Assembly: GCA_019057865.1 (NCBI GenBank)
Contig: JAHLWP010000006.1
Coordinates: 89,955 to 153,954, forward strand
Source: Promethearchaeota archaeon
GTDB lineage: Archaea > Asgardarchaeota > Lokiarchaeia > Sigyniarchaeales > SOKP01
Reading direction: 5' to 3'
Length of the DNA stretch: 64,000 bases
Positions within the stretch are counted from its first letter, which is position 1; every line of letters begins with the position of its first letter. This document shows positions 1 to 64,000 of the stretch, piece by piece. The notes under the pieces were generated by a model that was not told the origin of the DNA, did no database searches, and was given only the letters and a program-made list of their open reading frames with translations. The position numbers and the translations under genes were made by a program.

Positions 1-72
1 TACTTTGTAAAATTTATTCAACTCAATCAAAATTTTCGATTAAAACCTTTTGAATAATTATAGGGAAGAAAA

Positions 73-1020
73 GTGACGTATTGTGAATTTTGTGGGGAGC
101 AGATTAGCTATCTACCATTTACTTGCAAATTTTGTAGGGGAACTTTTTGTAAAAAACATCGTTTACCAGAGAATCATCAATGCACTTTTGAATTAAAACA
201 TGTTCCAGTTGTGCCAACCACTCCAAGAGAATCACAGAAACGTTATCCAGATCTTGCTGTAAAAAAGCCTGCTACTCAAGAATATTTAACTAAAGGTCCT
301 AGAGTATTAAAAAAATACTTAAAACGGCAAGATAAACAAAGAAGGCAAGCAATGAGAAGTCATAGAGAATCGTATAGAGGAGCTCCTCAATATAATTACA
401 CTAAAATATTGTTTGCGATGATTATTCTTTTTTCGATTATTGGTTTAGTTTTTTTATCTAGTGAACGAGCACAATATATGTATTTTAGTTTACCAGGGCT
501 TATCTATAATTATACATATCACACCTTTTTCACAGCGCTTCTCGTAAGTTCTACAGATTTTTTTGGGTTGTTCTTTTTATTCATAATGCTAATTTTTTTA
601 TACTTTATGGCTAGAAGAATTGAATTAAATCATGGGTGGAAGTTTTTAATAAAACTTTATGTTGTATGTTGTTTATTTTCAGCATTATTCTTTGTTTTAT
701 TAAGATTGGCATTAATAAATTATGCTCCTTTAGACATTTATTATAGATGGGAATATTTTGGATTTGCTTGGGGAGGAATATATGGTTTAATTTCCTATTC
801 AATTTTTCCAATAATGAATAAAAAAATTACAGCATTAATGACATTTATTCCATTTAGAATGAGAGGAAGATCCTTTTTATTAATGATAATATTAATAAGA
901 CTAATACCCGGATTATTATTTGCTTTATACTCCCCCATATACTTGTTGTTTTATTTACCTGAATTAGGGGGAATTTTAGGCGCTTATATTATATATAAAT
1001 ATCAATTTAGACGGATATAA
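73..1020 (+). CDS. AN1-type zinc finger fused to a rhomboid-superfamily membrane domain, probably catalytically inactive
   Basis: N-terminal CxxC...CxxC...CxxHRLPENHxC AN1 motif followed by about 6 hydrophobic helices. The rhomboid TM4 ASG motif reads AWG and the TM6 HLGG motif reads ELGG. GTG start. Confidence 0.75.
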   Translation: MTYCEFCGEQISYLPFTCKFCRGTFCKKHRLPENHQCTFELKHVPVVPTTPRESQKRYPDLAVKKPATQEYLTKGPRVLKKYLKRQDKQRRQAMRSHRESYRGAPQYNYTKILFAMIILFSIIGLVFLSSERAQYMYFSLPGLIYNYTYHTFFTALLVSSTDFFGLFFLFIMLIFLYFMARRIELNHGWKFLIKLYVVCCLFSALFFVLLRLALINYAPLDIYYRWEYFGFAWGGIYGLISYSIFPIMNKKITALMTFIPFRMRGRSFLLMIILIRLIPGLLFALYSPIYLLFYLPELGGILGAYIIYKYQFRRI

Positions 1021-1118
1021 AATTATAACTCAGTCGATAATTATAATCCATAAAAATTATCAAGGAATCTACTTTTTTTTCAATAATCTTTTTTAAAAAA
1101 ATATTTCAAATTCTTAAA

Positions 1119-1775
1119 ATGTCTAAAGAGCACAGTTCTAAAATTATTGAGTTAAATGAGGATTTAATTGAAAATAACGATAGGTTAGCTGCACAAAATA
1201 GTAAATTATTAAGAAAGAAAAATATAAGAGCGTTTGACTTTGTGGGTGCTATCGGAGCAGGCAAAACAGCAATTATAGAATCAATTGTAGAAAGAATCTC
1301 AAATGAGTATAAAGTTTTAGTTATAAATGGTGATGTTACTACAAGAATAGATGCCGACAGGATTGAACAGCATGGTGTAAAAACGATCCAAATTAATACT
1401 GGTAGAGAATGTGCCTTAAATTCATATCATATCTCTCAAGTAATAAATCACTATGATTTAAGTGAAATTGACATTTTATTTATTGAAAACGTTGGAAATT
1501 TGATCTGTCCATCTGATTTTATTTTAGGAACAGAAAAAAGAATTATTATCGTATCGATTACTGAGGGTGAATGGGTAATTGAAAAACATCCAATGCTTTT
1601 TAAGATGTCAGATATAGCAGTTATAAATAAAATTGATTTAATAGATGTAATGGATGTAAATATTGAAAAAATGGTTAAGGATGGACTAAAAATTAATCCA
1701 AATCTCAAAATTTTTACTACAAGTGCTACAACTAGTGAGAACATTTCTGAACTTATAAATGCAATTTTAGATTAA
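1119..1775 (+). CDS. hypB: Hydrogenase nickel incorporation GTPase HypB
   Basis: GAIGAGKT, INGD, INTGREC, ENVGNLICP and NKID motifs. Confidence 0.93.
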   Translation: MSKEHSSKIIELNEDLIENNDRLAAQNSKLLRKKNIRAFDFVGAIGAGKTAIIESIVERISNEYKVLVINGDVTTRIDADRIEQHGVKTIQINTGRECALNSYHISQVINHYDLSEIDILFIENVGNLICPSDFILGTEKRIIIVSITEGEWVIEKHPMLFKMSDIAVINKIDLIDVMDVNIEKMVKDGLKINPNLKIFTTSATTSENISELINAILD

Positions 1776-1839
1776 TAGAATTAAGAATAAAAACAAAAGA
1801 AAATAATAATATTATTAAAGAAAAAAGTTCTGGTGTAAA

Positions 1840-2268
1840 ATGGCAATTAGACAATATAATACAGAATTAGGATCATTAATAGATAAGATTGTAAAAGTAT
1901 ATCTTGATAAAGACAAATTCTTTGTCGGTCAATTAAAAGGAATTTCTGATGATTCAAACCTTATCCTTATCAATGCTAAAAATGAAAAAAATAAACCCTT
2001 TCCAAAGATATTTATAAGAAATTCATTTTATAATTTTGTAAGTTTAGAAGAAGAACCTTTCCCTATGAAAGCATTGGCAGACAGAATTGCTACAATTTTT
2101 TCAAAAGGGCATGTGAATTATATTGAAGATCAGAACATAATTTCAATTCTAAATGGAAAGATTATCGTTGATGAAAATGAAGTAAGAGGTACTGGTCCAT
2201 CAGCAGAGCGAGTTAAAAAAATTTTCCAGCAATTTAAAATGGATCTTGAAAGTCCTAATGAGGAATAA
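1840..2268 (+). CDS. Lsm/Sm-like RNA-binding protein with C-terminal extra domain (SmAP3-like)
   Basis: Sm1-like LIDKIVKVYL...GQLKGI...NLILINA and Sm2-like IFIR, followed by a roughly 65-aa C-terminal domain ending GTGPSAERVKKIF. Confidence 0.8.
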   Translation: MAIRQYNTELGSLIDKIVKVYLDKDKFFVGQLKGISDDSNLILINAKNEKNKPFPKIFIRNSFYNFVSLEEEPFPMKALADRIATIFSKGHVNYIEDQNIISILNGKIIVDENEVRGTGPSAERVKKIFQQFKMDLESPNEE

Positions 2269-2303
2269 CTTTCTTTTATTTTTTTAATCTATAATAATTT
2301 ATA

Positions 2304-2795
2304 TTACTCAAAAATTCTTAAGAGATTCTTTAATTGTAGATTTTGGACAATATTCTTCAGTAAAGCTTTTCCTAACGGTGTTACCTTAATGATGCCTAAA
2401 TTCTCAAATTCTCTTATATAATCATTATCAATTAAAAATTTTATATCTGAATTCCAGACTTTGCCAAAAATTTCTTTTAAATCATATATTTTAATATTTT
2501 CATCAACTTCTTTGCTAAGAGCAAGAATTAACGCTAAGGTACCATATTGAGATGGTGTTATATTATCATCTTTCCCATAAGATGTTAATATATAATAATT
2601 TTGATCCAAAAATTTGGATGTGATTAACTCAAATCCTACATTTTTTAAATTCAAATAAACTTTACTAATAATATTTTTGAATTCAAAACTCTTACATAAA
2701 TTCCTTAAATCTTCCTCTCTAATCATTTTTTGTGGATTGGTTAAAATAATTCTTGAAATATTTTGTACTACTTCTTCAATATTGGTTGCTTCCAT
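2304..2795 (-). CDS. Hypothetical tandem winged-helix protein (KITE/ScpB/MukE-like architecture)
   Basis: Two winged-helix-like segments (LKNVGFELI...YYILT and LIDNDYI...IKVTPLGKALL). Last gene of a co-directional cluster. Confidence 0.5.
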   Translation of the reverse strand: MEATNIEEVVQNISRIILTNPQKMIREEDLRNLCKSFEFKNIISKVYLNLKNVGFELITSKFLDQNYYILTSYGKDDNITPSQYGTLALILALSKEVDENIKIYDLKEIFGKVWNSDIKFLIDNDYIREFENLGIIKVTPLGKALLKNIVQNLQLKNLLRIFE

Positions 2796-2806
2796 AATTT
2801 AATTTA

Positions 2807-4441
2807 TCAACTCTCTTCAATATTTATAACTCTTAAATTTTCAATTTTTTTTTTCATTTCCAAATTCGAAATAATAAAAACCAAATTAGTTGTTGTTAGA
2901 TTTTCTTCACTTTCAAATACAGGTAATATTTTTCTAATTGTTCTATAAATTGAAAGCTTGTTATATTGACTTAGTAAAAATACATTTGAGAAGACAATTG
3001 TTTCAATTTTTAGAATGATTTTAATTGAGATATATAAAATTATAACAAAAAAAATTTTTTCAGGAGTGGTTAATTCCTCAAACTTTATATGTTCTTCATT
3101 ATTACGCATAAAATTTAATTGAACAAAAAAAAAATTATTTTCATTATTGATCGTTATTTGTAATTGAGATTCTATATTGATTTTAGCTAAAAATTTATTG
3201 AGTAGTTCTTCAAGTTCATTAAGTAGGGTTTCAAATTTTCTAAATCTTTCAAAGATCTCTAACATTTCATTTTGATCATATTTAATAATGAGTTCTTCTC
3301 TTTTTAATTTTAAAAGCTCTTCAAATTCTAGTAATTTTTTAGTAATTAGAGAAAAATTCTCTGGATTCTCTGGATCTATTTGATTATTTAAATTTAAGAT
3401 TTCACTTAATTCAGCGTTTAGATTTTCAATTTCTTCTTCGATTTCATTAGTTAATCTTATAGATTGAACATTTTTGATGTTAAGATCTTCATCAGAAATA
3501 TCTTCATATTCTTTTATTTTTTCTTTATATTCATCTTTTAGGTTATTTATTTTATAGTGATCATTTTCAATTATATCTAAAAGATTTTGATAGTCTTTTT
3601 CAAATATTTCATATCGGGGATATAATTCTTCAAATTTTAAACTAGTTTCATGTAATTTTGTTTTAATTTCATTAATCTCGTATTGAATCTTTTTAGCTTT
3701 TTTCTGAAGGGCTTGGATTTTTTCTGCATTTGTTAAATTTTCATCGAATTCTATTGTTAATTTTAAATCATCTTTCTTTTCCTTTTTTACTCCTTCCATT
3801 TGTCTTGTTATACTATTAATCTGATTAAAACATTCTTTCTTTTGTTTATTTAAATTCTGGATTTTTAAATTATAATCATCTAATGTTTTCTTAACTTGAT
3901 CAATCCGATTTTTATGTTGTAGAAAGTCTTCTTCCAAATATTTCAATTTATTTTTGTTATTTATTAGTGATTCATTTAGTTTTTCTATTAAATTTGAAAT
4001 AGCAGTTAATTTACTTGATCGTTTACTAGCTTCTGATAATTTTAATTCTTTTAATAGTATCTTCTTTTTTTTAAGAAGTAGATTAAATTCAAAAGTATGA
4101 ATTATAGACTGAATCAGTTTATTATATTGAGAAAAAATTTCAATATTATTATTAATTGTTCTATGAAATTCTCCCAAGTAGTCTAATAGCTTTGGAGCTT
4201 TACTTAATTCAGAAAAATTTTTCGCTTGATTTTGAAAAATTTCAATAAATTCATCAATTGGAATTAAATCATAATTTTTGGAAATTTTCAAATAACGTTC
4301 ATCTTGAAACTGAGCTAATAAATTTTTTTTGAATTTTCCAAGGATTAAAGTAAATCTATCAGTAATCACAATTTCTTTTTCGCCAATGGAAATTTTCAAA
4401 TTATTTAATTGAATTATAGATTCAGCTCTATTTTTTTTCAA
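2807..4441 (-). CDS. SMC/Rad50-like coiled-coil protein with a degenerate ABC-ATPase head
   Basis: N-terminal QLNNLK...FTLILGKFKK resembles the SMC N-head but lacks the P-loop. Long central coiled coil. C-terminal ELTTPEKIFFVIILYISI...IVFSNVF sits where LSGGEK and Walker B (hhhDE) are expected. Confidence 0.6.
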   Translation of the reverse strand: MKKNRAESIIQLNNLKISIGEKEIVITDRFTLILGKFKKNLLAQFQDERYLKISKNYDLIPIDEFIEIFQNQAKNFSELSKAPKLLDYLGEFHRTINNNIEIFSQYNKLIQSIIHTFEFNLLLKKKKILLKELKLSEASKRSSKLTAISNLIEKLNESLINNKNKLKYLEEDFLQHKNRIDQVKKTLDDYNLKIQNLNKQKKECFNQINSITRQMEGVKKEKKDDLKLTIEFDENLTNAEKIQALQKKAKKIQYEINEIKTKLHETSLKFEELYPRYEIFEKDYQNLLDIIENDHYKINNLKDEYKEKIKEYEDISDEDLNIKNVQSIRLTNEIEEEIENLNAELSEILNLNNQIDPENPENFSLITKKLLEFEELLKLKREELIIKYDQNEMLEIFERFRKFETLLNELEELLNKFLAKINIESQLQITINNENNFFFVQLNFMRNNEEHIKFEELTTPEKIFFVIILYISIKIILKIETIVFSNVFLLSQYNKLSIYRTIRKILPVFESEENLTTTNLVFIISNLEMKKKIENLRVINIEES

Positions 4442-5468
4442 AATGGTCTTTAAATTTTTTGTATTCTTTTTCTTTTCTTTTTTTTCTTTCTCTTATTAAA
4501 TCGAGTGGATCTTGTTCATCATCTTTTGGAATCATATAGTCATCTTTGAATCTCTTTTCAAACTTAGATTTAAATTTATTAATTTTTTCAGATATTTCAT
4601 CACTAATTTCTAAAGGCTTTTTTTCTTCAACTTCTAGAACAATATCAGATAATTTCTCCCTTTTTTTTTTACGTCTTCTTCTTTCGAATTCCGTGTCAGA
4701 ATATTTAAAGTATTCTTCATACGTCTCTTTTTGCTCTTCTTGCTTCTTTTTTAATTTTTTTAATTCTTCTTTATCTCTAGCCTTTTTAATAATTTCTTCC
4801 TTTGCTATTAATTCTTGTTTGGTTAATTGAGTTTCGGTTTCTTTTAAGAATTCCTTGAAATTTAAATTAGGATTTTCCATAAAAAATCTTTCGAACTCTT
4901 TTACTAATAATGTGGCAGTATTATTAGGAATTTTACTTAATTCTATTTTAAGTTTCTTTTGAATTAAATCACTATAAAATGAATTAACATTATTTATTAC
5001 ATCTAAAAACAAAGAATTTTGTTTCAAAGAATCTACTAATTCTAACCATTGGTTTAATTCAACTGAAGGGATGAAAGAAGGTTCATCAATGACTCTACTA
5101 ATCGTTTTATTTTCTATAAGAAATAAGCCAATTTTCTTAGTATTATCTTCATTTATTTTTAATTTCCTTAAGTTTTCTTTGAAGAGATCTTTATACTTTT
5201 TAATTAAGTTATCTTGGAAGTCTAAAAATTTTATAATGTTATTATTTGAAATCTTAATTAATTTAGCATTTAAGTTATTTAATAAATTAGTAGTATCTTC
5301 TATTTGCTCAAGAAATTCTTTATTAGAAAATTGTTTAATTAGAAATTGTTTATTTTGTATAACTCTTTTTGAAATTTCATTTAACTGATTAATCTCACTT
5401 TGAAGTTCTTCTATTGGAGAAGTTAATTCCTTAATTTTTCCAAGGTTGAATATTTGGTTTTTTATCAT
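4428..5468 (-). CDS. Hypothetical coiled-coil protein with highly charged C-terminus
   Basis: 346-aa ORF, heptad-rich, overlapping the SMC-like gene by 14 nt. Confidence 0.7.
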   Translation of the reverse strand: MIKNQIFNLGKIKELTSPIEELQSEINQLNEISKRVIQNKQFLIKQFSNKEFLEQIEDTTNLLNNLNAKLIKISNNNIIKFLDFQDNLIKKYKDLFKENLRKLKINEDNTKKIGLFLIENKTISRVIDEPSFIPSVELNQWLELVDSLKQNSLFLDVINNVNSFYSDLIQKKLKIELSKIPNNTATLLVKEFERFFMENPNLNFKEFLKETETQLTKQELIAKEEIIKKARDKEELKKLKKKQEEQKETYEEYFKYSDTEFERRRRKKKREKLSDIVLEVEEKKPLEISDEISEKINKFKSKFEKRFKDDYMIPKDDEQDPLDLIRERKKRKEKEYKKFKDHFEKK

Positions 5469-5494
5469 TTTTAAAGAAAAATATTATTAGAATT

Positions 5495-6604
5495 TTAAAT
5501 TTCTGGTGGACTTGGTAAATCTCTTCTTTTTTCCTTATATTTTTCTGATCTATTATAATACCTTTTTGTATTACTTAATAGATCCTGCCTTTCAACATGA
5601 TTTGCAGTGCCTCCGACTAATTTTAAAGAATCATAAAAAAGATCATAAGTTAAAAGCTCTGTATTTATTGCCTTTAATATTGCAACTCTAGTACCTCTTT
5701 CAATATCAGATCCAGAATATCCATATGTTAATTCTAAAAGTCCATCTTTCTTTCCTTTTTTATTTATTGCATCCCATAATATATTATTATCAAATTCAGA
5801 AATTTTATGACCTAATTTGACTTCCAAATCTTTAGTTATTGCTTGAATTTTGTTGAACTCATTGTTTAAATTTGTGAAAATATTATTATCAATGCCTATT
5901 TTTGCTTGTTTTAATTTATTAAGAAATGATTCAATAATTTGTTTCCTTAAATAATAATCGGGGAAATCAAATTTAAAATGAAATGTAAAACGCCGCCAAA
6001 TTGCTGAATCTAATTGATGCTGATGATTAGTTGCTCCAAATATAGCTAATGGAACTCCCTCATAATTTATTTTATCAATAACTTGTAAGAAAGAAATAAC
6101 AGCACGTTTTATTTCTCCTACTTCATGAATATTAGATCTTTCAGAACCAATTGCATCAATTTCATCAAAAAATAATATGAAAGCACCTCTTTCTTTTGAA
6201 ATATCAGCTGCTAGCTCAACAACCCTTCGGATATTTTTTATAGTATCTCCTAATAAGGGTGATACTAATCTGTCAGATTCAACTACACAAATAGGTATAT
6301 TGTATTTCTTAGCAAATCCTCTTGTTAATGATGTTTTCCCCGTACCTGGTGGACCATATAAAAGAACTGTTAAATTAGGATTTAATTTTGTATTTTTTAG
6401 CTGTTCTGTAAATTCATTATATTTTTTAAGGGCTTTAAAAAAATCCTCTAAAATTTCTTTTTTAACTTCATTTCCCTTAATATCATCAATAAATTCCTTT
6501 ATATCTGAAGGAAAATAGACAGCACCATATTTACCAATCCGCTCTTTAATAATATCTTCAGTATAAGTTTCTTTTTTTTCTGATTCATCTTTTTTCTTAC
6601 TAAT
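5495..6604 (-). CDS. AAA+ ATPase (369 aa; the ORF track gives only the last 110 aa), probable ATT start
   Basis: The reading frame is open from 6604 to the stop at 5495. It has Walker A YGPPGTGKT, Walker B FFDEIDAIG, sensor GATN and arginine finger LDSAIWRRF. There is no in-frame ATG/GTG/TTG before 5827. An SD-like GGAGATGA lies 6 nt before the ATT at 6604. Confidence 0.88.
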   Translation of the reverse strand: MSKKKDESEKKETYTEDIIKERIGKYGAVYFPSDIKEFIDDIKGNEVKKEILEDFFKALKKYNEFTEQLKNTKLNPNLTVLLYGPPGTGKTSLTRGFAKKYNIPICVVESDRLVSPLLGDTIKNIRRVVELAADISKERGAFILFFDEIDAIGSERSNIHEVGEIKRAVISFLQVIDKINYEGVPLAIFGATNHQHQLDSAIWRRFTFHFKFDFPDYYLRKQIIESFLNKLKQAKIGIDNNIFTNLNNEFNKIQAITKDLEVKLGHKISEFDNNILWDAINKKGKKDGLLELTYGYSGSDIERGTRVAILKAINTELLTYDLFYDSLKLVGGTANHVERQDLLSNTKRYYNRSEKYKEKRRDLPSPPEI

Positions 6605-6630
6605 TTTTCATCATCTCCAATATTTGTATA

Positions 6631-7938
6631 TTATTTATTTTTTCTTTTATTATCAAATTTTTCACAATAATTTGCAATTTCATTAATAAAATCTTTAAGA
6701 TTATCAATTTGAGATCCAATAAAATTAAAGATTTCTTTTCTATACTGAGGAGAATCTCTGATTTTCATCTTATCCAAACTTAAATAATTAGGGAAGCATA
6801 TAAGTTTCATTAAATAAGGAAGAACTTTCTCATTAGTTTGTAAATCTTTAAAAATGGCATAAAATATGTTTTCATCAGACAATTTCCACTTTAAAAGACC
6901 CATATACATCAAAAATGCAAAATTCATTGAAATCCAATTTATTAATTCTTTTGATAAAAATCCTCGTCTTTGTGAAGCAAAAGCTAAATAATACAAAATC
7001 AAAGTTTCATTGCTAAATTGGGGATTTAATCTTATTGATCCATCAGATTGCTTATTTTCACGTAAGAATTTATTATCTAATAAGATTTGCACAAAATTTT
7101 CTTGAGGCGCTAAGAATATTCCATCGATCTCACGTAAACCTATACGTTCAGCAATTTTTTCTAGAGCTTCTTCTTCTGGATTTGCAATTGAATCGATATA
7201 TGGCAAAAATACAGTAGTCTTTAAAATCATTGGAAGTTCATAATTTTTTCTTTCAGGAAATTCTCCAAAATTTGGATCCAAATTATATAATGATGTAATA
7301 TTATTCATTATTTGATAAATTTTTGGAGACATTCCTGGAATCTCAAAAAAATCAGTATTTTCTAATTTTTCTCGATAATATGTATGAGGTTGAAGTAAAT
7401 GTCGTTGGCATTCATAAAATGTTGGAGCATATTCCAATAACGCCTCATAAATGATTTTTATATTAGTACCTCTTGGAAATAGTCTTTCTTCTATAAATTT
7501 CACTAAAAGATAAAGATACGTATTCTCTATATTAATTTCGTCTGGATTTGTAATATATCGTAATATATTTAAGGCATCAACCGATTCCTGAAGAAATTCA
7601 ACAATATAATCTTTAATATCTATAATGGGAATATTTTCTCTATATTTAATAATAAAATCCTTTATTATTTCATATATATTTGATCTATACATTGCAGAGA
7701 ATTCAGAGAGTGCTCTAACTTTGCGAATATTTCTTTTTTCTTCTTCTTGTCGAATCTTATCTAAAATTTCTGTATCTAGTAAAAGATCTGCGTCTAAATC
7801 AATAATTATCCTTCTTGTCTCCCTAAGAATTGGACGCATATGACTTATAAATGTTAAATATCGTGGTAAAATATCAGTCCATTTCTCCCTTTTTCGTCCA
7901 GGCTTGGTTATTCTTGTAGAACTCCTTTTATAACTCAT
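6631..7938 (-). CDS. Hypothetical protein, mostly alpha-helical
   Basis: 435-aa ORF tightly packed in the operon; no motif recognised. Confidence 0.75.
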   Translation of the reverse strand: MSYKRSSTRITKPGRKREKWTDILPRYLTFISHMRPILRETRRIIIDLDADLLLDTEILDKIRQEEEKRNIRKVRALSEFSAMYRSNIYEIIKDFIIKYRENIPIIDIKDYIVEFLQESVDALNILRYITNPDEINIENTYLYLLVKFIEERLFPRGTNIKIIYEALLEYAPTFYECQRHLLQPHTYYREKLENTDFFEIPGMSPKIYQIMNNITSLYNLDPNFGEFPERKNYELPMILKTTVFLPYIDSIANPEEEALEKIAERIGLREIDGIFLAPQENFVQILLDNKFLRENKQSDGSIRLNPQFSNETLILYYLAFASQRRGFLSKELINWISMNFAFLMYMGLLKWKLSDENIFYAIFKDLQTNEKVLPYLMKLICFPNYLSLDKMKIRDSPQYRKEIFNFIGSQIDNLKDFINEIANYCEKFDNKRKNK

Positions 7939-7959
7939 TTTTTAACACATTGATTTTTC

Positions 7960-9099
7960 TTATTCTTCTTCATATCCAACTAATATTTCAGTAAAAATGT
8001 TAGAGATCTCAATAAAAATGGGAATCTCCACCCTACATAAGTTACCAAGTATCCATTTATTAACATCCTTTAATAAGAAACGAATTTGGTTATGGATTTT
8101 TTTGTTAATTTCAGAATCAATTATATGAGAAAGCCATAATCCCCCACCTATTCTATATGCAATTATTTTGATTAGAGGTTCGAATAAATATTCTAATACT
8201 TGTTTCATCATCCAAGATTTCGGTATAACACTCATGCTTTTATTATCAAAATTTGGATCATTTAAAATGGGATTTGTTTCATCTATTGATAGTTTTGGCA
8301 GGAAGCTTAATAATAAAATTAAGGCTAGTATAGCAGAAATTCCATTTATTGTATAAGATCCTCCAATTTTTTCAATATCATCTCGGTTTATAGCTACATT
8401 TGCTAAAAACATGCAAATAAAAACATTTCTATCAAATAGTTCAGACACATAAGCATATCCTAAGTCTTGGTCAACGATTAAATATTTTTCTTCTAGAATT
8501 TTAATTATATCATCCGGAAATGTATAAAAAGTATAAACTTTTTCTTCACTTCTTCTTATATCCTTTTCAATGACAAGTTCTTTTGAAATGAGCCCAAACA
8601 TATCAATGAGCTCTTCAAGTTGATTTTTTATATAGTGTTTAGGTTTATTTGGATCACCAAACATCGCAAAAAATTGATGATCTACAATATGAAAATCGTT
8701 TCTTTTGCTAAACGCCTCAACAATCCTATCAATTATGGGTCCTTGGGTCCCAGAAGCAATTGCTTTTGCTTTTGAAGTTACAAACCCGTTCAATAATTCA
8801 TTTATAATAAAATCTTGCTCATGAGTTCTAGATTTCAAAACTTTTTCAAATGCTTCTGAAAAATTTTTGGTATTAGGAAAGAATGCATTTTGTATTTTAT
8901 CATTAATAGACTTTGAAAAGATTTCACCATTATTCTTAGGAAAATGGAGTTGCATATTATTTAGTCTTTGAATTAGCGCCTCTTTTGCTCCCGGAATATT
9001 TTCAATATCTCTTTTTTCCAATTCTTCAATAGCTTTTTCAACTCCTTTTTCAAATTCCTGCAATAATTCTTTCCATATAGCATTCTGAATTTCAGTCAT
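7960..9099 (-). CDS. Hypothetical protein, possible central winged helix
   Basis: 379-aa ORF with a GAGGT SD upstream; no family recognised. Confidence 0.75.
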   Translation of the reverse strand: MTEIQNAIWKELLQEFEKGVEKAIEELEKRDIENIPGAKEALIQRLNNMQLHFPKNNGEIFSKSINDKIQNAFFPNTKNFSEAFEKVLKSRTHEQDFIINELLNGFVTSKAKAIASGTQGPIIDRIVEAFSKRNDFHIVDHQFFAMFGDPNKPKHYIKNQLEELIDMFGLISKELVIEKDIRRSEEKVYTFYTFPDDIIKILEEKYLIVDQDLGYAYVSELFDRNVFICMFLANVAINRDDIEKIGGSYTINGISAILALILLLSFLPKLSIDETNPILNDPNFDNKSMSVIPKSWMMKQVLEYLFEPLIKIIAYRIGGGLWLSHIIDSEINKKIHNQIRFLLKDVNKWILGNLCRVEIPIFIEISNIFTEILVGYEEE

Positions 9100-9115
9100 T
9101 TATTCTTTAATACCT

Positions 9116-10093
9116 CTACCTTCTTTCATTTGTTATATTCCAATTTAGTTCTACTGATATTTTCTTTAAAGCCTCTATTAATGGAGAAACTGACTTTTTA
9201 TCATAAAAATTTGGTGATGAAACTCCCTTTTGTGCTTTCCAACCCATTTGAGTTCCCTCGCCCATTTCTCTTTGTCCATATTTCAAAATATTGCTAAGAT
9301 CTCGTATCCACCAATAAAACCTTAACCATTTTTTATTTGGATTATCTTTAGAATAGATAACTGCTAATGCTTTCCATTCACCCATCAGCCATTTTACAGT
9401 TATACCGCTCACGGGCATATAAAAATTTATTGGAAAATCTGCTTGAAAGCGTAGATCGAGATCTGAAGGTGTTATGTTGAATATTGGTTGATTATATCCT
9501 TCTAGAATAACAATTTCTCCACAATGTTGACATTCATAATGAGATTTCCTTTTTTCCATTTTTTTTTGACATCTTGGACATGTTTTATTTTCAATTATCC
9601 TATATTTAATAATTTCCAATTGTTTCTCCTTTTCTAATTCTTCTTCTGTTTTAGGTCGTCGTTTTCCATATTTTCCTGTCCAATTCCATAACTCATCAAA
9701 TGATTCATCAAATTTTTCTAAAGAATTAATAAGATTGTTAAGAACATCCTTATCATAAATTTTAAACATTCCAGCATGTTGATAGGTTTTCCACCAAGAT
9801 AATCTAATATATTTCTCATTTTTCAAATAAGCACTATGACAAATCAATACTGCAAATGCCTGATTTTCTGTTTTATTTAAAAGAATACCTTTCTCACATA
9901 TCTCATATCTTCGATCTAAACTCAAATTTTTATGAAAATAATCTCCGTTCTGAATTTCACCCTTTTCAATTTTCATTTCCTCCACTAATTCAGCTATAAC
10001 GTCTTTTTCTTTAATAATCTTTCTACATTGAGGGCATTGATAAATGCCTGCAACTAATAATTCCATTTCAATATTACATGAAGGACATTTCAA
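9116..10093 (-). CDS. Protein with two tandem (zinc ribbon + PC4-like beta-sheet domain) units
   Basis: CPSC...YQCPQC and CPRC...YECQHC ribbons, each followed by a similar module (KYIRLSWW...IYDKDVLNNLINSLEK and KWLRFYWW...FYDKKSVSPLIEALKK). TTG start. Confidence 0.6.
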   Translation of the reverse strand: MKCPSCNIEMELLVAGIYQCPQCRKIIKEKDVIAELVEEMKIEKGEIQNGDYFHKNLSLDRRYEICEKGILLNKTENQAFAVLICHSAYLKNEKYIRLSWWKTYQHAGMFKIYDKDVLNNLINSLEKFDESFDELWNWTGKYGKRRPKTEEELEKEKQLEIIKYRIIENKTCPRCQKKMEKRKSHYECQHCGEIVILEGYNQPIFNITPSDLDLRFQADFPINFYMPVSGITVKWLMGEWKALAVIYSKDNPNKKWLRFYWWIRDLSNILKYGQREMGEGTQMGWKAQKGVSSPNFYDKKSVSPLIEALKKISVELNWNITNERR

Positions 10094-10095
10094 AT

Positions 10096-11196
10096 TTAAT
10101 CATTCCCACTCAGAATTATAAATCTTTCATAATCTAAATTTAATAATTTTAATTCTTTCTTTGTTAGTTTTGAAATTTCATTATTTATTTTTATCAAATT
10201 CGTTCTAAGCTTTATCAGGGATTCTTGAATTTTCTTTAGAATATCATCCTCATTAAAAGAAACTTTTTTAATGAATTCAAGGTAACCGAGTTTTTTATCT
10301 TTTCCAGAATAATACTTTTTAATATCTGCTAGTTTATTATCTACTTCTTCTAATTGGTATCGGAAATTTATTAAAGATACTAACTTTGAATTCCATTCTT
10401 TAAATATAGAATTTTCTTTATCAATCTTATCAAAATCGAATTTTTCATTAAGATCCACATTTTCTTCTCTAAGAAATTCTAGAACGTCCTTATTTTCTTC
10501 TAGTGCTTTATTAATTTTTTTTACAACAGGTTTAGTATTTAAAATTGGTTCAAATATTTTAATCAATTCATTTAGTTTTTCTTGAATTTCTTTAAATCGC
10601 TGATAGAAACCTTCAATTGTTATTTCGATTTTAATGGCTTGATATATATTTCCATATTGATCTAAAATATGATAAAGATCGTCCGATAGTGTGTAATCAT
10701 GTTCTCCAATTTCAAAAATAAATGCGTGTATTGCACTAGTTTTCTCACATCTTACCCCTTTTAATCTAGTAATAGCTAAATTAAAATTTCTTCTTTGGAG
10801 AAATTTTAATTTCTTATTAATCATTAAATAGAGAGTATCATCTGGTACAGATATTGTATCTTTTTCTATTGTTATTGTCTCATCTCCTAATTTTATGATA
10901 AAGTCATCATCTTTAAGTTCAAACTCTCTTGTATTTCGTATATTTTTAAATAAACCCAAATCAACAGCAACTTCAATAAATTCCTCATTCCAAAAATTTA
11001 TGATATTTCTTTTATATATTTCATCTAATATTATAATTCTCTCATAAGATTCAATTATGTTTGGTTCATTTAAATCTTTAAATAAATCATATCTAATAGC
11101 ATAAAGGAATAGAATAATATATCTCATATCCTTATCTTCTAAAATTTTATCAATTAAATCCTTATCATAATCTAATGTTAATGTCTTATGCTCCAT
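10096..11196 (-). CDS. Hypothetical protein with N-terminal winged-helix-like region and C-terminal helical bundle/coiled coil
   Basis: 366-aa ORF, first gene of the minus-strand cluster; heptad pattern in the C-terminal half. Confidence 0.7.
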   Translation of the reverse strand: MEHKTLTLDYDKDLIDKILEDKDMRYIILFLYAIRYDLFKDLNEPNIIESYERIIILDEIYKRNIINFWNEEFIEVAVDLGLFKNIRNTREFELKDDDFIIKLGDETITIEKDTISVPDDTLYLMINKKLKFLQRRNFNLAITRLKGVRCEKTSAIHAFIFEIGEHDYTLSDDLYHILDQYGNIYQAIKIEITIEGFYQRFKEIQEKLNELIKIFEPILNTKPVVKKINKALEENKDVLEFLREENVDLNEKFDFDKIDKENSIFKEWNSKLVSLINFRYQLEEVDNKLADIKKYYSGKDKKLGYLEFIKKVSFNEDDILKKIQESLIKLRTNLIKINNEISKLTKKELKLLNLDYERFIILSGND

Positions 11197-11406
11197 ACCT
11201 AAAGTCCACTAATTATTATTAATACTATAAATTCATTATCGTGAAAAAGAGTAAGATTGATAATTAAACATTCCTAAAAAATTTTACTAAATTCCTCTTA
11301 ATTACTAATCCATAAAAGCAAAATTTTTTAGTTTTTATTTCTATTTGTTTAATAAGAATTTTAAAATTCATGAATTTAGTTTAAACAATTTTTAGAGTTT
11401 TTCAAC

Positions 11407-12016
11407 ATGGGAAGAAGAAAAAGGAAACAGCCAACATATAAAAGAGTTAAAAAAGTACCCAAAATTTTCACCTGCCCGGAATGACGAGATCGACTACTGA
11501 TTTCTCCCTGAATGTGGTGAAAAAAGTGTAAAAGTTACTGATATAAAAAAGAAGGGTGCTTTTGCTACAGTAAAATGTGGGAATTGTGGATTAACCCAGG
11601 AAGTATTAGTGAATGCAATTTCAGAACCAGTAGATGCTTTTGGAGATTTTATAGATATTCATTATGCAGATCAAGAACTCTTGAGATTAGAAAAAAGAGT
11701 TGCAAAATTGAAAGAAGAAGGTGAATGGGGTGAACTTGCATTTGCTTACTCTATATTGTCGGATCTTTGCAGAACGAAAGCAGCACTGTTATTAGAGGAA
11801 GATAATATCGATATGGACAAAGTTAATGACTGGAAAATGAAAGCTGAACAATATAAAAAGCTTAAAAAGGATGCTTTATTGAAACTTGATACAGAAGAAT
11901 TAGAACGAGGTGTTAGAACAGATGAAGAGTCCTTATTTGCTGAAAGTGAAACAAAAATAAAGAAGGAGCGAAAAATAGAAGATATCTTTGATGATCCAGG
12001 ATTTTTAGAATTTTAA
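11407..12016 (+). CDS. elf1: Transcription elongation factor Elf1 with C-terminal extension, split by a 31-nt insertion (exons 11407-11481 and 11513-12016; 192 aa when joined)
   Basis: Exon 1 reads MGRRKRKQPTYKRVKKVPKIFTCPE. Exon 2 reads CGEKSVKV...ATVKCGNCGL...SEPVDAFGDFID. Joined, they give the Elf1 pattern MGRRK...FTCPxC...CxxC...EPVDxY/FxxFID. Confidence 0.9.
11482..11512 (+). other. Putative bulge-helix-bulge (tRNA-type) intron in elf1 mRNA
   Basis: The 31-nt insert TGACGAGATCGACTACTGATTTCTCCCTGAA starts with an in-frame stop and shifts the frame. Two AAU bulges (11480-82, 11511-13) flank a 4-nt central helix CCGG/CCUG with one mismatch. There is an exon stem UUUUCACC/GGUGAAAA and an internal intron hairpin. 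Confidence 0.8.
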
Positions 12017-12472
12017 AAATTCATTGTTATGAGACTTAATTATCATAATTTAAAATTTTCATCTTAATTTTAGCTGGAATGTGTTTCCAAATTGGTAGTT
12101 TTAAGAGATAATTAAAAAACTGCTTTCGGTTTAATTTCTTTTTTAATACTAAATAACTCCAATTATGAAATGATAATCGATTAAACAGTTTCATGAGGTT
12201 TATATATATATAATTGTCTTTGTAGATCGTGTGCTACATTGACTTTTTTTTCAATCCTTGGTTTTTCTTCAGAAGGGAGCAATAGTTTCAACCATTTAAA
12301 TTCACATTAGTACTTATGTAAAATTTTTAAAATTTTTATTTTTACTTAAAATTCATGGTATAATCTTAAATTTTAATTTCTTAAGAACATAGTAAATTTA
12401 TAAAAAAAAGTAAGGAACATTGTTTATTTTCAACTAAAAAATAAACAGATATTAGTGGTTCTAACTAAAATT

Positions 12473-12895
12473 TCACTCACTTCGACTTTTCCGTCGTGCA
12501 AATAGCTCTTTTAATTCTCCCATAATTGCTCCTCTTAATGTAGAGGGACTGGCAGGACGTCCTCCTCCAGGTGGACCTCCAGGTGGACCCCCAGGTGGTC
12601 CTGCAGGGGGAGGTGGGGGGCCTCCGGGACTGGGAGAAGCGACTGTTGGCGTAACAGTAGGAGATATTGCTGCTCCTGCACCTTTGTTACCACCAAGACT
12701 GCTATTAATAGCATTTACTTGAGTTTGTAAACTTGAAACCTTTGAATTGATATTTTGGATACTTCGATCAACTAAATCTGGAATTTTAAGAATTATTTGC
12801 ATAATTTTTTCAATAATATCACCAAAAGCATTAAGTTTTTCTTCTAATGGTGCTTTTCGGGTTTCTGAGAGAAAATTTGCGAATTCTTCTGCCAT
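12473..12895 (-). CDS. Coiled-coil + polyproline + C-terminal amphipathic helix protein
   Basis: N-terminal heptads, then PGGPPPPPAGPPGGPPGGPPGG, then LRGAIMGELKELFARRK. Confidence 0.75.
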   Translation of the reverse strand: MAEEFANFLSETRKAPLEEKLNAFGDIIEKIMQIILKIPDLVDRSIQNINSKVSSLQTQVNAINSSLGGNKGAGAAISPTVTPTVASPSPGGPPPPPAGPPGGPPGGPPGGGRPASPSTLRGAIMGELKELFARRKSRSE

Positions 12896-12994
12896 ATAAT
12901 ACTTCCTATTTAATTTATTAAAGATCTAAATTCCTTTATCTAATAATTATATAGATTTTTGTTTAATAAATTTAAGTTTAAACGAAAAATATAT

Positions 12995-13615
12995 CTAACT
13001 TAATTCAGTAACAGTATCTTTTAACTTAATCCATAATGTATTAATCTCTTTTTTTACTTCTTTAAATTGATGGATTTTTTTAATTAGTATGTCACGAGAC
13101 CTATCAAAATCACGTTGAACGTCATTCAATTCTTGATCGAGGATATTCAATTTATCACCATCAACTAATTTATTTTTAACTTTTTCGACGTTTAATGCCT
13201 TTTTTATCACAATTGATCTTTTATTGGCCACATCAGATAAAGCATTAGCAAATTCCTTTTTCTTTTCTACTAAATAGTCTTTTTGTACAGCTAAATCTTT
13301 TATTGCGTTTAAATATCTTTTATTACCCTCGATGTATTTGTCATTTTGAGTAATAATTTCCTTATATAGATTTACTTCCTCATCTTTAATATTAGATCTA
13401 TGCTCTCTAGCTAAAGTTTGCATTTGCTTTAAAACGTCTCTAAAAGTTCGATTAAGCATTTCTCGAGTTATATTGGCTTTTGTAATGTTTTCAGCATATT
13501 TTGATTGAATACTAATTAAGGCACTCTGGGCATTAATTAATTTCTTTAGTTGCCCCACTAATTCTTTTTCCATTTTAGCTAACTCAAGTTCATCTTCATG
13601 AGTTATAATCGGCAT
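12995..13615 (-). CDS. All-helical coiled-coil protein (BAR-like size and pattern, unproven)
   Basis: 206 aa of near-continuous amphipathic helices with no Pro after residue 2. Confidence 0.7.
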   Translation of the reverse strand: MPIITHEDELELAKMEKELVGQLKKLINAQSALISIQSKYAENITKANITREMLNRTFRDVLKQMQTLAREHRSNIKDEEVNLYKEIITQNDKYIEGNKRYLNAIKDLAVQKDYLVEKKKEFANALSDVANKRSIVIKKALNVEKVKNKLVDGDKLNILDQELNDVQRDFDRSRDILIKKIHQFKEVKKEINTLWIKLKDTVTELS

Positions 13616-13708
13616 TTTATTAAATCTCTTTTATTTATGTGTTTTTTATTTTTTAATTAAACTATATGTTAATCAAAATAACATCTTTATTTATTTTTAT
13701 GTTCTAAT

Positions 13709-14743
13709 TTAAAATGGAAAAATAGCAGTTAAAATATTATTTTTAAAATTGGCTTTAATAATCCTTGCTTTAATTTTTTTACCTAATAGTTCTGGTGAAT
13801 ATATCATTGGTTTTTTTAATAACACTTTTATTCCCATATTTGTATCAATTTTCCCTATACATTCATGTTTCCATCGTCCATTAGATACAATCTTTAAGTC
13901 AACTATGTCATTTTTTTTTAGATTTAAAGGCATTGTTTTCTCTCTTTTATGAATACCAAAATCAATTGGACCAAGTTTTAATTTAATATCATATTTTTTT
14001 TCCAATTTGGTTAGTTGAGTATAAAAATAATCCCAAGATTTAGGACGTATTTTCTTTAATTTCCGACCAGTTCGGTATATCAAATATTTTTGAATCCCTA
14101 ATTGAATTTTTTTTTCTGAATATCCTTCTCTTCTTTTATTAACCACGAGTTTTATAATTTCTTCAATATCCTCATCATTTTCCCTTGGAAACCAAACTGG
14201 TGCAAGTAATACATTAATATTGGAATCAAGTAAAAGATCAATATTGGCTAGTAATCTATCCATATCATATTCTTTACATGCACATAAATAACTTGCCTTG
14301 CTTGGACTTAAAGTATTTAAGCTGATATTAATTTGAGTAAGATTTGCATTTTCTAGTTTCTTTATAGTCTTTTTGTTTAGCATTAAACCATTACTCTGCA
14401 TAGAAATTCGTTCTATTCCATCAATTTCCCATAATTTCTCTAATAGAATAAATAATTCAGAATATAGTAAAATTTCTCCATAGGGAGCAATATGAATTTC
14501 AATATCATAATTACCTTTTATTTGGATAGTATTTTCTAAAGTTGCAATTAAATAATCTGATGCTACAATAAAATTGGTTTTATAATCTCCTGCACTTACA
14601 AAACAATATCGGCATTTTAGATTGCATAATGTCAATGGTTTTAATTCAACAATATTTGTACCTCTATCGATTACTCCTATAAAATCGACTCCGTATAAGG
14701 GAATATCCGATTTTTCATTAACATAAATAACTTCAGAGGACAT
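13709..14743 (-). CDS. Radical SAM protein with C-terminal TRAM-like domain
   Basis: GVIDRGTN, CNLKCRYC (CxxxCxxC), GEILLY and MQSNG motifs. Confidence 0.88.
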   Translation of the reverse strand: MSSEVIYVNEKSDIPLYGVDFIGVIDRGTNIVELKPLTLCNLKCRYCFVSAGDYKTNFIVASDYLIATLENTIQIKGNYDIEIHIAPYGEILLYSELFILLEKLWEIDGIERISMQSNGLMLNKKTIKKLENANLTQINISLNTLSPSKASYLCACKEYDMDRLLANIDLLLDSNINVLLAPVWFPRENDEDIEEIIKLVVNKRREGYSEKKIQLGIQKYLIYRTGRKLKKIRPKSWDYFYTQLTKLEKKYDIKLKLGPIDFGIHKREKTMPLNLKKNDIVDLKIVSNGRWKHECIGKIDTNMGIKVLLKKPMIYSPELLGKKIKARIIKANFKNNILTAIFPF

Positions 14744-14750
14744 ATTTTTT

Positions 14751-15824
14751 TTAAAATTTGTATCTTAAAATACCTATAATTGAACCTAAATCGACTATTT
14801 GTCGCCCAGTGGGATGCTCACTACTTAAAATATTTATCATGCCACCAGAATTTTCTACATCTGTTATTATCTTCTCTATACCGAGTTTATGTTTCTTGCT
14901 AGCTCCCCTTATCATAGTATCAGCTAAAAATAATTCTTTGATAGCTCCTTTTTCTGCGGCTGGTGAAACTTCATTTATGCCTATGACAATAAGATCTGCA
15001 TCTGTACTAAATATTCTAAAAATTTCTTCAATTTTTTCTGATTCTAACAAGATTTTGGCATTCAATTTTAACTTTCCCAATTCTTTTGATTTTAATGCTT
15101 CTAATATTGCACTTTCAGTACCAGAGCTCGCATAGACACTTCTAATTTCAGAAATTTTTTGAGAATTTATTTTATCTCTTATATATTTTATAAAAAGATC
15201 TCGTGTGTTGCCAGGACCGCAAACAATAATTAAATTTATTTGAATATTTTTCAAATTTTCTTTCAAAACTTTTTTTATATCTTCAAAAAATTCTAAAATT
15301 GCTTTATTTCTGTAAGATTGTTCATATCTTTTACCTGGAATATTCTTTTTTATTGTAGCAATTCTTTTATGACTAAAATTCGTAATGATTGCCAAGGTCG
15401 CAAGCCCTCGCTCGATTGCAATGAAAAACATGACAAAGTTAGATTCAAATTTAGATGTTTCTTGTAAACGTGATATTTCAGTTTTTAACCATTTTTCTTT
15501 ATTTATTGTCAATTTCTGCCCAATTTCAATATTAAATGTATGATATGTCCCATAGCTCACAAAATCCTCAGGCCCCTCTAAAATTGTTCCTTTTATTCTT
15601 AGCCTATTTGTAAATTCATGGAAGGATACGTCCTCAACATTTAATTTTAAATACATAGGTTTTCTCTCGCCTTTAGATCCTTCTTTCAGAACTATTCTTC
15701 GCTGAGTTCGAGCAGCTACTTTATCATTTTTAGAGACAAGATTAAATAAAATCCAAAGATCATATAAACTTTCAATTTTCACTGTAATTTCTTGTTGCTT
15801 CTGATTGTACTCAAGGATTTTCAA
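14751..15824 (-). CDS. pelA: mRNA surveillance protein Pelota
   Basis: DLWILFNLV, RLRIKGTI, YHTFNI, IPGKR, GPG and SSEHPTGRQI...IIGILRY motifs. Confidence 0.93.
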   Translation of the reverse strand: MKILEYNQKQQEITVKIESLYDLWILFNLVSKNDKVAARTQRRIVLKEGSKGERKPMYLKLNVEDVSFHEFTNRLRIKGTILEGPEDFVSYGTYHTFNIEIGQKLTINKEKWLKTEISRLQETSKFESNFVMFFIAIERGLATLAIITNFSHKRIATIKKNIPGKRYEQSYRNKAILEFFEDIKKVLKENLKNIQINLIIVCGPGNTRDLFIKYIRDKINSQKISEIRSVYASSGTESAILEALKSKELGKLKLNAKILLESEKIEEIFRIFSTDADLIVIGINEVSPAAEKGAIKELFLADTMIRGASKKHKLGIEKIITDVENSGGMINILSSEHPTGRQIVDLGSIIGILRYKF

Positions 15825-15966
15825 TTATAATTACATACTCCTTAGAAAAAATCTTTAAATTATAGAATAATGGATAATAAAAAAATTAAATCATATAAAC
15901 TGAAGCTGATATAAGTTCAATCTTAAAAATAAATAAAAAAAATATAGAAAATATCAAAAAAAATCT

Positions 15967-16119
15967 TTATTTCTCTCCTAAAGCTTCTTTAACCTTTTCC
16001 AATTCTTCCATACGTTTCTTTTTCTCTTCTTCTCTCTTCTTTAATTCTTCAGGATCTGGCTTTTCAAGAGATACACCTTTCTTTATTGCCTCTTTAAGTT
16101 CATTATTAAGTTCGGGCAT
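15967..16119 (-). CDS. 50-aa microprotein with a WH2-like motif, not in the ORF track
   Basis: MPELNNELKEAIKKGVSLEKPDPEELKKREEEKKKRMEELEKVKEALGEK. SD AAGGTG upstream of the ATG; fills the gap between rimI and pelota. Confidence 0.75.
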   Translation of the reverse strand: MPELNNELKEAIKKGVSLEKPDPEELKKREEEKKKRMEELEKVKEALGEK

Positions 16120-16214
16120 TTTTATATTACACCTTTAAATCTTTAATTAGAGAATATAATTTTTTTATACGAATATTATAATAGAATTTATTTATAAGTT
16201 TTAGTTTATAGTAA

Positions 16215-16664
16215 TTAAGTGCTTAATTCCATTAAGTAAGCATCTTCACCCGATTGATAATAATTTTCTATTATTTTAGAGTTTTTTTGAAAATTGAATT
16301 TTTCATACAATTTTATTGCGATAGAATTATTTACTTGGACATTTAGAACAATTTTTTTAATTTCCTTTAATCTTTTAATCCTTTCTATTGTTTCTTGTAG
16401 AAGTAATGATCCATACCCTTTGCTTTGAAATTGGGGATGAATAAGAAAATTAATTAAATTGGCTTGATCTTCTCTATCTTTTATGACAACTATAAATCCT
16501 ATTAACTTTTTCATAATTTTACCATCCTCTAGCTTTAAAAAGAGTATATTTTGCTGAATTAGTTTTTCAACTAATTTTATTGAAAAAGCATTTTCTTTAA
16601 ATATGTGATGTTCGAGATTAGAAATACTTCTTAAATCTCTTATACTTACATCTTTAATTTTCAT
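16215..16664 (-). CDS. rimI: RimI-like GNAT N-acetyltransferase
   Basis: HPQFQSKGYGSLLL, LNVQVNNSIAIKLYEKFNF and NYYQSGEDAYLM motifs. Start placed at ATG 16664. Confidence 0.85.
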   Translation of the reverse strand: MKIKDVSIRDLRSISNLEHHIFKENAFSIKLVEKLIQQNILFLKLEDGKIMKKLIGFIVVIKDREDQANLINFLIHPQFQSKGYGSLLLQETIERIKRLKEIKKIVLNVQVNNSIAIKLYEKFNFQKNSKIIENYYQSGEDAYLMELST

Positions 16665-17805
16665 TAAAACCATATTCCTTTTTAAATTCATTAATAGGAT
16701 TTTTTTCTGTTATCTGCTGATATCTTGAAATTCTAAATGGTGTCATTTCTACTATATAGCCTTGTAAGTGGTACTTTTCTAATAGAGATATGAAATCATT
16801 ATTTATTGAAATATAAAATGGAATTTTCATATTTTCTCCGTTAAATGATATGAGATTTTGGTTGATTTTTAATTCAGACAATAAAATCTTATGAAACTCT
16901 TCCAAATTCTTTCCTTTCCCCTCTAATTGAGCAAAAACTAAAAGACCTTCTTCGGTTATAACTTCAAATGGTAATTTAATATTTTTTGCCCTTCTAAGGT
17001 ATCTATTTTTCAATTGATAATAATCTTTAGCCATTATAGAGCAGAAATGTATTTTTAAAGAAACAGATGGATATAATTTTTTAATCAGTTTAAAGGCAGT
17101 TTCTTGACTGTTAACTACAGATGCCATTGAGCCTTCCTTCAATTTAAAACCTCTATTTTTTAATGTTTCACTATTAGAAAAACAAAATTCAAATTCATTT
17201 AAATTTATAAAGTCTGCTCCAATATTATCTAAAAAAATTATAAATTCTTCAAGACTTTTTATATAATCTTTATCTGGAATAACTGGTACTTCAGCTCCTA
17301 CATATATTCCCTTATTTAAAGCATTTCTAATATTATCCCATTTTTCTTTAGGTGGATGGAATCTGATTTCATCCAATCCTGCCTTAGCAAGTTCATTAGC
17401 AATAGATTCATCAAAATTTATGCCATTTGTATAAAGATGGACATGGAACCTTTTTCCTTTTTTTAATTTAACATATCTAATGTATTGAAGAGTTTTTTCT
17501 AAATTCAATTCTAAAAGTGGCTCTCCACCAGTTATACTCATTCCTTTTGCACTTATTTTATTAATTTCTTCAACTAACTCCTCTTTCGAGTCTATCTGTA
17601 TCTCATCTGCGTATGTAATATCTTTTCCTCTCCTTTTATCTGAGATAGGACAATACCAAGAACAATGATTAGGCTTTTGGCAAATTCCATTTAAAAATAA
17701 AACTGCTTTAGCTCCTTTTAGACAATATTTACATCCTAAGGGAATCCCTCTTCCTTTGATATAAAATGATTCACTCTCCGCTTCTACTATTTTAGTTTTT
17801 TTCAT
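16654..17805 (-). CDS. Archaeal radical SAM protein
   Basis: GCKYCLKGAK, CQKPNHCSWYCP, ITGGEPLL, HLYTNG and DEIRFHP motifs. Confidence 0.88.
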   Translation of the reverse strand: MKKTKIVEAESESFYIKGRGIPLGCKYCLKGAKAVLFLNGICQKPNHCSWYCPISDKRRGKDITYADEIQIDSKEELVEEINKISAKGMSITGGEPLLELNLEKTLQYIRYVKLKKGKRFHVHLYTNGINFDESIANELAKAGLDEIRFHPPKEKWDNIRNALNKGIYVGAEVPVIPDKDYIKSLEEFIIFLDNIGADFINLNEFEFCFSNSETLKNRGFKLKEGSMASVVNSQETAFKLIKKLYPSVSLKIHFCSIMAKDYYQLKNRYLRRAKNIKLPFEVITEEGLLVFAQLEGKGKNLEEFHKILLSELKINQNLISFNGENMKIPFYISINNDFISLLEKYHLQGYIVEMTPFRISRYQQITEKNPINEFKKEYGFNEN

Positions 17806-18509
17806 CTTTTGAATAATTTTTTTCTTACAATAGATTTTCTATTAGCTAATTTTTTTAATACTTCTTCTGTAGATTCATTAATCTGGATTTCTTTTTTCAA
17901 GAATACTCCTGTTCTTCCATATTTTTCTCTTCTTAAAAGTACATTTTTACGTTCATTAATAGTATTAATACTTATATCTACTTCCTTTGCTGCAATCCCT
18001 TCATTTCCTATAATTGATATTTCTTCATGCCCTTGTAAATTGGGTTTGATTAATACTAATCTTTTATCTATTCCAGCAGCTCTAATATCTGATTTTAATT
18101 GATTTAAATTAATTTTACCTCCAAAATCATAAAATTCTATAAATTTTTTATCAATTTTAGATAAGGGAACAGTTATGGATTCTAATTCGCTTAAATGAAT
18201 ATACAATTTTATTGCATCTAGTGGAGTTGCCATAATAATTTCTCTAAAATAATTTTCAAATCCATTTTTATTTAAGATAAATTCAATCTGAAATACTGGT
18301 ATTTGTGCCAGAAATATTATATCAATATCACTAGCTTTATGGACATCACCACGGGCAATACTTCCATGCACATAAGGTTCAAAATCTCCTTTATTAAATA
18401 TTTCTAATAATTTTATTGCATTCTCTCTTTTTTCTTTTAAGAGAGACCAATGAGTTTTTGGATATGTTATGGTGCTATAATGATCTCTTAAAATTTTTTC
18501 TTTTTTCAT
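17802..18509 (-). CDS. Pol-beta-superfamily nucleotidyltransferase
   Basis: HGSIARGDVHKASDIDI, FYDFGG, GIDKRL and RREKYGRTG motifs. Confidence 0.85.
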   Translation of the reverse strand: MKKEKILRDHYSTITYPKTHWSLLKEKRENAIKLLEIFNKGDFEPYVHGSIARGDVHKASDIDIIFLAQIPVFQIEFILNKNGFENYFREIIMATPLDAIKLYIHLSELESITVPLSKIDKKFIEFYDFGGKINLNQLKSDIRAAGIDKRLVLIKPNLQGHEEISIIGNEGIAAKEVDISINTINERKNVLLRREKYGRTGVFLKKEIQINESTEEVLKKLANRKSIVRKKLFKR

Positions 18510-18518
18510 AAACTAATT

Positions 18519-19355
18519 TCAATTTTTCGCTTTTAATAATTTATTCTCTATTAAGCTTATAATCATACCTAAAAGGATGGTTTCATAATAATTAAATGAA
18601 TATTTTGCTTTTTTTATTGTTATTATGTTAAGCTTCTTTTCTTTTTGATGATTGTATAGGCTTAATAATCGCTTTAAGTTTTTATTATTCAAAATAAAAA
18701 TTGATCTTTTACTAAATATTGTATATAATTGCGAATTTAGAGGAGAGGATTTGAATATATCATTATAATTCTTAATATTTTCATTATTTAACTTCGGATT
18801 AATTAATATCATACCACAATTTTTAGGATCAGTTAATATTGATGTGTAAGAGAGAGAGGATTTAGAATAATTTAACAATAGATAATTTAAATTAAATTCT
18901 GAGTCTATTTCTTTAAAAAAATCTATTACAGTTGAAATAAGGTGCCTTATATTATCTAAGAGTGCTTTATCAAACAGATTATTGTTTTTATCAAGCCTAA
19001 TTTTAAGCCTCAAGTTAATAACATTAAAACCATAACTACTTAACCCCTCTGTCAAAATATAAAGTATCCTTTTCTTGTAGTTTGTTCTTAGAATTATTAT
19101 TAATGGTTTTTTGTTAATCTCTTCTCTTAAAGAAAGATTTCTTGTTAAAGTCCATTTACTAGTAGATATTGATTGATTATTGATTTCTAATGGTGGTTTA
19201 CGATAAGAAATAAATTCTAATGCTTCATTGGAAAAAGAAAATCTCCAGCGATGAGTTAGCTTATATAACTTAACACCTAGTAATAATAAAATTAATAGGA
19301 CAATTATGATGGTATCAATAAATATCCAATCCAATTGAAAAATGTCATTTGACAT
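18519..19355 (-). CDS. Membrane-anchored hypothetical protein (degenerate alpha/beta-hydrolase-like)
   Basis: N-terminal TM helix; LSSYGFNVI and ILINP elements; no GxSxG nucleophile. Confidence 0.5.
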   Translation of the reverse strand: MSNDIFQLDWIFIDTIIIVLLILLLLGVKLYKLTHRWRFSFSNEALEFISYRKPPLEINNQSISTSKWTLTRNLSLREEINKKPLIIILRTNYKKRILYILTEGLSSYGFNVINLRLKIRLDKNNNLFDKALLDNIRHLISTVIDFFKEIDSEFNLNYLLLNYSKSSLSYTSILTDPKNCGMILINPKLNNENIKNYNDIFKSSPLNSQLYTIFSKRSIFILNNKNLKRLLSLYNHQKEKKLNIITIKKAKYSFNYYETILLGMIISLIENKLLKAKN

Positions 19356-19379
19356 AATTTTAAAAGTTTATAAATTAAA

Positions 19380-19694
19380 TCATTCTACAACTTCTCTAAT
19401 CCAATTTAAATAAGTTTCAGAACCCTTTTCTATTTTAAGGCCAATGCATTCTGGTTCTGAATAGGAATGAATTTCGTTAACTTTTCGAATTAATAGATCA
19501 CTTTTCTCTTCTACTGTTTTGATTAGTAGTAGATATTCATTGTCTTCTTCAATTTTTCCCTTCCATTTATATAGAGAAAAAATATCTTTTATTATATTGA
19601 CACAAGCAGCTAGTTTATTCTCAACTAAAATTCTTGCAATTCTTTGTCCTTCTTCAAAATTGGGCACGGTAACCAAGAATAGGTAAAAATTCAT
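19380..19694 (-). CDS. cutA: Divalent-cation tolerance protein CutA
   Basis: KLAACVN, YKWKGKI, HSYSEPEC and YLNWI motifs. Confidence 0.93.
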   Translation of the reverse strand: MNFYLFLVTVPNFEEGQRIARILVENKLAACVNIIKDIFSLYKWKGKIEEDNEYLLLIKTVEEKSDLLIRKVNEIHSYSEPECIGLKIEKGSETYLNWIREVVE

Positions 19695-19930
19695 TTTAAA
19701 TATTGCTTTTCTATAATTACTTATGAGTAATGAATTAATTAGGAATTAATTGTTTTTCTATTATTTATCTTTACATTTAATTATTAAAGAATTATGAAAT
19801 AAGATAAATGATAACTTCTTTTACTTATAAAGAAATTTAAATTAGTAAAGTATTATTAAATATACAATTAGAATATTTTTTAAAAATAATAATCAAGTGA
19901 AAAACTGAAAATAAGAGGTGAAATAACCGT

Positions 19931-20656
19931 TTGATTCACAATCTATACCTTATAGATCAAATATCGGGTATTTGCCTAATCCATCGGAAGTATGGGACGA
20001 TAGAATTTAATCAAGATTTAGTTAGTGGTTTTCTTACCGCCTTAAAGGATTTTAGCGTCGAATTCTCGAAGGGATCGGGGGAATTGAAGATAATTGATAT
20101 GAGAGTGTTCTATTTGCTGCTTGTTTTTCAGGAGGGAGTACTATGTACGGTAGCAGCGGATAAGAATGACGATGCTAAAATTGCGCATAAAGCATTAACA
20201 GAGATTATTAATAGATTTGCTAATAGATTTAGAGGTGAGCTTGACAATTGGTCGGGGGATGTCAGAATATTTCGAGATTTTGAAGGAATAATCGATGAGA
20301 TTTTACAGACTGGAAAAGTTGCTGAATTAAAGCTAAAGATTCCGATATTAAAGATATTTGAGAGGGATTTTCGCAAAACACAGAAGCAAATAGCTAAGAA
20401 AGGATTAGTGATTTCTGAAGAAGATTTGCGAGAGGTTACTGATAAGAAGCCAGAGTGGACATCGAACAGATTACCTAAACAAATAATTACTCAGGGATTC
20501 TTAGATAAGCAAGAATTCAAAATAGCTCACTTAGCGGATGGTTTCCATACATTGTCTGAGATTGCAGAAGAATCAGGGCGACCGGAGTCGGAGATACAGA
20601 GGATTATGGACAGTTTGGATGATTTAGAATTGCTCTCTTTTATAGAAATAAAATAA
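19931..20656 (+). CDS. Longin-domain protein with C-terminal winged helix
   Basis: IHNLYLI..SGICL...DLVSGFLTAL longin pattern; C-terminal ADGFHTLSEIAEES...LDDLELL helix-turn-helix. SD GAGGTG and TTG start. Confidence 0.75.
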   Translation: MIHNLYLIDQISGICLIHRKYGTIEFNQDLVSGFLTALKDFSVEFSKGSGELKIIDMRVFYLLLVFQEGVLCTVAADKNDDAKIAHKALTEIINRFANRFRGELDNWSGDVRIFRDFEGIIDEILQTGKVAELKLKIPILKIFERDFRKTQKQIAKKGLVISEEDLREVTDKKPEWTSNRLPKQIITQGFLDKQEFKIAHLADGFHTLSEIAEESGRPESEIQRIMDSLDDLELLSFIEIK

Positions 20657-20781
20657 GATATTAATCTATTTAATAAGGAAATCACATTCTATTTTTATCA
20701 ATTTACTGAATTCTTCATTTCACTAAATTTTCACTAAATTTTATAAAACTAAATCAAAAAGTTTTTGAAAATTTATTTCTT

Positions 20782-22266
20782 ATGAAATTTAAGATGAATG
20801 TTAATAAGATTGAAGAAAATATTTATGAAATAGCTCCTAAAACTTTAATGGTACGAATTCGAGGGAAAATTGAAAAATTTCAGATGAATGTACCAGTTCA
20901 TATATACGCTAATGATTATATTTTAGAAAAAATAAGATCAGATCGAACTTTAGATCAAATTACTAATGTTGCATGTTTATCTGGGATACAGAAGCACGCT
21001 ATTGCACTTTCAGATGCTCATCAAGGATATGGATTTTGTATTGGAGGAGTTGCAGGTACAGACGCAGAAGATGGTATGATTTCTCCTGGGGGTGTAGGTT
21101 ATGATATAAATTGTGGTGTAAGATTATTAAGATCTAATTTAATGCTTAATGATGTTCGAAATATACTTCCAAGTTTATTAAATACAATATTTAAAAATAT
21201 TCCTTCAGGATTAGGATCTAAAGGTAAATTAAATATTAGTTATTCAGATTTAGATAATGTTTTAAACGATGGAATGAATTGGGCTCTAGATAAAGGCTAT
21301 GCAAATGAAGAGGACCTTAAACATTGTGAAGAAGAGGGTTGTTTAATGGGTGCTGATGCCAAATTAATATCCCAAAAGGCTAAACAACGAGCAATTAAAC
21401 AGCTTGGATCATTAGGAAGTGGAAATCATTTTCTTGAGATTCAAAAAGTTGATGAAATCTATAACGAAAAGATCGCTAAAGAGCTAGGAATCATTAAGAA
21501 AAATCAGATCACTATTATGATACATACGGGAAGTAGAGCTTTAGGACATCAAGTTTGTACAGATTCCCTACGGAACATTGAACAGGCAATGCATAAATAT
21601 AATGTTAAGGTTCCAGATAGAGAATTAGCTTGTGTTCCAGCGAATACTCCTGAAGCAAAAAATTACTTGTCTAGTATGGCATGTGCGGCTAATTTTGGCT
21701 TTACTAACCGTCAATTAATTACTCATTGGATAAGAGAATCGTTTCAAAATTCATTTAAAAAAGATTTTGATGCATTAGATTTACATTTAATTTATGGTGT
21801 ATGTCATAATATTTTAAAGATAGAAGAACATGAAATTAATGGTAAAAAAATGAAATTGAACGTGCATCGAAAAGGGGCAACAAGAGCATTTCCCCCAGGA
21901 CATCCAGATTTATCTAATGATTATAAATCGATAGGACAACCTGTTTTAATTCCGGGAACGATGGGTTCTGCTTCATATTTATGTGTTGGTAAACCAAAAG
22001 CTATGGATCTCTCATTTGGTTCTACTGCTCATGGTTCTGGAAGAATGATGTCAAGAACAAAAGCTAAAAAAAAATATTGGGGTACACAAGTAAAAGAGGA
22101 CTTAGCAAAAAAAGGAATTTTAGTAAAAAGCGCTTCAATGAAGATATTAGCGGAAGAAGCGCCTGGAGCATATAAAGATATTGACCAAGTTGTACAAGTC
22201 AGTCATAATCTTGAAATTATTGAAAAGATTGTCAAACTAGTTCCTATAGGTGTAGTGAAGGGTTAA
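20782..22266 (+). CDS. rtcB: RNA-splicing ligase RtcB
   Basis: DAHQGYGF, GYDINCGVR, GNHFLE, HTGSR, HRKGAT, HGSGR and EEAPGAYK motifs. Confidence 0.97.
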   Translation: MKFKMNVNKIEENIYEIAPKTLMVRIRGKIEKFQMNVPVHIYANDYILEKIRSDRTLDQITNVACLSGIQKHAIALSDAHQGYGFCIGGVAGTDAEDGMISPGGVGYDINCGVRLLRSNLMLNDVRNILPSLLNTIFKNIPSGLGSKGKLNISYSDLDNVLNDGMNWALDKGYANEEDLKHCEEEGCLMGADAKLISQKAKQRAIKQLGSLGSGNHFLEIQKVDEIYNEKIAKELGIIKKNQITIMIHTGSRALGHQVCTDSLRNIEQAMHKYNVKVPDRELACVPANTPEAKNYLSSMACAANFGFTNRQLITHWIRESFQNSFKKDFDALDLHLIYGVCHNILKIEEHEINGKKMKLNVHRKGATRAFPPGHPDLSNDYKSIGQPVLIPGTMGSASYLCVGKPKAMDLSFGSTAHGSGRMMSRTKAKKKYWGTQVKEDLAKKGILVKSASMKILAEEAPGAYKDIDQVVQVSHNLEIIEKIVKLVPIGVVKG

Positions 22267-22281
22267 AATCTTTAATTTGAA

Positions 22282-22719
22282 TTAAATATCAAAAACAATA
22301 TTTATTTTGACTTTATTCTTTTTTTCTTCAATATCCATAAAAGAATATGTTATTGCTTTTACTTCTGTTCCAATTTTATGTTTTTTCTTATCAAATTTCT
22401 CTCCTTTTAAAAGTGCCTGTAATTTATATCTGTTTTTGCTTTTTTTAATTGTTTGTACTATTATATCACCAAATACTAAATCATAAACATCAAATAAATA
22501 AAGAAATTCAGAAAGGAAATCAAAGAGCAAGGCTTCTTTATCTTCTGCTTCAATTTGAATTTTTTTTTCTATTTTTGGTGAAATTTGGTCTAAATCTGGA
22601 GTAATAGTAGTCATTAAACTTAGAGCTGTTTGAGAAAAAGCCTCCTCTAAATTAGAACCCCAACTCTTGACACTCACATCTGCGGTATGATCTAGAAACT
22701 TAAAACCTACTTGTTTCAT
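22282..22719 (-). CDS. Archease, RtcB cofactor
   Basis: DHTAD, EVKAITY and terminal FDI motifs; convergent with rtcB. Confidence 0.95.
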   Translation of the reverse strand: MKQVGFKFLDHTADVSVKSWGSNLEEAFSQTALSLMTTITPDLDQISPKIEKKIQIEAEDKEALLFDFLSEFLYLFDVYDLVFGDIIVQTIKKSKNRYKLQALLKGEKFDKKKHKIGTEVKAITYSFMDIEEKKNKVKINIVFDI

Positions 22720-22834
22720 CTTTTATAAATAATATTTATGAATATCAATCAATAAACATTTTTATTTAATTATCTTCTTAGTTTTTAGAAAGATTTTTCT
22801 AGAAGTTTTTAAAACTATTCAGAGAAATCTTAAT

Positions 22835-23335
22835 ATGCTTTACACAATTCTCGATGATTTAATTTATTATCAAATTATCCATTTCCGTAAAAGATTTTCT
22901 AATAAAGAACTTCTACTTTTTAAGTATTTTCATGAAAGAACTAAAGTTTATCCCCAGAATGTTATCATAATAGGGAAATTTGTATTCTTTTTTGTTAGAA
23001 ATGAATATTATTTTAAAGCAAATAAGAATTTAAAATATATAAGAAGGCAGTTCCAAGATAAAAAACTAATAATAATTAGAGCAGAAAACACTTTAATTAA
23101 ATTATTAATAGGATTTTTCCCAGATCTTTACATACATAATATTGCGATAGAAATGAATGCATTCACGGGTAAAAAGTATATAGTAGTTGGAGTTCTTTCT
23201 TATCGCGAAAGAGCAATTGCTATCGGGTGTAAGGGAGATTATATTAAAGCTGTAAATAGATTATTAGAAAATTTCGTAATTTTTGAAAATAATGGTACTC
23301 CTATTAAAATAGTATGTAAGGTTGTTAGTTTATAA
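22835..23335 (+). CDS. Archaeal NusA-like KH-domain protein (divergent paralogue)
   Basis: FHERTKV, RAIAIGCKGDYIKAVNRLL. The first KH GxxG loop is absent. Confidence 0.65.
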   Translation: MLYTILDDLIYYQIIHFRKRFSNKELLLFKYFHERTKVYPQNVIIIGKFVFFFVRNEYYFKANKNLKYIRRQFQDKKLIIIRAENTLIKLLIGFFPDLYIHNIAIEMNAFTGKKYIVVGVLSYRERAIAIGCKGDYIKAVNRLLENFVIFENNGTPIKIVCKVVSL

Positions 23336-23343
23336 TCTCAATT

Positions 23344-24114
23344 TTACCACGGAACATCCTTCAAACCAATTACATAGGCGATAGTATTTGCTATAATGCT
23401 AACTGCCGGAGTTATTATGAGCAAAAAGATGATAATATGAATATCTGGTATTAAAAATAAGCGCGGTGAAATGAATCCTGGAACAGAAACAAAAAGTAAT
23501 GCCATTATGGCAAAATCTAACTGGTCTACAATCCAAAAAGGAGCTCCACTCTTAATATCAAATCTTCTTTTTAAAAAAGAACCAAATAAATCACCCAAAA
23601 CGGCACCATAGGAAGCTAATAAGATTCGGATTATTAACACTAAGAAATTTACAGGAATTTGTCCTCCTTTAAAATAGTATTCAAATATTTTTACATCATC
23701 ATAAAGAAGGTATTGTCCTTGAGCAGCAGCATCAACAATAACTTCTTTTATAGGAGCCCATATGATTGTAAAAAGTAGAAAAAGGAAAAAGGAAATTGGA
23801 ATGCCAATATATAAAGGTCCTTTTAAACCATTCCAAGTTTTATGATCTCCAAATATTCTCCTTCCATCGCGAAAAGTTCGTCCACCGTCAATGGGTTTAC
23901 CCCCACCAGTAATTACCATTGATGCGTTAGATATATAAGCAGGCACAATTAGTAATAAGCTAAATATTAAAAGTGCAATCCAATCTGCCCATTTAAACAA
24001 AACTGAAATTACAACATAATCTGCTAAAATTAAGAAGGCAAATAATAGTGCTAAAATTATTGCTATTTTTTTATTATTTTTCTCCGCTTCACTTAAAGTA
24101 TGATTAATAGACAA
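23344..24114 (-). CDS. carS: CDP-archaeol synthase
   Basis: PIDGG...DGRRIFGDHKTWNG, GDLFGSFLKRR and DQLDF motifs. Confidence 0.93.
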   Translation of the reverse strand: MSINHTLSEAEKNNKKIAIILALLFAFLILADYVVISVLFKWADWIALLIFSLLLIVPAYISNASMVITGGGKPIDGGRTFRDGRRIFGDHKTWNGLKGPLYIGIPISFFLFLLFTIIWAPIKEVIVDAAAQGQYLLYDDVKIFEYYFKGGQIPVNFLVLIIRILLASYGAVLGDLFGSFLKRRFDIKSGAPFWIVDQLDFAIMALLFVSVPGFISPRLFLIPDIHIIIFLLIITPAVSIIANTIAYVIGLKDVPW

Positions 24115-24446
24115 TTTAATATATAACCTTAATAAAAACGATTATTTTATTGGAATAATTGTGTATTTAATCAAATATTTAATTGAATTAAATATTTTTT
24201 AATGATTGGATGGTTAATAAGATCTTAATAAATATTGCTCAATAAATAATTATCCTTTAAAAGCCTGACAATAATATTATAAATTATTGAAAAGATTTAA
24301 CAAAAGCAGCTATTAAATCGTTAACATTTTTCTATTAATTTTAAGATTAATAATTAACTTTATAAATGCAATAGAAATAGTTCTTGTGTTAATTAATTTC
24401 GAATGGAAAAATTTTGATAAAAATTGTGAATCAATGGTGCCAATAA

Positions 24447-25754
24447 TTGTTGAAAAATCATAGTAATGATCATCAATTTAATATAGATAAATTTTACAAG
24501 AATTATCTTAAAGGACCCAGAATTTTTAATAATCGCGACGCATTGGAATCATCATATATTCCAGAAGAACTACCACACCGAGATATTCAAATAAAAGATA
24601 TTGCTGAAAAAACGGCATGTGCTTTATTAGGCGATACTCCTCCAAGTTTTTTATGTTATGGTATGACAGGAACTGGTAAAACTGCAACTATAAGATATGT
24701 GAGCCAAAAATTGGCACAGCAATGCTCAGAGCTAAAGCCTTGGTGGGTTTATATTAATTGTAATATTGTATCTACTCCTTATCGTATTTTAGCTCATATT
24801 TATAACACAATTTCACGAGAGGAGAAAATTCCACCTACTGGACTTCCAAAAGATATTATTTTCAAAAAACTACTAGGTTTACTAGACTCAAAAGTTGGGA
24901 ATTCAATCTGCTTCTTAGTATTAGACGAAATAGATATTTTAGTAAATAAAAAAGGCGGAAATGAAATTTTATATGATCTTACTAGATTAAATGAAAACTT
25001 AGATAAATGTAAAACAAGTCTTATTGGAATTTCTAATAAATTGAAGTTTAAAGAAAACCTAGATCCAAGAATATTATCAAGTTTAGGCGAAGAACATATA
25101 GTTTTTCCTTCTTATAATGCAAGTGAATTAAGAGACATTCTAAATAATAGAGCAAAAATAGCTTTTCTTGAAGGTGTGTTAAAGGAAGATGTTATACCTT
25201 TATGTGCAGCTTTTGCAGCTAAAGAACATGGAGATGCTAGAAAAGCTCTTCAATTGTTAAGAAAAGCAGGAGAATTGGCTGAGAGAAGCCAAAATAAAAT
25301 AATATCTTCAAAGTATGTTGAAAAAGCTCAAGCTGATTTAGAAAATGATTATATTATTGAATATATAAGAGGAATTCCATTACAGGCGCAAATAATCTTA
25401 ACAACAGTATATTTAATTTCTAAATTTAGTCCTGAGCATATTATTATATCTGGTGATATTTATGAAATTCATTCAGAAATAAAGAGATTAATTCCAAATA
25501 TTAGACAATTAACAAAAAGAAGAATAAGTGATTATATAAATGCATTAACTTTAGCTGGAATAATCTCTGCTGAAGTTAAGTCAATGGGTCATTATGGAAG
25601 AACTAAAATAATTAAACTAGATATTGAAATAAAATTATTAGAAAGTGTACTTTCTGAAATTGAAAAAATTAAGGGTATTTTAAATTATAAACCGATTTTA
25701 TTGCAATCAGATAAAGTTAAACTAAAGGATAATATTTTTAAAAAGTTGATTTAA
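24447..25754 (+). CDS. cdc6: Orc1/Cdc6 replication initiator
   Basis: LPHRD, GMTGTGKT, LDEID, HGDARKAL and winged-helix GHYGRT motifs. Confidence 0.95.
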   Translation: MLKNHSNDHQFNIDKFYKNYLKGPRIFNNRDALESSYIPEELPHRDIQIKDIAEKTACALLGDTPPSFLCYGMTGTGKTATIRYVSQKLAQQCSELKPWWVYINCNIVSTPYRILAHIYNTISREEKIPPTGLPKDIIFKKLLGLLDSKVGNSICFLVLDEIDILVNKKGGNEILYDLTRLNENLDKCKTSLIGISNKLKFKENLDPRILSSLGEEHIVFPSYNASELRDILNNRAKIAFLEGVLKEDVIPLCAAFAAKEHGDARKALQLLRKAGELAERSQNKIISSKYVEKAQADLENDYIIEYIRGIPLQAQIILTTVYLISKFSPEHIIISGDIYEIHSEIKRLIPNIRQLTKRRISDYINALTLAGIISAEVKSMGHYGRTKIIKLDIEIKLLESVLSEIEKIKGILNYKPILLQSDKVKLKDNIFKKLI

Positions 25755-26434
25755 GTGGAAAATTCCCATTTATCAATATTAGCAGCAATTTTTTTAAGGA
25801 AAATCTCAGTAGTATTCGAATTTTTTTCTTTTAAAAAGAGAAATAATTTAGCTATATGTTTACAGAATTTTTTGTTCTCTGCTCTTCTAGTTTCAAAATC
25901 GTGACAATTGTGACGTATAGTTTTATTATTAATATCTATCTCGATTATGTAAGATTCTTCTTTTGAGCCTAAAACATTAGCTTTAATTATTCCTTTGGAT
26001 AGATTAAACTCAACTAAATCAAACGCATTATTGGATATTGATGCTGCTCTATTTAACGTTCCTTTATCAAAGAAAGTTTTTATTATGACACTAAAATTAG
26101 TTGCAGCTCCAATATCAGTTTGCTTTTCTATTGTGGTTATTTTCTTAAACGAATGTATTTTCTCTAAAATTTCTTGTTTTCTTTTGTTTTGCCAATTTTT
26201 CAGTTTTTGCTTTAAAATATTTGATAATTTAAGATTATTATTTGCATCCTTTATCAATGATTTATTTTTAGTACATCCATTGATGAAATTTATAACCTTC
26301 TCTGGCGAAAAAAGGAATAATTCAAATGATAATTTATATAGAAGATCACTCTGCGAAATAAAAGGAAGATCTATTATTTTCCAAATATAAAGTAATAATT
26401 CGGTACTATTGTTGCGAGGAATTGTAAATTTCAT
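25751..26434 (-). CDS. Winged-helix + SWIM-type zinc finger protein
   Basis: HNCHDF...FCKH SWIM-like motif; N-terminal winged-helix-like region. Confidence 0.7.
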   Translation of the reverse strand: MKFTIPRNNSTELLLYIWKIIDLPFISQSDLLYKLSFELFLFSPEKVINFINGCTKNKSLIKDANNNLKLSNILKQKLKNWQNKRKQEILEKIHSFKKITTIEKQTDIGAATNFSVIIKTFFDKGTLNRAASISNNAFDLVEFNLSKGIIKANVLGSKEESYIIEIDINNKTIRHNCHDFETRRAENKKFCKHIAKLFLFLKEKNSNTTEIFLKKIAANIDKWEFST

Positions 26435-26467
26435 TAGAATTCAATTTCTTTTATGATATCATAATAG

Positions 26468-28255
26468 TTAATTATTATTTTTTAAGTTTAGTTCAATACT
26501 TTTAAAAGTATCAAGTTCAATAATAGGAACTATTCCAGGAGTTGGATTAATTCCAAAACTTTTCATAAAATCAGTTTGAGATTGAAAACAACCAGAGTTA
26601 ACTAAAGTAACATTCCTGTATTTACCAATTCCATTGATATGTACATGACCAGTATGAAATATTTCAGGAATTATATCAATTATTAACCAATCTTTATTAA
26701 TCGGTGCAATTTGTGTCTTTTTTCCATAAGTTGGAGCTAAATGCCTACATCTAAGTAATTCTTTCATTGTTTCAATAGGTTTATTGTTTTCAAGTTCTGG
26801 TATCAATACATTCAAATCAAGTATACTATCTCCGTGATATATTAATGTATTTACGTTATGAGTTTGAATAATAGAAGGATTTCCTATTGTTTTAAATCCA
26901 ATATTAATTAAATCTTCCACATATTTTTTAGGGACTGAAGGTCTAGGAATTGCATTCCTTACAGGTTCATGGTTTCCTGGACTATAAAATATTTCAATAT
27001 ATTCTGGAATTTCTGAAAATAATTCTGAAGCTTTTTTAAATTGATTATAAATGTCTGGTATTATAAGATCATCTCGTTGTGATGGATAAACTCCAATCCC
27101 GTCAACTAAATCTCCATTAATAATTATATATTTTATTTTTCCTGCAATTTCTCTTAAATTTTTATTCCCAATTTTACCATTCAGAAAATCTATGAATCTT
27201 TTTAATAATGATTCTTCAAATTCCCTGCTTCCAATATGAGTATCTGAAATTAAAGCAATTGATAATGGAACAGGTGCTTTATTTGGCTCGAAATCAGTTG
27301 GTATATCTATTTTTGCAACATATACACCATAAATTATGCCACTTTTACCTTTTTCTCTAGGATTATAAGTCCCTTCAACATATATTAACTGATCATTTAG
27401 AATTCTTTCAGCAATTTTCACATTATCTCGATTTTCAGAATCATTTTTGATTAGAACGTTAATTTGCCCAGTAAGATCTTCTAAAACTAAAAAAAAATTT
27501 CCATTTTTAGTTTTGCGGATTTTATTTACTATTCCCATAACTGATACTTCGACTTTATTAGATAATCTTAATATATTGTTAATATTATGTGCTGATGAAA
27601 CATCTGGTCTTTTTTTCATTAAAGTTCGTAGTTGATTAAATTTATCCACCGTAAGATCATAAAAATCTTTATACTCTCCGTTTGTATATAATTTTCCGGT
27701 TGGATCTTTTAAAATTTCATAGTTAGAATCATATTCTTTCGCAATTGGGTAAATTCCTAATGATGATTTTGTGCTTTCGAATGTTGTTTTTTTTTTCTTT
27801 TCAATAAATTTGGGGATTATTTTAGAGTAATCATGAGATATAGGTTCAATTTTAGGGACTTCTTGATTATTCTTAATTCCCTGAAGACTCTCAGTAATTT
27901 CTTTAATCTCTATTAATTTTTCACAAGTTTGGTATTTATTAAATTCGCTTGAAGATTTTATGCCACTAGATTCTTGCAAAGTTAAATTATCTTTATTTGG
28001 TAAAATTTTTGCCTTTAATAGTGTTCTTTTTAAAACATTTTGAATTTCTGTATTTGAAATTTTTTTTAAAATATTTTTGGTTAAATGACTATTAAAATTG
28101 GGAATAAAACTTGTATCTTTAATGATCTGATCAACACTTTTTATTGGATCATCTAAATTTAGGAAAAAATCCAATATAGGGGGACTGACATTTATCCCCG
28201 AATTAATTAATTTTCTTAAAATGATTTTTTTTGTATCTAAATTATCTACTTTCAA
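26468..28255 (-). CDS. polB: DNA polymerase D small (proofreading) subunit DP1
   Basis: OB fold (LEDLTG), SDTHIGS, GDLVDGIGVYP, PGNHE, RHLAPTYG, HTGHVH and NSGCFQ motifs. Confidence 0.95.
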   Translation of the reverse strand: MKVDNLDTKKIILRKLINSGINVSPPILDFFLNLDDPIKSVDQIIKDTSFIPNFNSHLTKNILKKISNTEIQNVLKRTLLKAKILPNKDNLTLQESSGIKSSSEFNKYQTCEKLIEIKEITESLQGIKNNQEVPKIEPISHDYSKIIPKFIEKKKKTTFESTKSSLGIYPIAKEYDSNYEILKDPTGKLYTNGEYKDFYDLTVDKFNQLRTLMKKRPDVSSAHNINNILRLSNKVEVSVMGIVNKIRKTKNGNFFLVLEDLTGQINVLIKNDSENRDNVKIAERILNDQLIYVEGTYNPREKGKSGIIYGVYVAKIDIPTDFEPNKAPVPLSIALISDTHIGSREFEESLLKRFIDFLNGKIGNKNLREIAGKIKYIIINGDLVDGIGVYPSQRDDLIIPDIYNQFKKASELFSEIPEYIEIFYSPGNHEPVRNAIPRPSVPKKYVEDLINIGFKTIGNPSIIQTHNVNTLIYHGDSILDLNVLIPELENNKPIETMKELLRCRHLAPTYGKKTQIAPINKDWLIIDIIPEIFHTGHVHINGIGKYRNVTLVNSGCFQSQTDFMKSFGINPTPGIVPIIELDTFKSIELNLKNNN

Positions 28256-28498
28256 TATTATACAGTTTAAGATTAAATTATTATAATTATTGAAGGATAA
28301 AATTAAATTATTTATTATTAAAGTAAAAACATTTTTACTTTTAATATAAAAAGACTGTGATAAATTAACATTCTCTATTAATTTATTAATGAAATAGTAG
28401 ATTAATAAATCAATTTAATTTAGTTCTTAAAAATATGTATTATAATACATTTTCTCTTTAGTTTTCTTTTGAAAAATTGTATTGGATTCTGATGCTAT

Positions 28499-31400
28499 AT
28501 GATAGAAATGAGTAAGAAAATGGAAGAATATTTTAATGTTATACAAAAGAAAGTCAATCAATGTTATAGTGTTGCCGAAAAAGCACGTCAAAAAGGACTT
28601 GATCCTGAACTATTTGTTGAGTCCCCCCAAGCTAAAGATTTGGCAGGAAGAGTAGAAAAATTAGTCGGTCCTGATGGTGTAGCTCAAGTTATAAGAGAAT
28701 TAAAGAAGCAGGTATTAACAGAAGATGAAATAGTTTTTAGAGTAGTTTCAGATATTTTAGATAAAAAAATTGGAAAGATAGAATCCTTGGATGAAAGGGT
28801 AGAAAGAGCAATAAGAGTTGGATTAGCTATAAAAACAATGGGTGTTGTTAGTGCCCCACTTGAAGGGATATCAAAAATTTTAATTCGACAAGATCAACAT
28901 GGTAATAAATATTTATCTTTGTATTTTGCAGGTCCAATTAGAGCTGCTGGAGGAACGACTGCAGCTTTATGTGTATTAATTGCTGATTATGTTAGAAAAA
29001 GATCTAACATTCCTAAATATGTTGCTACTGAAGCAGAAATTGGTAGATATGTAGAAGAAGTTAAGCTTTATGATAGAAGAGTCCATTTACAGTATCCTTC
29101 ATCTAACCGTGAAATACGTTATGCTGTGAAACACTTATCTGTTGAAATTAATGGTGATTCTACTGAGGATGAAGAAGTTTCAGCTTTCAGAGATCTCCCT
29201 AGAATTGAAACAAATCATATTAGAGGGGGTGCTTGTTTAGTTTTGAATGATGGAATACTACTTAAAGCACCCAAATTACATAGAATTGCAAAGAATATGC
29301 GCTTAGATGGATGGGATTGGTTAGCTGATTTGAATAAAGTTGCCCAAAAGGAAGAAATTATAGAAAAAAGGAAAGATAATGAAAAAGAAAAAATCACTCC
29401 AAATTCTAAATATGTTTCTGATATCATAGGAGGGAGACCTGTATTTAGTCATCCCTCTATGGTTGGAGGTCATAGAATTAGGTATGGACGCTCACGTAAT
29501 ACTGGATTAGCAGCAGCAGGAATTCATCCAGCAACAATGGCAATATTGGATGATTTCATAGCAATCGGGACTCAACTTAGAATAGAAAGACCAGGAAAAA
29601 GTGCAAGTATATGTCCTGTAAGCAGTATTGAAACACCCATCATAAAATTGAAAAACGGAGATGTTATCAAAGTTTCAAATGTAGGAATTGCTAAGGAATT
29701 ATTTCCTGAAATTGAAAAAATTTTATTTTTGGGAGATATTCTTTTTGGATTTGGTGAATTTGCTGAAAACAACCATAAATTAGTTCCTTCTGGTTATGTT
29801 GAGGAATATTGGGCTTTAGAATTAGAAAGAGCTGCAAAAATACAAAATAATCTGAATCCCAAAATAATGAAATATATAGAAAATCCTTTTCAGAATATAC
29901 CTGCTGCTGAAGAAGCAATTAAAATTTCTCGAAAATATAAAGTACCTTTACATCCTACTTATACAGATTACTGGGGAAACATTTCAGTAGAAGACTTAGT
30001 AACTTTACGGGATGTTTTTATAAAAGCTATTAACACCTCAGAAAATAAGATTATTTTAAATTTTAATAAAGATATTAAAGAAATCTTAGAGAAAGCATTC
30101 GTAATTCATAAGGTAAGAGATAATAAAATAAGATTTAGTAATGCTATGGAATATATTTATAGAGTAATATTCAATTTAAATAAAAAAGATTCAATTAAAA
30201 TTGAAAAAGAAGATGATGTATTTACTCTTTTTCATAAAATTTCTTCTATTGAGATTAGGAATAAAGCACCATTTTTTATAGGTACACGAATGGGGCGGCC
30301 TGAAAAATCTGAAAGAAAAAGTATGAAGGGAATTCATGTTTTATTTCCATTAAGTGATAAAGTAGGAAATACGAGATCTGTGCAAAAAGCAATTGAATTT
30401 GAAAAAGTGAAGATTGATGTTTGTAGAAAGCAATGTCCTAAATGTGGAATAGTAACCATTTTTAATTCATGCCCCAAATGTGGAACTCCCACACAATTTA
30501 AAAAAATCTGCGAAAAATGTAAAAAGTTATATCCAATATATGATGAAATCTGTTCTTTATGTGGGCTTCCATTAAAAAATTCTAAAGAAGCATTATTTAA
30601 TATAAAAAACTATCTGAACTCAACATTAAAAACCCTAAATTTACCAATGCCTAAAAAACTGAAAGGAATATTTGGCCTCACAAATAAATTAAAAGTTCCT
30701 GAACCTATTGAAAAAGGAATTTTAAGAGCTAAAAATAACGTTTTAGTCTATAAAACGGCTGAAATAAGATATGATGCTACTGATATTCCTTTAACTCATT
30801 TCAAGCCAAAAGAAATTGAAACCTCTATTAAAATATTGAAGAGTTTAGGATATGAGGAAGATATCTATGGGATTGCCCTTCAAGATGATAATCAAATTTT
30901 AGAACTTAAAGTTCAAGATGTAGTACTATCCATTGATTGCGCTACATATTTTATTAAACTTACAAATTTTTTGGATGATGAACTTGAATATTTTTATAAA
31001 ATGGAGCGCTTTTATAATGTATCTGCTAAAGAAGATTTGATTGGACATCTTGTTGTTGGTCTAGCTCCTCATACTAGCGCTGGAGTCATCGGTAGAATCA
31101 TTGGTTTTACCTCTGCACGTTCTATTTACGCCCATCCTTACTGGCATGCAGCAAAAAGAAGAAATTGCGACGGTGATGAAGATGGTATTATGCTTCTCTT
31201 AGATCCTTTATTGAACTTTTCAAGACATTATCTTCCTAATAAAATAGGAGGAAGAATGGATGCAACTTTAGTAATTGGTACGATATTAGATCCAAATGAA
31301 ATAGATATAGAGGCGCATAATGTTGATACTTTATCTAAATACCCCTTAGAGTTTTATAAGGCTACTGAACGATATTCGGCACCTTCAGAAATAGAAAATA

Positions 31401-31924
31401 TCATGAAGCTCGTTAAAAGTCGGTTAGGAACCCCAGAACAATATGAAAATTTGGGCTATAGTATTCCTACAGATAATATAAATAACGGCCCAATAACAAC
31501 TGCTTACAAAAAATATAAGACTATGGATGAAAAAATTGATGCCCAATTACATCTAGCAAAAATTATTAAACCTGTAGATGCAAAAAATGTTGCTGAGAAA
31601 ATTTTAACAACTCATTTTAACCCTGATATTTTAGGAAATTTAAGAAAATTTGCTATACAAGGTTTTAGATGTGTAAAATGCAATGAAAAATTCAGAAGAC
31701 CCCCACTTTCTAATAATGGTAAATGTCCTAGATGTGGAAATAATGTAATATTGACAGTAAATCGGGGAGGGATTGAAAAATATATTCCAAGAGCCCTTAG
31801 GATTTGTAAAAATTTTCGTTTGGATGATTATACTATACAGCGTATGAGATTAATAGAAGAATATGTAGAAAGTTTAACTAATAATCCCAAAATCAAACAA
31901 CACAAATTATCAGACTTTTTTTAA
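28499..31924 (+). CDS. polC: DNA polymerase D large subunit DP2
   Basis: FAGPIRAAGGT, RYGRSR, RMGRPEK and HAAKRRNCDGDED motifs; C-terminal PIP box QHKLSDFF. Confidence 0.98.
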   Translation: MIEMSKKMEEYFNVIQKKVNQCYSVAEKARQKGLDPELFVESPQAKDLAGRVEKLVGPDGVAQVIRELKKQVLTEDEIVFRVVSDILDKKIGKIESLDERVERAIRVGLAIKTMGVVSAPLEGISKILIRQDQHGNKYLSLYFAGPIRAAGGTTAALCVLIADYVRKRSNIPKYVATEAEIGRYVEEVKLYDRRVHLQYPSSNREIRYAVKHLSVEINGDSTEDEEVSAFRDLPRIETNHIRGGACLVLNDGILLKAPKLHRIAKNMRLDGWDWLADLNKVAQKEEIIEKRKDNEKEKITPNSKYVSDIIGGRPVFSHPSMVGGHRIRYGRSRNTGLAAAGIHPATMAILDDFIAIGTQLRIERPGKSASICPVSSIETPIIKLKNGDVIKVSNVGIAKELFPEIEKILFLGDILFGFGEFAENNHKLVPSGYVEEYWALELERAAKIQNNLNPKIMKYIENPFQNIPAAEEAIKISRKYKVPLHPTYTDYWGNISVEDLVTLRDVFIKAINTSENKIILNFNKDIKEILEKAFVIHKVRDNKIRFSNAMEYIYRVIFNLNKKDSIKIEKEDDVFTLFHKISSIEIRNKAPFFIGTRMGRPEKSERKSMKGIHVLFPLSDKVGNTRSVQKAIEFEKVKIDVCRKQCPKCGIVTIFNSCPKCGTPTQFKKICEKCKKLYPIYDEICSLCGLPLKNSKEALFNIKNYLNSTLKTLNLPMPKKLKGIFGLTNKLKVPEPIEKGILRAKNNVLVYKTAEIRYDATDIPLTHFKPKEIETSIKILKSLGYEEDIYGIALQDDNQILELKVQDVVLSIDCATYFIKLTNFLDDELEYFYKMERFYNVSAKEDLIGHLVVGLAPHTSAGVIGRIIGFTSARSIYAHPYWHAAKRRNCDGDEDGIMLLLDPLLNFSRHYLPNKIGGRMDATLVIGTILDPNEIDIEAHNVDTLSKYPLEFYKATERYSAPSEIENIMKLVKSRLGTPEQYENLGYSIPTDNINNGPITTAYKKYKTMDEKIDAQLHLAKIIKPVDAKNVAEKILTTHFNPDILGNLRKFAIQGFRCVKCNEKFRRPPLSNNGKCPRCGNNVILTVNRGGIEKYIPRALRICKNFRLDDYTIQRMRLIEEYVESLTNNPKIKQHKLSDFF

Positions 31925-31925
31925 C

Positions 31926-33122
31926 TTATTCTACTCTTAAATCTAAGCTTCTTAAGGTTTGATAACAAATATACAAACATCCATTTAGATTCTCAGCAGA
32001 ACATTTATCAGGAGTGTCTTTTGTTGAATGAATATATTTAGTATCATTATCGGAATGAAAATAAACAATTTGAATCTTTTTTCTTGCTCTCTTGACATAG
32101 CTTCGAAATGATCTGTGATCACTCTTTGGTGGTATTAATTTATTGTATCTAGTCAGAGGGATATTTAGATTTTTTGCAGTAGCTTCAAAAACATCATTTA
32201 AATTTTTATTCAAGCTTCTTCTAAATAAACCAACTCGATCTACAAGCCCAATGTATGATCCTACCATGTCAATATTGATAAGAATAGATCTATTAAGATC
32301 ATATTTTTCATTTAAATCAATAATGTGTTTCCTACAGAATTCTTTTGAACCTTTCAAACCCCATTCCTCAGCTCCGGGCCATACAAATAAAATATCCATC
32401 TTTTCAAGTGGGTTTCTTTGGAAATGTTTTGCTAATTCAATCAAAATAGAAACCCCACTTGCGTTATCAATCGAACCTGCGGATGGTTTTTCATTAAATA
32501 CCAGATATAATATTGGTACTGAGATAAAGATTCCGATCAGTGATATTATAGCAATCATAATTATAATACTATTAGGAAGAAGAACAATTAAAAGAAAATC
32601 AAGAGTAAGCCACAATGAAAAAACTATTATAACTATAACATAGAATCCAATTATTAATCTGTATATAAAGAATATTACCCATTGAACTTTATAAGGAATA
32701 TTTGCAGAAATAGAATCATAATGGGCAGAAAAAATTACTAATGGTCTATTTTTTCCTTTTTTATTAGCCAGAATTTCAGCAAAAATATTTTTTGCTGATT
32801 CTTTTTTTATCAAGGTCATATTACGTGTTCTTTCAAATAAATATTTTATTACGTAATATATTACTAAAACTAAAATTAAACGTGCAAGGAGGAGATACAT
32901 TAATATAATTAAATAAGTTGTTCTCATTAAAACCCTCGTAGGACCAGCCCAAGAAAAATATTCAATCTTTGAATTGATTTTCTCTTTTGCTAATTCATTC
33001 TCAATATAATATGTTGCTTCTGTTTCTCCTGTAGATGAAGCTGTACGTCTAAATGCTAAAGATTTAACATGGTCAATTGTAACCGATTCATCGTCTAATA
33101 TTAAATTTGAAATACTTATCAC
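31926..33122 (-). CDS. Membrane-embedded M28-family peptidase
   Basis: SAHYDS, DNASG, AEEWGL, NIDMVG, SDH and IHS..D motifs with inserted TM segments. Confidence 0.88.
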   Translation of the reverse strand: MISISNLILDDESVTIDHVKSLAFRRTASSTGETEATYYIENELAKEKINSKIEYFSWAGPTRVLMRTTYLIILMYLLLARLILVLVIYYVIKYLFERTRNMTLIKKESAKNIFAEILANKKGKNRPLVIFSAHYDSISANIPYKVQWVIFFIYRLIIGFYVIVIIVFSLWLTLDFLLIVLLPNSIIIMIAIISLIGIFISVPILYLVFNEKPSAGSIDNASGVSILIELAKHFQRNPLEKMDILFVWPGAEEWGLKGSKEFCRKHIIDLNEKYDLNRSILINIDMVGSYIGLVDRVGLFRRSLNKNLNDVFEATAKNLNIPLTRYNKLIPPKSDHRSFRSYVKRARKKIQIVYFHSDNDTKYIHSTKDTPDKCSAENLNGCLYICYQTLRSLDLRVE

Positions 33123-33203
33123 ACTAAAATTTATTATTATAATCCTTTCAATCTGATATTTCTATTAAATATTACGTGATATTTTAACAGAAAAGTTATG
33201 TGA

Positions 33204-33318
33204 TGCAGGAGGTGGGATTTGAACCCACGAAGACCTATGTCACTAGAGCCTCAGTATCACCGTAGACACACATTAGTGTCTTACGCTAGCGCCGTAGACC
33301 AGGCTTGGCAACTCCTGC
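33204..33318 (-). tRNA. tRNA-Leu(GAG) with a 30-nt intron at non-canonical position 30/31 (33256-33285)
   Basis: Acceptor stem GCAGGAG/CTCCTGC, long variable arm and GTTCAAATC T-loop. Removing the insert restores CTAGA-CTGAGGC-TCTAG. BHB central helix CGCU/GGUG with bulges AGC and AUA. Confidence 0.9.
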
Positions 33319-33647
33319 GATATTATTTTGTATTTTTAATTATTTTAATTCTCTTGAGAGAACAATTAAAGATAAAGTAATTAATTTTTAAAATCTTTTT
33401 TCTTAATTTTCATAATTTTTAATATTTAATACTCCGAATCAAATTTAAAAAGCGTTTTAGGGTGCTTATAGAGAACAGAAATCTAAATTTTAAAGGATAA
33501 TAATAGGTTCATCTGATATGTTTAAGAAAAAGATTTTTATTTTCAATAAAGATTTCGCTTAGAATAATAAAAGATATACTAATTATTTAAATTAGTATGC
33601 TAGATATAATATTAAATAAAAAGTATAAATTTACAAGGTAAAAATTC

Positions 33648-34658
33648 GTGTCTGTTGATAGAAAGAAATTAACAGCGCTACTTAAATGGTATAGTCAATC
33701 AGTTGAAAATGTAATAGCAGTCCTAGTACTAAATAGACATGGTTTAGTGATTGATGCTTTAACAAGATCACCAGAAAAATCTGTTGAAGAAGAGATAGTT
33801 GGGGGTATTAGTGCTCTAGTAGAGCCCGTGTTAAATAGAATTACAGAAGAATTTAGTTCAGGATCTTTTGGAACAGGCACTTTTGATACCGAAGAACATA
33901 GATTCATTTTTTGTGAAGCAGGACCAGAAGCAATTTTAGTGACTGTATTAGATGCCATAGCGATGGTGGATCCAGTATTTCCTTATGCTTATCTGACAGC
34001 AGAGAAAATAACTCGAATTTTTGATGGTCGAACAGTAAGCCCGGTAATTCCTAAACTATTTACTGCAAAAGAAGATCAAAATATTGAGAGGAAAGTGGAT
34101 GCACTCCAAAAAATTAATGTTAATTCAGGAGAATACGCTTATAAATTAATTTTAGGTGGTGATGGTGCTGTTGGAAAAACAAGTATGGTCCATCGTTTTG
34201 TAGAAGATGAATTCGAAAAAGATTATAAGTCTACGATTGGAACTTCAATAATGAAAAAAGAATGTAGTTTCGAAGGGTTAAGTAGTGCAGTTCGTTTTGT
34301 CATTTGGGATTTAGCAGGTCAATCCCAGTTTAAAAGAGTTAGACTATCTTATTTAGCAAAAGCAGAAGCAGGAATTTTAGTTTTTGATGTAACTAGAAGA
34401 GAAACTTTTGAAAATATTGATAATTGGTATAATGAATTTATTCAAGCCTCAGAAAATATTTCTCTTATTTTAGTTGGAAATAAGATAGATTTAGAAGATA
34501 AACGATTAGTTTCAACTGAAGAGGGAGAAGAAGTAGCACAAAAATTAGAATTATCTTATATAGAAACATCAGCTCTTACAGGAGAAAATATTGATGATGC
34601 TTTTAGAATACTTGCTTTACAAATGATAAAGCGGTATTTTACCACTGAAGAAGTATAA
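33648..34658 (+). CDS. Roadblock/LC7 domain fused to a Rab-like small GTPase
   Basis: N-terminal roadblock pattern (AVLVLNRHGLVI...EAGPEAIL); GDGAVGKT, YKSTIG, WDLAGQ, GNKID and ETSA motifs. Confidence 0.9.
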   Translation: MSVDRKKLTALLKWYSQSVENVIAVLVLNRHGLVIDALTRSPEKSVEEEIVGGISALVEPVLNRITEEFSSGSFGTGTFDTEEHRFIFCEAGPEAILVTVLDAIAMVDPVFPYAYLTAEKITRIFDGRTVSPVIPKLFTAKEDQNIERKVDALQKINVNSGEYAYKLILGGDGAVGKTSMVHRFVEDEFEKDYKSTIGTSIMKKECSFEGLSSAVRFVIWDLAGQSQFKRVRLSYLAKAEAGILVFDVTRRETFENIDNWYNEFIQASENISLILVGNKIDLEDKRLVSTEEGEEVAQKLELSYIETSALTGENIDDAFRILALQMIKRYFTTEEV

Positions 34659-34662
34659 AGAA

Positions 34663-34761
34663 AGCCTCTGGGGGGAATTGAACCCCCGACCTACAGATAT
34701 TTCTGTAAATCTTTATTGTTACACATACGAATCTGTTGCTATACCGCTAAGCCACAGAGGC
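34663..34761 (-). tRNA. tRNA-Thr(CGT) with a 27-nt intron at canonical position 37/38 (34699-34725)
   Basis: Acceptor stem GCCTCTG/CAGAGGC, U discriminator, anticodon arm ACAGA-TTCGTA[intron]A-TCTGT. The BHB motif is relaxed. Confidence 0.9.
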
Positions 34762-34814
34762 TTTTCATACGATTCATTAAATAATAATTCGAAACAAATT
34801 TTAAATTTTACCTT

Positions 34815-35828
34815 ATGAGAAATAATGATAAGTTAGGGAATTTAGGAGAACTTAAACTGATTAAGATTATTGAAGAGACAGTTTATGAAAAGACAGGAAG
34901 TCATTTAATCAGAGACGATTCATTCTTTTTCTCGCTTGATCATAATGACAAAAATATTCTAATTTTTAATTCTGATATGCTAGTATCGACAACTGATGTA
35001 CCTTCTCAAATGAAATCTTATCAAATCGGTCGAAAAGCTGTTCTTATGAATATTAGCGATTTAATAGTAAAAAGTGTTGAACCACTCGGAATTTTTATTT
35101 CTTTAGGGTTGCCTAAAGATATGTTGTTAAAAAATTTTAGAGATTTAATCTCTGGTATCATTGATTATTGTAAAAAATTAAATTTAGAATATATTGGAGG
35201 AGATCTTAATGAAACTAAAGAGATTATTATTAATCCGACTGTATTTGGAACTCAAGATCCTTCAAAATTAATATATAGAACTGGAATGAAGTCTGGGGAT
35301 TATTTAGTTGCAAATCGTAAATTTGGCCTAACGGGAGTTGGATTTGATATACTACTCTCCAAAAATGGTAATATTGAAAATTATGCCTCATACCGGAGAT
35401 CAGTAAATAGCATTATAGAACCTGAAGATATAGGTTATGAATCTTTTATTTTATCCGAAAATAACTTAGCTACTGCAAGTATAGATTCATCTGACGGTTT
35501 AGCAAAATCTTTAACTGATTTAATGTATTCTAATCCAAATATAGGTTTTGAAATTGAATTTAGTGACCAATTAATTGATGAAGAGGCTAAAAATTACTCT
35601 AAAAAGTTTAAAATCTCTCTTGAAGACTTAGTTTTTAATGCAGGTGAGGAATTTATACATCTTTTTACAATCGACCCAAAAGACTATGATACTGCCAAGA
35701 AATTAATTAGAGAAAGTAATGGTCAAATTTATTTAATAGGAAAAGTGATTTCAGACGGTAAGATTTTCTTTTTATCTAAAGGAAAAAAAAATGAATTAAA
35801 ATACTTTGGATTTGAACATTTTAAATAG
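34815..35828 (+). CDS. thiL: Thiamine-monophosphate kinase
   Basis: LGELKLI, DMLV, NISDL, GGDLN, IDSSDGL and GEEF motifs. Confidence 0.93.
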   Translation: MRNNDKLGNLGELKLIKIIEETVYEKTGSHLIRDDSFFFSLDHNDKNILIFNSDMLVSTTDVPSQMKSYQIGRKAVLMNISDLIVKSVEPLGIFISLGLPKDMLLKNFRDLISGIIDYCKKLNLEYIGGDLNETKEIIINPTVFGTQDPSKLIYRTGMKSGDYLVANRKFGLTGVGFDILLSKNGNIENYASYRRSVNSIIEPEDIGYESFILSENNLATASIDSSDGLAKSLTDLMYSNPNIGFEIEFSDQLIDEEAKNYSKKFKISLEDLVFNAGEEFIHLFTIDPKDYDTAKKLIRESNGQIYLIGKVISDGKIFFLSKGKKNELKYFGFEHFK

Positions 35829-35928
35829 AAGAATTCTTATATTATAGTAAATTTAAACTATTCATATTAAGCAACATCACATTAAGCAACTATTAACTAT
35901 TGTAAAGATGATATGAAATAATGTTTAA

Positions 35929-36002
35929 GGGCTATTGGCGCAGGCAGGTAGCGCAGCAGGCTTTTAACCTGACGGTCGGGGGTTCAATTCCCCTATAGCC
36001 CG
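35929..36002 (+). tRNA. tRNA-Lys(TTT), no intron
   Basis: Acceptor stem GGGCTAT/ATAGCCC, D-stem GCGC/GCGC, anticodon loop CTTTTAA and GTTCAATTC T-loop. Confidence 0.93.
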
Positions 36003-36109
36003 TTTATTTTTATATGGGTACTTTGATAAACTAAAACCTTGAAGTTGTCAGACATAATTAAATATAAAAAGATTTATAAATTACAATAGAATTTAACTAA
36101 ATTGATAAT

Positions 36110-37114
36110 ATGGAAACCATACAATTCAGATTGCCCTCTGATGAACCTGAACAACTTTTGGTGAAATCCCAAGATAGTACTAACCCTAGTTATGGCTGTG
36201 AACCAGATAAAAGAGACATAGAAACACTTTTACAATATGGAGTTATAAATTTGGACAAACCAAGTGGTCCCACTAGTCATGAAGTTGTATCATGGGTTCG
36301 TAAAATTTTAGGAATATCAAATGCAGGTCATGGGGGAACATTAGATCCTAAAGTAGTTGGGGTTTTACCATGTGCTTTGGGAAGAGCTACACGTGTATTA
36401 TCTGCTCTTTTAAATGCTGGTAAAGAATATATAGGAATTATGTTTTTACACACTCATGAAAAAATAAAAAAAATTGAAAAAGTTTTCAAATTATTTACCG
36501 GAAAGATTTATCAAAGACCACCAATTAAATCTTCTGTTGTAAGAAAATTAAGAGTAAGAGAAATATATTATATTAAAGCACTTGAAGTAAGTAAAAATCA
36601 TGTTTTATTCCGAGTTGGGTGCGAAGCTGGAACTTATATTAGAAAATTGTGTTTTGATATAGGTGAAGTTCTGTGTTCTGGTGCTCATATGCTTGAACTA
36701 AGAAGAACTAGAGTAGGTAATTTTATTGAAGATAATAATTTAATTACTCTCCAAAATCTGAAAGATGCATTTACAATATATCAAGAAGAAGGAGAAGAAT
36801 ATTATTTAAGAAAGATAATATTTCCAATGGAAAAGATGGTTTCTCATATACCAAAAATTTATGTTAGAGACTCTGCTGTTGATGCGTTATGCCACGGTGC
36901 GGATTTAGCGGCCGCTGGAGTTTGTTTCATTGATGCAAGAATTAAAAAAGACATGCAAGTAGCATATATGACTCTTAAAAGAGAATTAATAGGATTTGGA
37001 ATTACAGAGAAAAATTCAATGGAGATTTATAAAGCAAAATCAGGTATTATTGTAAAAACAAATAAGATTTTCATGGAGCGTAGTATTTACCCTCGTTGGA
37101 ATAAAATAAAATAG
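36110..37114 (+). CDS. cbf5: H/ACA RNA-guided pseudouridine synthase Cbf5
   Basis: LDKPSGPTSHEV, GHGGTLDP, CEAGTYIR and ELRRTR motifs; C-terminal PUA domain. Confidence 0.96.
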   Translation: METIQFRLPSDEPEQLLVKSQDSTNPSYGCEPDKRDIETLLQYGVINLDKPSGPTSHEVVSWVRKILGISNAGHGGTLDPKVVGVLPCALGRATRVLSALLNAGKEYIGIMFLHTHEKIKKIEKVFKLFTGKIYQRPPIKSSVVRKLRVREIYYIKALEVSKNHVLFRVGCEAGTYIRKLCFDIGEVLCSGAHMLELRRTRVGNFIEDNNLITLQNLKDAFTIYQEEGEEYYLRKIIFPMEKMVSHIPKIYVRDSAVDALCHGADLAAAGVCFIDARIKKDMQVAYMTLKRELIGFGITEKNSMEIYKAKSGIIVKTNKIFMERSIYPRWNKIK

Positions 37115-37143
37115 AAAAAGAAATAATAAGAATTTCTTTTATC

Positions 37144-37770
37144 ATGGAAAGAAAAAATCAACATTATTCCACTCATTTTCCAGATGTTAAATTAAAGGTG
37201 TATACTATTTCAGAAAGTTTAAGGAGGCATCTTTATATATTTAAAACTTTAACCGGAGTTTTTTCTTTTAGAAAGATAGATTTAGGAACAAAAATTTTAA
37301 TTGAACATATGTTTATTCCTAATGAACCAAGTGGTCTACTCGACTTGGGATGTGGGTATGGACCTATAGGAATTGTATTAGCATATGAATCACCTAATAG
37401 TGTAGTGTATTTAATTGATATTAATAAAAATGCTATTTGGTGTGCCAAAGAAAATTTAAAAATTAACTTACCAGACAATAAGAAACGTGTAAAAGTATTA
37501 TCAGGGAATTATTTTGAACCATTAGAAAATAAGGATTTAAAATTTAATGGAATTTATATGAATCCCCCCTTGCGAGAAGGGAGAAAAGCATTTATTAAGC
37601 TATTATGTGAAATTCCAGATTATTTAAAACCAAATGGATTTTTCCAGTTTGTAATGAAAAAAAAGATGGGCGCTCTATATATGTTCAAGTTTCTTAAGGA
37701 CTCTTATCCGGATAAGAAAATCGATATTTTATGCAAAAGAAGTGGATATTGGGTTTTTAATTGTTTTTAA
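37144..37770 (+). CDS. RsmC-like class I SAM-dependent methyltransferase
   Basis: GVFS..KIDLGT, LDLGCGYGPIG and NPP motifs. Confidence 0.88.
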   Translation: MERKNQHYSTHFPDVKLKVYTISESLRRHLYIFKTLTGVFSFRKIDLGTKILIEHMFIPNEPSGLLDLGCGYGPIGIVLAYESPNSVVYLIDINKNAIWCAKENLKINLPDNKKRVKVLSGNYFEPLENKDLKFNGIYMNPPLREGRKAFIKLLCEIPDYLKPNGFFQFVMKKKMGALYMFKFLKDSYPDKKIDILCKRSGYWVFNCF

Positions 37771-37866
37771 GAATAATTATTACTATTTATCATTAAAAGT
37801 TCTTGAAGAAATAACGAAAAAATAGAAAAATTTTTTAGAAAAGTATGATTTTTTTATATATTATTA

Positions 37867-38142
37867 GTGAGTAAAGAGGATTTTTCCTTGACTAAAAAGC
37901 GGATAGATGTTTTACTTCATAAATTTGTGCCTCACCATGTCCTCCTAACTAAAGAAGAATCTCAGAAGCTTTTACAAAAATACCAAATAGATGTTAATGA
38001 TCTGCCTCAGATGTTTGAAAAAGATCCAGTTGCTATTGCAATAGGGGCAAAAGAAGGAGACATAGTAAAATTAGTTAGAAAATCAAATACTACGGTAAAA
38101 TCTGTTGATTATTATCGATATGTGAAAAAGGAAAAAGTCTAA
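37867..38142 (+). CDS. rpo5: RNA polymerase subunit Rpo5 (H)
   Basis: HKFVPHH, LP...DPVA..IGAKEGDIVKLVRKS and YRYV motifs. Confidence 0.96.
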   Translation: MSKEDFSLTKKRIDVLLHKFVPHHVLLTKEESQKLLQKYQIDVNDLPQMFEKDPVAIAIGAKEGDIVKLVRKSNTTVKSVDYYRYVKKEKV

Positions 38143-38188
38143 CAAATATTCTTTTATAAATATAATAATTATTGTGGTTTAATGAATA

Positions 38189-41100
38189 TTGAGTACTGAA
38201 AAATTAAAGAATGAAGATAAATGGCTTATTTTAAAAAGTCTTTTTGATGAAAAAGGGCTTGTTCGGCAACATCTTGATTCGTACAACAGCTTTATTGAAT
38301 ATGAAATGCAAACTATTGTCGATGAGTCTGGTGAAGTAATTCCTGATATACCTGGTTTTAAGATAAAATTTGGAAAAATCAAGGTTGGAGTGCCTAAAGT
38401 ACGCGAAGCAGATGGTGCTACTATGGAGATTACTCCAATAGAGGCTCGGATCAGGGAATTAAGTTATGCTGCCGATATTACTTTGGAAATGACTCCAATT
38501 ACTATAGATGAGCGAACTCAGAGAGAAGAACCTGAAGAAACACTTGATATATATATTGGAAAAATTCCAATCATGTTAAAAAGTTGTCGATGCCCCCTAG
38601 AGAGTTTATCTGAACAAGAATTAATTAATCGGGGTGAAGATCCATTAGATCCAGGAGGATACTTCATTATAAATGGAACAGAACGTGTTCTCGTGACCCA
38701 AGAAGACTTAGCACCTAATAGGATTTTAGCAGAAGAAGCAAGTAGAAGTTCCAGCGCAACTCATCAAGCAAAAGTATTTTCGACTAGAAGTGGATTTAGA
38801 GCTCCTGTTACTATTGAACGAAAAAAGGATGGAAATTTAAGAGTATCTTTCCCATCTGTTCCGGGTAAGATTCCCTTAGCGATTCTTATGCGAGCTTTAG
38901 GGTTACATTCAGATAGAGAAATATTTGAAGCAATATCAGAAAATGATGAAATTCAAAAAGAATTGATTCCAGTAATAGATGTTGCAACTGAAATTGTAGT
39001 ATTAAAAGATCCTGAGAAATCACAACAAAATGCTCTTGATTATATTGGGAAAAGAGTTGCAATTGGACAAACGAAGGATTATCGTATTAGAAGAGCACTT
39101 CAGGTTTTAGACAGATATCTCTTACCACATATAGGAAATTCTGAAGAAGACAGAATTAAAAAAGCATATTATTTAGGACAAATGGCGCAGAAGGTAATGG
39201 AGCTTGCTTTAGGCTTTAGAGAACCAGATGATAAAGATCATTATGCAAATAAAAGATTAAAATTAGCGGGAGAGTTATTCACATCACTATTTAGGGTAGC
39301 ATTCTTGAATCTTGTAAAAGATATTAAATACCAGTTAGAAAGAACCGCAGTTCGAGGAAGAGCCCCTAACATCAAAACAGCAGTAAGAGCAGATGTAATT
39401 ACAGAAAGGATTAGACATGCTCTAGCTACTGGTAATTGGGTAGGGGGTAAAGCAGGAGTAAGTCAGTTATTAAATAGAACTAATCATGTTGGAACCTTAA
39501 GTCATTTAAGAAGAGTTATATCACCTTTAAGTCGAAGTCAACCTCATTTTGAAGCCAGAGATTTACATCCTACTCAATGGGGAAAAATTTGTCCCGCTGA
39601 AACTCCCGAGGGCCCAAATTGTGGTTTAGTTAAAAACCTTGGCTTAGCATCAATAATTTCTGTAGGTGCAGATGAAAATATCATTGAAAATATTCTAATC
39701 GATTTAGGTGTAATACCTATAAATGAGGTTAAAAATATTAGAGGTGATAAGGTAAAGGTTTTTTTAAATGGAAAACTAGTAGGTATTCATCAACAATATA
39801 ACCCTTTCATTCACCAAATTAGAGAAAAACGAAGGAAGGGTGAGATTGGGCAACATGTAAATATTGGTTATTACCATGATTCAAAAGAAATCCAAATTAA
39901 TTGTGATGCTGGAAGAGCAACTAGACCTCTTTTTGTTCTAAAGAATAGTAAATTGCTCATAATGAAAGAAGATATAGAAAAACTTGTACAGAAAAAATAT
40001 ATTTGGTCAGATTTAATTCAAAAAGGTGTAATTGAATACTTAGATGCTGAAGAAGAAGAAAATGCTTATATTGCAATGTTTGAAGAAGATATTACACCAG
40101 AACATACTCATTTAGAGATTTCTCCGGCTGCTATTTTGGGAATTTGTGCGTCTATTATTCCTTTTCCAGAGCATAATCAATCTCCAAGAAATACTTATGA
40201 GGCAGGGATGGTTAAACAAGCTTTAGGCTTATTTGCTGCAAATATGCATTTGCGACTTGATACAAGAGGCCATACATTACATTATCCTCAACGACCACTA
40301 GTGAAAACGAGTCCAATGGAGATAATTGGGATTAATAAACGTCCAGCAGGTCAAAATTTTATTATTGCAATGATGAGTTTTGAAGGATTTAATATAGAAG
40401 ATGCGATAATAATCAATAAAGCATCAATTGAACGTGGACTTGCTCGTAGTCATTTCTTTAGAACTTATGATGCGGAGGAAAGAAAATATCCAGGAGGAGA
40501 AGTAGATAAATTTGAAATTCCAGAAAGAGGGGTTAGAGGATTCAAGTCTGCAGAATCATATCGATTACTATCTGAGGTTGATGGGATAATAGAGCCAGAA
40601 ACTCAAGTAAATGGAGGAGACGTGCTTATTGGTCGTACTTCTCCACCTAGATTCATAAAATCCTATGAAGAATTTGAATTAATGCAACCAAATAGAAGAG
40701 AAACTTCCAAAAATATGCGCCACAATGAGAAGGGAATAGTTGATACGGTTATTATATCTGAAACTGTGGATGGAAATAAATTAGTTAAGATTAAAGTAAG
40801 AGATTTAAGAATACCTGAATTAGGAGATAAATTTTCTTCTAGACATGGGCAAAAAGGTGTTTTAGGTCTTGTTCAACCCGAATGTGATATGCCGTTTACC
40901 TCATCGGGCGTAATTCCTGATATTATTGTTAACCCCCATGCCATGCCATCAAGAATGACTTTAGGACAACTTTTTGAAGGCATTAGTGGAAAAATAGCAT
41001 GTAGTAATGGAAAATTAGGCGATGCCACGGCATTCGAATGGACAGATATCACAAAACTCCAAGACCAATTAGTTGATGAGGGCTTCGAATTTAATGGAAG

Positions 41101-41560
41101 AGAAGTAATGTATAACGGAATTACAGGAGAAAAATATGAAGCTGGGATATATTGCACTCCTATTTATTATCAAAAGCTTTATCATCTAGTTGCAGATAAA
41201 CTTCATGCAAGAGCACGTGGTCCGGTCCAAATATTAACAAGACAACCAACAGAAGGTCGAGCTAGAGAAGGGGGATTGAGATTTGGTGAAATGGAGCGTG
41301 ATTGTCTAGTTGGTCATGGATCAGCATTGTTATTAAAAGAACGGTTATTAGATGAATCTGATAGAACTGTTATTTTAGTTTGTGAAAAATGCGGACTTTT
41401 AGCTGTATATGATCGCAATCGTGATAAAAGATATTGTCCTGTATGTGGAGAAAGTACTGTAATTTCTAAAGTTGTATGTTCTTATGCATTTAAATTATTG
41501 TTACAAGAAATGATGTCATTAGGTTTGGCACCAAGGCTTAAATTAAAAGAAAAAATATAA
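38189..41560 (+). CDS. rpo2: RNA polymerase subunit Rpo2 (B), unsplit
   Basis: GGYFIING, ETPEG, GDKFSSRHGQKG and GGLRFGEMERD motifs; C-terminal zinc finger. Confidence 0.98.
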   Translation: MSTEKLKNEDKWLILKSLFDEKGLVRQHLDSYNSFIEYEMQTIVDESGEVIPDIPGFKIKFGKIKVGVPKVREADGATMEITPIEARIRELSYAADITLEMTPITIDERTQREEPEETLDIYIGKIPIMLKSCRCPLESLSEQELINRGEDPLDPGGYFIINGTERVLVTQEDLAPNRILAEEASRSSSATHQAKVFSTRSGFRAPVTIERKKDGNLRVSFPSVPGKIPLAILMRALGLHSDREIFEAISENDEIQKELIPVIDVATEIVVLKDPEKSQQNALDYIGKRVAIGQTKDYRIRRALQVLDRYLLPHIGNSEEDRIKKAYYLGQMAQKVMELALGFREPDDKDHYANKRLKLAGELFTSLFRVAFLNLVKDIKYQLERTAVRGRAPNIKTAVRADVITERIRHALATGNWVGGKAGVSQLLNRTNHVGTLSHLRRVISPLSRSQPHFEARDLHPTQWGKICPAETPEGPNCGLVKNLGLASIISVGADENIIENILIDLGVIPINEVKNIRGDKVKVFLNGKLVGIHQQYNPFIHQIREKRRKGEIGQHVNIGYYHDSKEIQINCDAGRATRPLFVLKNSKLLIMKEDIEKLVQKKYIWSDLIQKGVIEYLDAEEEENAYIAMFEEDITPEHTHLEISPAAILGICASIIPFPEHNQSPRNTYEAGMVKQALGLFAANMHLRLDTRGHTLHYPQRPLVKTSPMEIIGINKRPAGQNFIIAMMSFEGFNIEDAIIINKASIERGLARSHFFRTYDAEERKYPGGEVDKFEIPERGVRGFKSAESYRLLSEVDGIIEPETQVNGGDVLIGRTSPPRFIKSYEEFELMQPNRRETSKNMRHNEKGIVDTVIISETVDGNKLVKIKVRDLRIPELGDKFSSRHGQKGVLGLVQPECDMPFTSSGVIPDIIVNPHAMPSRMTLGQLFEGISGKIACSNGKLGDATAFEWTDITKLQDQLVDEGFEFNGREVMYNGITGEKYEAGIYCTPIYYQKLYHLVADKLHARARGPVQILTRQPTEGRAREGGLRFGEMERDCLVGHGSALLLKERLLDESDRTVILVCEKCGLLAVYDRNRDKRYCPVCGESTVISKVVCSYAFKLLLQEMMSLGLAPRLKLKEKI

Positions 41561-41606
41561 AAAATTTTTTTAAATATTAATTTTAAAAGATATACTAAGT
41601 TATACT

Positions 41607-42068
41607 CTAATCATATGTAATTACTATTTCATATTCAAAGATAAATGTGTATAATTCTGGCACTAGTGTAAATAGTACATATAATATGAATAAAAGCAAC
41701 AAAGATACCCAAAGTGCATGATCCCATGGTATATCAATTAAAAATTTCACTAAGAATAAAAGTAATAGAAATCCAATAACTGGTGAAAGTAATATTAAAT
41801 AATTTCTTCCCCCATCATCAATAGCATTTCTCATCTCTGCTAGGGAATCTCCTATTGCAGCCAATGCTGCAGTGATTGCGTTCAAGACAATTGGTAAAAT
41901 TAAAACTATAAGAAATGCTAATATAAGGATCATAAACTTTTTATCTGAAGCTTTTGTTTTGGATTCTAATAGAAGTACCACAATATATATTATCAACGCT
42001 ACGATGATTGTTGCCAGTATTAACCATATTATAAAAAACACAGGGTCTGCATCGTTTTGAAATATCAT
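41607..42068 (-). CDS. Hypothetical multi-pass membrane protein
   Basis: Four hydrophobic segments; SD GGAG upstream. Confidence 0.7.
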   Translation of the reverse strand: MIFQNDADPVFFIIWLILATIIVALIIYIVVLLLESKTKASDKKFMILILAFLIVLILPIVLNAITAALAAIGDSLAEMRNAIDDGGRNYLILLSPVIGFLLLLFLVKFLIDIPWDHALWVSLLLLFILYVLFTLVPELYTFIFEYEIVITYD

Positions 42069-42243
42069 ATTAATACTCCAATTTTTTCTTATTTTAAAGT
42101 TAAATATATAGTAATAAGAATATTAGATTTCTTCTTTTTTAAATGTTAACCGAATAAATTGTAAATGAAAAACTCTTCATCTTCGAATTGACAAATTTAG
42201 AAAATTACATAAAAAACGGATAAAAGAAGAGTTCAATTTGCTA

Positions 42244-42444
42244 TTAAATACCCCAATTTAATAAAAAGAAATGAAGAGAGAATCCTAAAAATACTGCTGC
42301 AAATACAATACTTATTAATGATAATCGAATTGATATTTCTCTACCATATTTTGTATATATGACTAAAACTATTAATGATGCTAATCCGATGAAAAGAAAA
42401 ATCCAAGCTAGGACCCATAATGCTAATGAAGGGATTGTTGGCAT
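42244..42444 (-). CDS. OST5/TMEM258-like two-TM oligosaccharyltransferase subunit homologue
   Basis: 66 aa with two TM helices. TKYGREISIRLSLISIVFAAVFLGFSLHFFLLNWGI resembles the TMEM258 C-terminal half (TKY.R.I...LIS..A..F.GF...F.LL..GI), compared from memory. Confidence 0.65.
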   Translation of the reverse strand: MPTIPSLALWVLAWIFLFIGLASLIVLVIYTKYGREISIRLSLISIVFAAVFLGFSLHFFLLNWGI

Positions 42445-42597
42445 ATCTTATAGATTTGAAATTTTGTAGTTAGTATTTAAAAATATGATTTATTTTTTTA
42501 AGTTTATTAATGAATAATATTTAAAATTATGATCTCTTGATAAATATTAAAATATTTTTTTACTTTATAATTTAAGAAAATAAATACTGAATAAAAA

Positions 42598-43380
42598 ATG
42601 CATTTCTTACAAAAAGTAATTGAGTCTCCAATTTTAGAGGATCCAGCAAATAACCATAAGAGTATACATCGTCATTTCTATAGGTATTCTAAAGGTGATT
42701 TCATAGGTCCTGCGATGAAGATTTCTAAAACAAAAGCAAAAATTACGTTAAAAGGAAGTCATGAGTATGAAGATTTAATTCTTGAAATTGTCACAAAATC
42801 TATTTCAAATCCAAATGAAATTTTTGAAATAAAAGGTACCTTAATATCAGGTGTTGAAATCAGTGAAATCATTTCTAATTTAGGATATAATTGGAAATTG
42901 AAAAAATCTACCGGTCAAACTAAAAATTATAAAGTCAATATTTTAGATAAGACAGTCAAAGACAAGTTACTCGAAAGTATTCAAGCATTTCGAGAAAATA
43001 GTTATTTTTTATTATCTTTAAATTTAAACCCAAATTTCAAAGTAACAACAAAAAAGAAAATTCCTCAACCATCTAAGAAAAAAATTGAAGATGATGATGT
43101 GAACGCCAGAATTCAATTCTGTAGAGGATATATTAGTAATACAGAAAAAAATTTAGATACAGTATTAAACCTTTCTGTGCCTGATTTCAAATCAGAACTT
43201 CCCGGTACTTGGAAATCTATTACTATATTTAATAATTACAAAATAACAGATATTGATATTCCAAAAAATGTTAAAGATTCGCGTTTATTACGGATCATGG
43301 CGATAAGAAAAGGTAAATTACTACGATCTATTAAGGTAGATGGTGAGATTATAGAAAAGCAATATAATATGGTTGTTTAA
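42598..43380 (+). CDS. Conserved archaeal hypothetical protein
   Basis: 260 aa with HRHFYRYSKGDF and AIRKG motifs; function not recognised. Confidence 0.75.
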   Translation: MHFLQKVIESPILEDPANNHKSIHRHFYRYSKGDFIGPAMKISKTKAKITLKGSHEYEDLILEIVTKSISNPNEIFEIKGTLISGVEISEIISNLGYNWKLKKSTGQTKNYKVNILDKTVKDKLLESIQAFRENSYFLLSLNLNPNFKVTTKKKIPQPSKKKIEDDDVNARIQFCRGYISNTEKNLDTVLNLSVPDFKSELPGTWKSITIFNNYKITDIDIPKNVKDSRLLRIMAIRKGKLLRSIKVDGEIIEKQYNMVV

Positions 43381-43471
43381 TCATTTTATTTTTATATTTT
43401 AAAAAAATTTAATTTTCATAAAAAATTTAAATATATCAAAATACGACTAAATTAAGAAGAGGTATACTTTA

Positions 43472-44056
43472 ATTAAGAATTTAAATCCTTTTTTACGTTC
43501 TTTTTTATATATCATTGGAGGAGATATCGCCATTGAAGTTGGTCTCGAGCTTTTGAATTCTGAATCTCAGGATATAACTGATGAAGATATAACAGAAAAT
43601 ATTAAAGATCGTATTGAGGGGAAAAATATTGATTTTGAACCTAATGACAGTGAAATTTTAAAACTCAATACTGTTCGTAAAACATTATATAAATTATATT
43701 CTGAAAAATTAGCACAATTTAGACGAATTCGTGATAAAAGTACTGGTTGGTTCATTTATTATTGGTGGCATGAATTTGATTTAATAGATGAAATTTTAAT
43801 AGAAAAGAGAAAATTGCTTGAAAGAAAACTTAGAGATAGATTACAATTTGAAGAAAATAATTATTTTTTCGTTTGCATAAATTGCGACGATCAAAATATT
43901 AAATATAATTTTGATGAAGCCTTTGAGCTTAATTTTAGATGCCCTAACTGTGGAGGGTCTTTAGAAGCTCAGGATAATCAAAACATCATAGATTTCTTAA
44001 AGGAAAAAGTTGTACTTAACCAAAAAACAAAAATTTCTATAGATAGAAAGAGTTAA
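43472..44056 (+). CDS. tfe: Transcription factor E alpha, N-terminus extended to a probable ATT start
   Basis: TDEDI, VRKTLYKL, RDKSTGWFIYYW, zinc ribbon C..C...FDEAFELNFRCPNCG. The upstream in-frame segment FLYIIGGDIAIEV matches the first TFE helices. Confidence 0.92.
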   Translation: MKNLNPFLRSFLYIIGGDIAIEVGLELLNSESQDITDEDITENIKDRIEGKNIDFEPNDSEILKLNTVRKTLYKLYSEKLAQFRRIRDKSTGWFIYYWWHEFDLIDEILIEKRKLLERKLRDRLQFEENNYFFVCINCDDQNIKYNFDEAFELNFRCPNCGGSLEAQDNQNIIDFLKEKVVLNQKTKISIDRKS

Positions 44057-44114
44057 TCATTTACGATACTTAATTTCTCGTATCACTTTTAAAAAAAACT
44101 TTTATTGTTCTTAA

Positions 44115-46145
44115 ATGAATTCTCATGAAGATCTCTCAATTAAAAAGAGATTTGGAACTTGCTCAAAGGATTGTTATGGATCATGTGTATTTCAAGGTGT
44201 ATGGAACGATTTTGCTCCTGAACGTAAATTCTTATATGCTAAACCATCAACAACTCATCCTTTTACAAATGGATTTTTCTGCTCTAAATTAAATCATAGA
44301 GAAGATTTAATTTACCACTCAAAAAGGTTAAAAAAATCATTTATCCGTGATGGCCCAAAAGGAGAAAATAATTTTAAACCAATTACACTTGAAAATGCAT
44401 TAGACAAAATTAACAAAAAAGTATGTGATATACAAAATAAATATGGATCAACTTCTATTATTGCAGCATTTAGTGCAGGAAATTATGGATTATTATCAAG
44501 ATATGCTCCACTAAGATTTTTTGGAAAATTGGGAGCCAAGATTACATATGGAGGAATTTGTAATGAAGGAGGTTGTGCTGGACTTACTAAATTATTTGGA
44601 ACTTACTCAACAACGAATCCTTTTCAATTAATTAATCCTTCAACCAAATTAATTGTAGTTTGGGGGAGTGATCTTTCTAATAGAAATATACATGCATACT
44701 ATCTTGTCAAAAAAGCCATTGAGAACGGAGCAAAATTAGTCGTTATTGATTCTCGCTTTACACAGATAGCTCAAAAATCTGATCTCTTCATTCACACATA
44801 TCCTGGCACTGATCATCTGTTAGCTCAACTTATAATTAAATATTTAGTCTCATATAACTATGATAAAGAATTTTTGATACAAAATGTTGATAATTACAAT
44901 TTATTAATAGAAGAAGTTTTAAATATAGATGAGAGCAGGATTTTATCCCAACTTGGGAATAAAATTCAATCCATTAATAATTTTGTAAAATTATTGGTCG
45001 AAAATAGACATCATACAATTTTTAATGTTGGGTATGGCGTTCAGAAGGACTATTCCGGAGGGAGAATAGTCCAAACAATTGCTTTAATTCCAATAATCCT
45101 TGGTAATTTTGGAAAACCTGGTACTGGCCTGATTTACTCCCAAAGTGATTTTAATAATCGTTTTATTCCTCCACTTCTAGAATATATTGCCCAATCTTCT
45201 AAGCATTCAGCTATCCCAGGAATAAATTTGATAAATTTAGGTCATGCATTAATGTCTGAAGAATATAAATTACTTTTTATATACAATTTTAATCCAGCAA
45301 GTTCACTTCCAAATCAAAATCAAATAAGGCAATCTTTATCTAAAGAAGATTTATTTGTTGTTGTACAAGAATTATTTTTCAATGAAACCACAAAATATGC
45401 CGATATTGTTATCCCTTCAAAATTTGATTTAGAGTCTCATGATCTAATCACTCCTTATTATATTCCAGGGCTTTCTATCAATGAAGCAGGTCCATGTCCA
45501 TACCCCGATTGTTTATCAAATTACGAGCTCTATCAACGCTTAGCCAGGAAATTCGGATGGTTAAATGACTCTATTTTTCAAGAGGATGAGATGTCTATAA
45601 TACAGAATTGTTTAAAATTATTACCTTCAAATATACAAAAAAACATAAGAGCTCAAGGATATCATCTATTATTTAATCAGAATGATATACCTTTTAAGGA
45701 CTTATCTTTTCCAACCTCAAATGGGAGAATACAAGCATCTGGTTCCTACTTTCAATTTGGGAAAAATAAATTTTTTGAACGAAAGGAAAAAGAATTTTTC
45801 TTAATCTCTCCATCTCATAAATATTTTATACATTCGCAACTTGGACAAATAAATCATCAGTATTTAGAAGTATTTAAAAAAATATTTTTAAACAAAATTG
45901 ATATTGAAAATCTTGGTTTAGAAATAGGCGAAGAAGTACTAGTTTCAAATGAATATGGAAAATGTAAATATATTCTTGGAGAATTAATGTCACTGAAAAC
46001 AGGTATGGCATTGATATATTCAGGTTCACCATCAGCATCTAAAAGGAATTTGAATGTAAACTTTTTAACACCTGATATTCCTGAAGAATCAGGACTGTCA
46101 GGAGCGTATAATTCCGCTATTGTCACAATTAATAAGCTTAAATAA
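44115..46145 (+). CDS. Molybdopterin-dependent oxidoreductase (DMSO reductase superfamily)
   Basis: CSKDCYGSC...FCSK Fe-S motif, PGTDH, NFNPA, ETTKYADIVIP and FPTSNGRI motifs. Confidence 0.9.
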   Translation: MNSHEDLSIKKRFGTCSKDCYGSCVFQGVWNDFAPERKFLYAKPSTTHPFTNGFFCSKLNHREDLIYHSKRLKKSFIRDGPKGENNFKPITLENALDKINKKVCDIQNKYGSTSIIAAFSAGNYGLLSRYAPLRFFGKLGAKITYGGICNEGGCAGLTKLFGTYSTTNPFQLINPSTKLIVVWGSDLSNRNIHAYYLVKKAIENGAKLVVIDSRFTQIAQKSDLFIHTYPGTDHLLAQLIIKYLVSYNYDKEFLIQNVDNYNLLIEEVLNIDESRILSQLGNKIQSINNFVKLLVENRHHTIFNVGYGVQKDYSGGRIVQTIALIPIILGNFGKPGTGLIYSQSDFNNRFIPPLLEYIAQSSKHSAIPGINLINLGHALMSEEYKLLFIYNFNPASSLPNQNQIRQSLSKEDLFVVVQELFFNETTKYADIVIPSKFDLESHDLITPYYIPGLSINEAGPCPYPDCLSNYELYQRLARKFGWLNDSIFQEDEMSIIQNCLKLLPSNIQKNIRAQGYHLLFNQNDIPFKDLSFPTSNGRIQASGSYFQFGKNKFFERKEKEFFLISPSHKYFIHSQLGQINHQYLEVFKKIFLNKIDIENLGLEIGEEVLVSNEYGKCKYILGELMSLKTGMALIYSGSPSASKRNLNVNFLTPDIPEESGLSGAYNSAIVTINKLK

Positions 46146-46235
46146 ATGATATTATAAATAAATAATCTCAGATATAATGATAAAAAGTAATAAGATTTTA
46201 AATTTCTAAAGTATTAAATTCTTTTTAAATAATTT

Positions 46236-46769
46236 CTACTTCTTTTTTTTGATAAAAGCGATATCTCCAAGCGAAGAACCACTTGATTTTTTCATATACT
46301 TACTACTATTTACACTTGTTTCGATTTCATCAACTTTTTTCAATAATTTTATATGATAAATTTCTTCAATTTTATTTGCTAATTTTATTGTAGGTTCAGC
46401 TTTACCAGCTTCAATTCTGCGTAATAGTGAGGGTTTTTCATTTAACTTTTGGGCAAATTGTTCTTGATTAAGATTGCAGGAATTTCGGGTGTTTCTGATT
46501 CTCTTAGAATAATCCGGAACTATTTCAACATTATCAAATAAATCTTGTTTAGTTTTGGATTTTTTAGAAGTGGATGTTGATTGATTATAATTTGATTTAT
46601 TTAAATGAGATATTTTTTGCCTTTCATAGATTTTAGTACCATATTGAGCACAGCTTTGGCATACAACGATCTTTGCACCCTCAAGTAAAACATATTGTCC
46701 TTTTCCCCATATTATACCTCCACAAATGGGACATTCCTTACTGTTATTACCAGTTCCTTTTTTCGACAT
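46236..46769 (-). CDS. mbf1: Archaeal multiprotein bridging factor aMBF1
   Basis: CPICG...VCQSC zinc ribbon, HTH LNQEQFAQKLNEKPSLLRRIE, and SLGD tail. Confidence 0.92.
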   Translation of the reverse strand: MSKKGTGNNSKECPICGGIIWGKGQYVLLEGAKIVVCQSCAQYGTKIYERQKISHLNKSNYNQSTSTSKKSKTKQDLFDNVEIVPDYSKRIRNTRNSCNLNQEQFAQKLNEKPSLLRRIEAGKAEPTIKLANKIEEIYHIKLLKKVDEIETSVNSSKYMKKSSGSSLGDIAFIKKKK

Positions 46770-47012
46770 ATTTGAACCTTAAATGATCTTATGAATATTA
46801 TACTTATAAAATTGGAATAAGAACTCTTATAATTTATTGTTTTAATGGGTAATTATTATAAAATATAATATATAAATTTTTTAAAAGTCGAGATTTCTCT
46901 ACGATAATAAAGTTACAACCTTAAATTTAAATGATTAGAAGTTTATTAATATTTTAAGAAATTTTCTTAAAAAAATTAAAATTACTGTAAGAAATGAAGG
47001 GGTATATTCTAT

Positions 47013-48221
47013 TTGACAACAACAAAAGATAGAAGAAAAAAAGAAGAAACTAAAGATGGAGAATATCTAATTACTTATACAAGACATCTAGAAAAAAGAC
47101 TGAGAAATTTAGAAACAGAAAAGCAGCTGCTAGATGCTGAACGTTTAAGATTAGAACAAGAATTACATAGTTTAAGAAATGAAATTGATAGATTAAGAGA
47201 ACCACCACTTGTTTCCGCAACTATTATCGATTTTTTAGATGATAAAGGAAGAGCTATAGTCAAGAGTTCAACTGGACCTAGTTTTGTTGTTAATGCTAGC
47301 AGAAAAGTAAGAAATGAAAAATTAACTCCTGGTATGAGAGTTGCTTTAAATCAAAGAACATTTGCTATTATGGAAATTTTGCCTACAAAATTGGATCCAT
47401 TTGTAAAAGGTATGGAAGTAATAGATTCAATTCCAGATATATCATATGCAGATGTTGGTGGACTTGAATACCAAATGCAAGAAGTAAGAGAAACTGTAGA
47501 ATTACCACTCAAGAAACCAGAACTATTTAAAAGAATAGGTATTGATCCTCCTAAAGGAGTTTTGCTTTATGGAGCTCCTGGTACTGGAAAAACTTTATTA
47601 GCAAAAGCAGTTGCTCATGAAACAGAAGCTACATTTATAAGAATTATAGGATCTGAGCTAGTTCAAAAATTTATTGGTGAAGGTGCTCGATTAGTGAGAG
47701 AGATATTTAATCTAGCAAAACAAAAAGCCCCAACAATACTATTTATAGATGAATTAGACGCAATTGGTTCTCAAAGACTAAAAATAGCCACATCTGGTGA
47801 TAGAGAAGTACAAAGAACACTAATGCAATTACTAAGTGAATTGGACGGGTTTGAACAGAGAGGAGATGTTAAAATTATAGGTGCTACAAATAGAGTAGAT
47901 ATATTAGACCCCGCATTATTAAGACCTGGAAGATTTGATAGAATGATTAATTTTCCAATTCCAGACGAGAGAGCAAGAGAAGTCATTTTCAAAATTCATA
48001 CAAGCGGTTTGAATACTGAAGATAAGATAGATTTCAAAAGATTAGTAAATCTAACAGAGGGAGCGACTGGAGCAGATATTAAAGCGATTGCTACAGAAGC
48101 CGGAATGTTTGCAATAAGAAAGGAGGCAGAAATGATTGTTTTTAGCGACTTTCTAGATGCAATAAGTAAAGTGATGAATAAGATTAAAGACGCATCTATT
48201 GAATCTCGACTTTATTCCTAA
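47013..48221 (+). CDS. pan: Proteasome-activating nucleotidase
   Basis: Coiled coil + OB domain, GAPGTGKT, IDELD, DREVQRT and RPGRFDR motifs; C-terminal HbYX tail LYS. Confidence 0.97.
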   Translation: MTTTKDRRKKEETKDGEYLITYTRHLEKRLRNLETEKQLLDAERLRLEQELHSLRNEIDRLREPPLVSATIIDFLDDKGRAIVKSSTGPSFVVNASRKVRNEKLTPGMRVALNQRTFAIMEILPTKLDPFVKGMEVIDSIPDISYADVGGLEYQMQEVRETVELPLKKPELFKRIGIDPPKGVLLYGAPGTGKTLLAKAVAHETEATFIRIIGSELVQKFIGEGARLVREIFNLAKQKAPTILFIDELDAIGSQRLKIATSGDREVQRTLMQLLSELDGFEQRGDVKIIGATNRVDILDPALLRPGRFDRMINFPIPDERAREVIFKIHTSGLNTEDKIDFKRLVNLTEGATGADIKAIATEAGMFAIRKEAEMIVFSDFLDAISKVMNKIKDASIESRLYS

Positions 48222-48290
48222 TAATCTAATTTTATATTAACTATTTATTCCCTAAACTCTTTTTTAAAGTAACAAATATTTGATGTTAAA

Positions 48291-48782
48291 ATGGGAACTG
48301 AAATTTTACTAGACTTAAGAAAAATTAAAGGCATTTCTGATTATCAATTTGGAACCGATATAACTGATATCTTATTTAATGATATTAAAAATATTCGCAT
48401 TGAACGATCAAAAAACACAAATAGAATTAGATATATTTATTATAAGAATAACTTATTACTCACATTAAAGCCTAAGAACGGTTTTTTTACATTAAGTTTA
48501 TACTCTGCTAAAAAAATAATTGAAAACTGTAGAACTCCGAGATTAAGAGTTGTAGTATTAAGTGATATCTCAGAATTTATTAAAAAAGGTAGAAATGTCT
48601 TTTGTAAACATGTTGTTGAGATTGATGATATATTAAGGCCACTAGATGAGGTTATTATTGTAAATCAAGATGATGAGTTATTAGCTATAGGTAGATTAAA
48701 AATTCCTGTTCCTTGTATAAAATCTTTTTCGAGTGGTATTGCTATAAATGTTAGAAAAGGAGTCCATAAATCAAAAATATAA
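48291..48782 (+). CDS. Pre-PUA/PUA domain protein (archaeal TGT C-terminal-like)
   Basis: DYQFG, SKNTNRIR, GRNVFCKHV, RPLDEV and VRKG motifs. Confidence 0.85.
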   Translation: MGTEILLDLRKIKGISDYQFGTDITDILFNDIKNIRIERSKNTNRIRYIYYKNNLLLTLKPKNGFFTLSLYSAKKIIENCRTPRLRVVVLSDISEFIKKGRNVFCKHVVEIDDILRPLDEVIIVNQDDELLAIGRLKIPVPCIKSFSSGIAINVRKGVHKSKI

Positions 48783-48824
48783 ATTTCAATTAATTATATA
48801 ATTATTAGATAAATAACCTATATT

Positions 48825-49313
48825 GTGATAAAAATGGTAAAACTACCAAAAGAAATGCAAGAAAAACAAAAAAGTAAACCAAAAAGACCTCAGACCGTTA
48901 AACACCGAGATGGATCACAATTTGGATCAAGGCAGATGCGTAGAAAAATGGCACAACAGGGTATAGAAATGGATCAGGTAGATGCAACTAGAGTAATAAT
49001 TGAAAGTTCCGATAAAACATTAGTTATTAATCAACCGGAAGTGATTTTAATGAAGCAAGCTGGTCAAGAAATATATCAGGTAATCGGAGAAACAGAAGAA
49101 TTCTTGCCAGATGAGATAACTATTTCAGAACAGGAGAAAAGATTAGAAGCAGAACCTTTAGATGAATCTGAAATAAAACCTACAATAACTGAAAATGATA
49201 TAATGTTAGTTGCTGCACAAGCAAATGTAGATCCAAAAGAAGCAGAATCTGTATTAAGAGATTGTAATGGAGACATTGCTAAAGCTATTCTGTTCTTAAA
49301 GAATAGACCTTAA
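48825..49313 (+). CDS. nac: Nascent polypeptide-associated complex protein
   Basis: RQMRRKMAQQGI, YQVIG and UBA-like DIMLVAAQANV...NGDIAKAIL motifs. Confidence 0.92.
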   Translation: MIKMVKLPKEMQEKQKSKPKRPQTVKHRDGSQFGSRQMRRKMAQQGIEMDQVDATRVIIESSDKTLVINQPEVILMKQAGQEIYQVIGETEEFLPDEITISEQEKRLEAEPLDESEIKPTITENDIMLVAAQANVDPKEAESVLRDCNGDIAKAILFLKNRP

Positions 49314-49401
49314 TTGAATATTTATTTTAATTAACTCAAAAAATAAAAATTAAGAATAATAAAAATTTATATTATTAAAGAATCATAAATTATAATCTAA
49401 T

Positions 49402-49755
49402 ATGTCAAAATTTAAGAAAAAACGCATTATACAACCAACTAATAGGTATGAAATAGATATTAGATTTGAGAAAATTATACAATTTTCTGGATGGTTTTTT
49501 CTATTCGCTTTGGGGGGATTTGTTGGTGTTTGGATACTTTTTGATATCTTTTTAGGAGCAATTGACATAACGATAGGTGCTATGTCGTTTAGCCTAATAA
49601 TTTTTTTAGGAACTAATTCTGCCTTAAGTTTTGGATTGGCAACAAAAATAAAAAATAATAGGGATAAGAAAAAGGATTTTTTTTATGATTGGTTGTTAGG
49701 GGAATTCTTTTTCTGTATGTTTGCGATTTTTGCTGTTGCGGTATATGTGTGGTAA
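49402..49755 (+). CDS. Small three-TM membrane protein
   Basis: 117 aa, basic N-terminus, three hydrophobic helices. Confidence 0.7.
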   Translation: MSKFKKKRIIQPTNRYEIDIRFEKIIQFSGWFFLFALGGFVGVWILFDIFLGAIDITIGAMSFSLIIFLGTNSALSFGLATKIKNNRDKKKDFFYDWLLGEFFFCMFAIFAVAVYVW

Positions 49756-49796
49756 ATTTATATCTCAAAATCTTACTTCTAACAATAAATTGGATT

Positions 49797-50126
49797 TTAT
49801 TTATAATCATCTCTAGAAGGATTAAAGACATCAATAACCTCAGCATCTTCTAAAATAGACGCACCATGCTTTTCGTTTGAATTAAAAACGTAGCTATCAC
49901 CCTCTTTCGCAATAAATTCACTATCTTCAGTAAAAAATTTTAGTTTCCCACTGATTATGTATCCAATTTGAGTTTCTTTATGGTTATGGAGAGGAATTTC
50001 AGCCCCTTTTTTGAGTATAAATAAACAGAGCATCAGATCATTGTTATATATTAATGTTCTTCGGTAAATTCCTTCTAAAGCTTTTATTGGTTGAACCTCA
50101 TTTTTATTAACTGTATATCTCTTCAT
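49797..50126 (-). CDS. Cupin-domain protein
   Basis: HNHKETQIGYIISG and EKHGA...DVFNPSRDDY motifs. Start placed at ATG 50126. Confidence 0.88.
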   Translation of the reverse strand: MKRYTVNKNEVQPIKALEGIYRRTLIYNNDLMLCLFILKKGAEIPLHNHKETQIGYIISGKLKFFTEDSEFIAKEGDSYVFNSNEKHGASILEDAEVIDVFNPSRDDYK

Positions 50127-50548
50127 GTAAGAATAACCTTTAATGTTAGTTCTCAAATTTTTTTATTTAAATATACTCATAATTACTTCTTATAAAATTT
50201 TTTTTGATAATTCAATAAAAAATACTAATTTGACGACAAATTTACAAGTAAATTGGAATCACATAGATACAGTATAACATTTTAGAATCAGTCTGAAAAT
50301 TAAACATTTTTTTCGTAATTTAAATAGCCAAGTTATCAAATTTCAAATAAGGAGTTAATAAATTAAATTTAAATTGAAAAAACAAATAAATTTTTATATC
50401 AAAAGAGGTAAAATATTAACGATAATAAACATTAAATAATTCTTTTGATTCAGTTCATATTGCCGACAAAATTATTTGATTGTTAGCCTAATATTATGCC
50501 TTTTTATTGTATAAGAATAGAAAAAAATTAAAAATGTGATGGTTTAAA

Positions 50549-52684
50549 TTGGTTTTGGTTCCAAATTCTGAAACTGTAAAAGATAAAAAAGAAGAAAATT
50601 TAAAAAGTAATTTATTAAAAAATTTATTACCGAGAGTTTTTAGAACTGAAGGCGACGTAGTATCCTTTGATCCGTTAAAAATTGAACAAAGTATTATTAG
50701 AGAAACAGGATTAGATAAAGAGGCAGCTGATAAGATCACTGAATTTGTGGTGAGAAGAATTATCTCATCTGGTATTCGTTTTCTCTCTGGCCCTCATATT
50801 AGAGAAATAGTATGTTCTATCTTATCAGAACAACATTTTGAAGAGGAAAGAAAGTTATATACTAGAATTGGAATGCCATTAATGGATTATGAAGCTATTT
50901 TAGAGAATGGTGTTAATGAAAATGCAAATCAAGATATGAATCCAGAAAGTATCCATCATTGGGCAGCAAATAGAATATCAGATGAATATGCCCTATTAAG
51001 GATTTTAGATTCAGAAGAAGCTCACGCCCATCTTTATGGAGATATTCATATTCATATGCTCCGTTATTTCGATTTACGTCCATTCTGTCAGGAATGGGAT
51101 CCTAGGTTAATTCTTGAACATGGTTTACCTCCAGTTGATAGTTGGGCCCATTGTAGCAGATCTGGTCCAGCAGGAAGCTTGCGGGTAGCTGTTACTCACC
51201 TGGCAAAATGGTTAGGCATCATTCAGGGTGAATTTTCAGGTGGTCAAGGCTATGATTATATTACAACCTTTTTGGCACCATATGCTAAACAAGTTTCTGA
51301 TAGAGAAATTGAACAATCTTTGCAGTGTTTAATTTTTGAGACAAATCAAATTTTTGCTGCAAGAGGTGGTCAAGTGCCTTTTACCTCTATTTCTTGTACT
51401 CCTACTGTTCCAAAGGGTTTGTTAGATATTCCTGCTGTTGGACCTCATGGAAAAATAGTTGGAAAATATGGGGATTATAAGGACGAATGCCTCAAATTAT
51501 TTGATGCCTTAACTGATGTCTATATTCAAGGTGATTATAATGGTAAGCTTTTTGCTTTTCCTAAACATGAAATTAAAATAAAGAAGGATTGGCTAAAGGA
51601 ATTTGAATCATCTTATCTAAAAATTATGGAAGAAGTCGCGACAATGGGAACTCCATATTTTCTTAACATGTGTCCAGATTGGATGCCAGATGAAATTCAT
51701 AGTCAATGTTGCAGAAAATTTCTAAGTGGTAATCAAATTATTGAGCAATGTATTCTTGATCCTGATAAGAGGGAAACAACAAATATATGGGACAATTATG
51801 TTACAATTGGTTCACTACAAAGTGTAAGTTTAAATCTTCCTCGGTATGCTTATTTATCTGAAAATGAAGATAACTATTTCATAATATTGGATGAGAAAAT
51901 GGAGCTTTCTGCTAGAATTCTACGTAAAAAATGGAATTTAATGGAAAAAAGATTGAAAACTGGACATTTACCTCTCTGTAGTGGTAAAATTAATGGCAAG
52001 CCGATTTTCAATATAAAAGATCAGAACGTTTCAATAGGGTTTACAGGATTAAATGAAGCAGTTAAAAGTTTAACTGGCTATGAATTACATGAAGATGATA
52101 CCTCTTATGAATTGGGGAAAAAAATCTTAAATTATATGGTTGCAAAATGTAATTCCATGACAGAAAGGGATAAAAAATCCTATTCTCTTTGGGAACAACC
52201 TAGTGAACAGGCAGCTAGTCGCCTAGCAAGATTGGATTTAAGACATTTTCCAAAAAAAGCTATTGTTCAATCATCTGGCAATTCTGCTTATTACACTAAT
52301 TCAGATCACTTCAGATATGATGCCGATATCTCATTATCAGAAAGAATTATAAAACAGGGGGATTTCCATCCAATAGTAAATGGTGGTGTAATAACACATA
52401 TTTGGCTTGGAGAGCAAAAGCCAGATATTAATGGTTTATGGGAACTTACGAAGAATATTTGTCTAAATACAAATACAGCATACTTTACTTATACGATAGA
52501 TTTTACATATTGTCCATCATGTAAGAGAATGTTCCGAGGTGGGCAATTTTCTTGTCCTCAATGCCATTCAGTGGATGTAAAGGTATATTCTAGAATAACT
52601 GGTTATTATAGCGATGTAAGTAGGTATAATCCAGGGAAAAAGGCTGAATGGGAATCAAGAAAAAGATATAATTTATTTAATTAA
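50549..52684 (+). CDS. nrdD: Class III (anaerobic) ribonucleoside-triphosphate reductase
   Basis: ATP cone, AHLYGDIHIH, SQCCR, SLNLPR, YYTNS, CPSC...CPQC and glycyl-radical SRITGY motifs. Confidence 0.95.
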   Translation: MVLVPNSETVKDKKEENLKSNLLKNLLPRVFRTEGDVVSFDPLKIEQSIIRETGLDKEAADKITEFVVRRIISSGIRFLSGPHIREIVCSILSEQHFEEERKLYTRIGMPLMDYEAILENGVNENANQDMNPESIHHWAANRISDEYALLRILDSEEAHAHLYGDIHIHMLRYFDLRPFCQEWDPRLILEHGLPPVDSWAHCSRSGPAGSLRVAVTHLAKWLGIIQGEFSGGQGYDYITTFLAPYAKQVSDREIEQSLQCLIFETNQIFAARGGQVPFTSISCTPTVPKGLLDIPAVGPHGKIVGKYGDYKDECLKLFDALTDVYIQGDYNGKLFAFPKHEIKIKKDWLKEFESSYLKIMEEVATMGTPYFLNMCPDWMPDEIHSQCCRKFLSGNQIIEQCILDPDKRETTNIWDNYVTIGSLQSVSLNLPRYAYLSENEDNYFIILDEKMELSARILRKKWNLMEKRLKTGHLPLCSGKINGKPIFNIKDQNVSIGFTGLNEAVKSLTGYELHEDDTSYELGKKILNYMVAKCNSMTERDKKSYSLWEQPSEQAASRLARLDLRHFPKKAIVQSSGNSAYYTNSDHFRYDADISLSERIIKQGDFHPIVNGGVITHIWLGEQKPDINGLWELTKNICLNTNTAYFTYTIDFTYCPSCKRMFRGGQFSCPQCHSVDVKVYSRITGYYSDVSRYNPGKKAEWESRKRYNLFN

Positions 52685-54092
52685 TTTTTTTTATATAAAT
52701 GTGCCCGATTCCAGCGATATAACTATTATTGTCAGCAATCGACAGATTATAAATATTCTCTTGATTATTATTTTTTTCTATTTTATTTACTCTAGTTAAA
52801 GTGTTATTTTCAAAAATCTTTAATTTCTCTATTGTAGGTGTTTTATAGTTTTGTTTTTTAAGATAATCTAAAGTTTTTAGTAAATTACCTTCAGATAGAT
52901 TTTTTAAATTATTTTCTTGGGCACATCTTGCTACCATATGAGGAATTTTTTGTTTTTCTACAAGCATCCTTAAAGATATTCCATATTTTTCTTTCATTTC
53001 ATTATCTAATTTTTTAATCCAAGGATTTAAATTTATTTCAGGGGCTTTACCTCGTGCGAACTTGCCATACTCAGGAACTTTAGGGATAACTTGTCGTAAA
53101 ATATTCAAATTTCTTTTGCCTGTTATACGCAAACTATAATTATCATGCCAATTTGGATGCTCTATGTCATCAAATTCTCTTTTAGAAATAGTTGCATCAA
53201 TACCGAATCTCTTTAATAAAAAATTTAATCCAAATGCCATTTTCCTAGAAGATGTATTATATCTCATATATACATCACGCTTGGGAGAGTTTTTTCGATG
53301 ATAATCTCCGATTGAACCATCTCCTTTGAGATAACTTGCAAGAAATCCTTTAACACAATCCATTGGAGCATTATAAAGAAAAGGAGGGATTTGCTTGTAT
53401 GGAGCATGTTTAGGTTTCAATCCTAAACCCTCTGTAAATACTTTTTTAGCTAATTTAGTCCTACTATTCAATTCATAAATAGTTTTATAATCTTTTGGTT
53501 TATGTTTGCTTATCCTAGGATTCAAACCAAAATTCTTTTGTACAAAATTATTTACCTGTTCTACTAATTTTTTATCGCTATTACAAGTTATTGTTACTTG
53601 ATTCATGGAGCCTTCTGAGCAATATTGTCCTAAAATATATCCAACTTCGAAATTTTTCTCGATAAAGCGATAACATTCTGTTTTTGCTTCTCTAATATAT
53701 TCTTTATTATTTTTTTTAACAACATTTCCACAATTGCTTAGATCTAAAGGAGCTGAGTTTTCTTTTACTTCAAAAATTCGTGGTATTAAAATAGATGTAC
53801 CAGGCTTGATTAATTTAGCATTAATTTCAGTAATATTCAAATTATTATCAACTGAGAGTAGAGCATGAGATTCTGAAACCGATATTTCACCATGTTTACA
53901 AATGATATTGAGAGATCTATCTTTAGTTAATTTTATTAATTGATCGACATTAACCTTTTCAGACCGTTGAGAAAAACTATTTAATCCGATAGTAGAATCA
54001 TATTCCTGAATTTGAGCATTTCTGATTTCAGTCAATCTATATAAATTAGATTTATTATCATGTAATAAGACAAGTTCATTTGCATTTATTGT
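52677..54092 (-). mobile_element. Splicing-deficient intein remnant with an apparently intact homing endonuclease
   Basis: Block A-like TINANELVLL, block B VSESHALL, LAGLIDADG motifs YILGQYCSEG and FLASYLKGDG, block F-like IYNLSIADNNSYIAG. No terminal His-Asn plus nucleophile and no C-extein. Confidence 0.75.
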
Positions 54093-55343
54093 ATCTTCAT
54101 ACTCTTTTTCAATTTTTTTTGGATTTTCAATCTCATTAATTGCTTCACTTCTGCAATTTGTGATATAACTAGTAGTTGAGTTTAAATATGTTTGAAACGA
54201 TTCTCTGGTGCTTGGATATCTTCCACAAATTTTATGGTACGATTCTATATATCTTTTTATATTATTTTTAAGACTTAAATCAGAATTTAATATATTTTTA
54301 TTATTTTCTAACAATTTTGAAATTTGAGATTTAATATCTTTTTGTTTTATTAAATAATCTCTAAAGTGATTTGAAGGACCTTTTCTATAAACTAACTCGA
54401 AATCTGGATTGTCTTTTAGAAATTTCTCTTTATATTTTTGAAATATATTATTTTCTACATCAATTTGATTAAATGAAATATTTCCAGTTAGGAATTCAAT
54501 AATTTCTGTAACATTTAATGGTCTTTCCTTAGACTCCTTATTTGATATTTCTTTTTGTGAAAGAAATCTCTGATTTATACCATTAAAATTTTGATCTAAT
54601 TTTTCATTTAAGTTGTTATCTTGAATTTCATCTATTTGGTTTTTCAATAATTTTTCCGTATTTTTGTCTTGTTTAAACTCTTTTGAGGGCTTATTATCAT
54701 GATCTAAATCTTCTTTTTCACTTTGTTTCGATTCAAAGTTTTCTTGGTTATTTATTTTATTTTCAGTAGGATTCTGATTATCTTTAAGGTTGGAAGTTTC
54801 ATGTTTACCTGCAGTATCCCTATTCGGTGAAATAGAACTGTCAAGATATCCCCCTTGTTTCACTTTTAGTTCACTTATAGCATCATCAATCGCTTTCGAT
54901 ATTCTATCTCGTTCTGATATTGATATTTCAGAGTTATCCCATAATTTACTCTGTTTTTCTTTTAACATCTCAATTTTCTCCCATGTTGATAAAGTAGGAT
55001 CGTCAATTATAGCTCCAATAAACGCGGGTCTAGGAGGCTCTGGTCCTATTCTACATTCAAAAGTAAGTTTTTCACTATAGGTTGGTTCGAAATCTTCATA
55101 AGTATTTTCAAAAGCTGTATTGTTAGGTATTTCAAACTGGTAATCATGAATGTCTGTTTCTATACTATAAGACGGTTCAAAATTTTCTCCCTCTAATTCA
55201 ATATTTTGTTTATTTATAGGTTCAAAATCCTCTATTTTTATTTCTTGATTATTACTAATAATATCATCAAGTTCTTGTTCTTCTTCAATTTCTTCATTAT
55301 CATCTTGAATTTCTTCATTTCCATATTCACTCATTTTAATCAT
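52677..55343 (-). CDS. Acidic low-complexity protein ending in a degenerate intein (Hint + LAGLIDADG endonuclease)
   Basis: E/D/N-rich N-terminal half, then intein-like blocks and two LAGLIDADG motifs running to the stop codon. Confidence 0.8.
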   Translation of the reverse strand: MIKMSEYGNEEIQDDNEEIEEEQELDDIISNNQEIKIEDFEPINKQNIELEGENFEPSYSIETDIHDYQFEIPNNTAFENTYEDFEPTYSEKLTFECRIGPEPPRPAFIGAIIDDPTLSTWEKIEMLKEKQSKLWDNSEISISERDRISKAIDDAISELKVKQGGYLDSSISPNRDTAGKHETSNLKDNQNPTENKINNQENFESKQSEKEDLDHDNKPSKEFKQDKNTEKLLKNQIDEIQDNNLNEKLDQNFNGINQRFLSQKEISNKESKERPLNVTEIIEFLTGNISFNQIDVENNIFQKYKEKFLKDNPDFELVYRKGPSNHFRDYLIKQKDIKSQISKLLENNKNILNSDLSLKNNIKRYIESYHKICGRYPSTRESFQTYLNSTTSYITNCRSEAINEIENPKKIEKEYEDTINANELVLLHDNKSNLYRLTEIRNAQIQEYDSTIGLNSFSQRSEKVNVDQLIKLTKDRSLNIICKHGEISVSESHALLSVDNNLNITEINAKLIKPGTSILIPRIFEVKENSAPLDLSNCGNVVKKNNKEYIREAKTECYRFIEKNFEVGYILGQYCSEGSMNQVTITCNSDKKLVEQVNNFVQKNFGLNPRISKHKPKDYKTIYELNSRTKLAKKVFTEGLGLKPKHAPYKQIPPFLYNAPMDCVKGFLASYLKGDGSIGDYHRKNSPKRDVYMRYNTSSRKMAFGLNFLLKRFGIDATISKREFDDIEHPNWHDNYSLRITGKRNLNILRQVIPKVPEYGKFARGKAPEINLNPWIKKLDNEMKEKYGISLRMLVEKQKIPHMVARCAQENNLKNLSEGNLLKTLDYLKKQNYKTPTIEKLKIFENNTLTRVNKIEKNNNQENIYNLSIADNNSYIAGIGHIYIKKIN

Positions 55344-58161
55344 CCTCTTTTATTTCAAAAAAATCAAGATAGGAATCTTCAGAAGGTGTTTTTAAATCAG
55401 GAAGTAAGGTTTTTCCACAAAACATACAATATTTTGCTTCATAATCGATAAGACTATTGCAATTATGGCATAATTTTTTGGTATTTCCATTCATGTAAGC
55501 TATTTGTGGTTGTATAGAAGTATCTAAAGTTTCAATAACGTATTTTTCTCCGAGAGTACCATTCAAAACTAATGCTTGTCTTTTTTTTTGGAGGGTTAAA
55601 TAATTTTGTTCTTTAGCATTTCCAGTAAAGAGAGTATTGCATGGATATCCAAGCCTAAACAGGATCTTTAAACTGGGAAGTGTTATTACAGCTTCAAATA
55701 GTCTTGAAGGGATTTGCTCAACTATTATAAACGATAGCCCCTTACTTCGGAATTCTCTCATTAATTCTGTGAAGATCTTTTCTAGTTGTTCTGTAGATAT
55801 AAAATCATCATCATCGTAATTTCTTGAAATAGATTTTTCTAAGATTTGATGAGCCTCATCTATAATAATAATATTTCTTAATGTACCTGCTTCTACATCA
55901 GGAGTTAGGGTTCGAACAAGTTGAAATATCGCATTTGTTAGCAACCGTTTAACATAAATATTGCACATTGAAAGGTCAAGATAGATTTTTTTTCCACTCC
56001 TCCATTCTTGGAACCATTCAGGAATTTCAGAAGTTAATTCCAATATTTTTTTTAGTTCTTCATTAGTCAAAAGAGAAAGAACTCGATTTTGAAGTGCTCT
56101 AAGAATATTGGTCTGGAATTTAACATGGTAGGGAAATTGCTCAAAAAATTTCACTAAATTAAAAAATAAAATATCGAGAGATTTTGGTAAAGAATTTCCT
56201 CTACAAGTAAATGATTTCATAACATTTAACATGTTTTTGACTACAATATTTTTCAAACCTAAAGCAGCAATAAGATATGCTGCTGTTTCTTGTAAATTTT
56301 TTTCTAAATAGGGTCCTTGAACAAAATAAGGGACTCGAAAATCAGAAGACCCAAATTTTATGACTCTATCTACTTGATAAAATATCTCCTGATAACCTTT
56401 ACCCAAATTAATGATTAATATTCCGACATCTGGAGCCTTATTATAAAACTCATTAACAACTTGAGATAATAAATATGTTTTTCCTGTTCCTATTTGACCA
56501 AAGATTACCGCACTTTGAGAAAAAGCACTTTTTGGGATAAGGATTTTTCGTTCTGTTAATCTTCCATTAAAAACATATCTTCCAATTAAAATATGATCTG
56601 TATCAGTCTCGTGAACAGGTCTATGTTTAATGTTTTCTTTTTCAATAGTAAAAGGTTTTATTAATGGGATGACCTCCGGAAAGTTGAAATCTACACAATT
56701 AGGAGTTACATAGTGGCCAGAAAATAAATTAAAACGAAAAAAATTCATAGAATTTTGTGAAATAATTTTTTCAAGGCGAGCTGATTCTTTAGGATTTCTA
56801 CTTGACATTATTAAGCTTCTAATTCCTCCTTCAATGATTTGAATGGCATTTTCTCTTGATTTTGGATTGTCTTCAATTAATTCGTAATTAACAAATATTC
56901 TAATCTTAAAGAGATCATCCTGCCACATTTTAGAAAGCTGTTCTTTTTCCTTTTCATCTTTATATTTCATTTTTTCAATCTTCTTTCGTACTTTTGTAAT
57001 TCTTCTTGGAGCTATTTTCTTCCAAATAATGTATAATATAATTTTTTGCTTATTTCTGTGAAAAAGATTGATGAAATCAGAAATTAAGGTAAATATTTCC
57101 AAATACGGAGGTTTAGGAAGCTGTATTTCCAAAAAGTATTTTTTATCATGAAGCTTTTCTTTTTTAATTGGTAATATCTCAATTTGACCATCTAGACCAG
57201 GATAAATACTTGATAATCTTGTTAAAAGAGCCTCCCCATTTATTCTTGCTTGATTCTGGGTTCTTGCCTTCATTAAAAAAGTCCAATTAAAATCATTTTG
57301 AGATATAAGCTCAAGACCATAGTAAGATTTATTTGAAAAAAAATCCTGGAGCCAAGTGGTTTCTTTTTCTTGGTTAAGATCTTGTGGTTCTTCTTTTTTT
57401 TCCAATGCTCCTTGTAAAATTTTAACTTTAGTTAGCCAATAGGAGATCTTTTCCTTCTTTTCTTCTTTGTTAAATGCTTTTAAAATCTTCAAATTAATTT
57501 TATTTGATGATTTAGTTGCTTGATAAAGAGAAATTATTTTTCTTCTAAAAGACTCATCGCCAATTGAAATAATTGGAATGAGTACTATTAATAGGATTAT
57601 TGTTAAAAGTAGTGCGTTAATAGAAACTGAAATATAAATTAAAAATGAAAAGATTATCAAAACTGCTAAGATTTTATATTCATTGTCGTATGGGAGGATA
57701 ATAGCAAAAATTAATGCTCCGATTAAGGTAATAATAACTGTCCCTACAAGTAATATGCCAATAACTCCAGCAATAAAAATGTGGGATGCTAGTAAAGCAG
57801 TTAATGAATGAATGTAAATAATATAGTCTGCCTTGAAATTTTTTAGAAGAATAAAATAAAGTGCAGTAAAAAGAAATAAAATAGAAATCAGCTCAATATC
57901 AAAAAGAAAAACAAGCTCTGAATCTCTGAAATTTCGATATATTAACATTTCACAAATATTAGATAAAAGAATCAATGAGATTAAAGAAGCCATATAAATT
58001 TCTACAGATTTAATCGACTCTTCTCTCTCAGTTAACCATAGAAAAATTAAGCTGATAATCATTAGAAATACAAGGAATAACACCATAATCCAAAAATACT
58101 GCGAAAAAATAAGCATACTTTCTGATAAATTCTTGATTTTATCTATATTTTTAAAATACAA
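55336..58161 (-). CDS. Membrane-anchored HerA/FtsK/VirB4-superfamily ATPase with C-terminal double zinc ribbon
   Basis: About 6-7 N-terminal TM helices, GQIGTGKT, IIIDEAH, REFRSKG...EQIPS and CHNC...CMFCG motifs. Confidence 0.85.
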   Translation of the reverse strand: MYFKNIDKIKNLSESMLIFSQYFWIMVLFLVFLMIISLIFLWLTEREESIKSVEIYMASLISLILLSNICEMLIYRNFRDSELVFLFDIELISILFLFTALYFILLKNFKADYIIYIHSLTALLASHIFIAGVIGILLVGTVIITLIGALIFAIILPYDNEYKILAVLIIFSFLIYISVSINALLLTIILLIVLIPIISIGDESFRRKIISLYQATKSSNKINLKILKAFNKEEKKEKISYWLTKVKILQGALEKKEEPQDLNQEKETTWLQDFFSNKSYYGLELISQNDFNWTFLMKARTQNQARINGEALLTRLSSIYPGLDGQIEILPIKKEKLHDKKYFLEIQLPKPPYLEIFTLISDFINLFHRNKQKIILYIIWKKIAPRRITKVRKKIEKMKYKDEKEKEQLSKMWQDDLFKIRIFVNYELIEDNPKSRENAIQIIEGGIRSLIMSSRNPKESARLEKIISQNSMNFFRFNLFSGHYVTPNCVDFNFPEVIPLIKPFTIEKENIKHRPVHETDTDHILIGRYVFNGRLTERKILIPKSAFSQSAVIFGQIGTGKTYLLSQVVNEFYNKAPDVGILIINLGKGYQEIFYQVDRVIKFGSSDFRVPYFVQGPYLEKNLQETAAYLIAALGLKNIVVKNMLNVMKSFTCRGNSLPKSLDILFFNLVKFFEQFPYHVKFQTNILRALQNRVLSLLTNEELKKILELTSEIPEWFQEWRSGKKIYLDLSMCNIYVKRLLTNAIFQLVRTLTPDVEAGTLRNIIIIDEAHQILEKSISRNYDDDDFISTEQLEKIFTELMREFRSKGLSFIIVEQIPSRLFEAVITLPSLKILFRLGYPCNTLFTGNAKEQNYLTLQKKRQALVLNGTLGEKYVIETLDTSIQPQIAYMNGNTKKLCHNCNSLIDYEAKYCMFCGKTLLPDLKTPSEDSYLDFFEIKEDD

Positions 58162-58196
58162 TATAAAAAGTTAGAGCATTTTAAAAAACAATAACA

Positions 58197-58233
58197 AAAG
58201 GTAAATTCAGAGTCTGATTTCAATGAAAATTCC
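58197..58233 (+). repeat. Direct repeat A, copy 1
   Basis: AAAGGTAAATTCAGAGTCTGATTTCAATGAAAATTCC; 36 of 37 nt identical to 59697-59733. Confidence 0.9.
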
Positions 58234-58405
58234 AATGAAAAAAACCTTTGAAAAAATTATCTTCTTTTAAATGTACTAGTGTGCACACACTTACTACTTC
58301 TGAGTTTTCTCTAACAAGAGTGGATTTCAAATCTTCTGTTTTAAATCCCAAGTCTTAAATAATTTTTAATGAATAATAATCATAACGATCTGAGGGAATG
58401 CAAAA

Positions 58406-59536
58406 TTGAAATATTCTATTACCATTTCTGATACCCATTTGGGTGCTACAGGATTCCATAGAACCCAATTTAATGATTTTCTAAGTGATATTCTTTCCAA
58501 TAGAATACGAGCATTCGATTCGATCATTTCAATTGATAACATTAAGCATTTGATAATTCTTGGTGATTTCTTCGATTTGATGATGGAAATTCCTGCATAC
58601 TTAGACAATGATTTTCAAGAAATTTATGAACAACTGAAAAATATAAGGAATAAAGGAATAGAGGTAACCCATGTTCTTGGAAATCATGAAATTTCTGTAT
58701 CAGGTGATTATAACGCAAAATTTACTGACAGGAAAAATAAATTGTATGGAGATCTAACTCGATACCAAAATCTTTTAGGATATCTCAAGGAAGATGATTT
58801 ATGTCAATATGTACTTCTGATTTTAAAAAATGATAATTTTATGTTAAGTAGATGTGATGATATAACTGAGATTTCTTCTTCAAGTCAACCTGATACGCAA
58901 AATTTTCTGATGTGCCATGGTTACCAATTTCTGCCGAGATTAATATTATTAACTGAGAGTAAAATTTGGGATGAAGTATTAAAAATAACAGATAGACATA
59001 TCAAGAAACTTATTGATAAAATATGGAATGATATTCTGAAGAGAAGAGGGGAGATCAGCTTTGCGGAAATAACACATCAAACTTTTACTGACAGTATTAT
59101 AGAAGATGTTATTAATTTGCATCACATCGAAGAGTCATCCTTTGAGGAGATTCCTTTTATAAAATATTTTGACGATACATTATCTTTTCTCGAATATGAG
59201 GATTTGGATGAAGAAACACAAGAAGCGATTAACAGAAGTGATTTTGATAACTTAAGAGAACTGATTAGTATATATAACATGATGGAGATCACTTTTTTAA
59301 GCCTTTTATCAATTGAAGGTATAAAAGAAAAGTTAATTGACGACTTCCTCCTTAAGAATCAGTTAAATAATATTACTGATGTAATCTTTGGACACACACA
59401 TAAAGCAGATAAATTCACAACCTCTAATCGCATTGAAGTGGGAAATGACGGAGCATGGCAACTAAGAAAAGATCAAAGTCCTTATTATTTAATAATCAAT
59501 ACACGGGGAGAATTTGAATATTCTTCTTACTGTTAG
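58406..59536 (+). CDS. Calcineurin-like metallophosphoesterase (LpxH-like motifs)
   Basis: SDTHLG, LGDFFD, GNHE, CHG, GHTH and NDGAW motifs. Confidence 0.88.
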   Translation: MKYSITISDTHLGATGFHRTQFNDFLSDILSNRIRAFDSIISIDNIKHLIILGDFFDLMMEIPAYLDNDFQEIYEQLKNIRNKGIEVTHVLGNHEISVSGDYNAKFTDRKNKLYGDLTRYQNLLGYLKEDDLCQYVLLILKNDNFMLSRCDDITEISSSSQPDTQNFLMCHGYQFLPRLILLTESKIWDEVLKITDRHIKKLIDKIWNDILKRRGEISFAEITHQTFTDSIIEDVINLHHIEESSFEEIPFIKYFDDTLSFLEYEDLDEETQEAINRSDFDNLRELISIYNMMEITFLSLLSIEGIKEKLIDDFLLKNQLNNITDVIFGHTHKADKFTTSNRIEVGNDGAWQLRKDQSPYYLIINTRGEFEYSSYC

Positions 59537-59696
59537 ATCTCATATAACTTTAATATTAAAAAAGGTTCAGGCTTAGAGCGTGAGGGTTAGTGAAGCGTAT
59601 GAAGGAGAATAAGGTTTGAGATGAGAGGAGAAGGAGTATGTTCAAGAGCAGAATTTTTCTTTTTCTTTTTTAGATATGTAATTTTCTTTTTTTTGG

Positions 59697-59733
59697 AAAG
59701 GTAAATTCAGCGTCTGATTTCAATGAAAATTCC
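59697..59733 (+). repeat. Direct repeat A, copy 2
   Basis: AAAGGTAAATTCAGCGTCTGATTTCAATGAAAATTCC, 1500 nt after copy 1. Confidence 0.9.
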
Positions 59734-59796
59734 TTTGAAAAAATGAGATAAAAAAAATAATTAGAATTTAGGATTTCTTTATTTTTTTAATTATTA

Positions 59797-59828
59797 CTAT
59801 TAACTGGTCTTAATGTAGTTTTTTACAT
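59797..59828 (+). repeat. Direct repeat B, copy 1
   Basis: CTATTAACTGGTCTTAATGTAGTTTTTTACAT, identical to 63877-63908. Confidence 0.9.
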
Positions 59829-60042
59829 TTTATTACATATAATCTAACGTCTCAATTAGATATTTTTCTCCGGTAGCCCCATTTTATTACCAACGCTAGT
59901 CTATTTGGTAATTGCGTTAAGATTTGCCGTTCATTAAGATATTCTGAAAAGAGTAAATTATTCGGATAATCTTCTCTAAGAATAATTTTAATACTTGGTT
60001 GAGACACTACATCATCGAACAATTCTTTTGTATTTACACTAA

Positions 60043-61668
60043 TTAATTCTTCCTATTTCTTTTAAAAATAACTGATAATATTACAGAAATCGTCCAGATC
60101 AGTAGAAATAGATTGAATCCTGGAATTCTAGGGTTTTTATCCTCTACTTTTTCTATAACAACCTCACTATAACCGATATTTCCCACAAAATCATTCGCAT
60201 AAAATACTAACGTAATGTCACCATATGAAGTAGCATTCCAAGCCGTCTGATTGATTGTTCCTGACAATTGAGAAATAGTATAGTTATTAAGACCACCATC
60301 AATAGTATACCATATTGAATCTAAATTTGGCTCAATGATTGAAATATCATAGTCAGGGGCTATATCTCTAAATCTTTTATTTTGAGAGGGAATATTAATA
60401 TGAATTATTGGGCTATAAATATCTGGACCGTATTTCACCAGAACCATATCACGTGATCCCGCCCCAAAACTCATTGTCTCTCCCACAAGATACACATTGT
60501 CTGAAGAATATGCTACCACCCCCCAGCCTGTTTCCGCATCGGTTCCACCCCAAGTGCGATTCCATTGCTGTACACCAGAATTGTCATATTTCACCACAAC
60601 CATATCATAAGATCCCGCCCCAAAATTTATTGTGTGTCCTGCAAGATACACATTATTTGATGAATCCACTGCCACCCCCCAGCTTAGATCATAATCAGTT
60701 CCACCCCATGTACGATTCCATTGCTGTACACCAGAACTATCATATTTCACCAGAAGTATATCATTATCTCCTACCCCGAAACTTCTTGTACGTCCTCCAA
60801 TATACACATTATTTGAGGAATCCACAGCTACCCCAAAGCCTTCATCAGGTTCCGGTCCGCCCCACGTACGATTCCATTGCTGCACTCCAGAACTGTCATA
60901 TTTCACTACAACCATATCACTAGAGCCCGACCCAAAACTTTGTGTACTTCCCACAAAATACACATTATCAGACGAATCCACTGCTACTCCCCAACCTACA
61001 TCCCATTCAGTCCCGCCCCATGTACGATTCCATTGCTGTACACCAGAACTATCATATTTAATCAAATGCATATGATCAGAGCCTGTCCAGTAAGCGTCAT
61101 GACCTCCTGCAAGATAAACATTGTTTGACGAATCTATTGCCACTGCTCGACCTACTTCATAAGCTGGGTCGCCCCATGTGCGGTTCCATTGCTGCACGCC
61201 AGAACTATCATATTTCACCAGTAGCATATCACTAAATCCCGCCCCGAAACTCTCTGTTTGTCCCGCAAGATATATGTTATTTGATAAATCCACTGCTATT
61301 CCCCAACCTACATCATGTTCAGCTCCTCCCCATGTGCGGTTCCATTGCTGCACACCAGAACTATCATATTTCACCAGAAGCATATCAGTAGAGCCCACCC
61401 CGTATGTGCCTCCCGTAATATATATATTATTTGATGAATCCAATGCCACTCCATATCCCGTATCAGGACGAGTCCCACCCCATGTACGATTCCACTCACT
61501 CACAACTGAATTACCGCCAGATTGTTTTTGTTGAAAATATCTTGATTCTTCAAAGGATTGCTCATTATCTTTTGATTGATAATGAAAATTCGTATTGATT
61601 AGATTAGAATAAGCAAAGATAATCCCTAAGGTAATTATAATCAACTTTATTCTTGTAATTTTTTTCAT
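60043..61668 (-). CDS. Cell-surface seven-bladed beta-propeller (SBBP-repeat) protein with C-terminal IPGF-TM-basic sorting tail
   Basis: Seven WNRTWG repeats of about 52 aa; N-terminal signal MKKITRIKLIIITLGIIF (start moved to ATG 61668 by comparison with the neighbouring gene); tail RIPGFNLFLL...KRNRKN. Confidence 0.88.
   Translation of the reverse strand: MKKITRIKLIIITLGIIFAYSNLINTNFHYQSKDNEQSFEESRYFQQKQSGGNSVVSEWNRTWGGTRPDTGYGVALDSSNNIYITGGTYGVGSTDMLLVKYDSSGVQQWNRTWGGAEHDVGWGIAVDLSNNIYLAGQTESFGAGFSDMLLVKYDSSGVQQWNRTWGDPAYEVGRAVAIDSSNNVYLAGGHDAYWTGSDHMHLIKYDSSGVQQWNRTWGGTEWDVGWGVAVDSSDNVYFVGSTQSFGSGSSDMVVVKYDSSGVQQWNRTWGGPEPDEGFGVAVDSSNNVYIGGRTRSFGVGDNDILLVKYDSSGVQQWNRTWGGTDYDLSWGVAVDSSNNVYLAGHTINFGAGSYDMVVVKYDNSGVQQWNRTWGGTDAETGWGVVAYSSDNVYLVGETMSFGAGSRDMVLVKYGPDIYSPIIHINIPSQNKRFRDIAPDYDISIIEPNLDSIWYTIDGGLNNYTISQLSGTINQTAWNATSYGDITLVFYANDFVGNIGYSEVVIEKVEDKNPRIPGFNLFLLIWTISVILSVIFKRNRKN
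60420..61500 (-). repeat. Intragenic tandem repeats, seven units, 156-bp period (one unit 150 bp)
   Basis: The Trp codon of each WNRT motif falls at 60564, 60720, 60876, 61032, 61188, 61344 and 61494. Confidence 0.9.
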
Positions 61669-61877
61669 TTTATTTTCGCCACAAAAGTATAGATTAGTAT
61701 GTAAAAAGATGATCATTTTATATTTAATATTTATGGAGAGAATCTTCAATGCCTTCTAATTGAAAGAATCTAAAGAAAAAATGACAAGCTTATTGGAAAA
61801 AATAAAAGAATTAGAGGAAAGAGGGGGAGTTGGTATAAAAATTAAGAGAAGTTCTACAAATGAATAATAACAAATTT
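61619..61877 (-). repeat. Duplicated promoter + signal-peptide module, copy 1
   Basis: About 255 bp closely similar to 63403-63654, covering the upstream region and first 17 codons. Confidence 0.85.
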
Positions 61878-62007
61878 ATGTATTAATATCACTTTAAACA
61901 ACGATCCATTTTTCTTTTCCTATTCGATTTTTAATACTCTCTATTAAATCTTAAAATGACAAATCGATGAGACTTATATTGATCTCCTCATTTTTTAGAA
62001 CTGATAT

Positions 62008-62148
62008 TTACTTTTTAGTTTCCTTTTTCTTAAACAAGAATATGCCTTGTTGACCATCTATAGTCTTTACTAGTAATTTTATTTCATCCACATGATTCCA
62101 ATCCAAGTTTGAAGTCTCTAGAATCGCTCGTGGGATGGTTACAATGCT
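62008..62148 (-). pseudogene. 5'-truncated AbrB/SpoVT-like regulator remnant
   Basis: Frame reads SIVTIPRAILETSNLDWNHVDEIKLLVKTIDGQQGIFLFKKKETKK* with no apparent start of its own; overlaps the 3' end of the NosD gene. Confidence 0.5.
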
Positions 62149-63452
62149 CTTTCTTTCTTTTTTCGCGTTGCAATAATCAAAGTTATAAGAATCGCTCCAA
62201 TTAGCAAAAACACATTATATCCAGAGATTGAGGGCTTTATGTCACAATAATTATTTTGAAGTATATTACCTTCACATTCTTGTTCAATGATGCACCTATC
62301 ATTCCCAATTAAAGTATTTCCTGAAACATTATTATGATTACTTCTACGCAAAAATATCCCAATATCATTATCTTTTAAAGTGTTTTCCAAAATGGTGTTA
62401 TTATCAGTTAAGTATAAATAAATCCCCCAAGAACTGTCTTTTACAATGTTTCCCGAAACGGTGTTATTATAATTACGTCTAAGATCCGAAGATTCACTTC
62501 TTAATATAATCCCAGATTGACTATAAGAAACATTGTTTTTTAACACAACCACATTAGTGCAACGTTCGATTTGGATTCCGTAATCTTCATTAGAGATTGC
62601 TGTATTATTAAAGATCTTACAATCTTGGTCATTATTAATATACATACCAAATCCATTATCTTGTACATGGTTAAACAAGATAGTAACATTTCGACTTGAT
62701 TGCACAGCAATCCCCTCTCCTATACTTGGGAGAACTCCATTATTGTTTGCTGTATTATTTATGATTTCAGTATCATAAATATATCTTAAATCCATTCCTC
62801 TTCCTTCGTTATTACTAACATTATTACCTAAGATTAACGTATTATAACTATTTTCTATTGAAAGCCCTCCTTTATTAGAATTTGCTGTATTTCCTATAAT
62901 TTTAGTATCATTACATTGATCATATAAAACTATTCCATAAATTGTATTGTTATTAGCAGTATTTCCAGAAATGGTATTATTATTTGACATTATTAAATAG
63001 ATACCTTGTTGATTGAATGAACAATCATTATTGATTATTCTTCCGTTAGTAACGTTTTCTAATCTAATTCCACCAGAATGCCAATATTCCCCTACACCAT
63101 TTATTAAAGTACAATTTCTAATCGTAAAATAAACTTTAGAGTTATCAATACGTATACAATTATGAGTGTCTTGCCCATCAATAGTTACATCCTCAATAAT
63201 ATAAGGATCTTTCCAAGTTCCAGAACCATTACACCAGTCATATGTGGCTGCTGTTATCGTCCAATTTTTCGTAGGATCATTATCATCTATTTCTATTGGT
63301 CCAATTTCCCAGTATCCCGCCTTTTTCAATTTAAGTTCATTGTTGCCTTTTAAATTATCGTAATTATTAAAATTAGTATTGAAAAGAGAAGAGAAGCCAA
63401 ATATAATTCCTAAGATGATTATAAGTAACTTTATTCTTGTAATTTTTTTCAT
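62139..63452 (-). CDS. Cell-surface right-handed beta-helix (NosD/CASH) protein with C-terminal ISGY-TM-basic sorting tail
   Basis: GSGTWKDPYIIED, repeated GIYL..SNNNTISGN units, signal peptide, tail SISGYNVFLL...RKKKER. Confidence 0.88.
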   Translation of the reverse strand: MKKITRIKLLIIILGIIFGFSSLFNTNFNNYDNLKGNNELKLKKAGYWEIGPIEIDDNDPTKNWTITAATYDWCNGSGTWKDPYIIEDVTIDGQDTHNCIRIDNSKVYFTIRNCTLINGVGEYWHSGGIRLENVTNGRIINNDCSFNQQGIYLIMSNNNTISGNTANNNTIYGIVLYDQCNDTKIIGNTANSNKGGLSIENSYNTLILGNNVSNNEGRGMDLRYIYDTEIINNTANNNGVLPSIGEGIAVQSSRNVTILFNHVQDNGFGMYINNDQDCKIFNNTAISNEDYGIQIERCTNVVVLKNNVSYSQSGIILRSESSDLRRNYNNTVSGNIVKDSSWGIYLYLTDNNTILENTLKDNDIGIFLRRSNHNNVSGNTLIGNDRCIIEQECEGNILQNNYCDIKPSISGYNVFLLIGAILITLIIATRKKKERAL

Positions 63453-63654
63453 TTTATTTTCGCTAAAAAGGTATAGCCCTTTATGTAAAAAGATGATCAG
63501 TTTATATTTAATATTTATGGAGAAGATCTTCCATACCTTATAATTGATAAAGAAAGAATGACAAGCTTTTTGGAAAAAATAAAAGAATCAGAGGAAAGAG
63601 GGGGAGGTGGTAAAAAAATTAAGAAAATTACTACAAATGAATAATAACAAATTT
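63403..63654 (-). repeat. Duplicated promoter + signal-peptide module, copy 2
   Basis: Similar to 61619-61877. Confidence 0.85.
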
Positions 63655-63876
63655 TTTCCTCTCATTCTTTGCAAAAATATAATTTCAATATATATAAAGA
63701 AAAAAAATTTTTAGAAAAAAATTTCATTTTTATCTATTAAGCCAAGTTCTAAAAGCTTTTTCCTGATTAATTAAATTATTAAGTGTAGTTTTTAAAATTC
63801 TTACTTAATAAAGTATCAAATGTCACCTTTAATCAATACTGCTGAGTTTTCTATATTTCTTTTAATCTTAATTGTT

Positions 63877-63908
63877 CTATTAACTGGTCTTAATGTAGTT
63901 TTTTACAT
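63877..63908 (+). repeat. Direct repeat B, copy 2
   Basis: Identical to 59797-59828, 4080 nt downstream. Confidence 0.9.
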
Positions 63909-64000
63909 CTCTCAGAAGAGGGAACAGCCTGCTAACAAACTAAAACTTCTTATAATTATCCTATTTGGAATTTCTATACCTTTATTTATCTTAGATTCGA

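Follow-up and report, generated by a model that had tools for sequence, protein, structure and literature searches.

An eight-gene operon of Asgard archaea that places a degenerate SMC-like protein and a KITE-like protein beside an intact AAA ATPase

Gene order, conservation and site

The window, the whole stretch of 64,000 nucleotides that was analysed, carries on its minus strand, running from 11196 down to 2304, eight genes in the same direction (g1 to g8, Table 1). The preliminary description of this DNA had listed eight same-strand genes with gaps of no more than 26 nt, and all eight ORFs are present at the positions of Table 1, with gaps along g1 to g8 of 2, 16, 21, 26, 26, -14 (g6 and g7 overlap) and 11 nt. 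It had also placed the operon divergent from elf1 and among core genes, with which a comparison of neighbourhoods agrees, elf1 adjoining the operon on the opposite strand in both of the families discussed below. No operon-strand ORF is seen on the ORF map in the region between g1 and elf1.

Table 1. Genes of the operon and the region that separates it from elf1, with their positions in the window
Feature	Position	Strand	Remarks
g1	10096..11196	-	366 aa; first operon gene; ORF
g2	9116..10093	-	325 aa; TTG start; ORF
g3	7960..9099	-	379 aa; ORF
g4	6631..7938	-	435 aa; ORF
g5	5495..6604	-	369 aa; ATT start codon at 6604-6602
g6	4428..5468	-	346 aa; ORF
g7	2807..4441	-	544 aa; TTG start; ORF
g8	2304..2795	-	163 aa; ORF
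Divergent g1/elf1 intergenic region	11197..11406	.	presumed operon promoter region

The synteny that the preliminary description had named as a check is found elsewhere, the order of the eight genes being kept in 26 fetched loci from ~20 genera that belong to two families (f1 and f2) of one Asgard order, an arrangement far removed from what chance would give. The g4 gene is present in 37 of the 40 high-quality genomes of a class sample, the g3 profile was found in 118/134 genomes of family f1 and 13/14 of family f2, and of five apparent absences that were checked three are due to a gap in a scaffold or the end of a contig; the cluster is kept in nearly all Lokiarchaeales (Promethearchaeia; Asgard archaea). 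In the genome from which the window comes, each operon gene occurs once. The rate of evolution of g2 to g5 is as low as that of the neighbouring core genes, with identities of 60-88% within f1 and 40-56% in f2, and in the comparison of loci g6 and g7 evolve fast. No marks of a mobile element or island were seen among the neighbouring ORFs. A housekeeping role, for example in the organisation, segregation or repair of the chromosome, is favoured over one in defence by the stable site beside elf1, the single copy and the presence in nearly all genomes.

The AAA ATPase and its neighbours g1 to g4

The g5 product, first described as an intact AAA+ ATPase, is a single-domain AAA ATPase of the classic clade (PF00004 at 1.5e-25, 90.6 bits against a cut-off of 21.2), with VAT/p97 as its closest solved relatives. 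Across 24 orthologues no variation is seen in G84-T91 (the Walker A GPPGTGKT), D147, E148, N193, R204 or R205, residues that cover Walker A and B, sensor 1 and the arginine fingers, and the protein is therefore rightly called intact. None of the start codons ATG, GTG and TTG occurs in its frame ahead of codon 260, thus a mechanical ORF list shows a protein of 110 aa. The full protein of 369 aa is nevertheless real and begins at a near-cognate start codon, since its ATT first codon aligns with the ATG of orthologues and is also present in two 96%-identical assemblies, with ATT or ATA at the same position in other lineages.

The families nearest to g5 are IetA/IteA (PADLOC 2e-58), whose models the AAA domain matches best. 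IetAS is an anti-phage pair of an AAA ATPase and a protease, whereas g5 lies far below the family cut-off (NCBIfam IteA, 176 bits against 510) and has an entirely different gene context and pattern of conservation. Neither IetS nor any other protease was matched in the operon with Pfam or PADLOC, and membership of IetAS was rejected on the score and the lack of IetS. That the nearest named relative of the AAA+ protein is an anti-phage ATPase is an observation that runs against the reading favoured below.

Around g5 the proteins are less familiar. The g1 product has a globular N-terminal half and a coiled-coil-like C-terminal half, it has no Pfam or PDB sequence match, and its homologues precede a g3-like gene in divergent SMC-type operons (E 1e-5 to 9e-14). 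For g2 a double zinc ribbon had been proposed, which is borne out by a match to Pfam Zn_ribbon_6 (6e-7, 29.8 bits against a cut-off of 25) and by eight cysteines that are invariant or nearly so in 26 sequences. The protein is an internal duplication of a CxxC...CxxC zinc ribbon followed by a ~120-aa domain with the motif RLSWW or RFYWW, the two halves aligning to each other at E 9e-4. It has 335 relatives; among the 120 listed none is informatively named, the named ones being proteins of Promethearchaeota-type MAGs.

The g3 protein represents an orphan family with one conserved hydrophobic helix at 245-274 (hydropathy), and has no match in Pfam, NCBIfam, PDB or Atlas; its identity is 72-87% across the genera of family f1, and only 37 clusters were found among 1.84 billion representatives. 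The g4 protein, also from an orphan family, has no match in Pfam, PDB or Atlas. It is probably a distant paralogue of g3, to which it aligns with hhalign over 235 columns (probability 40%, E 3e-4), and a third protein in two divergent loci (L056 and L061) matches the profiles of both.

The SMC-like and KITE-like proteins and the search for a kleisin

Members of the SMC superfamily (SMC, Rad50, MukB, JetC) build an ABC head from their N and C ends, which are joined by an antiparallel coiled coil with a hinge or zinc hook at its apex, and their ATP motifs are Walker A, the signature LSGG and Walker B hhhhDE. The preliminary description had taken g7 for an SMC-like protein with a degenerate head, and both parts of this hold. 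In the AF2 model (pLDDT 84) a bipartite ABC-type head is joined to an antiparallel coiled coil of ~140 residues per arm, and the top Foldseek matches are all Rad50, Smc5/6, JetC, LmuB or MukB (E 3e-8 to 1e-4). With VIA-align the best superposition of the head is on the Pyrococcus Rad50 head 3qkt_D (Z 11.6, rmsd 3.8 Å, 196 residues spanning 13-544), and Smc5/6 8t8e_A is matched at Z 11.0 over 209 residues. The model helices 74-215 and 238-421 match SMC arm fragments at Z 12-13, although long helices score high by themselves and the coiled coil is a weak feature alone. By its modelled fold g7 is a shortened SMC/Rad50-type protein, the head of which keeps the ABC fold.

The positions of Walker A, the signature and Walker B in g7 read LGKFKK, LTTPEK and IVFSN and are all degenerate. 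Only G35 of the P-loop is retained, the signature motif keeps L457, E461 and K462 with SGG changed to TTP, and the DE of Walker B has become SN; GxxxxGK[ST] is found in 0/14 g7 orthologues. As all three motifs are lost, g7 is predicted neither to bind nor to hydrolyse ATP in the way that is canonical for ABC proteins. Neither the model nor the sequence has a hinge or hook, the apex (216-237) being a short low-confidence loop without CxxC, and the lack of such an element through which g7 might dimerise weighs against the machine proposed below.

KITE proteins (ScpB, MukE, JetB, Nse1, Nse3) consist of two tandem winged-helix domains in ~160-250 aa, are encoded next to SMC genes and bind as a dimer to the middle of the kleisin. 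The g8 gene adjoins that of the SMC-family protein g7, and its product, which had been described as a tandem winged-helix protein of KITE type, is modelled as such (AF2, pLDDT 88). The top Foldseek matches are Nse1, Nse3/MAGE, ScpB, MukE and JetB, an exhaustive VIA-align search gave MAGE-G1 at Z 10.6 and Nse1 at Z 9.9 (rmsd 3.8 Å, 150/163 residues), and against the ESM Atlas the best family-named matches are again KITE proteins (Nse1 TM 0.63, ScpB 0.56, DUF4194/MksE 0.57). Three structure libraries, one of them independent of Foldseek, thus agree on KITE for the best full-length matches. The mean column identity of g8 is 55% across the two families, and no sequence match to ScpB, MukE, DUF4194 or Nse1 models was found in Pfam, NCBIfam, PADLOC or PDB. 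The modelled fold shows g8 to be a tandem winged-helix subunit of the KITE type, with Nse1/Nse3 as its nearest counterparts.

The lower-ranking fold matches of g8 include tandem winged-helix proteins of ESCRT-II, and a membrane or cytoskeleton complex might be imagined in which a coiled-coil scaffold and tandem winged-helix adaptors are remodelled by a Vps4-like AAA protein, as in ESCRT. CdvC/Vps4-type models do match g5 weakly, a conserved hydrophobic helix is common to g3 and g4, and the genome is that of an Asgard archaeon, rich in cytoskeletal genes. Nevertheless, ESCRT-II stands clearly lower than the KITE proteins, no MIT domain was matched in g5 with Pfam, the zinc ribbons of g2 and the basic tail of g6 are typical of nucleic-acid binders, and the sister operons have a true SMC closest to Smc5/Smc6; we hold such a complex to be very improbable.

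Kleisins (ScpA, MukF, JetA, Nse4) place an N-terminal helical or winged-helix domain on the SMC neck and a C-terminal winged helix on the head cap. The g6 protein is a candidate for such a bridging (kleisin-like) subunit, as yet unproven; it is helical, with a K/R/E-rich basic tail and conserved Y250, Y253, R263 and R266, has no family match in sequence searches, and was not found in the hook-type loci or SMC-type operons described below. No kleisin was identified by sequence searches, in which neither g6 nor g1 has recognisable kleisin features, and a search of the genome to which the window belongs gave no Nse4_C, the single weak and unreplicated match to it being in G054, a genome with one of the sister operons described below. 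Of the SMC-kleisin-KITE machine first proposed, the SMC and KITE folds therefore stand, with g6 as no more than a candidate for the kleisin. No SMC-KITE pair lacking a kleisin is known to work, which counts against the machine proposed below.

Sister operons, the proposed machine and known systems

In divergent relatives the module of g1, g3, g4 and the AAA+ protein, with g2 nearby, lies beside a full-length SMC with an intact P-loop. In G054, a complete genome, this SMC shows GKNGSGKS and a middle region that resembles a hinge, and its best PDB matches are Smc5/Smc6. SMC_N proteins are carried by L056, L059, L060, L061 and L063. In the hook-type loci L025, L031 and L039 there is a 650-aa Rad50-like protein with GRTASGKS, LSGGER and a mid-coil CxxC. 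In three SMC-type operons three accessory genes come after that of the SMC, and the final one is a homologue of g8 (hhalign 97%, E 7e-11). An SMC-family protein stands beside the AAA+ module in every lineage examined, with three types of partner, and the SMC module has been exchanged at least twice. Such exchange, together with the fast evolution of g6 and g7, is a pattern also seen in conflict systems and goes against the reading preferred here.

The suggestion that ATPase function moved from the SMC head to the AAA+ protein fails, because sister lineages have the AAA+ module alongside a competent SMC. Comparison of these operons shows that the AAA+ partnership predates the loss of ATPase function in the SMC, the ancestral machine having had two ATPases of which the lineage of the window kept only the AAA+. 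It may be that g7 is a non-orthologous replacement of a competent SMC or hook protein, since it has no sequence homology to either and hhalign aligns the coiled coil alone, a further point against the preferred reading.

On balance we think it likely that the eight genes form one conserved operon encoding a divergent complex of the SMC family coupled with a remodelling module of AAA+ type, and that this complex would handle DNA. The mini-SMC g7 and g8, probably with g6 and its basic tail, may form a passive scaffold that binds or bridges DNA. A hexamer of g5 would be the only energy input, aided by the paralogous g3 and g4, the zinc-ribbon protein g2 and g1, and might assemble, load, release or recycle the scaffold.

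Two unrelated units could instead share the operon, g1 to g5 being an AAA+ module with a substrate other than DNA and g6 to g8 a relict, possibly functionless SMC-KITE. The dead ATP motifs of g7, the drift of g6 and g7 and the tolerance of g1 to g5 for three different SMC-type neighbours fit with this, but an SMC-family neighbour in every lineage examined would be difficult to account for were the two units not functionally linked, over two families g7 and g8 retain open reading frames, confidently modelled folds and conserved residues (such as E461 and K462 in g7), and g6 and g7 overlap in an otherwise tightly spaced operon, making such an arrangement quite unlikely.

It is also unlikely, in our estimation, that the joined complex serves in defence against plasmids or viruses in the manner of Wadjet or Lamassu, with an SMC-like sensor of foreign DNA and the IetA-like AAA+ protein or g3/g4 as effectors. 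Several defence systems are headed by SMC-like proteins, LmuB and JetC are among the fold matches of g7, and g3 and g4 could hide an effector; the kinship of g5 to IetA/IteA, the swapping of the SMC module between lineages and the fast evolution of g6 and g7 would also suit this role. However, patchy strain-level presence is not seen, the genes being near-universal and single-copy and occupying the same fixed place next to elf1 in both families, without mobile-element or island marks in the neighbouring ORFs; g2 to g5 are conserved at the level of core genes and g5 is far under the IteA cut-off. No nuclease, protease, Toprim or other effector domain, no IetS, JetD or LmuA and no PADLOC system was matched in the operon with Pfam and PADLOC. 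PADLOC matches of g7 to JetC3 (1.6e-7) and LmuB (5e-3) are weak and confined to the coiled coil, and JetA, JetB, JetD, LmuA and LmuC were not found in the operon with PADLOC, on which grounds membership of Wadjet or Lamassu was rejected.

No named system was matched to the cluster in Pfam, NCBIfam, PADLOC or the literature text, in line with the early remark that none has this composition, and the combination of an ATPase-dead mini-SMC, an Nse1/Nse3-like KITE, an intact AAA+ protein and four proteins of unknown fold is undescribed before. Extra KITE paralogues, each accompanied by SMC and kleisin genes of its own, are reported for Asgard archaea (van Hooff et al. preprint, 10.1101/2024.01.07.573240), and archaeal 'SMC5/6-related' SMC complexes have been reported (Yoshinaga and Inagaki 2021, PMC8665677; 10.1101/2024.01.07.573240). 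In text searches 'AAA+' is not mentioned in the preprint, nor a 'degenerate' SMC head in PMC8665677.

The operon resembles Smc5/6-Nse and the archaeal SMC5/6-related complexes in encoding an SMC-type protein with an Nse1/Nse3-like KITE, a likeness extended by the SMC of G054 and the structural matches of g8. It differs from Smc5/6 in the size of g7 (544 aa), its missing hinge and its lost ATP motifs, in the lack of an identified Nse4-type kleisin, and in five extra conserved genes, that of the AAA+ ATPase included, which are obligate neighbours here. Smc-ScpAB, MukBEF and Wadjet (JetABCD) likewise have an operon with an SMC-family protein and a small tandem winged-helix KITE, whereas here the kleisins ScpA, MukF and JetA and the nuclease JetD are all missing, the head is ATPase-dead and the partner is an AAA+ protein; in sequence the weak coiled-coil match to JetC is the only one to these families in Pfam and PADLOC. 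The likeness to Rad50/SbcC lies in the superposition of the g7 head and in the zinc-hook-like CxxC of the hook-type loci, yet the operon has no Mre11/SbcD nuclease gene and g7 neither hook nor ATP motifs. Elsewhere, the window's genome encodes at least two SMC proteins of canonical size.

The SMC-like, KITE-like and AAA+ proteins

The window comes from an Asgard genome of 4.26 Mb that is 99.7% complete, the relatives of which are labelled in databases as Promethearchaeota or Promethearchaeia, equivalent to Lokiarchaeia. The preliminary description had claimed eight co-directional genes (here g1 to g8) with gaps of 26 nt or less, encoding a machine that resembles SMC-kleisin-KITE complexes and is driven by an AAA+ ATPase. 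All eight genes were recovered in an ORF map, and each is single-copy in the genome of the window.

Positions of features in the window and in related loci (names beginning with L)
Feature	Source	Position	Strand	Detail
Operon, g1 to g8	window	11196 to 2304	minus	gaps 2, 16, 21, 26, 26, -14 and 11 nt
g3 and g4	window	6631-9099	minus	similar to each other
g5	window	5495-6604	minus	pore-loop-1 position at residues 117-119
First codon of g5	window	6604-6602	minus	ATT
Out-of-frame ATGATGAAAAATTAG	window	6602-6614	minus	overlaps g5 start
Out-of-frame ATGATG	window	6614		at g5 start
g7 5' end	L043	5089-5345		open, conserved codons
g8 orthologue	L021	10910-11650		basic C-terminal tail
Third g3/g4 family member	L056	2128-3288		divergent operon
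Third g3/g4 family member	L061	4723-5844		divergent operon
ThiF and Prok-JAB genes	L056	1-1560		directly upstream of operon

The two features that were to decide the nature of the operon, an SMC head in g7 and a KITE fold in g8, are both present in structural models according to fold searches. The AlphaFold2 model of g7 (14 orthologues) has a pLDDT of 84; in it, strands at the N-terminus are followed by two long antiparallel helices and an alpha/beta half at the C-terminus, with every leading Foldseek match being Rad50, Smc5/6, JetC, LmuB, MukB, cohesin or Smc (E from 3e-8). The head aligns with that of Pyrococcus Rad50 with a Z-score of 11.6 (rmsd 3.8 Å over 196 residues from both chain ends) and with an Smc5/6 head with a Z-score of 11.0. 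At the aligned motif positions g7 has LGKFKK in place of Walker A, LTTPEK in place of the signature and IVFSN in place of Walker B, no P-loop was found in the window-type orthologues, and the apex of the coiled coil is a short loop at which neither a hinge nor a CxxC was found. As modelled, g7 is a protein of SMC-family fold that lacks the ATP motifs and the hinge.

The model of g8 (pLDDT 88) has two winged helices and its leading Foldseek matches are Nse1, Nse3/MAGE, ScpB, MukE and JetB. An exhaustive aligner, independent of Foldseek, gave MAGE-G1 (Z 10.6) and Nse1 (Z 9.9, 150 of 163 residues) as the best matches, the remaining full-length matches being ScpB and JetB, and in the ESM Atlas g8 matches eukaryotic Nse1, ScpB and DUF4194/MksE clusters. 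The g8 orthologue of one f2 genome, G105, carries a highly basic C-terminal (KKKTT)n tail of about 80 residues. A complex prediction of g6 with the two halves of the g7 head and two copies of g8 scored 0.46, and a control with the C-terminal half of g7 swapped for an unrelated protein scored 0.63.

The product of g5 is a single-domain classic AAA ATPase (PF00004, 1.5e-25) whose closest solved relatives are VAT and p97, with Walker A, Walker B, sensor 1 and both arginine fingers invariant in 24 orthologues. Its pore-loop-1 position is occupied by L-L-G, which is invariant or nearly so in the orthologues. The usual pore-loop-1 of AAA+ proteins is aromatic-hydrophobic-Gly, and the L-L-G loop may grip substrates in another way than typical unfoldases do.

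Judged from sequence and structural models, the operon conserves a putatively ATPase-dead protein of SMC fold beside a KITE subunit and an AAA+ ATPase that is predicted to be active. The SMC fold, the KITE fold and the intact AAA+ protein of the machine first proposed therefore stand, and sequence searches of the operon found no kleisin.

Both canonical SMC complexes and ones related to SMC5/6 have been found in Asgard and TACK archaea, together with kleisins resembling Nse4 and kites resembling Nse1/3 (PMC8665677; 10.1101/2024.01.07.573240), and some Asgard genomes have a third kite paralogue with its own SMC and kleisin (10.1101/2024.01.07.573240). By text search the term 'AAA+' is absent from the preprint (10.1101/2024.01.07.573240) and a 'degenerate' SMC head is absent from PMC8665677, and a full-text literature search for an AAA+-linked system with an ATPase-dead SMC returned nothing relevant. 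We class the operon as one of the SMC-kleisin-KITE kind, in a variant not previously described in the literature searched.

Distribution and related operons

Among 151 genomes sampled from the class g4 was detected in 122 (37 of the 40 high-quality ones), with the matches confined to families f1 and f2 of a single order, the Lokiarchaeales. Searches of the phylum gave the same families, the g4 profile being found in 62/68 of f1 and 6/7 of f2 and in none of the other families sampled, and the g3 profile, from a wide alignment, in 118/134 of f1 and 13/14 of f2, with two weak matches in a further family (f33) and none in the others sampled. Of five apparent absences that were checked, three (G092, G094 and G015) are N-filled scaffold gaps or contig ends cutting the operon, and its loss there was rejected. 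The 'single-contig' genomes G094 and G092 (loci L145, G094:C1, and L146, G092:C1) are scaffolds with stretches of 100 N between the joined pieces, and as one stretch cuts the operon, tallies of presence and absence undercount it. Genes 81-94% identical to the Lokiarchaeial g3 of the window are also found in several records (L115, L065, L077, L113 and others) under the labels Nanopelagicaceae bacterium, Hodarchaeota, Thorarchaeota, Odinarchaeota or Hermodarchaeota; these MAGs are probably mislabelled, or their bins contaminated.

Synteny, on which the initial proposal also hung, is retained, with an identical gene order across 26 fetched loci and a divergently transcribed elf1 adjoining the operon in both f1 and f2. 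Identity of g2 to g5 to the window proteins is 59-88% within f1 and 40-56% in f2, levels that resemble those of flanking core genes; within f1 it is 54-72% for g8, 36-55% for g6 and 33-47% for g7.

It is apparent that the operon also occurs with other types of SMC. In three lineages inside f1 (L025, L031, L039) g1 to g5 are kept and are followed by a 150-aa gene, a protein of 644-669 aa and a 154-aa gene, the large protein having GRTASGKS, LSGGER and a mid-coil CxxC, with a profile that matches SMC heads. The complete f2 genome G054 has, in order, g1-like, g3-like and g4-like genes, the AAA+ gene, a 1057-aa SMC and proteins of 322, 313 and 176 aa, with g2 found 7 kb away. This SMC has GKNGSGKS, a hinge-like middle region and DE, and among solved structures it is closest to Smc5 (5e-9) and Smc6 (3.5e-8). 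Five metagenomic or MAG contigs (L056, L059, L060, L061, L063), reached via the most divergent relatives of g3, share a G054-like core, and in four of them g1-like, g3-like, g4-like and AAA genes are followed by an SMC_N protein of about 1000-1200 aa. No g1-like gene was found in L059, the SMC_N protein of L056 is cut by the contig end, and L061 has its SMC_N gene upstream, on the opposite strand. As three further large SMC proteins are encoded in G054, and at least two in the genome of the window, the SMC of the operon is an extra paralogue.

In L059 and L063 three small genes follow the SMC, as in G054, and alignment of the g8 profile with the last of the small genes in the SMC-type operons gives an hhalign probability of 97% (E 7e-11). 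With hhalign the window-type g7 gave no significant match to the 644-669-aa or full-length SMC proteins, only coiled-coil stretches being aligned, and g6 gave none to the accessory proteins of the SMC-type operons. One accessory protein of G054 matches Nse4_C (E 1.3e-3); neither L059 nor L063 reproduced this putative match, none was detected in the genome of the window, and it is a lead only. In L056, the most divergent operon, ThiF (E1-like) and Prok-JAB genes lie directly upstream, which suggests a ubiquitin-like modification pair beside an SMC5/6-flavoured system but may be coincidence.

Function, ancestry and proposed mechanism

We favour a core function over defence because the operon keeps a fixed site beside elf1, is single-copy and near-universal, conserves g2 to g5 at the level of core genes, and was found to contain no effector domain or PADLOC system. 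A role as a defence system, to which the rapid divergence of g6 and g7, the swapping of SMC modules among lineages and the IetA-like AAA domain of g5 could point, is set against all of these and seems improbable. The best named models for g5 are those of the anti-phage ATPase IetA/IteA; its score of 176 bits falls below the cut-off of 510, and a partner IetS is not present.

The AAA+ module, with g1, g3, g4 and a nearby g2, accompanies an SMC-family module in every lineage examined, and because it is tied to three SMC types the partnership is probably functional and ancestral, with an ancestral SMC that was ATP-competent. In the lineage of the window, as comparison of the sequences suggests, the ATP motifs disappeared from an SMC that became as short as 544 aa, with selection retaining this protein together with the KITE. 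The suggestion that ATPase function moved from the SMC head to the AAA+ protein does not hold, as the AAA+ was already in the ancestor and is now the sole remaining ATPase.

The general view is that SMC complexes rely on the ATPase of their own heads. In the mechanism proposed here g7 and g8, perhaps with the basic-tailed g6 as a further component, would form a passive scaffold of SMC-KITE type, which the AAA+ ring and its cofactors would assemble, load or release and which would act on chromosomal DNA. It is speculative, and on balance unlikely, that this is the first SMC-family machine with a work cycle powered in trans by an AAA+ protein, in which a Smc5/6-related complex gained an AAA+ remodeller and four novel cofactors in Lokiarchaeales and its head then became a pseudo-ATPase, with DNA loading, clamping or release wholly AAA+-driven. 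If true, it could show how SMC complexes come under external ATPases, as close relatives of the eukaryotic ancestor carry the system. The operon itself would be a natural experiment in an SMC scaffold without a motor and its takeover by an outside ATPase.

The system is lineage-defining for Lokiarchaeales and has an Smc5/6 and Nse1/Nse3 flavour. Lokiarchaeales are among the Asgard archaea brought into culture, and biochemical and cell-biological tests are feasible if the strains behind the single-contig genomes of the order that have the operon (G105 and G380, of the window type, and G054, of the full-length-SMC type) are cultured.

Orphan proteins and start codons

No match to g1, g3, g4 or g6 was found in Pfam, NCBIfam, PADLOC or PDB sequences, and their profiles and that of g8 gave nothing, or coiled-coil and zinc-ribbon noise only, against PDB sequences. 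In the ESM Atlas g3 and g4 had no match, including a feature search without usable result, and Pfam searches with half-proteins and with all the sequences aligned for g3 and g4 returned no recurrent family. Among 1.84 billion representative proteins the g3 family accounts for only 37 clusters. From their sequences g3 and g4 look like distant paralogues, with an hhalign E of 3e-4 over 235 columns and a conserved hydrophobic helix common to g3 (residues 245-274) and g4, and divergent operons hold a third member that matches both profiles. In the zinc-ribbon protein g2 a CxxC...CxxC ribbon and, after it, a domain of about 120 aa marked by RLSWW or RFYWW occur twice, and the two halves are homologous to each other; the PC4-like character ascribed to g2 was a resemblance by eye, and Pfam searches of half-proteins found no PC4 match. 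Together g1 to g4 and g6 add five conserved protein families without a known fold.

The sole mismatch with the frames first claimed is g5, whose 369-codon frame has its first ATG, GTG or TTG only at codon 260. Its ATT first codon is aligned to the ATG with which orthologues start, their products beginning M-S-K; the same ATT is found in two assemblies 96% identical to the window, and ATT or ATA stands at this position in further lineages (L043, L018, L015). We read g5 as probably initiating at the near-cognate ATT, in preference to a frameshift, an intron or a sequencing error. A tRNA-type intron or frameshift at the g5 start, considered in view of the out-of-frame ATGATG, was rejected, as the ATT matches the ATG of orthologues codon for codon. 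It is possible that the ATT and the overlapping ATGATGAAAAATTAG give low-efficiency or coupled initiation that sets the dosage of the AAA+ protein.

In four relatives (L043, L045, L027, L034) about 80 N-terminal codons of g7 are open and conserved with no preceding ATG, GTG or TTG, and mechanical ORF calls of g7 therefore look truncated there. Non-canonical or re-initiation starts seem to be common in the operon, and in the window both g2 and g7 have TTG starts.

What the first reader, a model, noticed from the sequence alone, without database searches (positions are those of the whole stretch)
11407..12016. elf1 is split by a 31-nt bulge-helix-bulge element: candidate tRNA-type intron in an Asgard protein-coding mRNA
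Seen: Elf1 starts at ATG 11407 and hits TGA right after FTCPE. The rest (CGEKSV...CGNC...EPVDAFGDFID) continues 31 nt later in another frame. The RNA can fold as follows. Exon stem: 11465-72 UUUUCACC with 11516-23 GGUGAAAA, plus G11474-U11515 and C11475-G11514. Central helix: CCGG (11476-79) with CCUG (11507-10), one C.U mismatch. Bulges: AAU at 11480-82 and AAU at 11511-13 on opposite strands. Intron hairpin: GA(C)GAGAUCG / UGAUUUCUC with loop ACUAC. Established: archaeal EndA cuts after the second nucleotide of each bulge and RtcB with archease ligates. That rule removes exactly 11482-11512 and restores CPE|CG in frame, giving 192 aa. The archaeal mRNA introns of this type that I know are those in crenarchaeal cbf5. 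Inference: Elf1 synthesis here depends on spliceosome-independent splicing. Unspliced RNA yields only a 25-aa peptide, so this could be an on/off switch, conceptually like RtcB-ligated XBP1 splicing. I cannot verify novelty without a literature search.
Basis: partly seen in the sequence, partly recalled or inferred. Interest (0 to 1): 0.95.

Follow-up and report, generated by a model that had tools for sequence, protein, structure and literature searches.

The report
tRNA-type mini-intron splitting archaeal elf1
A 31-base insert that breaks the gene for transcription elongation factor Elf1 in this Lokiarchaeial (Asgard) genome has the RNA shape cut by the tRNA-splicing enzyme and is conserved with compensatory changes in many relatives, so it is very probably a real intron in a protein-coding mRNA, a kind published so far for only one archaeal gene (cbf5).

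Summary
elf1 (ATG 11407) hits TGA after FTCPE. The rest of the protein resumes 31 nt later in the +1 frame. Removing 11482-11512 restores the CPEC zinc knuckle and gives a 192-aa Elf1.

The RNA folds as a slightly relaxed bulge-helix-bulge: 3 of 4 central pairs, two AAU bulges, a 10-pair exon-exon helix and an intron hairpin.

New evidence from relatives:
- An insert of 28-32 nt sits at the same codon in 32 of 73 distinct elf1 alleles, across two divergent clades of this Lokiarchaeial family. The other alleles are uninterrupted.
- Intron sequences differ but keep the structure. Six pairs change on both sides, including an exon synonymous site paired with an intron base.
- All intron-bearing genes give intact ORFs, and their pN/pS (0.12) equals that of intronless genes.
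- The gene tree needs at least 12 gains or losses. The nearest relative (97% identical) has no intron.
- The genome encodes two EndA subunits, RtcB and archease.

Frameshifting, translational bypassing, pseudogene and misassembly are disfavoured.

Direct RNA proof is missing; the public RNA contigs were ambiguous. The on/off-switch idea has no support.

No paper found reports this, but this scan has already noted elf1 introns in other Asgard genomes and similar inserts in other genes of this genome.

The parts
11407..11481 (+). elf1 exon 1 (25 codons, MGRRKRK...KIFTCPE; first half of the first zinc knuckle)
   Evidence: Pfam PF05129 profile positions 1-26. The same N-terminus occurs in uninterrupted orthologues.
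11482..11512 (+). 31-nt bulge-helix-bulge intron. It starts with an in-frame TGA and shifts the frame by +1.
   Evidence: A homologous 28-32-nt insert lies at the same codon in 32 of 73 distinct alleles. Covariation.
11513..12016 (+). elf1 exon 2 (167 codons plus stop: CGEKS...CGNC...EPVDAF, then a long C-terminal tail)
   Evidence: Pfam PF05129 positions 28-76, E = 1.3e-9. pN/pS = 0.12 among intron-bearing alleles.
11465..11475 (+). 5' strand of the exon-exon (outer) helix, UUUUCACC-U-GC, with U11473 bulged
   Evidence: 99.4% of cells paired in 16 distinct sequences. Synonymous sites are kept complementary when the intron is present.
11476..11479 (+). 5' strand of the central 4-bp helix (CCGG, in exon 1)
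   Evidence: pair 11478:11508 is AU in 13, UA in 2 and GC in 1 of the distinct sequences. Position 11477:11509 is a mismatch in 12 of 16.
11480..11482 (+). 5' bulge AAU; predicted cut between 11481 and 11482
   Evidence: Unpaired. The rule of cutting between the second and third bulge nucleotide is in PMC12397907.
11483..11506 (+). Intron hairpin (inner helix GA-C-GAGAUCG / UGAUUUCUC, loop ACUAC)
   Evidence: Five of its nine pairs change on both sides among relatives.
11507..11510 (+). 3' strand of the central helix (CCUG, in the intron)
11511..11513 (+). 3' bulge AAU; predicted cut between 11512 and 11513
11514..11523 (+). 3' strand of the exon-exon helix (GU-GGUGAAAA)
20782..22266 (+). RtcB RNA ligase gene (the joining enzyme), about 9 kb downstream
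   Evidence: PF01139 at 561 bits at C75:110910-112217. ORF.
22282..22719 (-). Archease gene (RtcB cofactor), convergent with rtcB
   Evidence: PF01951 at 151 bits at C75:112239-112658. ORF.

Best explanation
The 31 nt at 11482-11512 are a tRNA-type (bulge-helix-bulge) intron inside the elf1 coding sequence. In the pre-mRNA, exon 1 pairs with exon 2 (outer helix). Four exon-1 bases (CCGG) pair with the 3' end of the intron (central helix). The rest of the intron forms a hairpin. This leaves two AAU bulges on opposite strands, 4 bp apart. The heteromeric EndA of this organism cuts between the second and third base of each bulge, and RtcB with archease joins the exons. The join recreates CCG-GAA-UGU-GGU (CPEC) and an mRNA for a 192-aa Elf1; the intron is probably released as a circle. 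Shown: the anatomy, its conservation with compensatory changes, selection on the interrupted genes, and the presence of the enzymes. Inferred: that cutting and joining actually happen, and at those bonds. The intron is best seen as a tolerated, evolutionarily unstable passenger that is gained and lost many times. Precise loss is easy because GAAUG is repeated at both ends. It is unlikely to be a dedicated regulator.
For: (1) Geometry. The minimum-energy fold gives the exon helix, both 3-nt bulges and the hairpin, z = -3.2. The bulges lie 3' of each central strand, as in pre-tRNA introns at position 37/38. The published cutting rule (PMC12397907) restores the frame and the CPEC knuckle.
(2) Recurrence. 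The same codon carries a 28-32-nt insert in 32 of 73 distinct alleles from many independent MAG projects. After removal every one gives an intact 191-193-aa ORF. Applying the cutting rule gives at least 3 of 4 central pairs in 27 of 28 distinct sequences.
(3) Covariation in 16 distinct sequences of the genus. 90.5% of cells are paired against 45-51% when partners are slid. Six pairs change on both sides (1 of 500 shuffles reaches this). The exon Pro third position pairs with an intron base as AU13/UA2/GC1.
(4) Exon synonymous sites keep the outer helix when the intron is present: 9.66 versus 8.61 of 10 pairs. In 12 phylogenetically independent pairs the trait goes the same way about 6 times and the other way essentially never (median p = 0.03).
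(5) pN/pS is 0.123 with the intron and 0.120 without.
(6) Machinery. Two EndA-domain genes fit the broad-specificity (alpha-beta)2 enzyme reported for Asgard (PMC5829648). RtcB and archease are present. ARAGORN predicts introns in 18 of the 30 tRNA genes it finds, so the pathway is in heavy use.
Against: No direct RNA evidence. The only public contigs that skip 31 nt (one RNA run, and one run labelled RNA but probably DNA) place the joint at 11474/11506 and carry mismatches. They may therefore come from intronless relatives. The central helix has only 3 of 4 pairs in this genome, and in most relatives the second position is a C.U or C.C mismatch. An alternative 3-bp register pairs about as often. 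No EndA of this lineage has been tested on such a substrate.
Confidence: 0.85

Rival explanations
1. Programmed translational bypassing (ribosome hopping, as in phage T4 gene 60 or yeast mitochondrial byps). The peptidyl-tRNA leaves GAA at 11479-81, next to the UGA stop and a hairpin. It lands on the identical GAA at 11510-12 and gives the same protein without any RNA cutting.
For: In this genome the take-off and landing codons match (GAA/GAA), a stop follows take-off, and a hairpin lies in the gap.
Against: The match is not conserved. Take-off/landing are GAA/AAA in L038, L043 and L051, GAA/GAU in L060, and AAU or AAC versus GAU throughout the second clade. In that clade the stop is not always adjacent. 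What is conserved is the helix-bulge geometry, including pairing of exon bases with intron bases, which hopping does not need.
Confidence: 0.04
2. The insert is removed from the RNA by something other than EndA/RtcB, such as another nuclease and ligase or an unrecognised self-processing element.
For: Splicing has not been observed, and the central helix is imperfect.
Against: The bulge positions predicted by the EndA rule give the right product in both clades. 31 nt is too small for known self-splicing introns. Nothing else in the sequence suggests a ribozyme.
Confidence: 0.05
3. The gene is inactivated (a pseudogene or a mutation in progress), and Elf1 function is dispensable or supplied elsewhere.
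For: Unspliced, the gene encodes only 25 aa. Close relatives carry intact genes.
Against: All 32 interrupted alleles keep intact exons. pN/pS is 0.12, the same as in intact genes. The insert keeps its structure through compensatory changes. No second Elf1 gene was found in this genome with the exon-2 query or the Pfam family.
Confidence: 0.03
4. Assembly artefact, or a population mixture in which an intronless DNA allele is the expressed one.
For: A contig 98-99% identical to the window but lacking the 31 nt exists in a run that is probably DNA. One MAG (G004) holds both an interrupted and an intact copy.
Against: The insert occurs in more than 25 independent assemblies from different studies and with different sequences. 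A coexisting intronless strain does not explain the conservation of structure.
Confidence: 0.02
5. +1 ribosomal frameshifting at the UGA joins the two frames.
For: Exon 2 is in the +1 frame relative to exon 1.
Against: The +1 frame has its own stop inside the insert: TGA at 11498-11500 here, and GAG-TAG in most relatives. The product would also carry extra residues inside the zinc knuckle.
Confidence: 0.01

Closest known systems
BHB intron in the cbf5 (pseudouridine synthase) pre-mRNA of Crenarchaeota (Watanabe et al. 2002; Yokobori et al. 2009, PMC2738675)
   Same: A short intron inside a protein-coding sequence with bulge-helix-bulge ends. It is removed by the tRNA-splicing endonuclease in organisms with the broad-specificity heteromeric EndA. 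It shows lineage-specific presence and secondary loss.
   Different: A different gene (elf1) and a different phylum (Asgard, Lokiarchaeia). Turnover is far higher here: at least 12 changes within one family, against about two losses reported for cbf5. Splicing of cbf5 was shown experimentally; here it is inferred.
BHB intron in the 5' UTR of Haloferax volcanii HVO_1309 mRNA (PMC7714728)
   Same: An mRNA substrate of the archaeal splicing endonuclease.
   Different: That intron lies in the untranslated leader and does not interrupt the reading frame. It was confirmed in vivo and in vitro.
[quoted passage not shown]
   Same: The same motif and predicted enzymes, a similar size range, and repeated gain and loss at sites able to form a BHB.
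   Different: The host RNA is an mRNA. The outer helix is built from coding sequence (KIFTC / CGEK codons), not a tRNA stem.
IRE1/RtcB splicing of XBP1/HAC1 mRNA in eukaryotes
   Same: Spliceosome-independent removal of a short intron that changes the reading frame, with RtcB as ligase in metazoa.
   Different: That cut is made by IRE1 at twin stem-loops under stress control. Nothing here indicates regulation, and the cutting enzyme is unrelated.
Translational bypassing elements (T4 gene 60; mitochondrial byps of Magnusiomyces)
   Same: A short non-coding gap with a stop after the take-off codon and a hairpin. In this genome the flanking codons match.
   Different: Codon matching is not conserved among relatives, whereas the RNA pairing of exon with intron is.

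Membership tests
Archaeal bulge-helix-bulge (EndA-dependent) intron | Two 3-nt bulges on opposite strands separated by a 4-bp helix | tested here: met
   AAU at 11480-82 and 11511-13 are unpaired in the fold. The central helix 11476-79/11507-10 has 3 of 4 pairs (a relaxed form). At least 3 of 4 pairs are seen in 27 of 28 distinct relatives and 4 of 4 in three.
Archaeal bulge-helix-bulge (EndA-dependent) intron | Flanking helices on both sides (h and h') | tested here: met
   The outer exon-exon helix has 10 pairs with one bulged U. The inner hairpin has 9 pairs with one bulged C. Cells paired are 99.4% and 88.2% among relatives.
Archaeal bulge-helix-bulge (EndA-dependent) intron | Cutting between the second and third bulge nucleotide yields a functional product | tested here: met
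   The rule is from PMC12397907. Applied here it gives CCG GAA|UGU GGU, the CPEC knuckle and a 192-aa ORF. The same holds in all 32 interrupted alleles.
Archaeal bulge-helix-bulge (EndA-dependent) intron | Structure maintained by compensatory substitutions | tested here: met
   Six pairs change on both sides; covariation score 0.183 against 0.103 +/- 0.012 in shuffles (0 of 500) and at most 0.068 when slid.
Archaeal bulge-helix-bulge (EndA-dependent) intron | Host encodes the splicing endonuclease, RtcB ligase and archease | tested here: met
   Two PF01974 genes (105 and 70 bits). RtcB at 561 bits. Archease at 151 bits.
Archaeal bulge-helix-bulge (EndA-dependent) intron | Spliced RNA and excised (circular) intron observed | tested here: inconclusive
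   Public RNA contigs that skip 31 nt cannot be told from intronless relatives. Only one read-mapping call was allowed.
Archaeal bulge-helix-bulge (EndA-dependent) intron | Cleavage by EndA in vitro at the predicted bonds | not testable with these tools
   This needs recombinant enzyme and a transcript.
Elf1 (Pfam PF05129, Zn_ribbon_Elf1) | Match to the family profile over its curated cut-off | tested here: met
   Exon 2 alone scores 38.5 bits (cut-off 29.8) at profile positions 28-76. Exon 1 covers positions 1-26. The uninterrupted orthologue in G012, whose coding sequence is 97% identical, scores 69 bits over positions 1-76.
Elf1 (Pfam PF05129, Zn_ribbon_Elf1) | Four-cysteine zinc ribbon CxxC...CxxC | tested here: met
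   CPEC is formed only after removal of the insert; CGNC lies in exon 2.
Translational bypassing element | Matching take-off and landing codons, conserved among homologues | tested here: not met
   They match here (GAA/GAA) but not in L038, L043, L051, L060 or the whole second clade.

The most novel reading that the evidence does not exclude
The elf1 intron is one visible member of a large population of about 30-nt introns in protein-coding genes of this Lokiarchaeial lineage. They would be spliced by EndA/RtcB and gained and lost quickly at any site whose coding sequence can form a BHB. If so, these close relatives of eukaryotes run a routine, spliceosome-independent mRNA-splicing layer. My own partial checks fit this. 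rnhB carries a 30-nt in-frame insert with a stop inside its GIDEAGRG motif. A fragmented second leuS copy has a candidate 34-nt BHB with 4 of 4 central pairs. Earlier unverified notes of this scan list cooS, acs, thiolase and other genes in the same genome.
Probability: 0.5. Interest if true: 0.92.

Novelty: new member of a known kind. Interest (0 to 1): 0.8.

Why it matters
Introns inside archaeal protein-coding sequences have been published for a single gene family (cbf5, Crenarchaeota). A second case would show three things, because it sits in a core transcription factor of Asgard archaea and is present in some species and precisely absent in their closest relatives:
- The tRNA-splicing machinery is used on mRNAs in the lineage nearest to eukaryotes.
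- Such introns turn over quickly.
- Gene callers mis-annotate these genes as truncated or split.

It also gives a simple test system for how new introns arise at sites that happen to fold correctly. The system is a 31-nt intron, a known enzyme pair, and natural intron-plus and intron-minus alleles.

Tried and rejected
- **RNA evidence.** The look-up of sequencing runs found no run holding more than 23% of the words. Read laying on four runs gave two contigs that skip 31 nt: X2 (RNA) and X3 (labelled RNA, probably DNA). The joint is placed at 11474/11506, which implies CCT rather than this genome's CCG, and there are other mismatches. These may be intronless relatives, so I do not count them for or against splicing.
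- **Spliced junction in JGI metagenome contigs**. Two long contigs (4.9 and 34 kb) matched. They look like genomic intronless alleles and are not informative about RNA.
- **Genome-wide scan for other frame-restoring BHBs**. My descriptor recovered elf1, but among about 42,000 candidates dominated by adjacent same-strand genes. There was no length peak, so the scan cannot count introns.
- **Intron copies elsewhere in the genome**. None longer than 15 nt, so the intron is not a repeated mobile sequence.
- **rnhB insert.** I confirmed the 30-nt insert but could not draw a clean canonical BHB for it.
- **Bacterial-type promoter/terminator scan**. Uninformative for an archaeon.
- **Alternative central-helix register** from the energy minimum. 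It pairs about as often but shows no covariation.
- **Rivals considered and rejected.** +1 frameshifting, bypassing, pseudogene and artefact readings; see the rival explanations.

Full report
**1. What the sequence shows**

ATG 11407 opens a frame that reads MGRRKRKQPTYKRVKKVPKIFTCPE and then TGA at 11482-84. From 11513, in the +1 frame, the sequence reads CGEKSVKVTDIKKKGAFATVKCGNCG...EPVDAFGDFID and runs to the stop at 12014-16. Pfam's Elf1 zinc-ribbon model matches exon 1 at profile positions 1-26. It matches exon 2 at positions 28-76, at 38.5 bits against a cut-off of 29.8. The two pieces are therefore adjacent parts of one domain, split inside the first CxxC knuckle. Deleting 11482-11512 gives CCG GAA TGT GGT (P-E-C-G) and a 192-aa protein.

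A +1 frameshift cannot do this, because the +1 frame has its own TGA at 11498-11500. Exon 2 has no in-frame start before GTG 11609.

**2. The fold**

The minimum-energy structure of 11460-11528 (-16.7 kcal/mol, z = -3.2, 0 of 200 shuffles as good) has four parts:
- an exon-exon helix, 11465-72/11516-23 plus 11474-75/11514-15;
- unpaired AAU at 11480-82 and at 11511-13;
- a short central helix between them;
- an intron hairpin, 11483-92/11498-11506.

The bulges lie 3' of each central strand. This is the arrangement of pre-tRNA introns at position 37/38, where exon bases pair with the 3' end of the intron. The endonuclease cuts between the second and third bulged nucleotide (PMC12397907). That rule removes exactly 11482-11512.

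The motif is slightly relaxed. The 4-bp register has one C.U mismatch. The energy minimum prefers a 3-bp register shifted by one.

**3. Relatives**

Searching 54 genomes of the genus and other genomes of the family and reading the loci gave 73 distinct elf1 alleles in the family. Record titles name them Promethearchaeota/Promethearchaeia, i.e. Lokiarchaeia; a few carry other Asgard labels.
- 32 alleles carry an insert of 28-32 nt at exactly this codon.
- These fall in two divergent clades, with knuckles CPEC/CPDC and CPNC.
- The other 41 alleles, and all nine alleles from a sister family, are uninterrupted.
- Every interrupted allele gives an intact 191-193-aa ORF once the insert is removed.

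The inserts differ widely in sequence, for example TGAGTAGATCGGATTCCGATC..., TGATAAAATTGATTCCCGAT... and AACTAAATGGATATCCCATT.... When the cutting rule is applied to each, the central helix has at least 3 of 4 pairs in 27 of 28 distinct sequences. It is a perfect CCAA/UUGG in three.

**4. Covariation**

On 16 distinct sequences of the genus (alignment A1), the BHB model pairs 90.5% of cells, against 45-51% when partners are slid by 1-3 columns. Six pairs change on both sides. The covariation score exceeds all 500 shuffles.

The most telling pair joins the third position of the exon Pro codon (11478) to intron base 11508. It is A-U in 13 sequences, U-A in 2 and G-C here. So a synonymous exon change is matched by an intron change. 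The alternative 3-bp register shows no such signal.

**5. The exons feel the intron**

The outer helix is made of coding sequence (KIFTC / CGEK), which is partly self-complementary in all alleles. With the intron present, 9.66 of 10 pairs form; without it, 8.61. In 12 phylogenetically independent contrasts, a perfect helix goes with the intron about 6 times and against it essentially never (median p = 0.03). The numbers are small, but the direction is what selection for a splicing structure predicts.

**6. The interrupted genes are functional**

pN/pS is 0.123 among interrupted alleles and 0.120 among intact ones. No second Elf1 gene was found in this genome with these queries.

**7. Turnover**

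A maximum-likelihood tree of the spliced coding sequences, with junction columns left out, needs 13 changes of intron state; 12 are forced by well-supported branches.

This genome's allele sits in a basal five-member clade of the genus in which the other four alleles are intronless. These include its sister allele at 97% identity. Its intron is recognisably homologous to, but the most divergent from, the genus consensus. This fits long vertical retention with repeated loss in sister lineages.

The counts are unrooted and come from a gene tree, so gains cannot be excluded. Precise loss has an easy route: GAATG is repeated at both intron ends (11479-83 and 11510-14), and slippage between the repeats would delete exactly 31 nt. 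This is inference. The intron has no other copy in the genome.

**8. Machinery**

- The genome has two EndA-domain genes. This fits the (alpha-beta)2 enzyme with the L1 loop reported for Asgard archaea, which is associated with relaxed BHB substrates (PMC5829648).
- RtcB (window 20782-22266) and archease (22282-22719) lie 9 kb downstream.
- ARAGORN finds only 30 tRNA genes in this 99.7%-complete genome, 18 of them with predicted introns. This agrees with a recent preprint on heavily interrupted Asgard tRNA genes (10.64898/2026.10.13.758758).

**9. Rivals**

Translational bypassing deserved a look. Here the codon before the gap and the last codon of the gap are both GAA, a stop follows, and there is a hairpin. 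However, the codon match is absent in several alleles of the genus and throughout the second clade, whereas exon-intron pairing is conserved. Pseudogene, artefact and frameshift readings fail respectively.

**10. What is missing**

There is no RNA proof. Two public contigs skip 31 nt, but they appear to come from a slightly different allele (CCT instead of CCG) and cannot be assigned to RNA of an intron-bearing strain. A search for the spliced junction in metagenome contigs found only long genomic contigs.

**11. Known or new**

In the searchable literature, the only intron inside an archaeal coding sequence is cbf5 of Crenarchaeota (PMC2738675). A BHB intron in a Haloferax 5' UTR is the only other mRNA case (PMC7714728). 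No paper combines Elf1 with BHB, and none reports Asgard mRNA introns.

Within this scan the elf1 intron has been noted before in other Lokiarchaeial and other Asgard genomes. Notes on this same genome list similar inserts in cooS, leuS, acs, thiolase and rnhB. I checked two only partly:
- rnhB has a 30-nt in-frame insert with TAG inside GIDEAGRG, but I could not draw a clean BHB for it.
- A fragmented second leuS copy has a candidate 34-nt BHB with 4 of 4 central pairs.

My own genome-wide scan was too noisy to count introns.

**12. Verdict**

This is a real, conserved, structured insert and very probably an EndA/RtcB-spliced intron (0.85). It is a new member of the cbf5-type class, with unusually fast gain and loss. 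The regulatory-switch idea is unsupported.

Noticed in passing
G000 contig C75:81539-82168 (minus strand; about 8 kb before the window start), locus L135:1441-2190: rnhB (RNase HII, 156 bits) carries a 30-nt in-frame insert with a TAG stop inside the catalytic GIDEAGR|GPVLGP motif. It contains a 7-bp hairpin and its flanking exons pair, but I could not place a canonical 4-bp central helix.
   Followed up: partly
G000 contig C49:5023-7935 (loci L137, L140) and C1:28378-31242 (L136): There are two leuS genes. One is intact on C1 (936 bits). One on C49 is broken into at least four frame-shifted pieces. My scanner finds a 34-nt candidate BHB with central helix GCGU/GCGC (4 of 4) at C49:5683, between two of the pieces. 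The two copies may be paralogues or may reflect the 5% contamination of the MAG.
   Followed up: partly
whole genome G000: ARAGORN detects only 30 tRNA genes in a 99.7%-complete genome, 18 of them with predicted introns. Two of the predicted introns are 876 and 1582 nt. Many tRNA genes are probably missed because of non-canonical or multiple introns.
   Followed up: no
window 20782-22719: rtcB and archease are adjacent and convergent, about 9 kb downstream of the intron-bearing elf1. This is probably coincidental linkage.
   Followed up: no
window 11660-12013 and orthologues (L001-L030): Elf1 in this family and its sister family is 190-207 aa, with a long charged, helix-like C-terminal tail. 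In most other Asgard families searched, the open frame holding the Elf1 domain is only about 80-120 aa.
   Followed up: no
G004:C171:3803-4303 and G004:C94:40890-41390 (L019, L060): One MAG of the genus holds both an intronless and an intron-bearing elf1 copy (78-81% identical to the query). With 9% contamination this is probably two strains binned together.
   Followed up: no
G012:C7:29687-30121 and G041:C48:11083-11562: Some relatives have a second, divergent Elf1-like gene (46-49% identity) about 13 kb from the main one. No such copy was found in this genome with the same query.
   Followed up: no
window 11421-11721, run X3: A public contig 98-99% identical to the window lacks the 31 nt and seems to read CCT for CCG at the Pro codon. 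It is either a very close intronless strain or spliced RNA of a close relative.
   Followed up: partly

Follow-up and report, generated by a model that had tools for sequence, protein, structure and literature searches.

WH2 motifs are found in tandem in Spire, Cordon-bleu and VopL/VopF, and profilin is a known binder of actin monomers. In Crenarchaeota, the C-terminal helix of Arcadin-2 is said to bind the hydrophobic groove of crenactin. Actin control in Asgard archaea appears to depend chiefly on profilins and gelsolins, and the only actin regulators described from them are profilins and gelsolin/cofilin-type proteins (bioRxiv 10.1101/2025.11.30.690169). The two-domain gelsolins of Asgard archaea carry a WH2-like motif of the LKKT type in their linker, and contact between this motif and actin has been seen in crystal structures (PMC9433394; bioRxiv 10.1101/2025.11.30.690169). 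Outside the archaea, the profilin of Leishmania has a WH2-like insertion that helps it to bind actin (PMC10907219).

Here we describe a 50-residue microprotein encoded in a stretch of DNA of 64,000 nucleotides (the window) from a Loki-type Asgard archaeon. A search of the literature for its family returned no description, only the four-residue WH2-like motif of the gelsolin linker. The microprotein is probably a previously undescribed regulator of archaeal actin and a good candidate member of a third regulator class in Asgard archaea. With moderate confidence, we regard it as a WH2/beta-thymosin-like binder of Lokiactin and as the free, single-unit form of a module of the Asgard actin cytoskeleton.

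The microprotein gene, its neighborhood and its conservation

The window is AT-rich (23-37% G+C), and a genome-wide search found the gene in single copy in the source genome. The ORF and the Shine-Dalgarno element of the initial annotation were recovered exactly, the latter as AAGGTG, and the stretch that it had quoted is present in the protein (L8, I12, G15, L18, K20 and P21). Features of the locus are collected in Table 1. Because the Shine-Dalgarno element, the upstream 'ctattataat' box and the T-rich tail are all kept across 20 loci, the gene looks like a separate transcription unit. A scan for sigma-70 promoters and hairpin terminators was set aside as unsuited to archaea.

Table 1. Coordinates of the features discussed in the text (window positions unless a locus, contig or genome is named)
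Feature	Coordinates	Strand	Evidence or remark
Microprotein CDS (P0001), 50 codons, ATG to TAA, stop included	15967..16119	-	ORF read-out; orthologs; pN/pS 0.14
WH2-like segment, codons 5-22	16054..16107	-	invariant I12/G15/L18; AF2 helix 2-14 and loop 15-22; matches of N-WASP, MIM and Spire WH2 in profile searches
Content of the WH2-like segment: amphipathic helix (L8, I12), then G15, L18-E-K20-P21	16054..16107	-	
Charged C-terminal helix, codons 23-46	15982..16053	-	order-wide invariant E32/K35/R36 core; AF2 pLDDT >90
M37/L40/V43/L47 stripe on the charged C-terminal helix	15982..16053	-	
Shine-Dalgarno-like AAGGTG, 10 nt 5' of ATG	16130..16135	-	kept in 20 orthologous loci
'ctattataat' box, candidate archaeal TATA element, ~57-66 nt 5' of ATG	16175..16184	-	conserved in genus loci; function putative
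T-rich tract 3' of the stop codon, candidate archaeal oligo-T terminator	15922..15966	-	conserved; function putative
GNAT acetyltransferase, on one side of the microprotein	16215-16691	-	
Pelota, on the other side of the microprotein	14751-15824	-	
Gene order radical-SAM / GNAT / microprotein / pelota / radical-SAM	13709-17805	-	
K/E-rich, coiled-coil-like ORF of 206 aa	12995-13615	-	no Pfam match
Free microprotein in genome G055	2869254-2869406		long-start form 8.24 kDa
RHH-module locus L027	1363-2646	-	
RHH-module loci L066, L067, L068			
RHH-module locus L105	889-1857	-	
RHH-module locus L107	827-1885	-	
Profilin-like protein L075, source genome, contig C77	1501-2112	+	~203-205 residues
Profilin-like protein L076, source genome, contig C28	1219-1836	-	~203-205 residues

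The GNAT acetyltransferase and pelota genes that flank the microprotein share its strand, and radical-SAM genes lie outside both. This order of five genes is kept throughout the genus and, within family f2, in 3 genomes from 2 genera; the gene context of the ortholog is different in family f4 and in genomes G038 and G028. The ORF directly before the microprotein in genome G055 appears GNAT-like by eye. A further ORF of the window, K/E-rich and coiled-coil-like, is listed in Table 1.

The conservation on which the initial annotation had staked its proposal was borne out. A search with the protein as query found an ortholog in 40 of 41 related genomes, nearly always as an open frame of ~50-60 codons, and matches in family f4 came from this search. 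Among 16 orthologs of the same genus, mean pS was 0.51 and mean pN 0.07 (pN/pS 0.14), a signal of purifying selection; relative to the copy in the window, pS is ~0.7 while protein identity is still 70-77%. Profile A4 matched 38 of 40 genomes of family f1 and 3 of 3 of family f2, all of one order, and returned no match in the sampled genomes of the other 25 families of the phylum. In these searches, the microprotein family was found in one order of the phylum only. A word-index search of public data yielded 172 clusters of ~50 residues, with 'hypothetical protein' and MAGs of Lokiarchaeota, Promethearchaeota or Hermodarchaeota as source names. Since orthologs in NCBI MAGs are annotated in this way, gene callers as a rule do detect the gene, and the suggestion that length cut-offs had hidden it is not generally true. 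The gene is real, purifying selection acts on it, and translation of its ortholog is documented (see below).

Two parts can be distinguished in the protein. The N-terminal half reads L8-x3-I12-x2-G15-x2-L18-x-K20-[V/P]21, which is the register of WH2, and is followed by the charged C-terminal helix. Across the 65 sequences of alignment A3, no variation occurs at I12, G15, L18, K33, K35, R36, E39, L40 or K44. Order-wide (alignment A4), only E32, K35 and R36 are invariant, all of them in the charged helix; likeness to WH2 does not account for this. AF2 modeling from the 65-row alignment (pLDDT 85.5) predicted a helix at 2-14, a loop at 15-22 and a second helix at 23-46 with pLDDT >90, in agreement with the charged helix that had been proposed to follow the motif. 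Comparison of this model with the PDB by Foldseek gave no match, and VIA-align returned only long single helices (Z ~4, rmsd 8-9 Å), which were uninformative. Searches of Pfam and NCBIfam with P0001 returned nothing useful. A TMA7-like, ribosome-associated protein was considered as a candidate and rejected for want of Pfam support.

Likeness to WH2 and beta-thymosin sequences

The pattern L-x3-I-x2-G-x2-L-x-K-[V/P/I] is a near-invariant core that is common to the free units and to the repeat units described below. The copy in the window belongs to a subclade with LEKP at the end of this core; LQKV is the usual form in the genus, and LKKV appears in many distant members. The WH2 reading of the initial annotation is supported in part. 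The pattern is real and falls on the most conserved N-terminal positions of the family. Its spacing (L8, I12, G15, L18, K20) is exactly that of the WH2 signature, in which an amphipathic helix with L/LL-x2-3-I leads to G three residues later and to L-[KR]-[KR]-[VT] from the third residue after G; the Pfam models do not recognize the protein, and LEKP is a weak equivalent of LKKT. The WH2 HMM scan that had been proposed gave no match of Pfam WH2 (PF02205) on P0001 at E<=10, and the best family members scored 13.0-13.1 bits (E ~0.08), below the gathering score of 23.1 bits. PF02205 and Pfam Thymosin (PF01290) had no match at E<=10 in the six-frame translation of the source genome, PF01290 had none on eight family members, and a phmmer search of the PDB with one thymosin-like ortholog found no thymosin or WH2 match. 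Because both Pfam models remain below threshold, membership in either family is not shown.

Profile searches of the PDB, which covered 177,635 sequences, point consistently to a likeness with WH2. With the family profiles, the WH2 of N-WASP was first among natural proteins and MIM was also matched; these single-domain matches to WH2 chains had E-values of 0.3-1.5, and in the first family profile de novo TIM barrels scored like the WH2 chains. A profile built from the repeat proteins only had Spire WH2 as its top match. A joint profile of 22 module positions returned 8 PDB matches at E<=10 (the best at E 0.0096 and 0.034), 7 of which are WH2 peptides crystallized with actin (N-WASP, Spire and MIM). 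In the reciprocal direction, the family profile retrieved from 1.84 billion proteins one protein with four Pfam WH2 motifs (E 2.9e-4). The retrieved protein, P0210 (439 aa, from a Logan contig; four Pfam WH2 motifs, E 3.4e-23), has an N-terminus resembling a secretion signal and looks like a bacterial actin-targeting effector. In the ESM-Atlas, the nearest named clusters of the microprotein carry Thymosin, with scores of 0.83 and 0.81 that serve as a lead only.

The short WH2-like pattern is not confined to proteins with a known actin role, as shown by P0182 (762 aa, from a JGI contig), a eukaryote-like protein with FHA, PP1-binding and SAP domains. Its repeats comprise many units of the type A-I-K-A-G-V-Q-L-K and are sub-threshold for Pfam WH2 (E 0.0021). 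From these sequence comparisons, we read the WH2 likeness of pattern as real and specific, yet not strong enough to establish descent.

The module in other proteins and in Lokiactin co-immunoprecipitation

The microprotein is the free-standing, single-unit form of a module of ~45 residues. P0001 served as founder of the family profile, which among 1.84 billion proteins gave significant matches over both halves of the unit, including P0129 (E 5.3e-24), P0147 (1.1e-12) and P0162 (4e-10). Proteins of ~480-490 residues with ~10 units (ten-repeat proteins) occur in family f2, where 8 of 14 genomes yielded one; none was found in 131 genomes of the family to which the source genome belongs. Their unit consensus is LL-x-E-I-x4-L-x-K-[I/V]-D, followed by a charged helix. 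In the AF2 model of the ten-repeat protein (pTM 0.17), long helices are linked by loops of low confidence that coincide with the L-x-K-[V/I] segments, so that no compact solenoid is predicted. A compact helical hairpin or solenoid fold was accordingly left unsupported, hairpin matches having been absent as well.

The module is also attached to profilin. In P0147 (from a Promethearchaeota MAG), P0162 and L106 (255 aa, family f1), an N-terminal Asgard profilin is followed by 1-4 modules. Pfam Profilin is the best match of the profilin part (19-22 bits, near full length), and phmmer matched it to 5zza_P (E 6.9e-9) and also to 5zzb, 5yed and 7pbh, of which 5ZZB is a Lokiarchaeum profilin (PMC10907219). 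The source genome itself encodes two profilin-like proteins (L075 and L076, Table 1) that have a conserved C-terminal extension in common, unlike the module, and a plain profilin-like ORF of 137 aa on contig C9 (L078).

Other fusions join the module to a ribbon-helix-helix (RHH) domain, either alone, after an LRR, or after a small GTPase. An RHH-like domain with a SEFIR-x-AI motif adjoins the module in proteins of ~140-450 residues in the genus and family, and the small GTPase is Ras-like. No copy of the RHH-module fusion was found in the source genome. The RHH-module proteins could be signalling or gene-regulatory, and the RHH, LRR and GTPase fusions have no evident actin link.

Published Lokiactin co-immunoprecipitation data were examined for the module (bioRxiv 10.1101/2025.11.30.690169, Supplementary Table 2, sheet 'CoIP Lokiactin'). 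Mass and gene order served to link entries of the table to sequences of a Lokiarchaeum-type genome (G055; a single contig of 6.0 Mb). For the G055 ten-repeat protein, taken as 488 residues, the monoisotopic mass comes to 56.414 kDa, which matches the 56.41 kDa listed for GNAMCCOK_04085, and a two-domain gelsolin 57 kb from its gene matches GNAMCCOK_04136 (B35_2DGel1), 51 genes away. The ten-repeat paralog is verified to be GNAMCCOK_04085. This 56.41-kDa protein was recovered with 44 peptides, 70.5% coverage and 366 spectra, at a log2 actin/IgG ratio of 4.53 (adjusted p 0.0021), with Lokiactin itself at 4.44 and profilin reaching only 1.07 (bioRxiv 10.1101/2025.11.30.690169).

The predicted gene index of the free microprotein of G055 is exactly that of GNAMCCOK_02436. 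Translation, the other stake of the initial annotation, is likewise documented for this Lokiarchaeum ortholog, which has values in 16 of 16 proteome sample columns at a mean log2 of 18.41, compared with 17.38 for the profilin B35_Pro2 and 19.22 for the ten-repeat protein (bioRxiv 10.1101/2025.11.30.690169). In the co-immunoprecipitation, it was represented by 5 peptides at log2 0.57 (adjusted p 0.105) and was quantified in 3 of 3 actin precipitations and 1 of 3 IgG controls (bioRxiv 10.1101/2025.11.30.690169). The free microprotein is thus translated, with no significant enrichment with Lokiactin in this experiment. Co-immunoprecipitation does not show direct binding.

Neither GNAMCCOK_04085 nor GNAMCCOK_02436 is discussed in the text of the preprint (bioRxiv 10.1101/2025.11.30.690169). 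The same holds for the strongly enriched GNAMCCOK_04250 (20.6 kDa, 91.7% coverage, log2 5.1), GNAMCCOK_00333 (log2 9.2) and GNAMCCOK_02751 (log2 7.7), and for a 4.41-kDa microprotein, GNAMCCOK_03085 (log2 2.66, adjusted p 4.7e-4) (bioRxiv 10.1101/2025.11.30.690169).

Possible functions and comparison with known systems

Taken together, the profilin fusions and the recovery of the ten-repeat paralog with Lokiactin tie the module to actin, albeit indirectly. We infer direct actin binding, the binding site and a preference for monomers over filaments; monomer binding is placed no higher than this because the Pfam models fail, LEKP is weak, conservation is strongest in the C-terminal helix and the free form is not significantly enriched. 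In the proposed mechanism, the N-terminal amphipathic helix (~3-14, with an L4/L8/I12 face) would insert into the hydrophobic, barbed-face cleft that separates subdomains 1 and 3 of Lokiactin, and the G15-x2-L18-x-K20 segment would lie extended along the actin surface. The charged helix 23-46 could make further contacts along the monomer or filament. The combined effect would be to buffer actin monomers or to hand them over. Several points argue against binding of the WH2 type. With LEKP, the copy in the window has an acidic E at a position that is basic in WH2, and P at the position of V/T; in addition, the ten-repeat protein was found only in family f2, and the gene order with GNAT and pelota is conserved.

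This gene order also bears on a second explanation, which we hold to be doubtful and which assigns no direct actin role to the microprotein. It would instead be a charged helix-loop-helix adaptor, a coiled-coil-like module for protein-protein contacts with the GNAT, pelota and radical-SAM neighbors or with signalling/RHH proteins as partners, and its likeness to WH2 would be convergent or due to chance. Persistence of the five-gene order through the genus and three f2 genomes would fit such an adaptor, but the gene has its own promoter-like box, Shine-Dalgarno element and T-tract, so that co-transcription with its neighbors is not needed, and its context differs in f4, G038 and G028. The concentration of conservation in the C-terminal helix, the fusions to RHH, LRR and GTPase domains, the failure of the Pfam WH2 and Thymosin models, the non-significant enrichment of the free form and the recurrence of the short pattern in the eukaryote-like FHA/PP1-binding/SAP protein all speak for the adaptor. 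Profilin fusions and the co-immunoprecipitated ten-repeat protein are nonetheless hard to explain if there is no link to actin, and seven WH2 peptides among eight PDB matches are unlikely to arise by chance.

A third explanation, to which we give a rather low probability, keeps the link to actin and moves the binding site to the side of the Lokiactin filament. The module would bind there with one unit per subunit, as a stabilizer or ruler like nebulin or a tropomyosin-like protein, and the free unit would decorate filaments weakly or compete with the long form and would not sequester monomers. Recovery of the ten-repeat protein at a ratio equal to that of actin, with many spectra, is what such a ruler would produce, and the barely enriched free unit is as expected of a single low-affinity site. 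The units of ~45 residues are also mostly helix, with a long charged helix that is absent from WH2. The conserved N-terminal positions, however, follow the WH2 register and not an SDxxYK-type motif as in nebulin, and profilin, to which the module is fused, binds monomers, which speaks for G-actin. A chance open frame, unexpressed in AT-rich intergenic DNA, might be suspected from a short K/E-rich protein in a genome of 23-37% G+C, but is excluded by the data: conservation across four families, the pN/pS, the conserved translation signals and the detected ortholog peptides.

We therefore return to the WH2/beta-thymosin-like Lokiactin binder as the preferred reading. If it is true, Asgard archaea have a third class of actin regulators in three settings, namely on its own, joined to profilin, and as an array of ten units that is bound to Lokiactin in vivo, which bears on how complex actin control was before eukaryogenesis and on the origin of WH2 motifs. 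A bolder extension, improbable on present evidence, would make the module the archaeal ancestor or sister of the WH2/beta-thymosin motif, with the RHH fusions, including those with LRR or small-GTPase parts, acting as MRTF-like gene regulators that sense G-actin; a third class of actin regulators would then predate eukaryogenesis. The actin role of the microprotein is directly testable with a synthetic peptide of 50 residues.

Among known systems, Arcadin-2 of Crenarchaeota (PMC5173319) is a case in which a peptide-like protein regulates an actin within the archaea, as is proposed for the microprotein; it has no relation to the microprotein in sequence or lineage, and it is neither repeated nor mobile as a module. 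The linker motif of Asgard gelsolins and the module are both short motifs of the L-x-x-V type in Asgard proteins, but the former consists of four residues, whereas the module is independent, with a helix of its own and no gelsolin domain. The Leishmania profilin, in which both parts contribute to the binding of actin, provides a precedent for a profilin and a WH2-like element in one chain, an arrangement paralleled by P0147, P0162 and L106. In Leishmania, the element is inserted within the profilin fold; in the archaeal fusions, 1-4 modules follow the profilin domain.

With the beta-thymosins (PF01290; thymosin beta-4, ciboulot and tetrathymosin), the microprotein shares the build of a free peptide of 40-55 residues that runs from an N-terminal helix through an LKKT-like segment to a second helix at the C-terminus. 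Multi-repeat beta-thymosins and the ten-repeat proteins have a period of ~40-45 residues, and the orthologs in G038, G028 and G055 have a longer, beta-thymosin-like spacing between helix and motif. The likeness is one of build only and gives no evidence of common descent: the microprotein matches neither Pfam Thymosin nor a thymosin in the PDB, and its C-terminal helix is longer and begins straight after the motif.

WH2 (PF02205; N-WASP, MIM and Spire) differs from the module in several respects. The module scores below the Pfam threshold, the copy in the window has LEKP, K/Q takes the place of the second leucine of the LL pair in free units, and an obligatory, conserved charged helix of ~25 residues follows the motif. 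The two nonetheless agree in the register of the hydrophobic helix positions, the glycine and L-x-K-V, and WH2 chains are the best natural matches of the module in the PDB. WH2 and the module alike are met as free units, as tandem arrays and in fusions with other domains.
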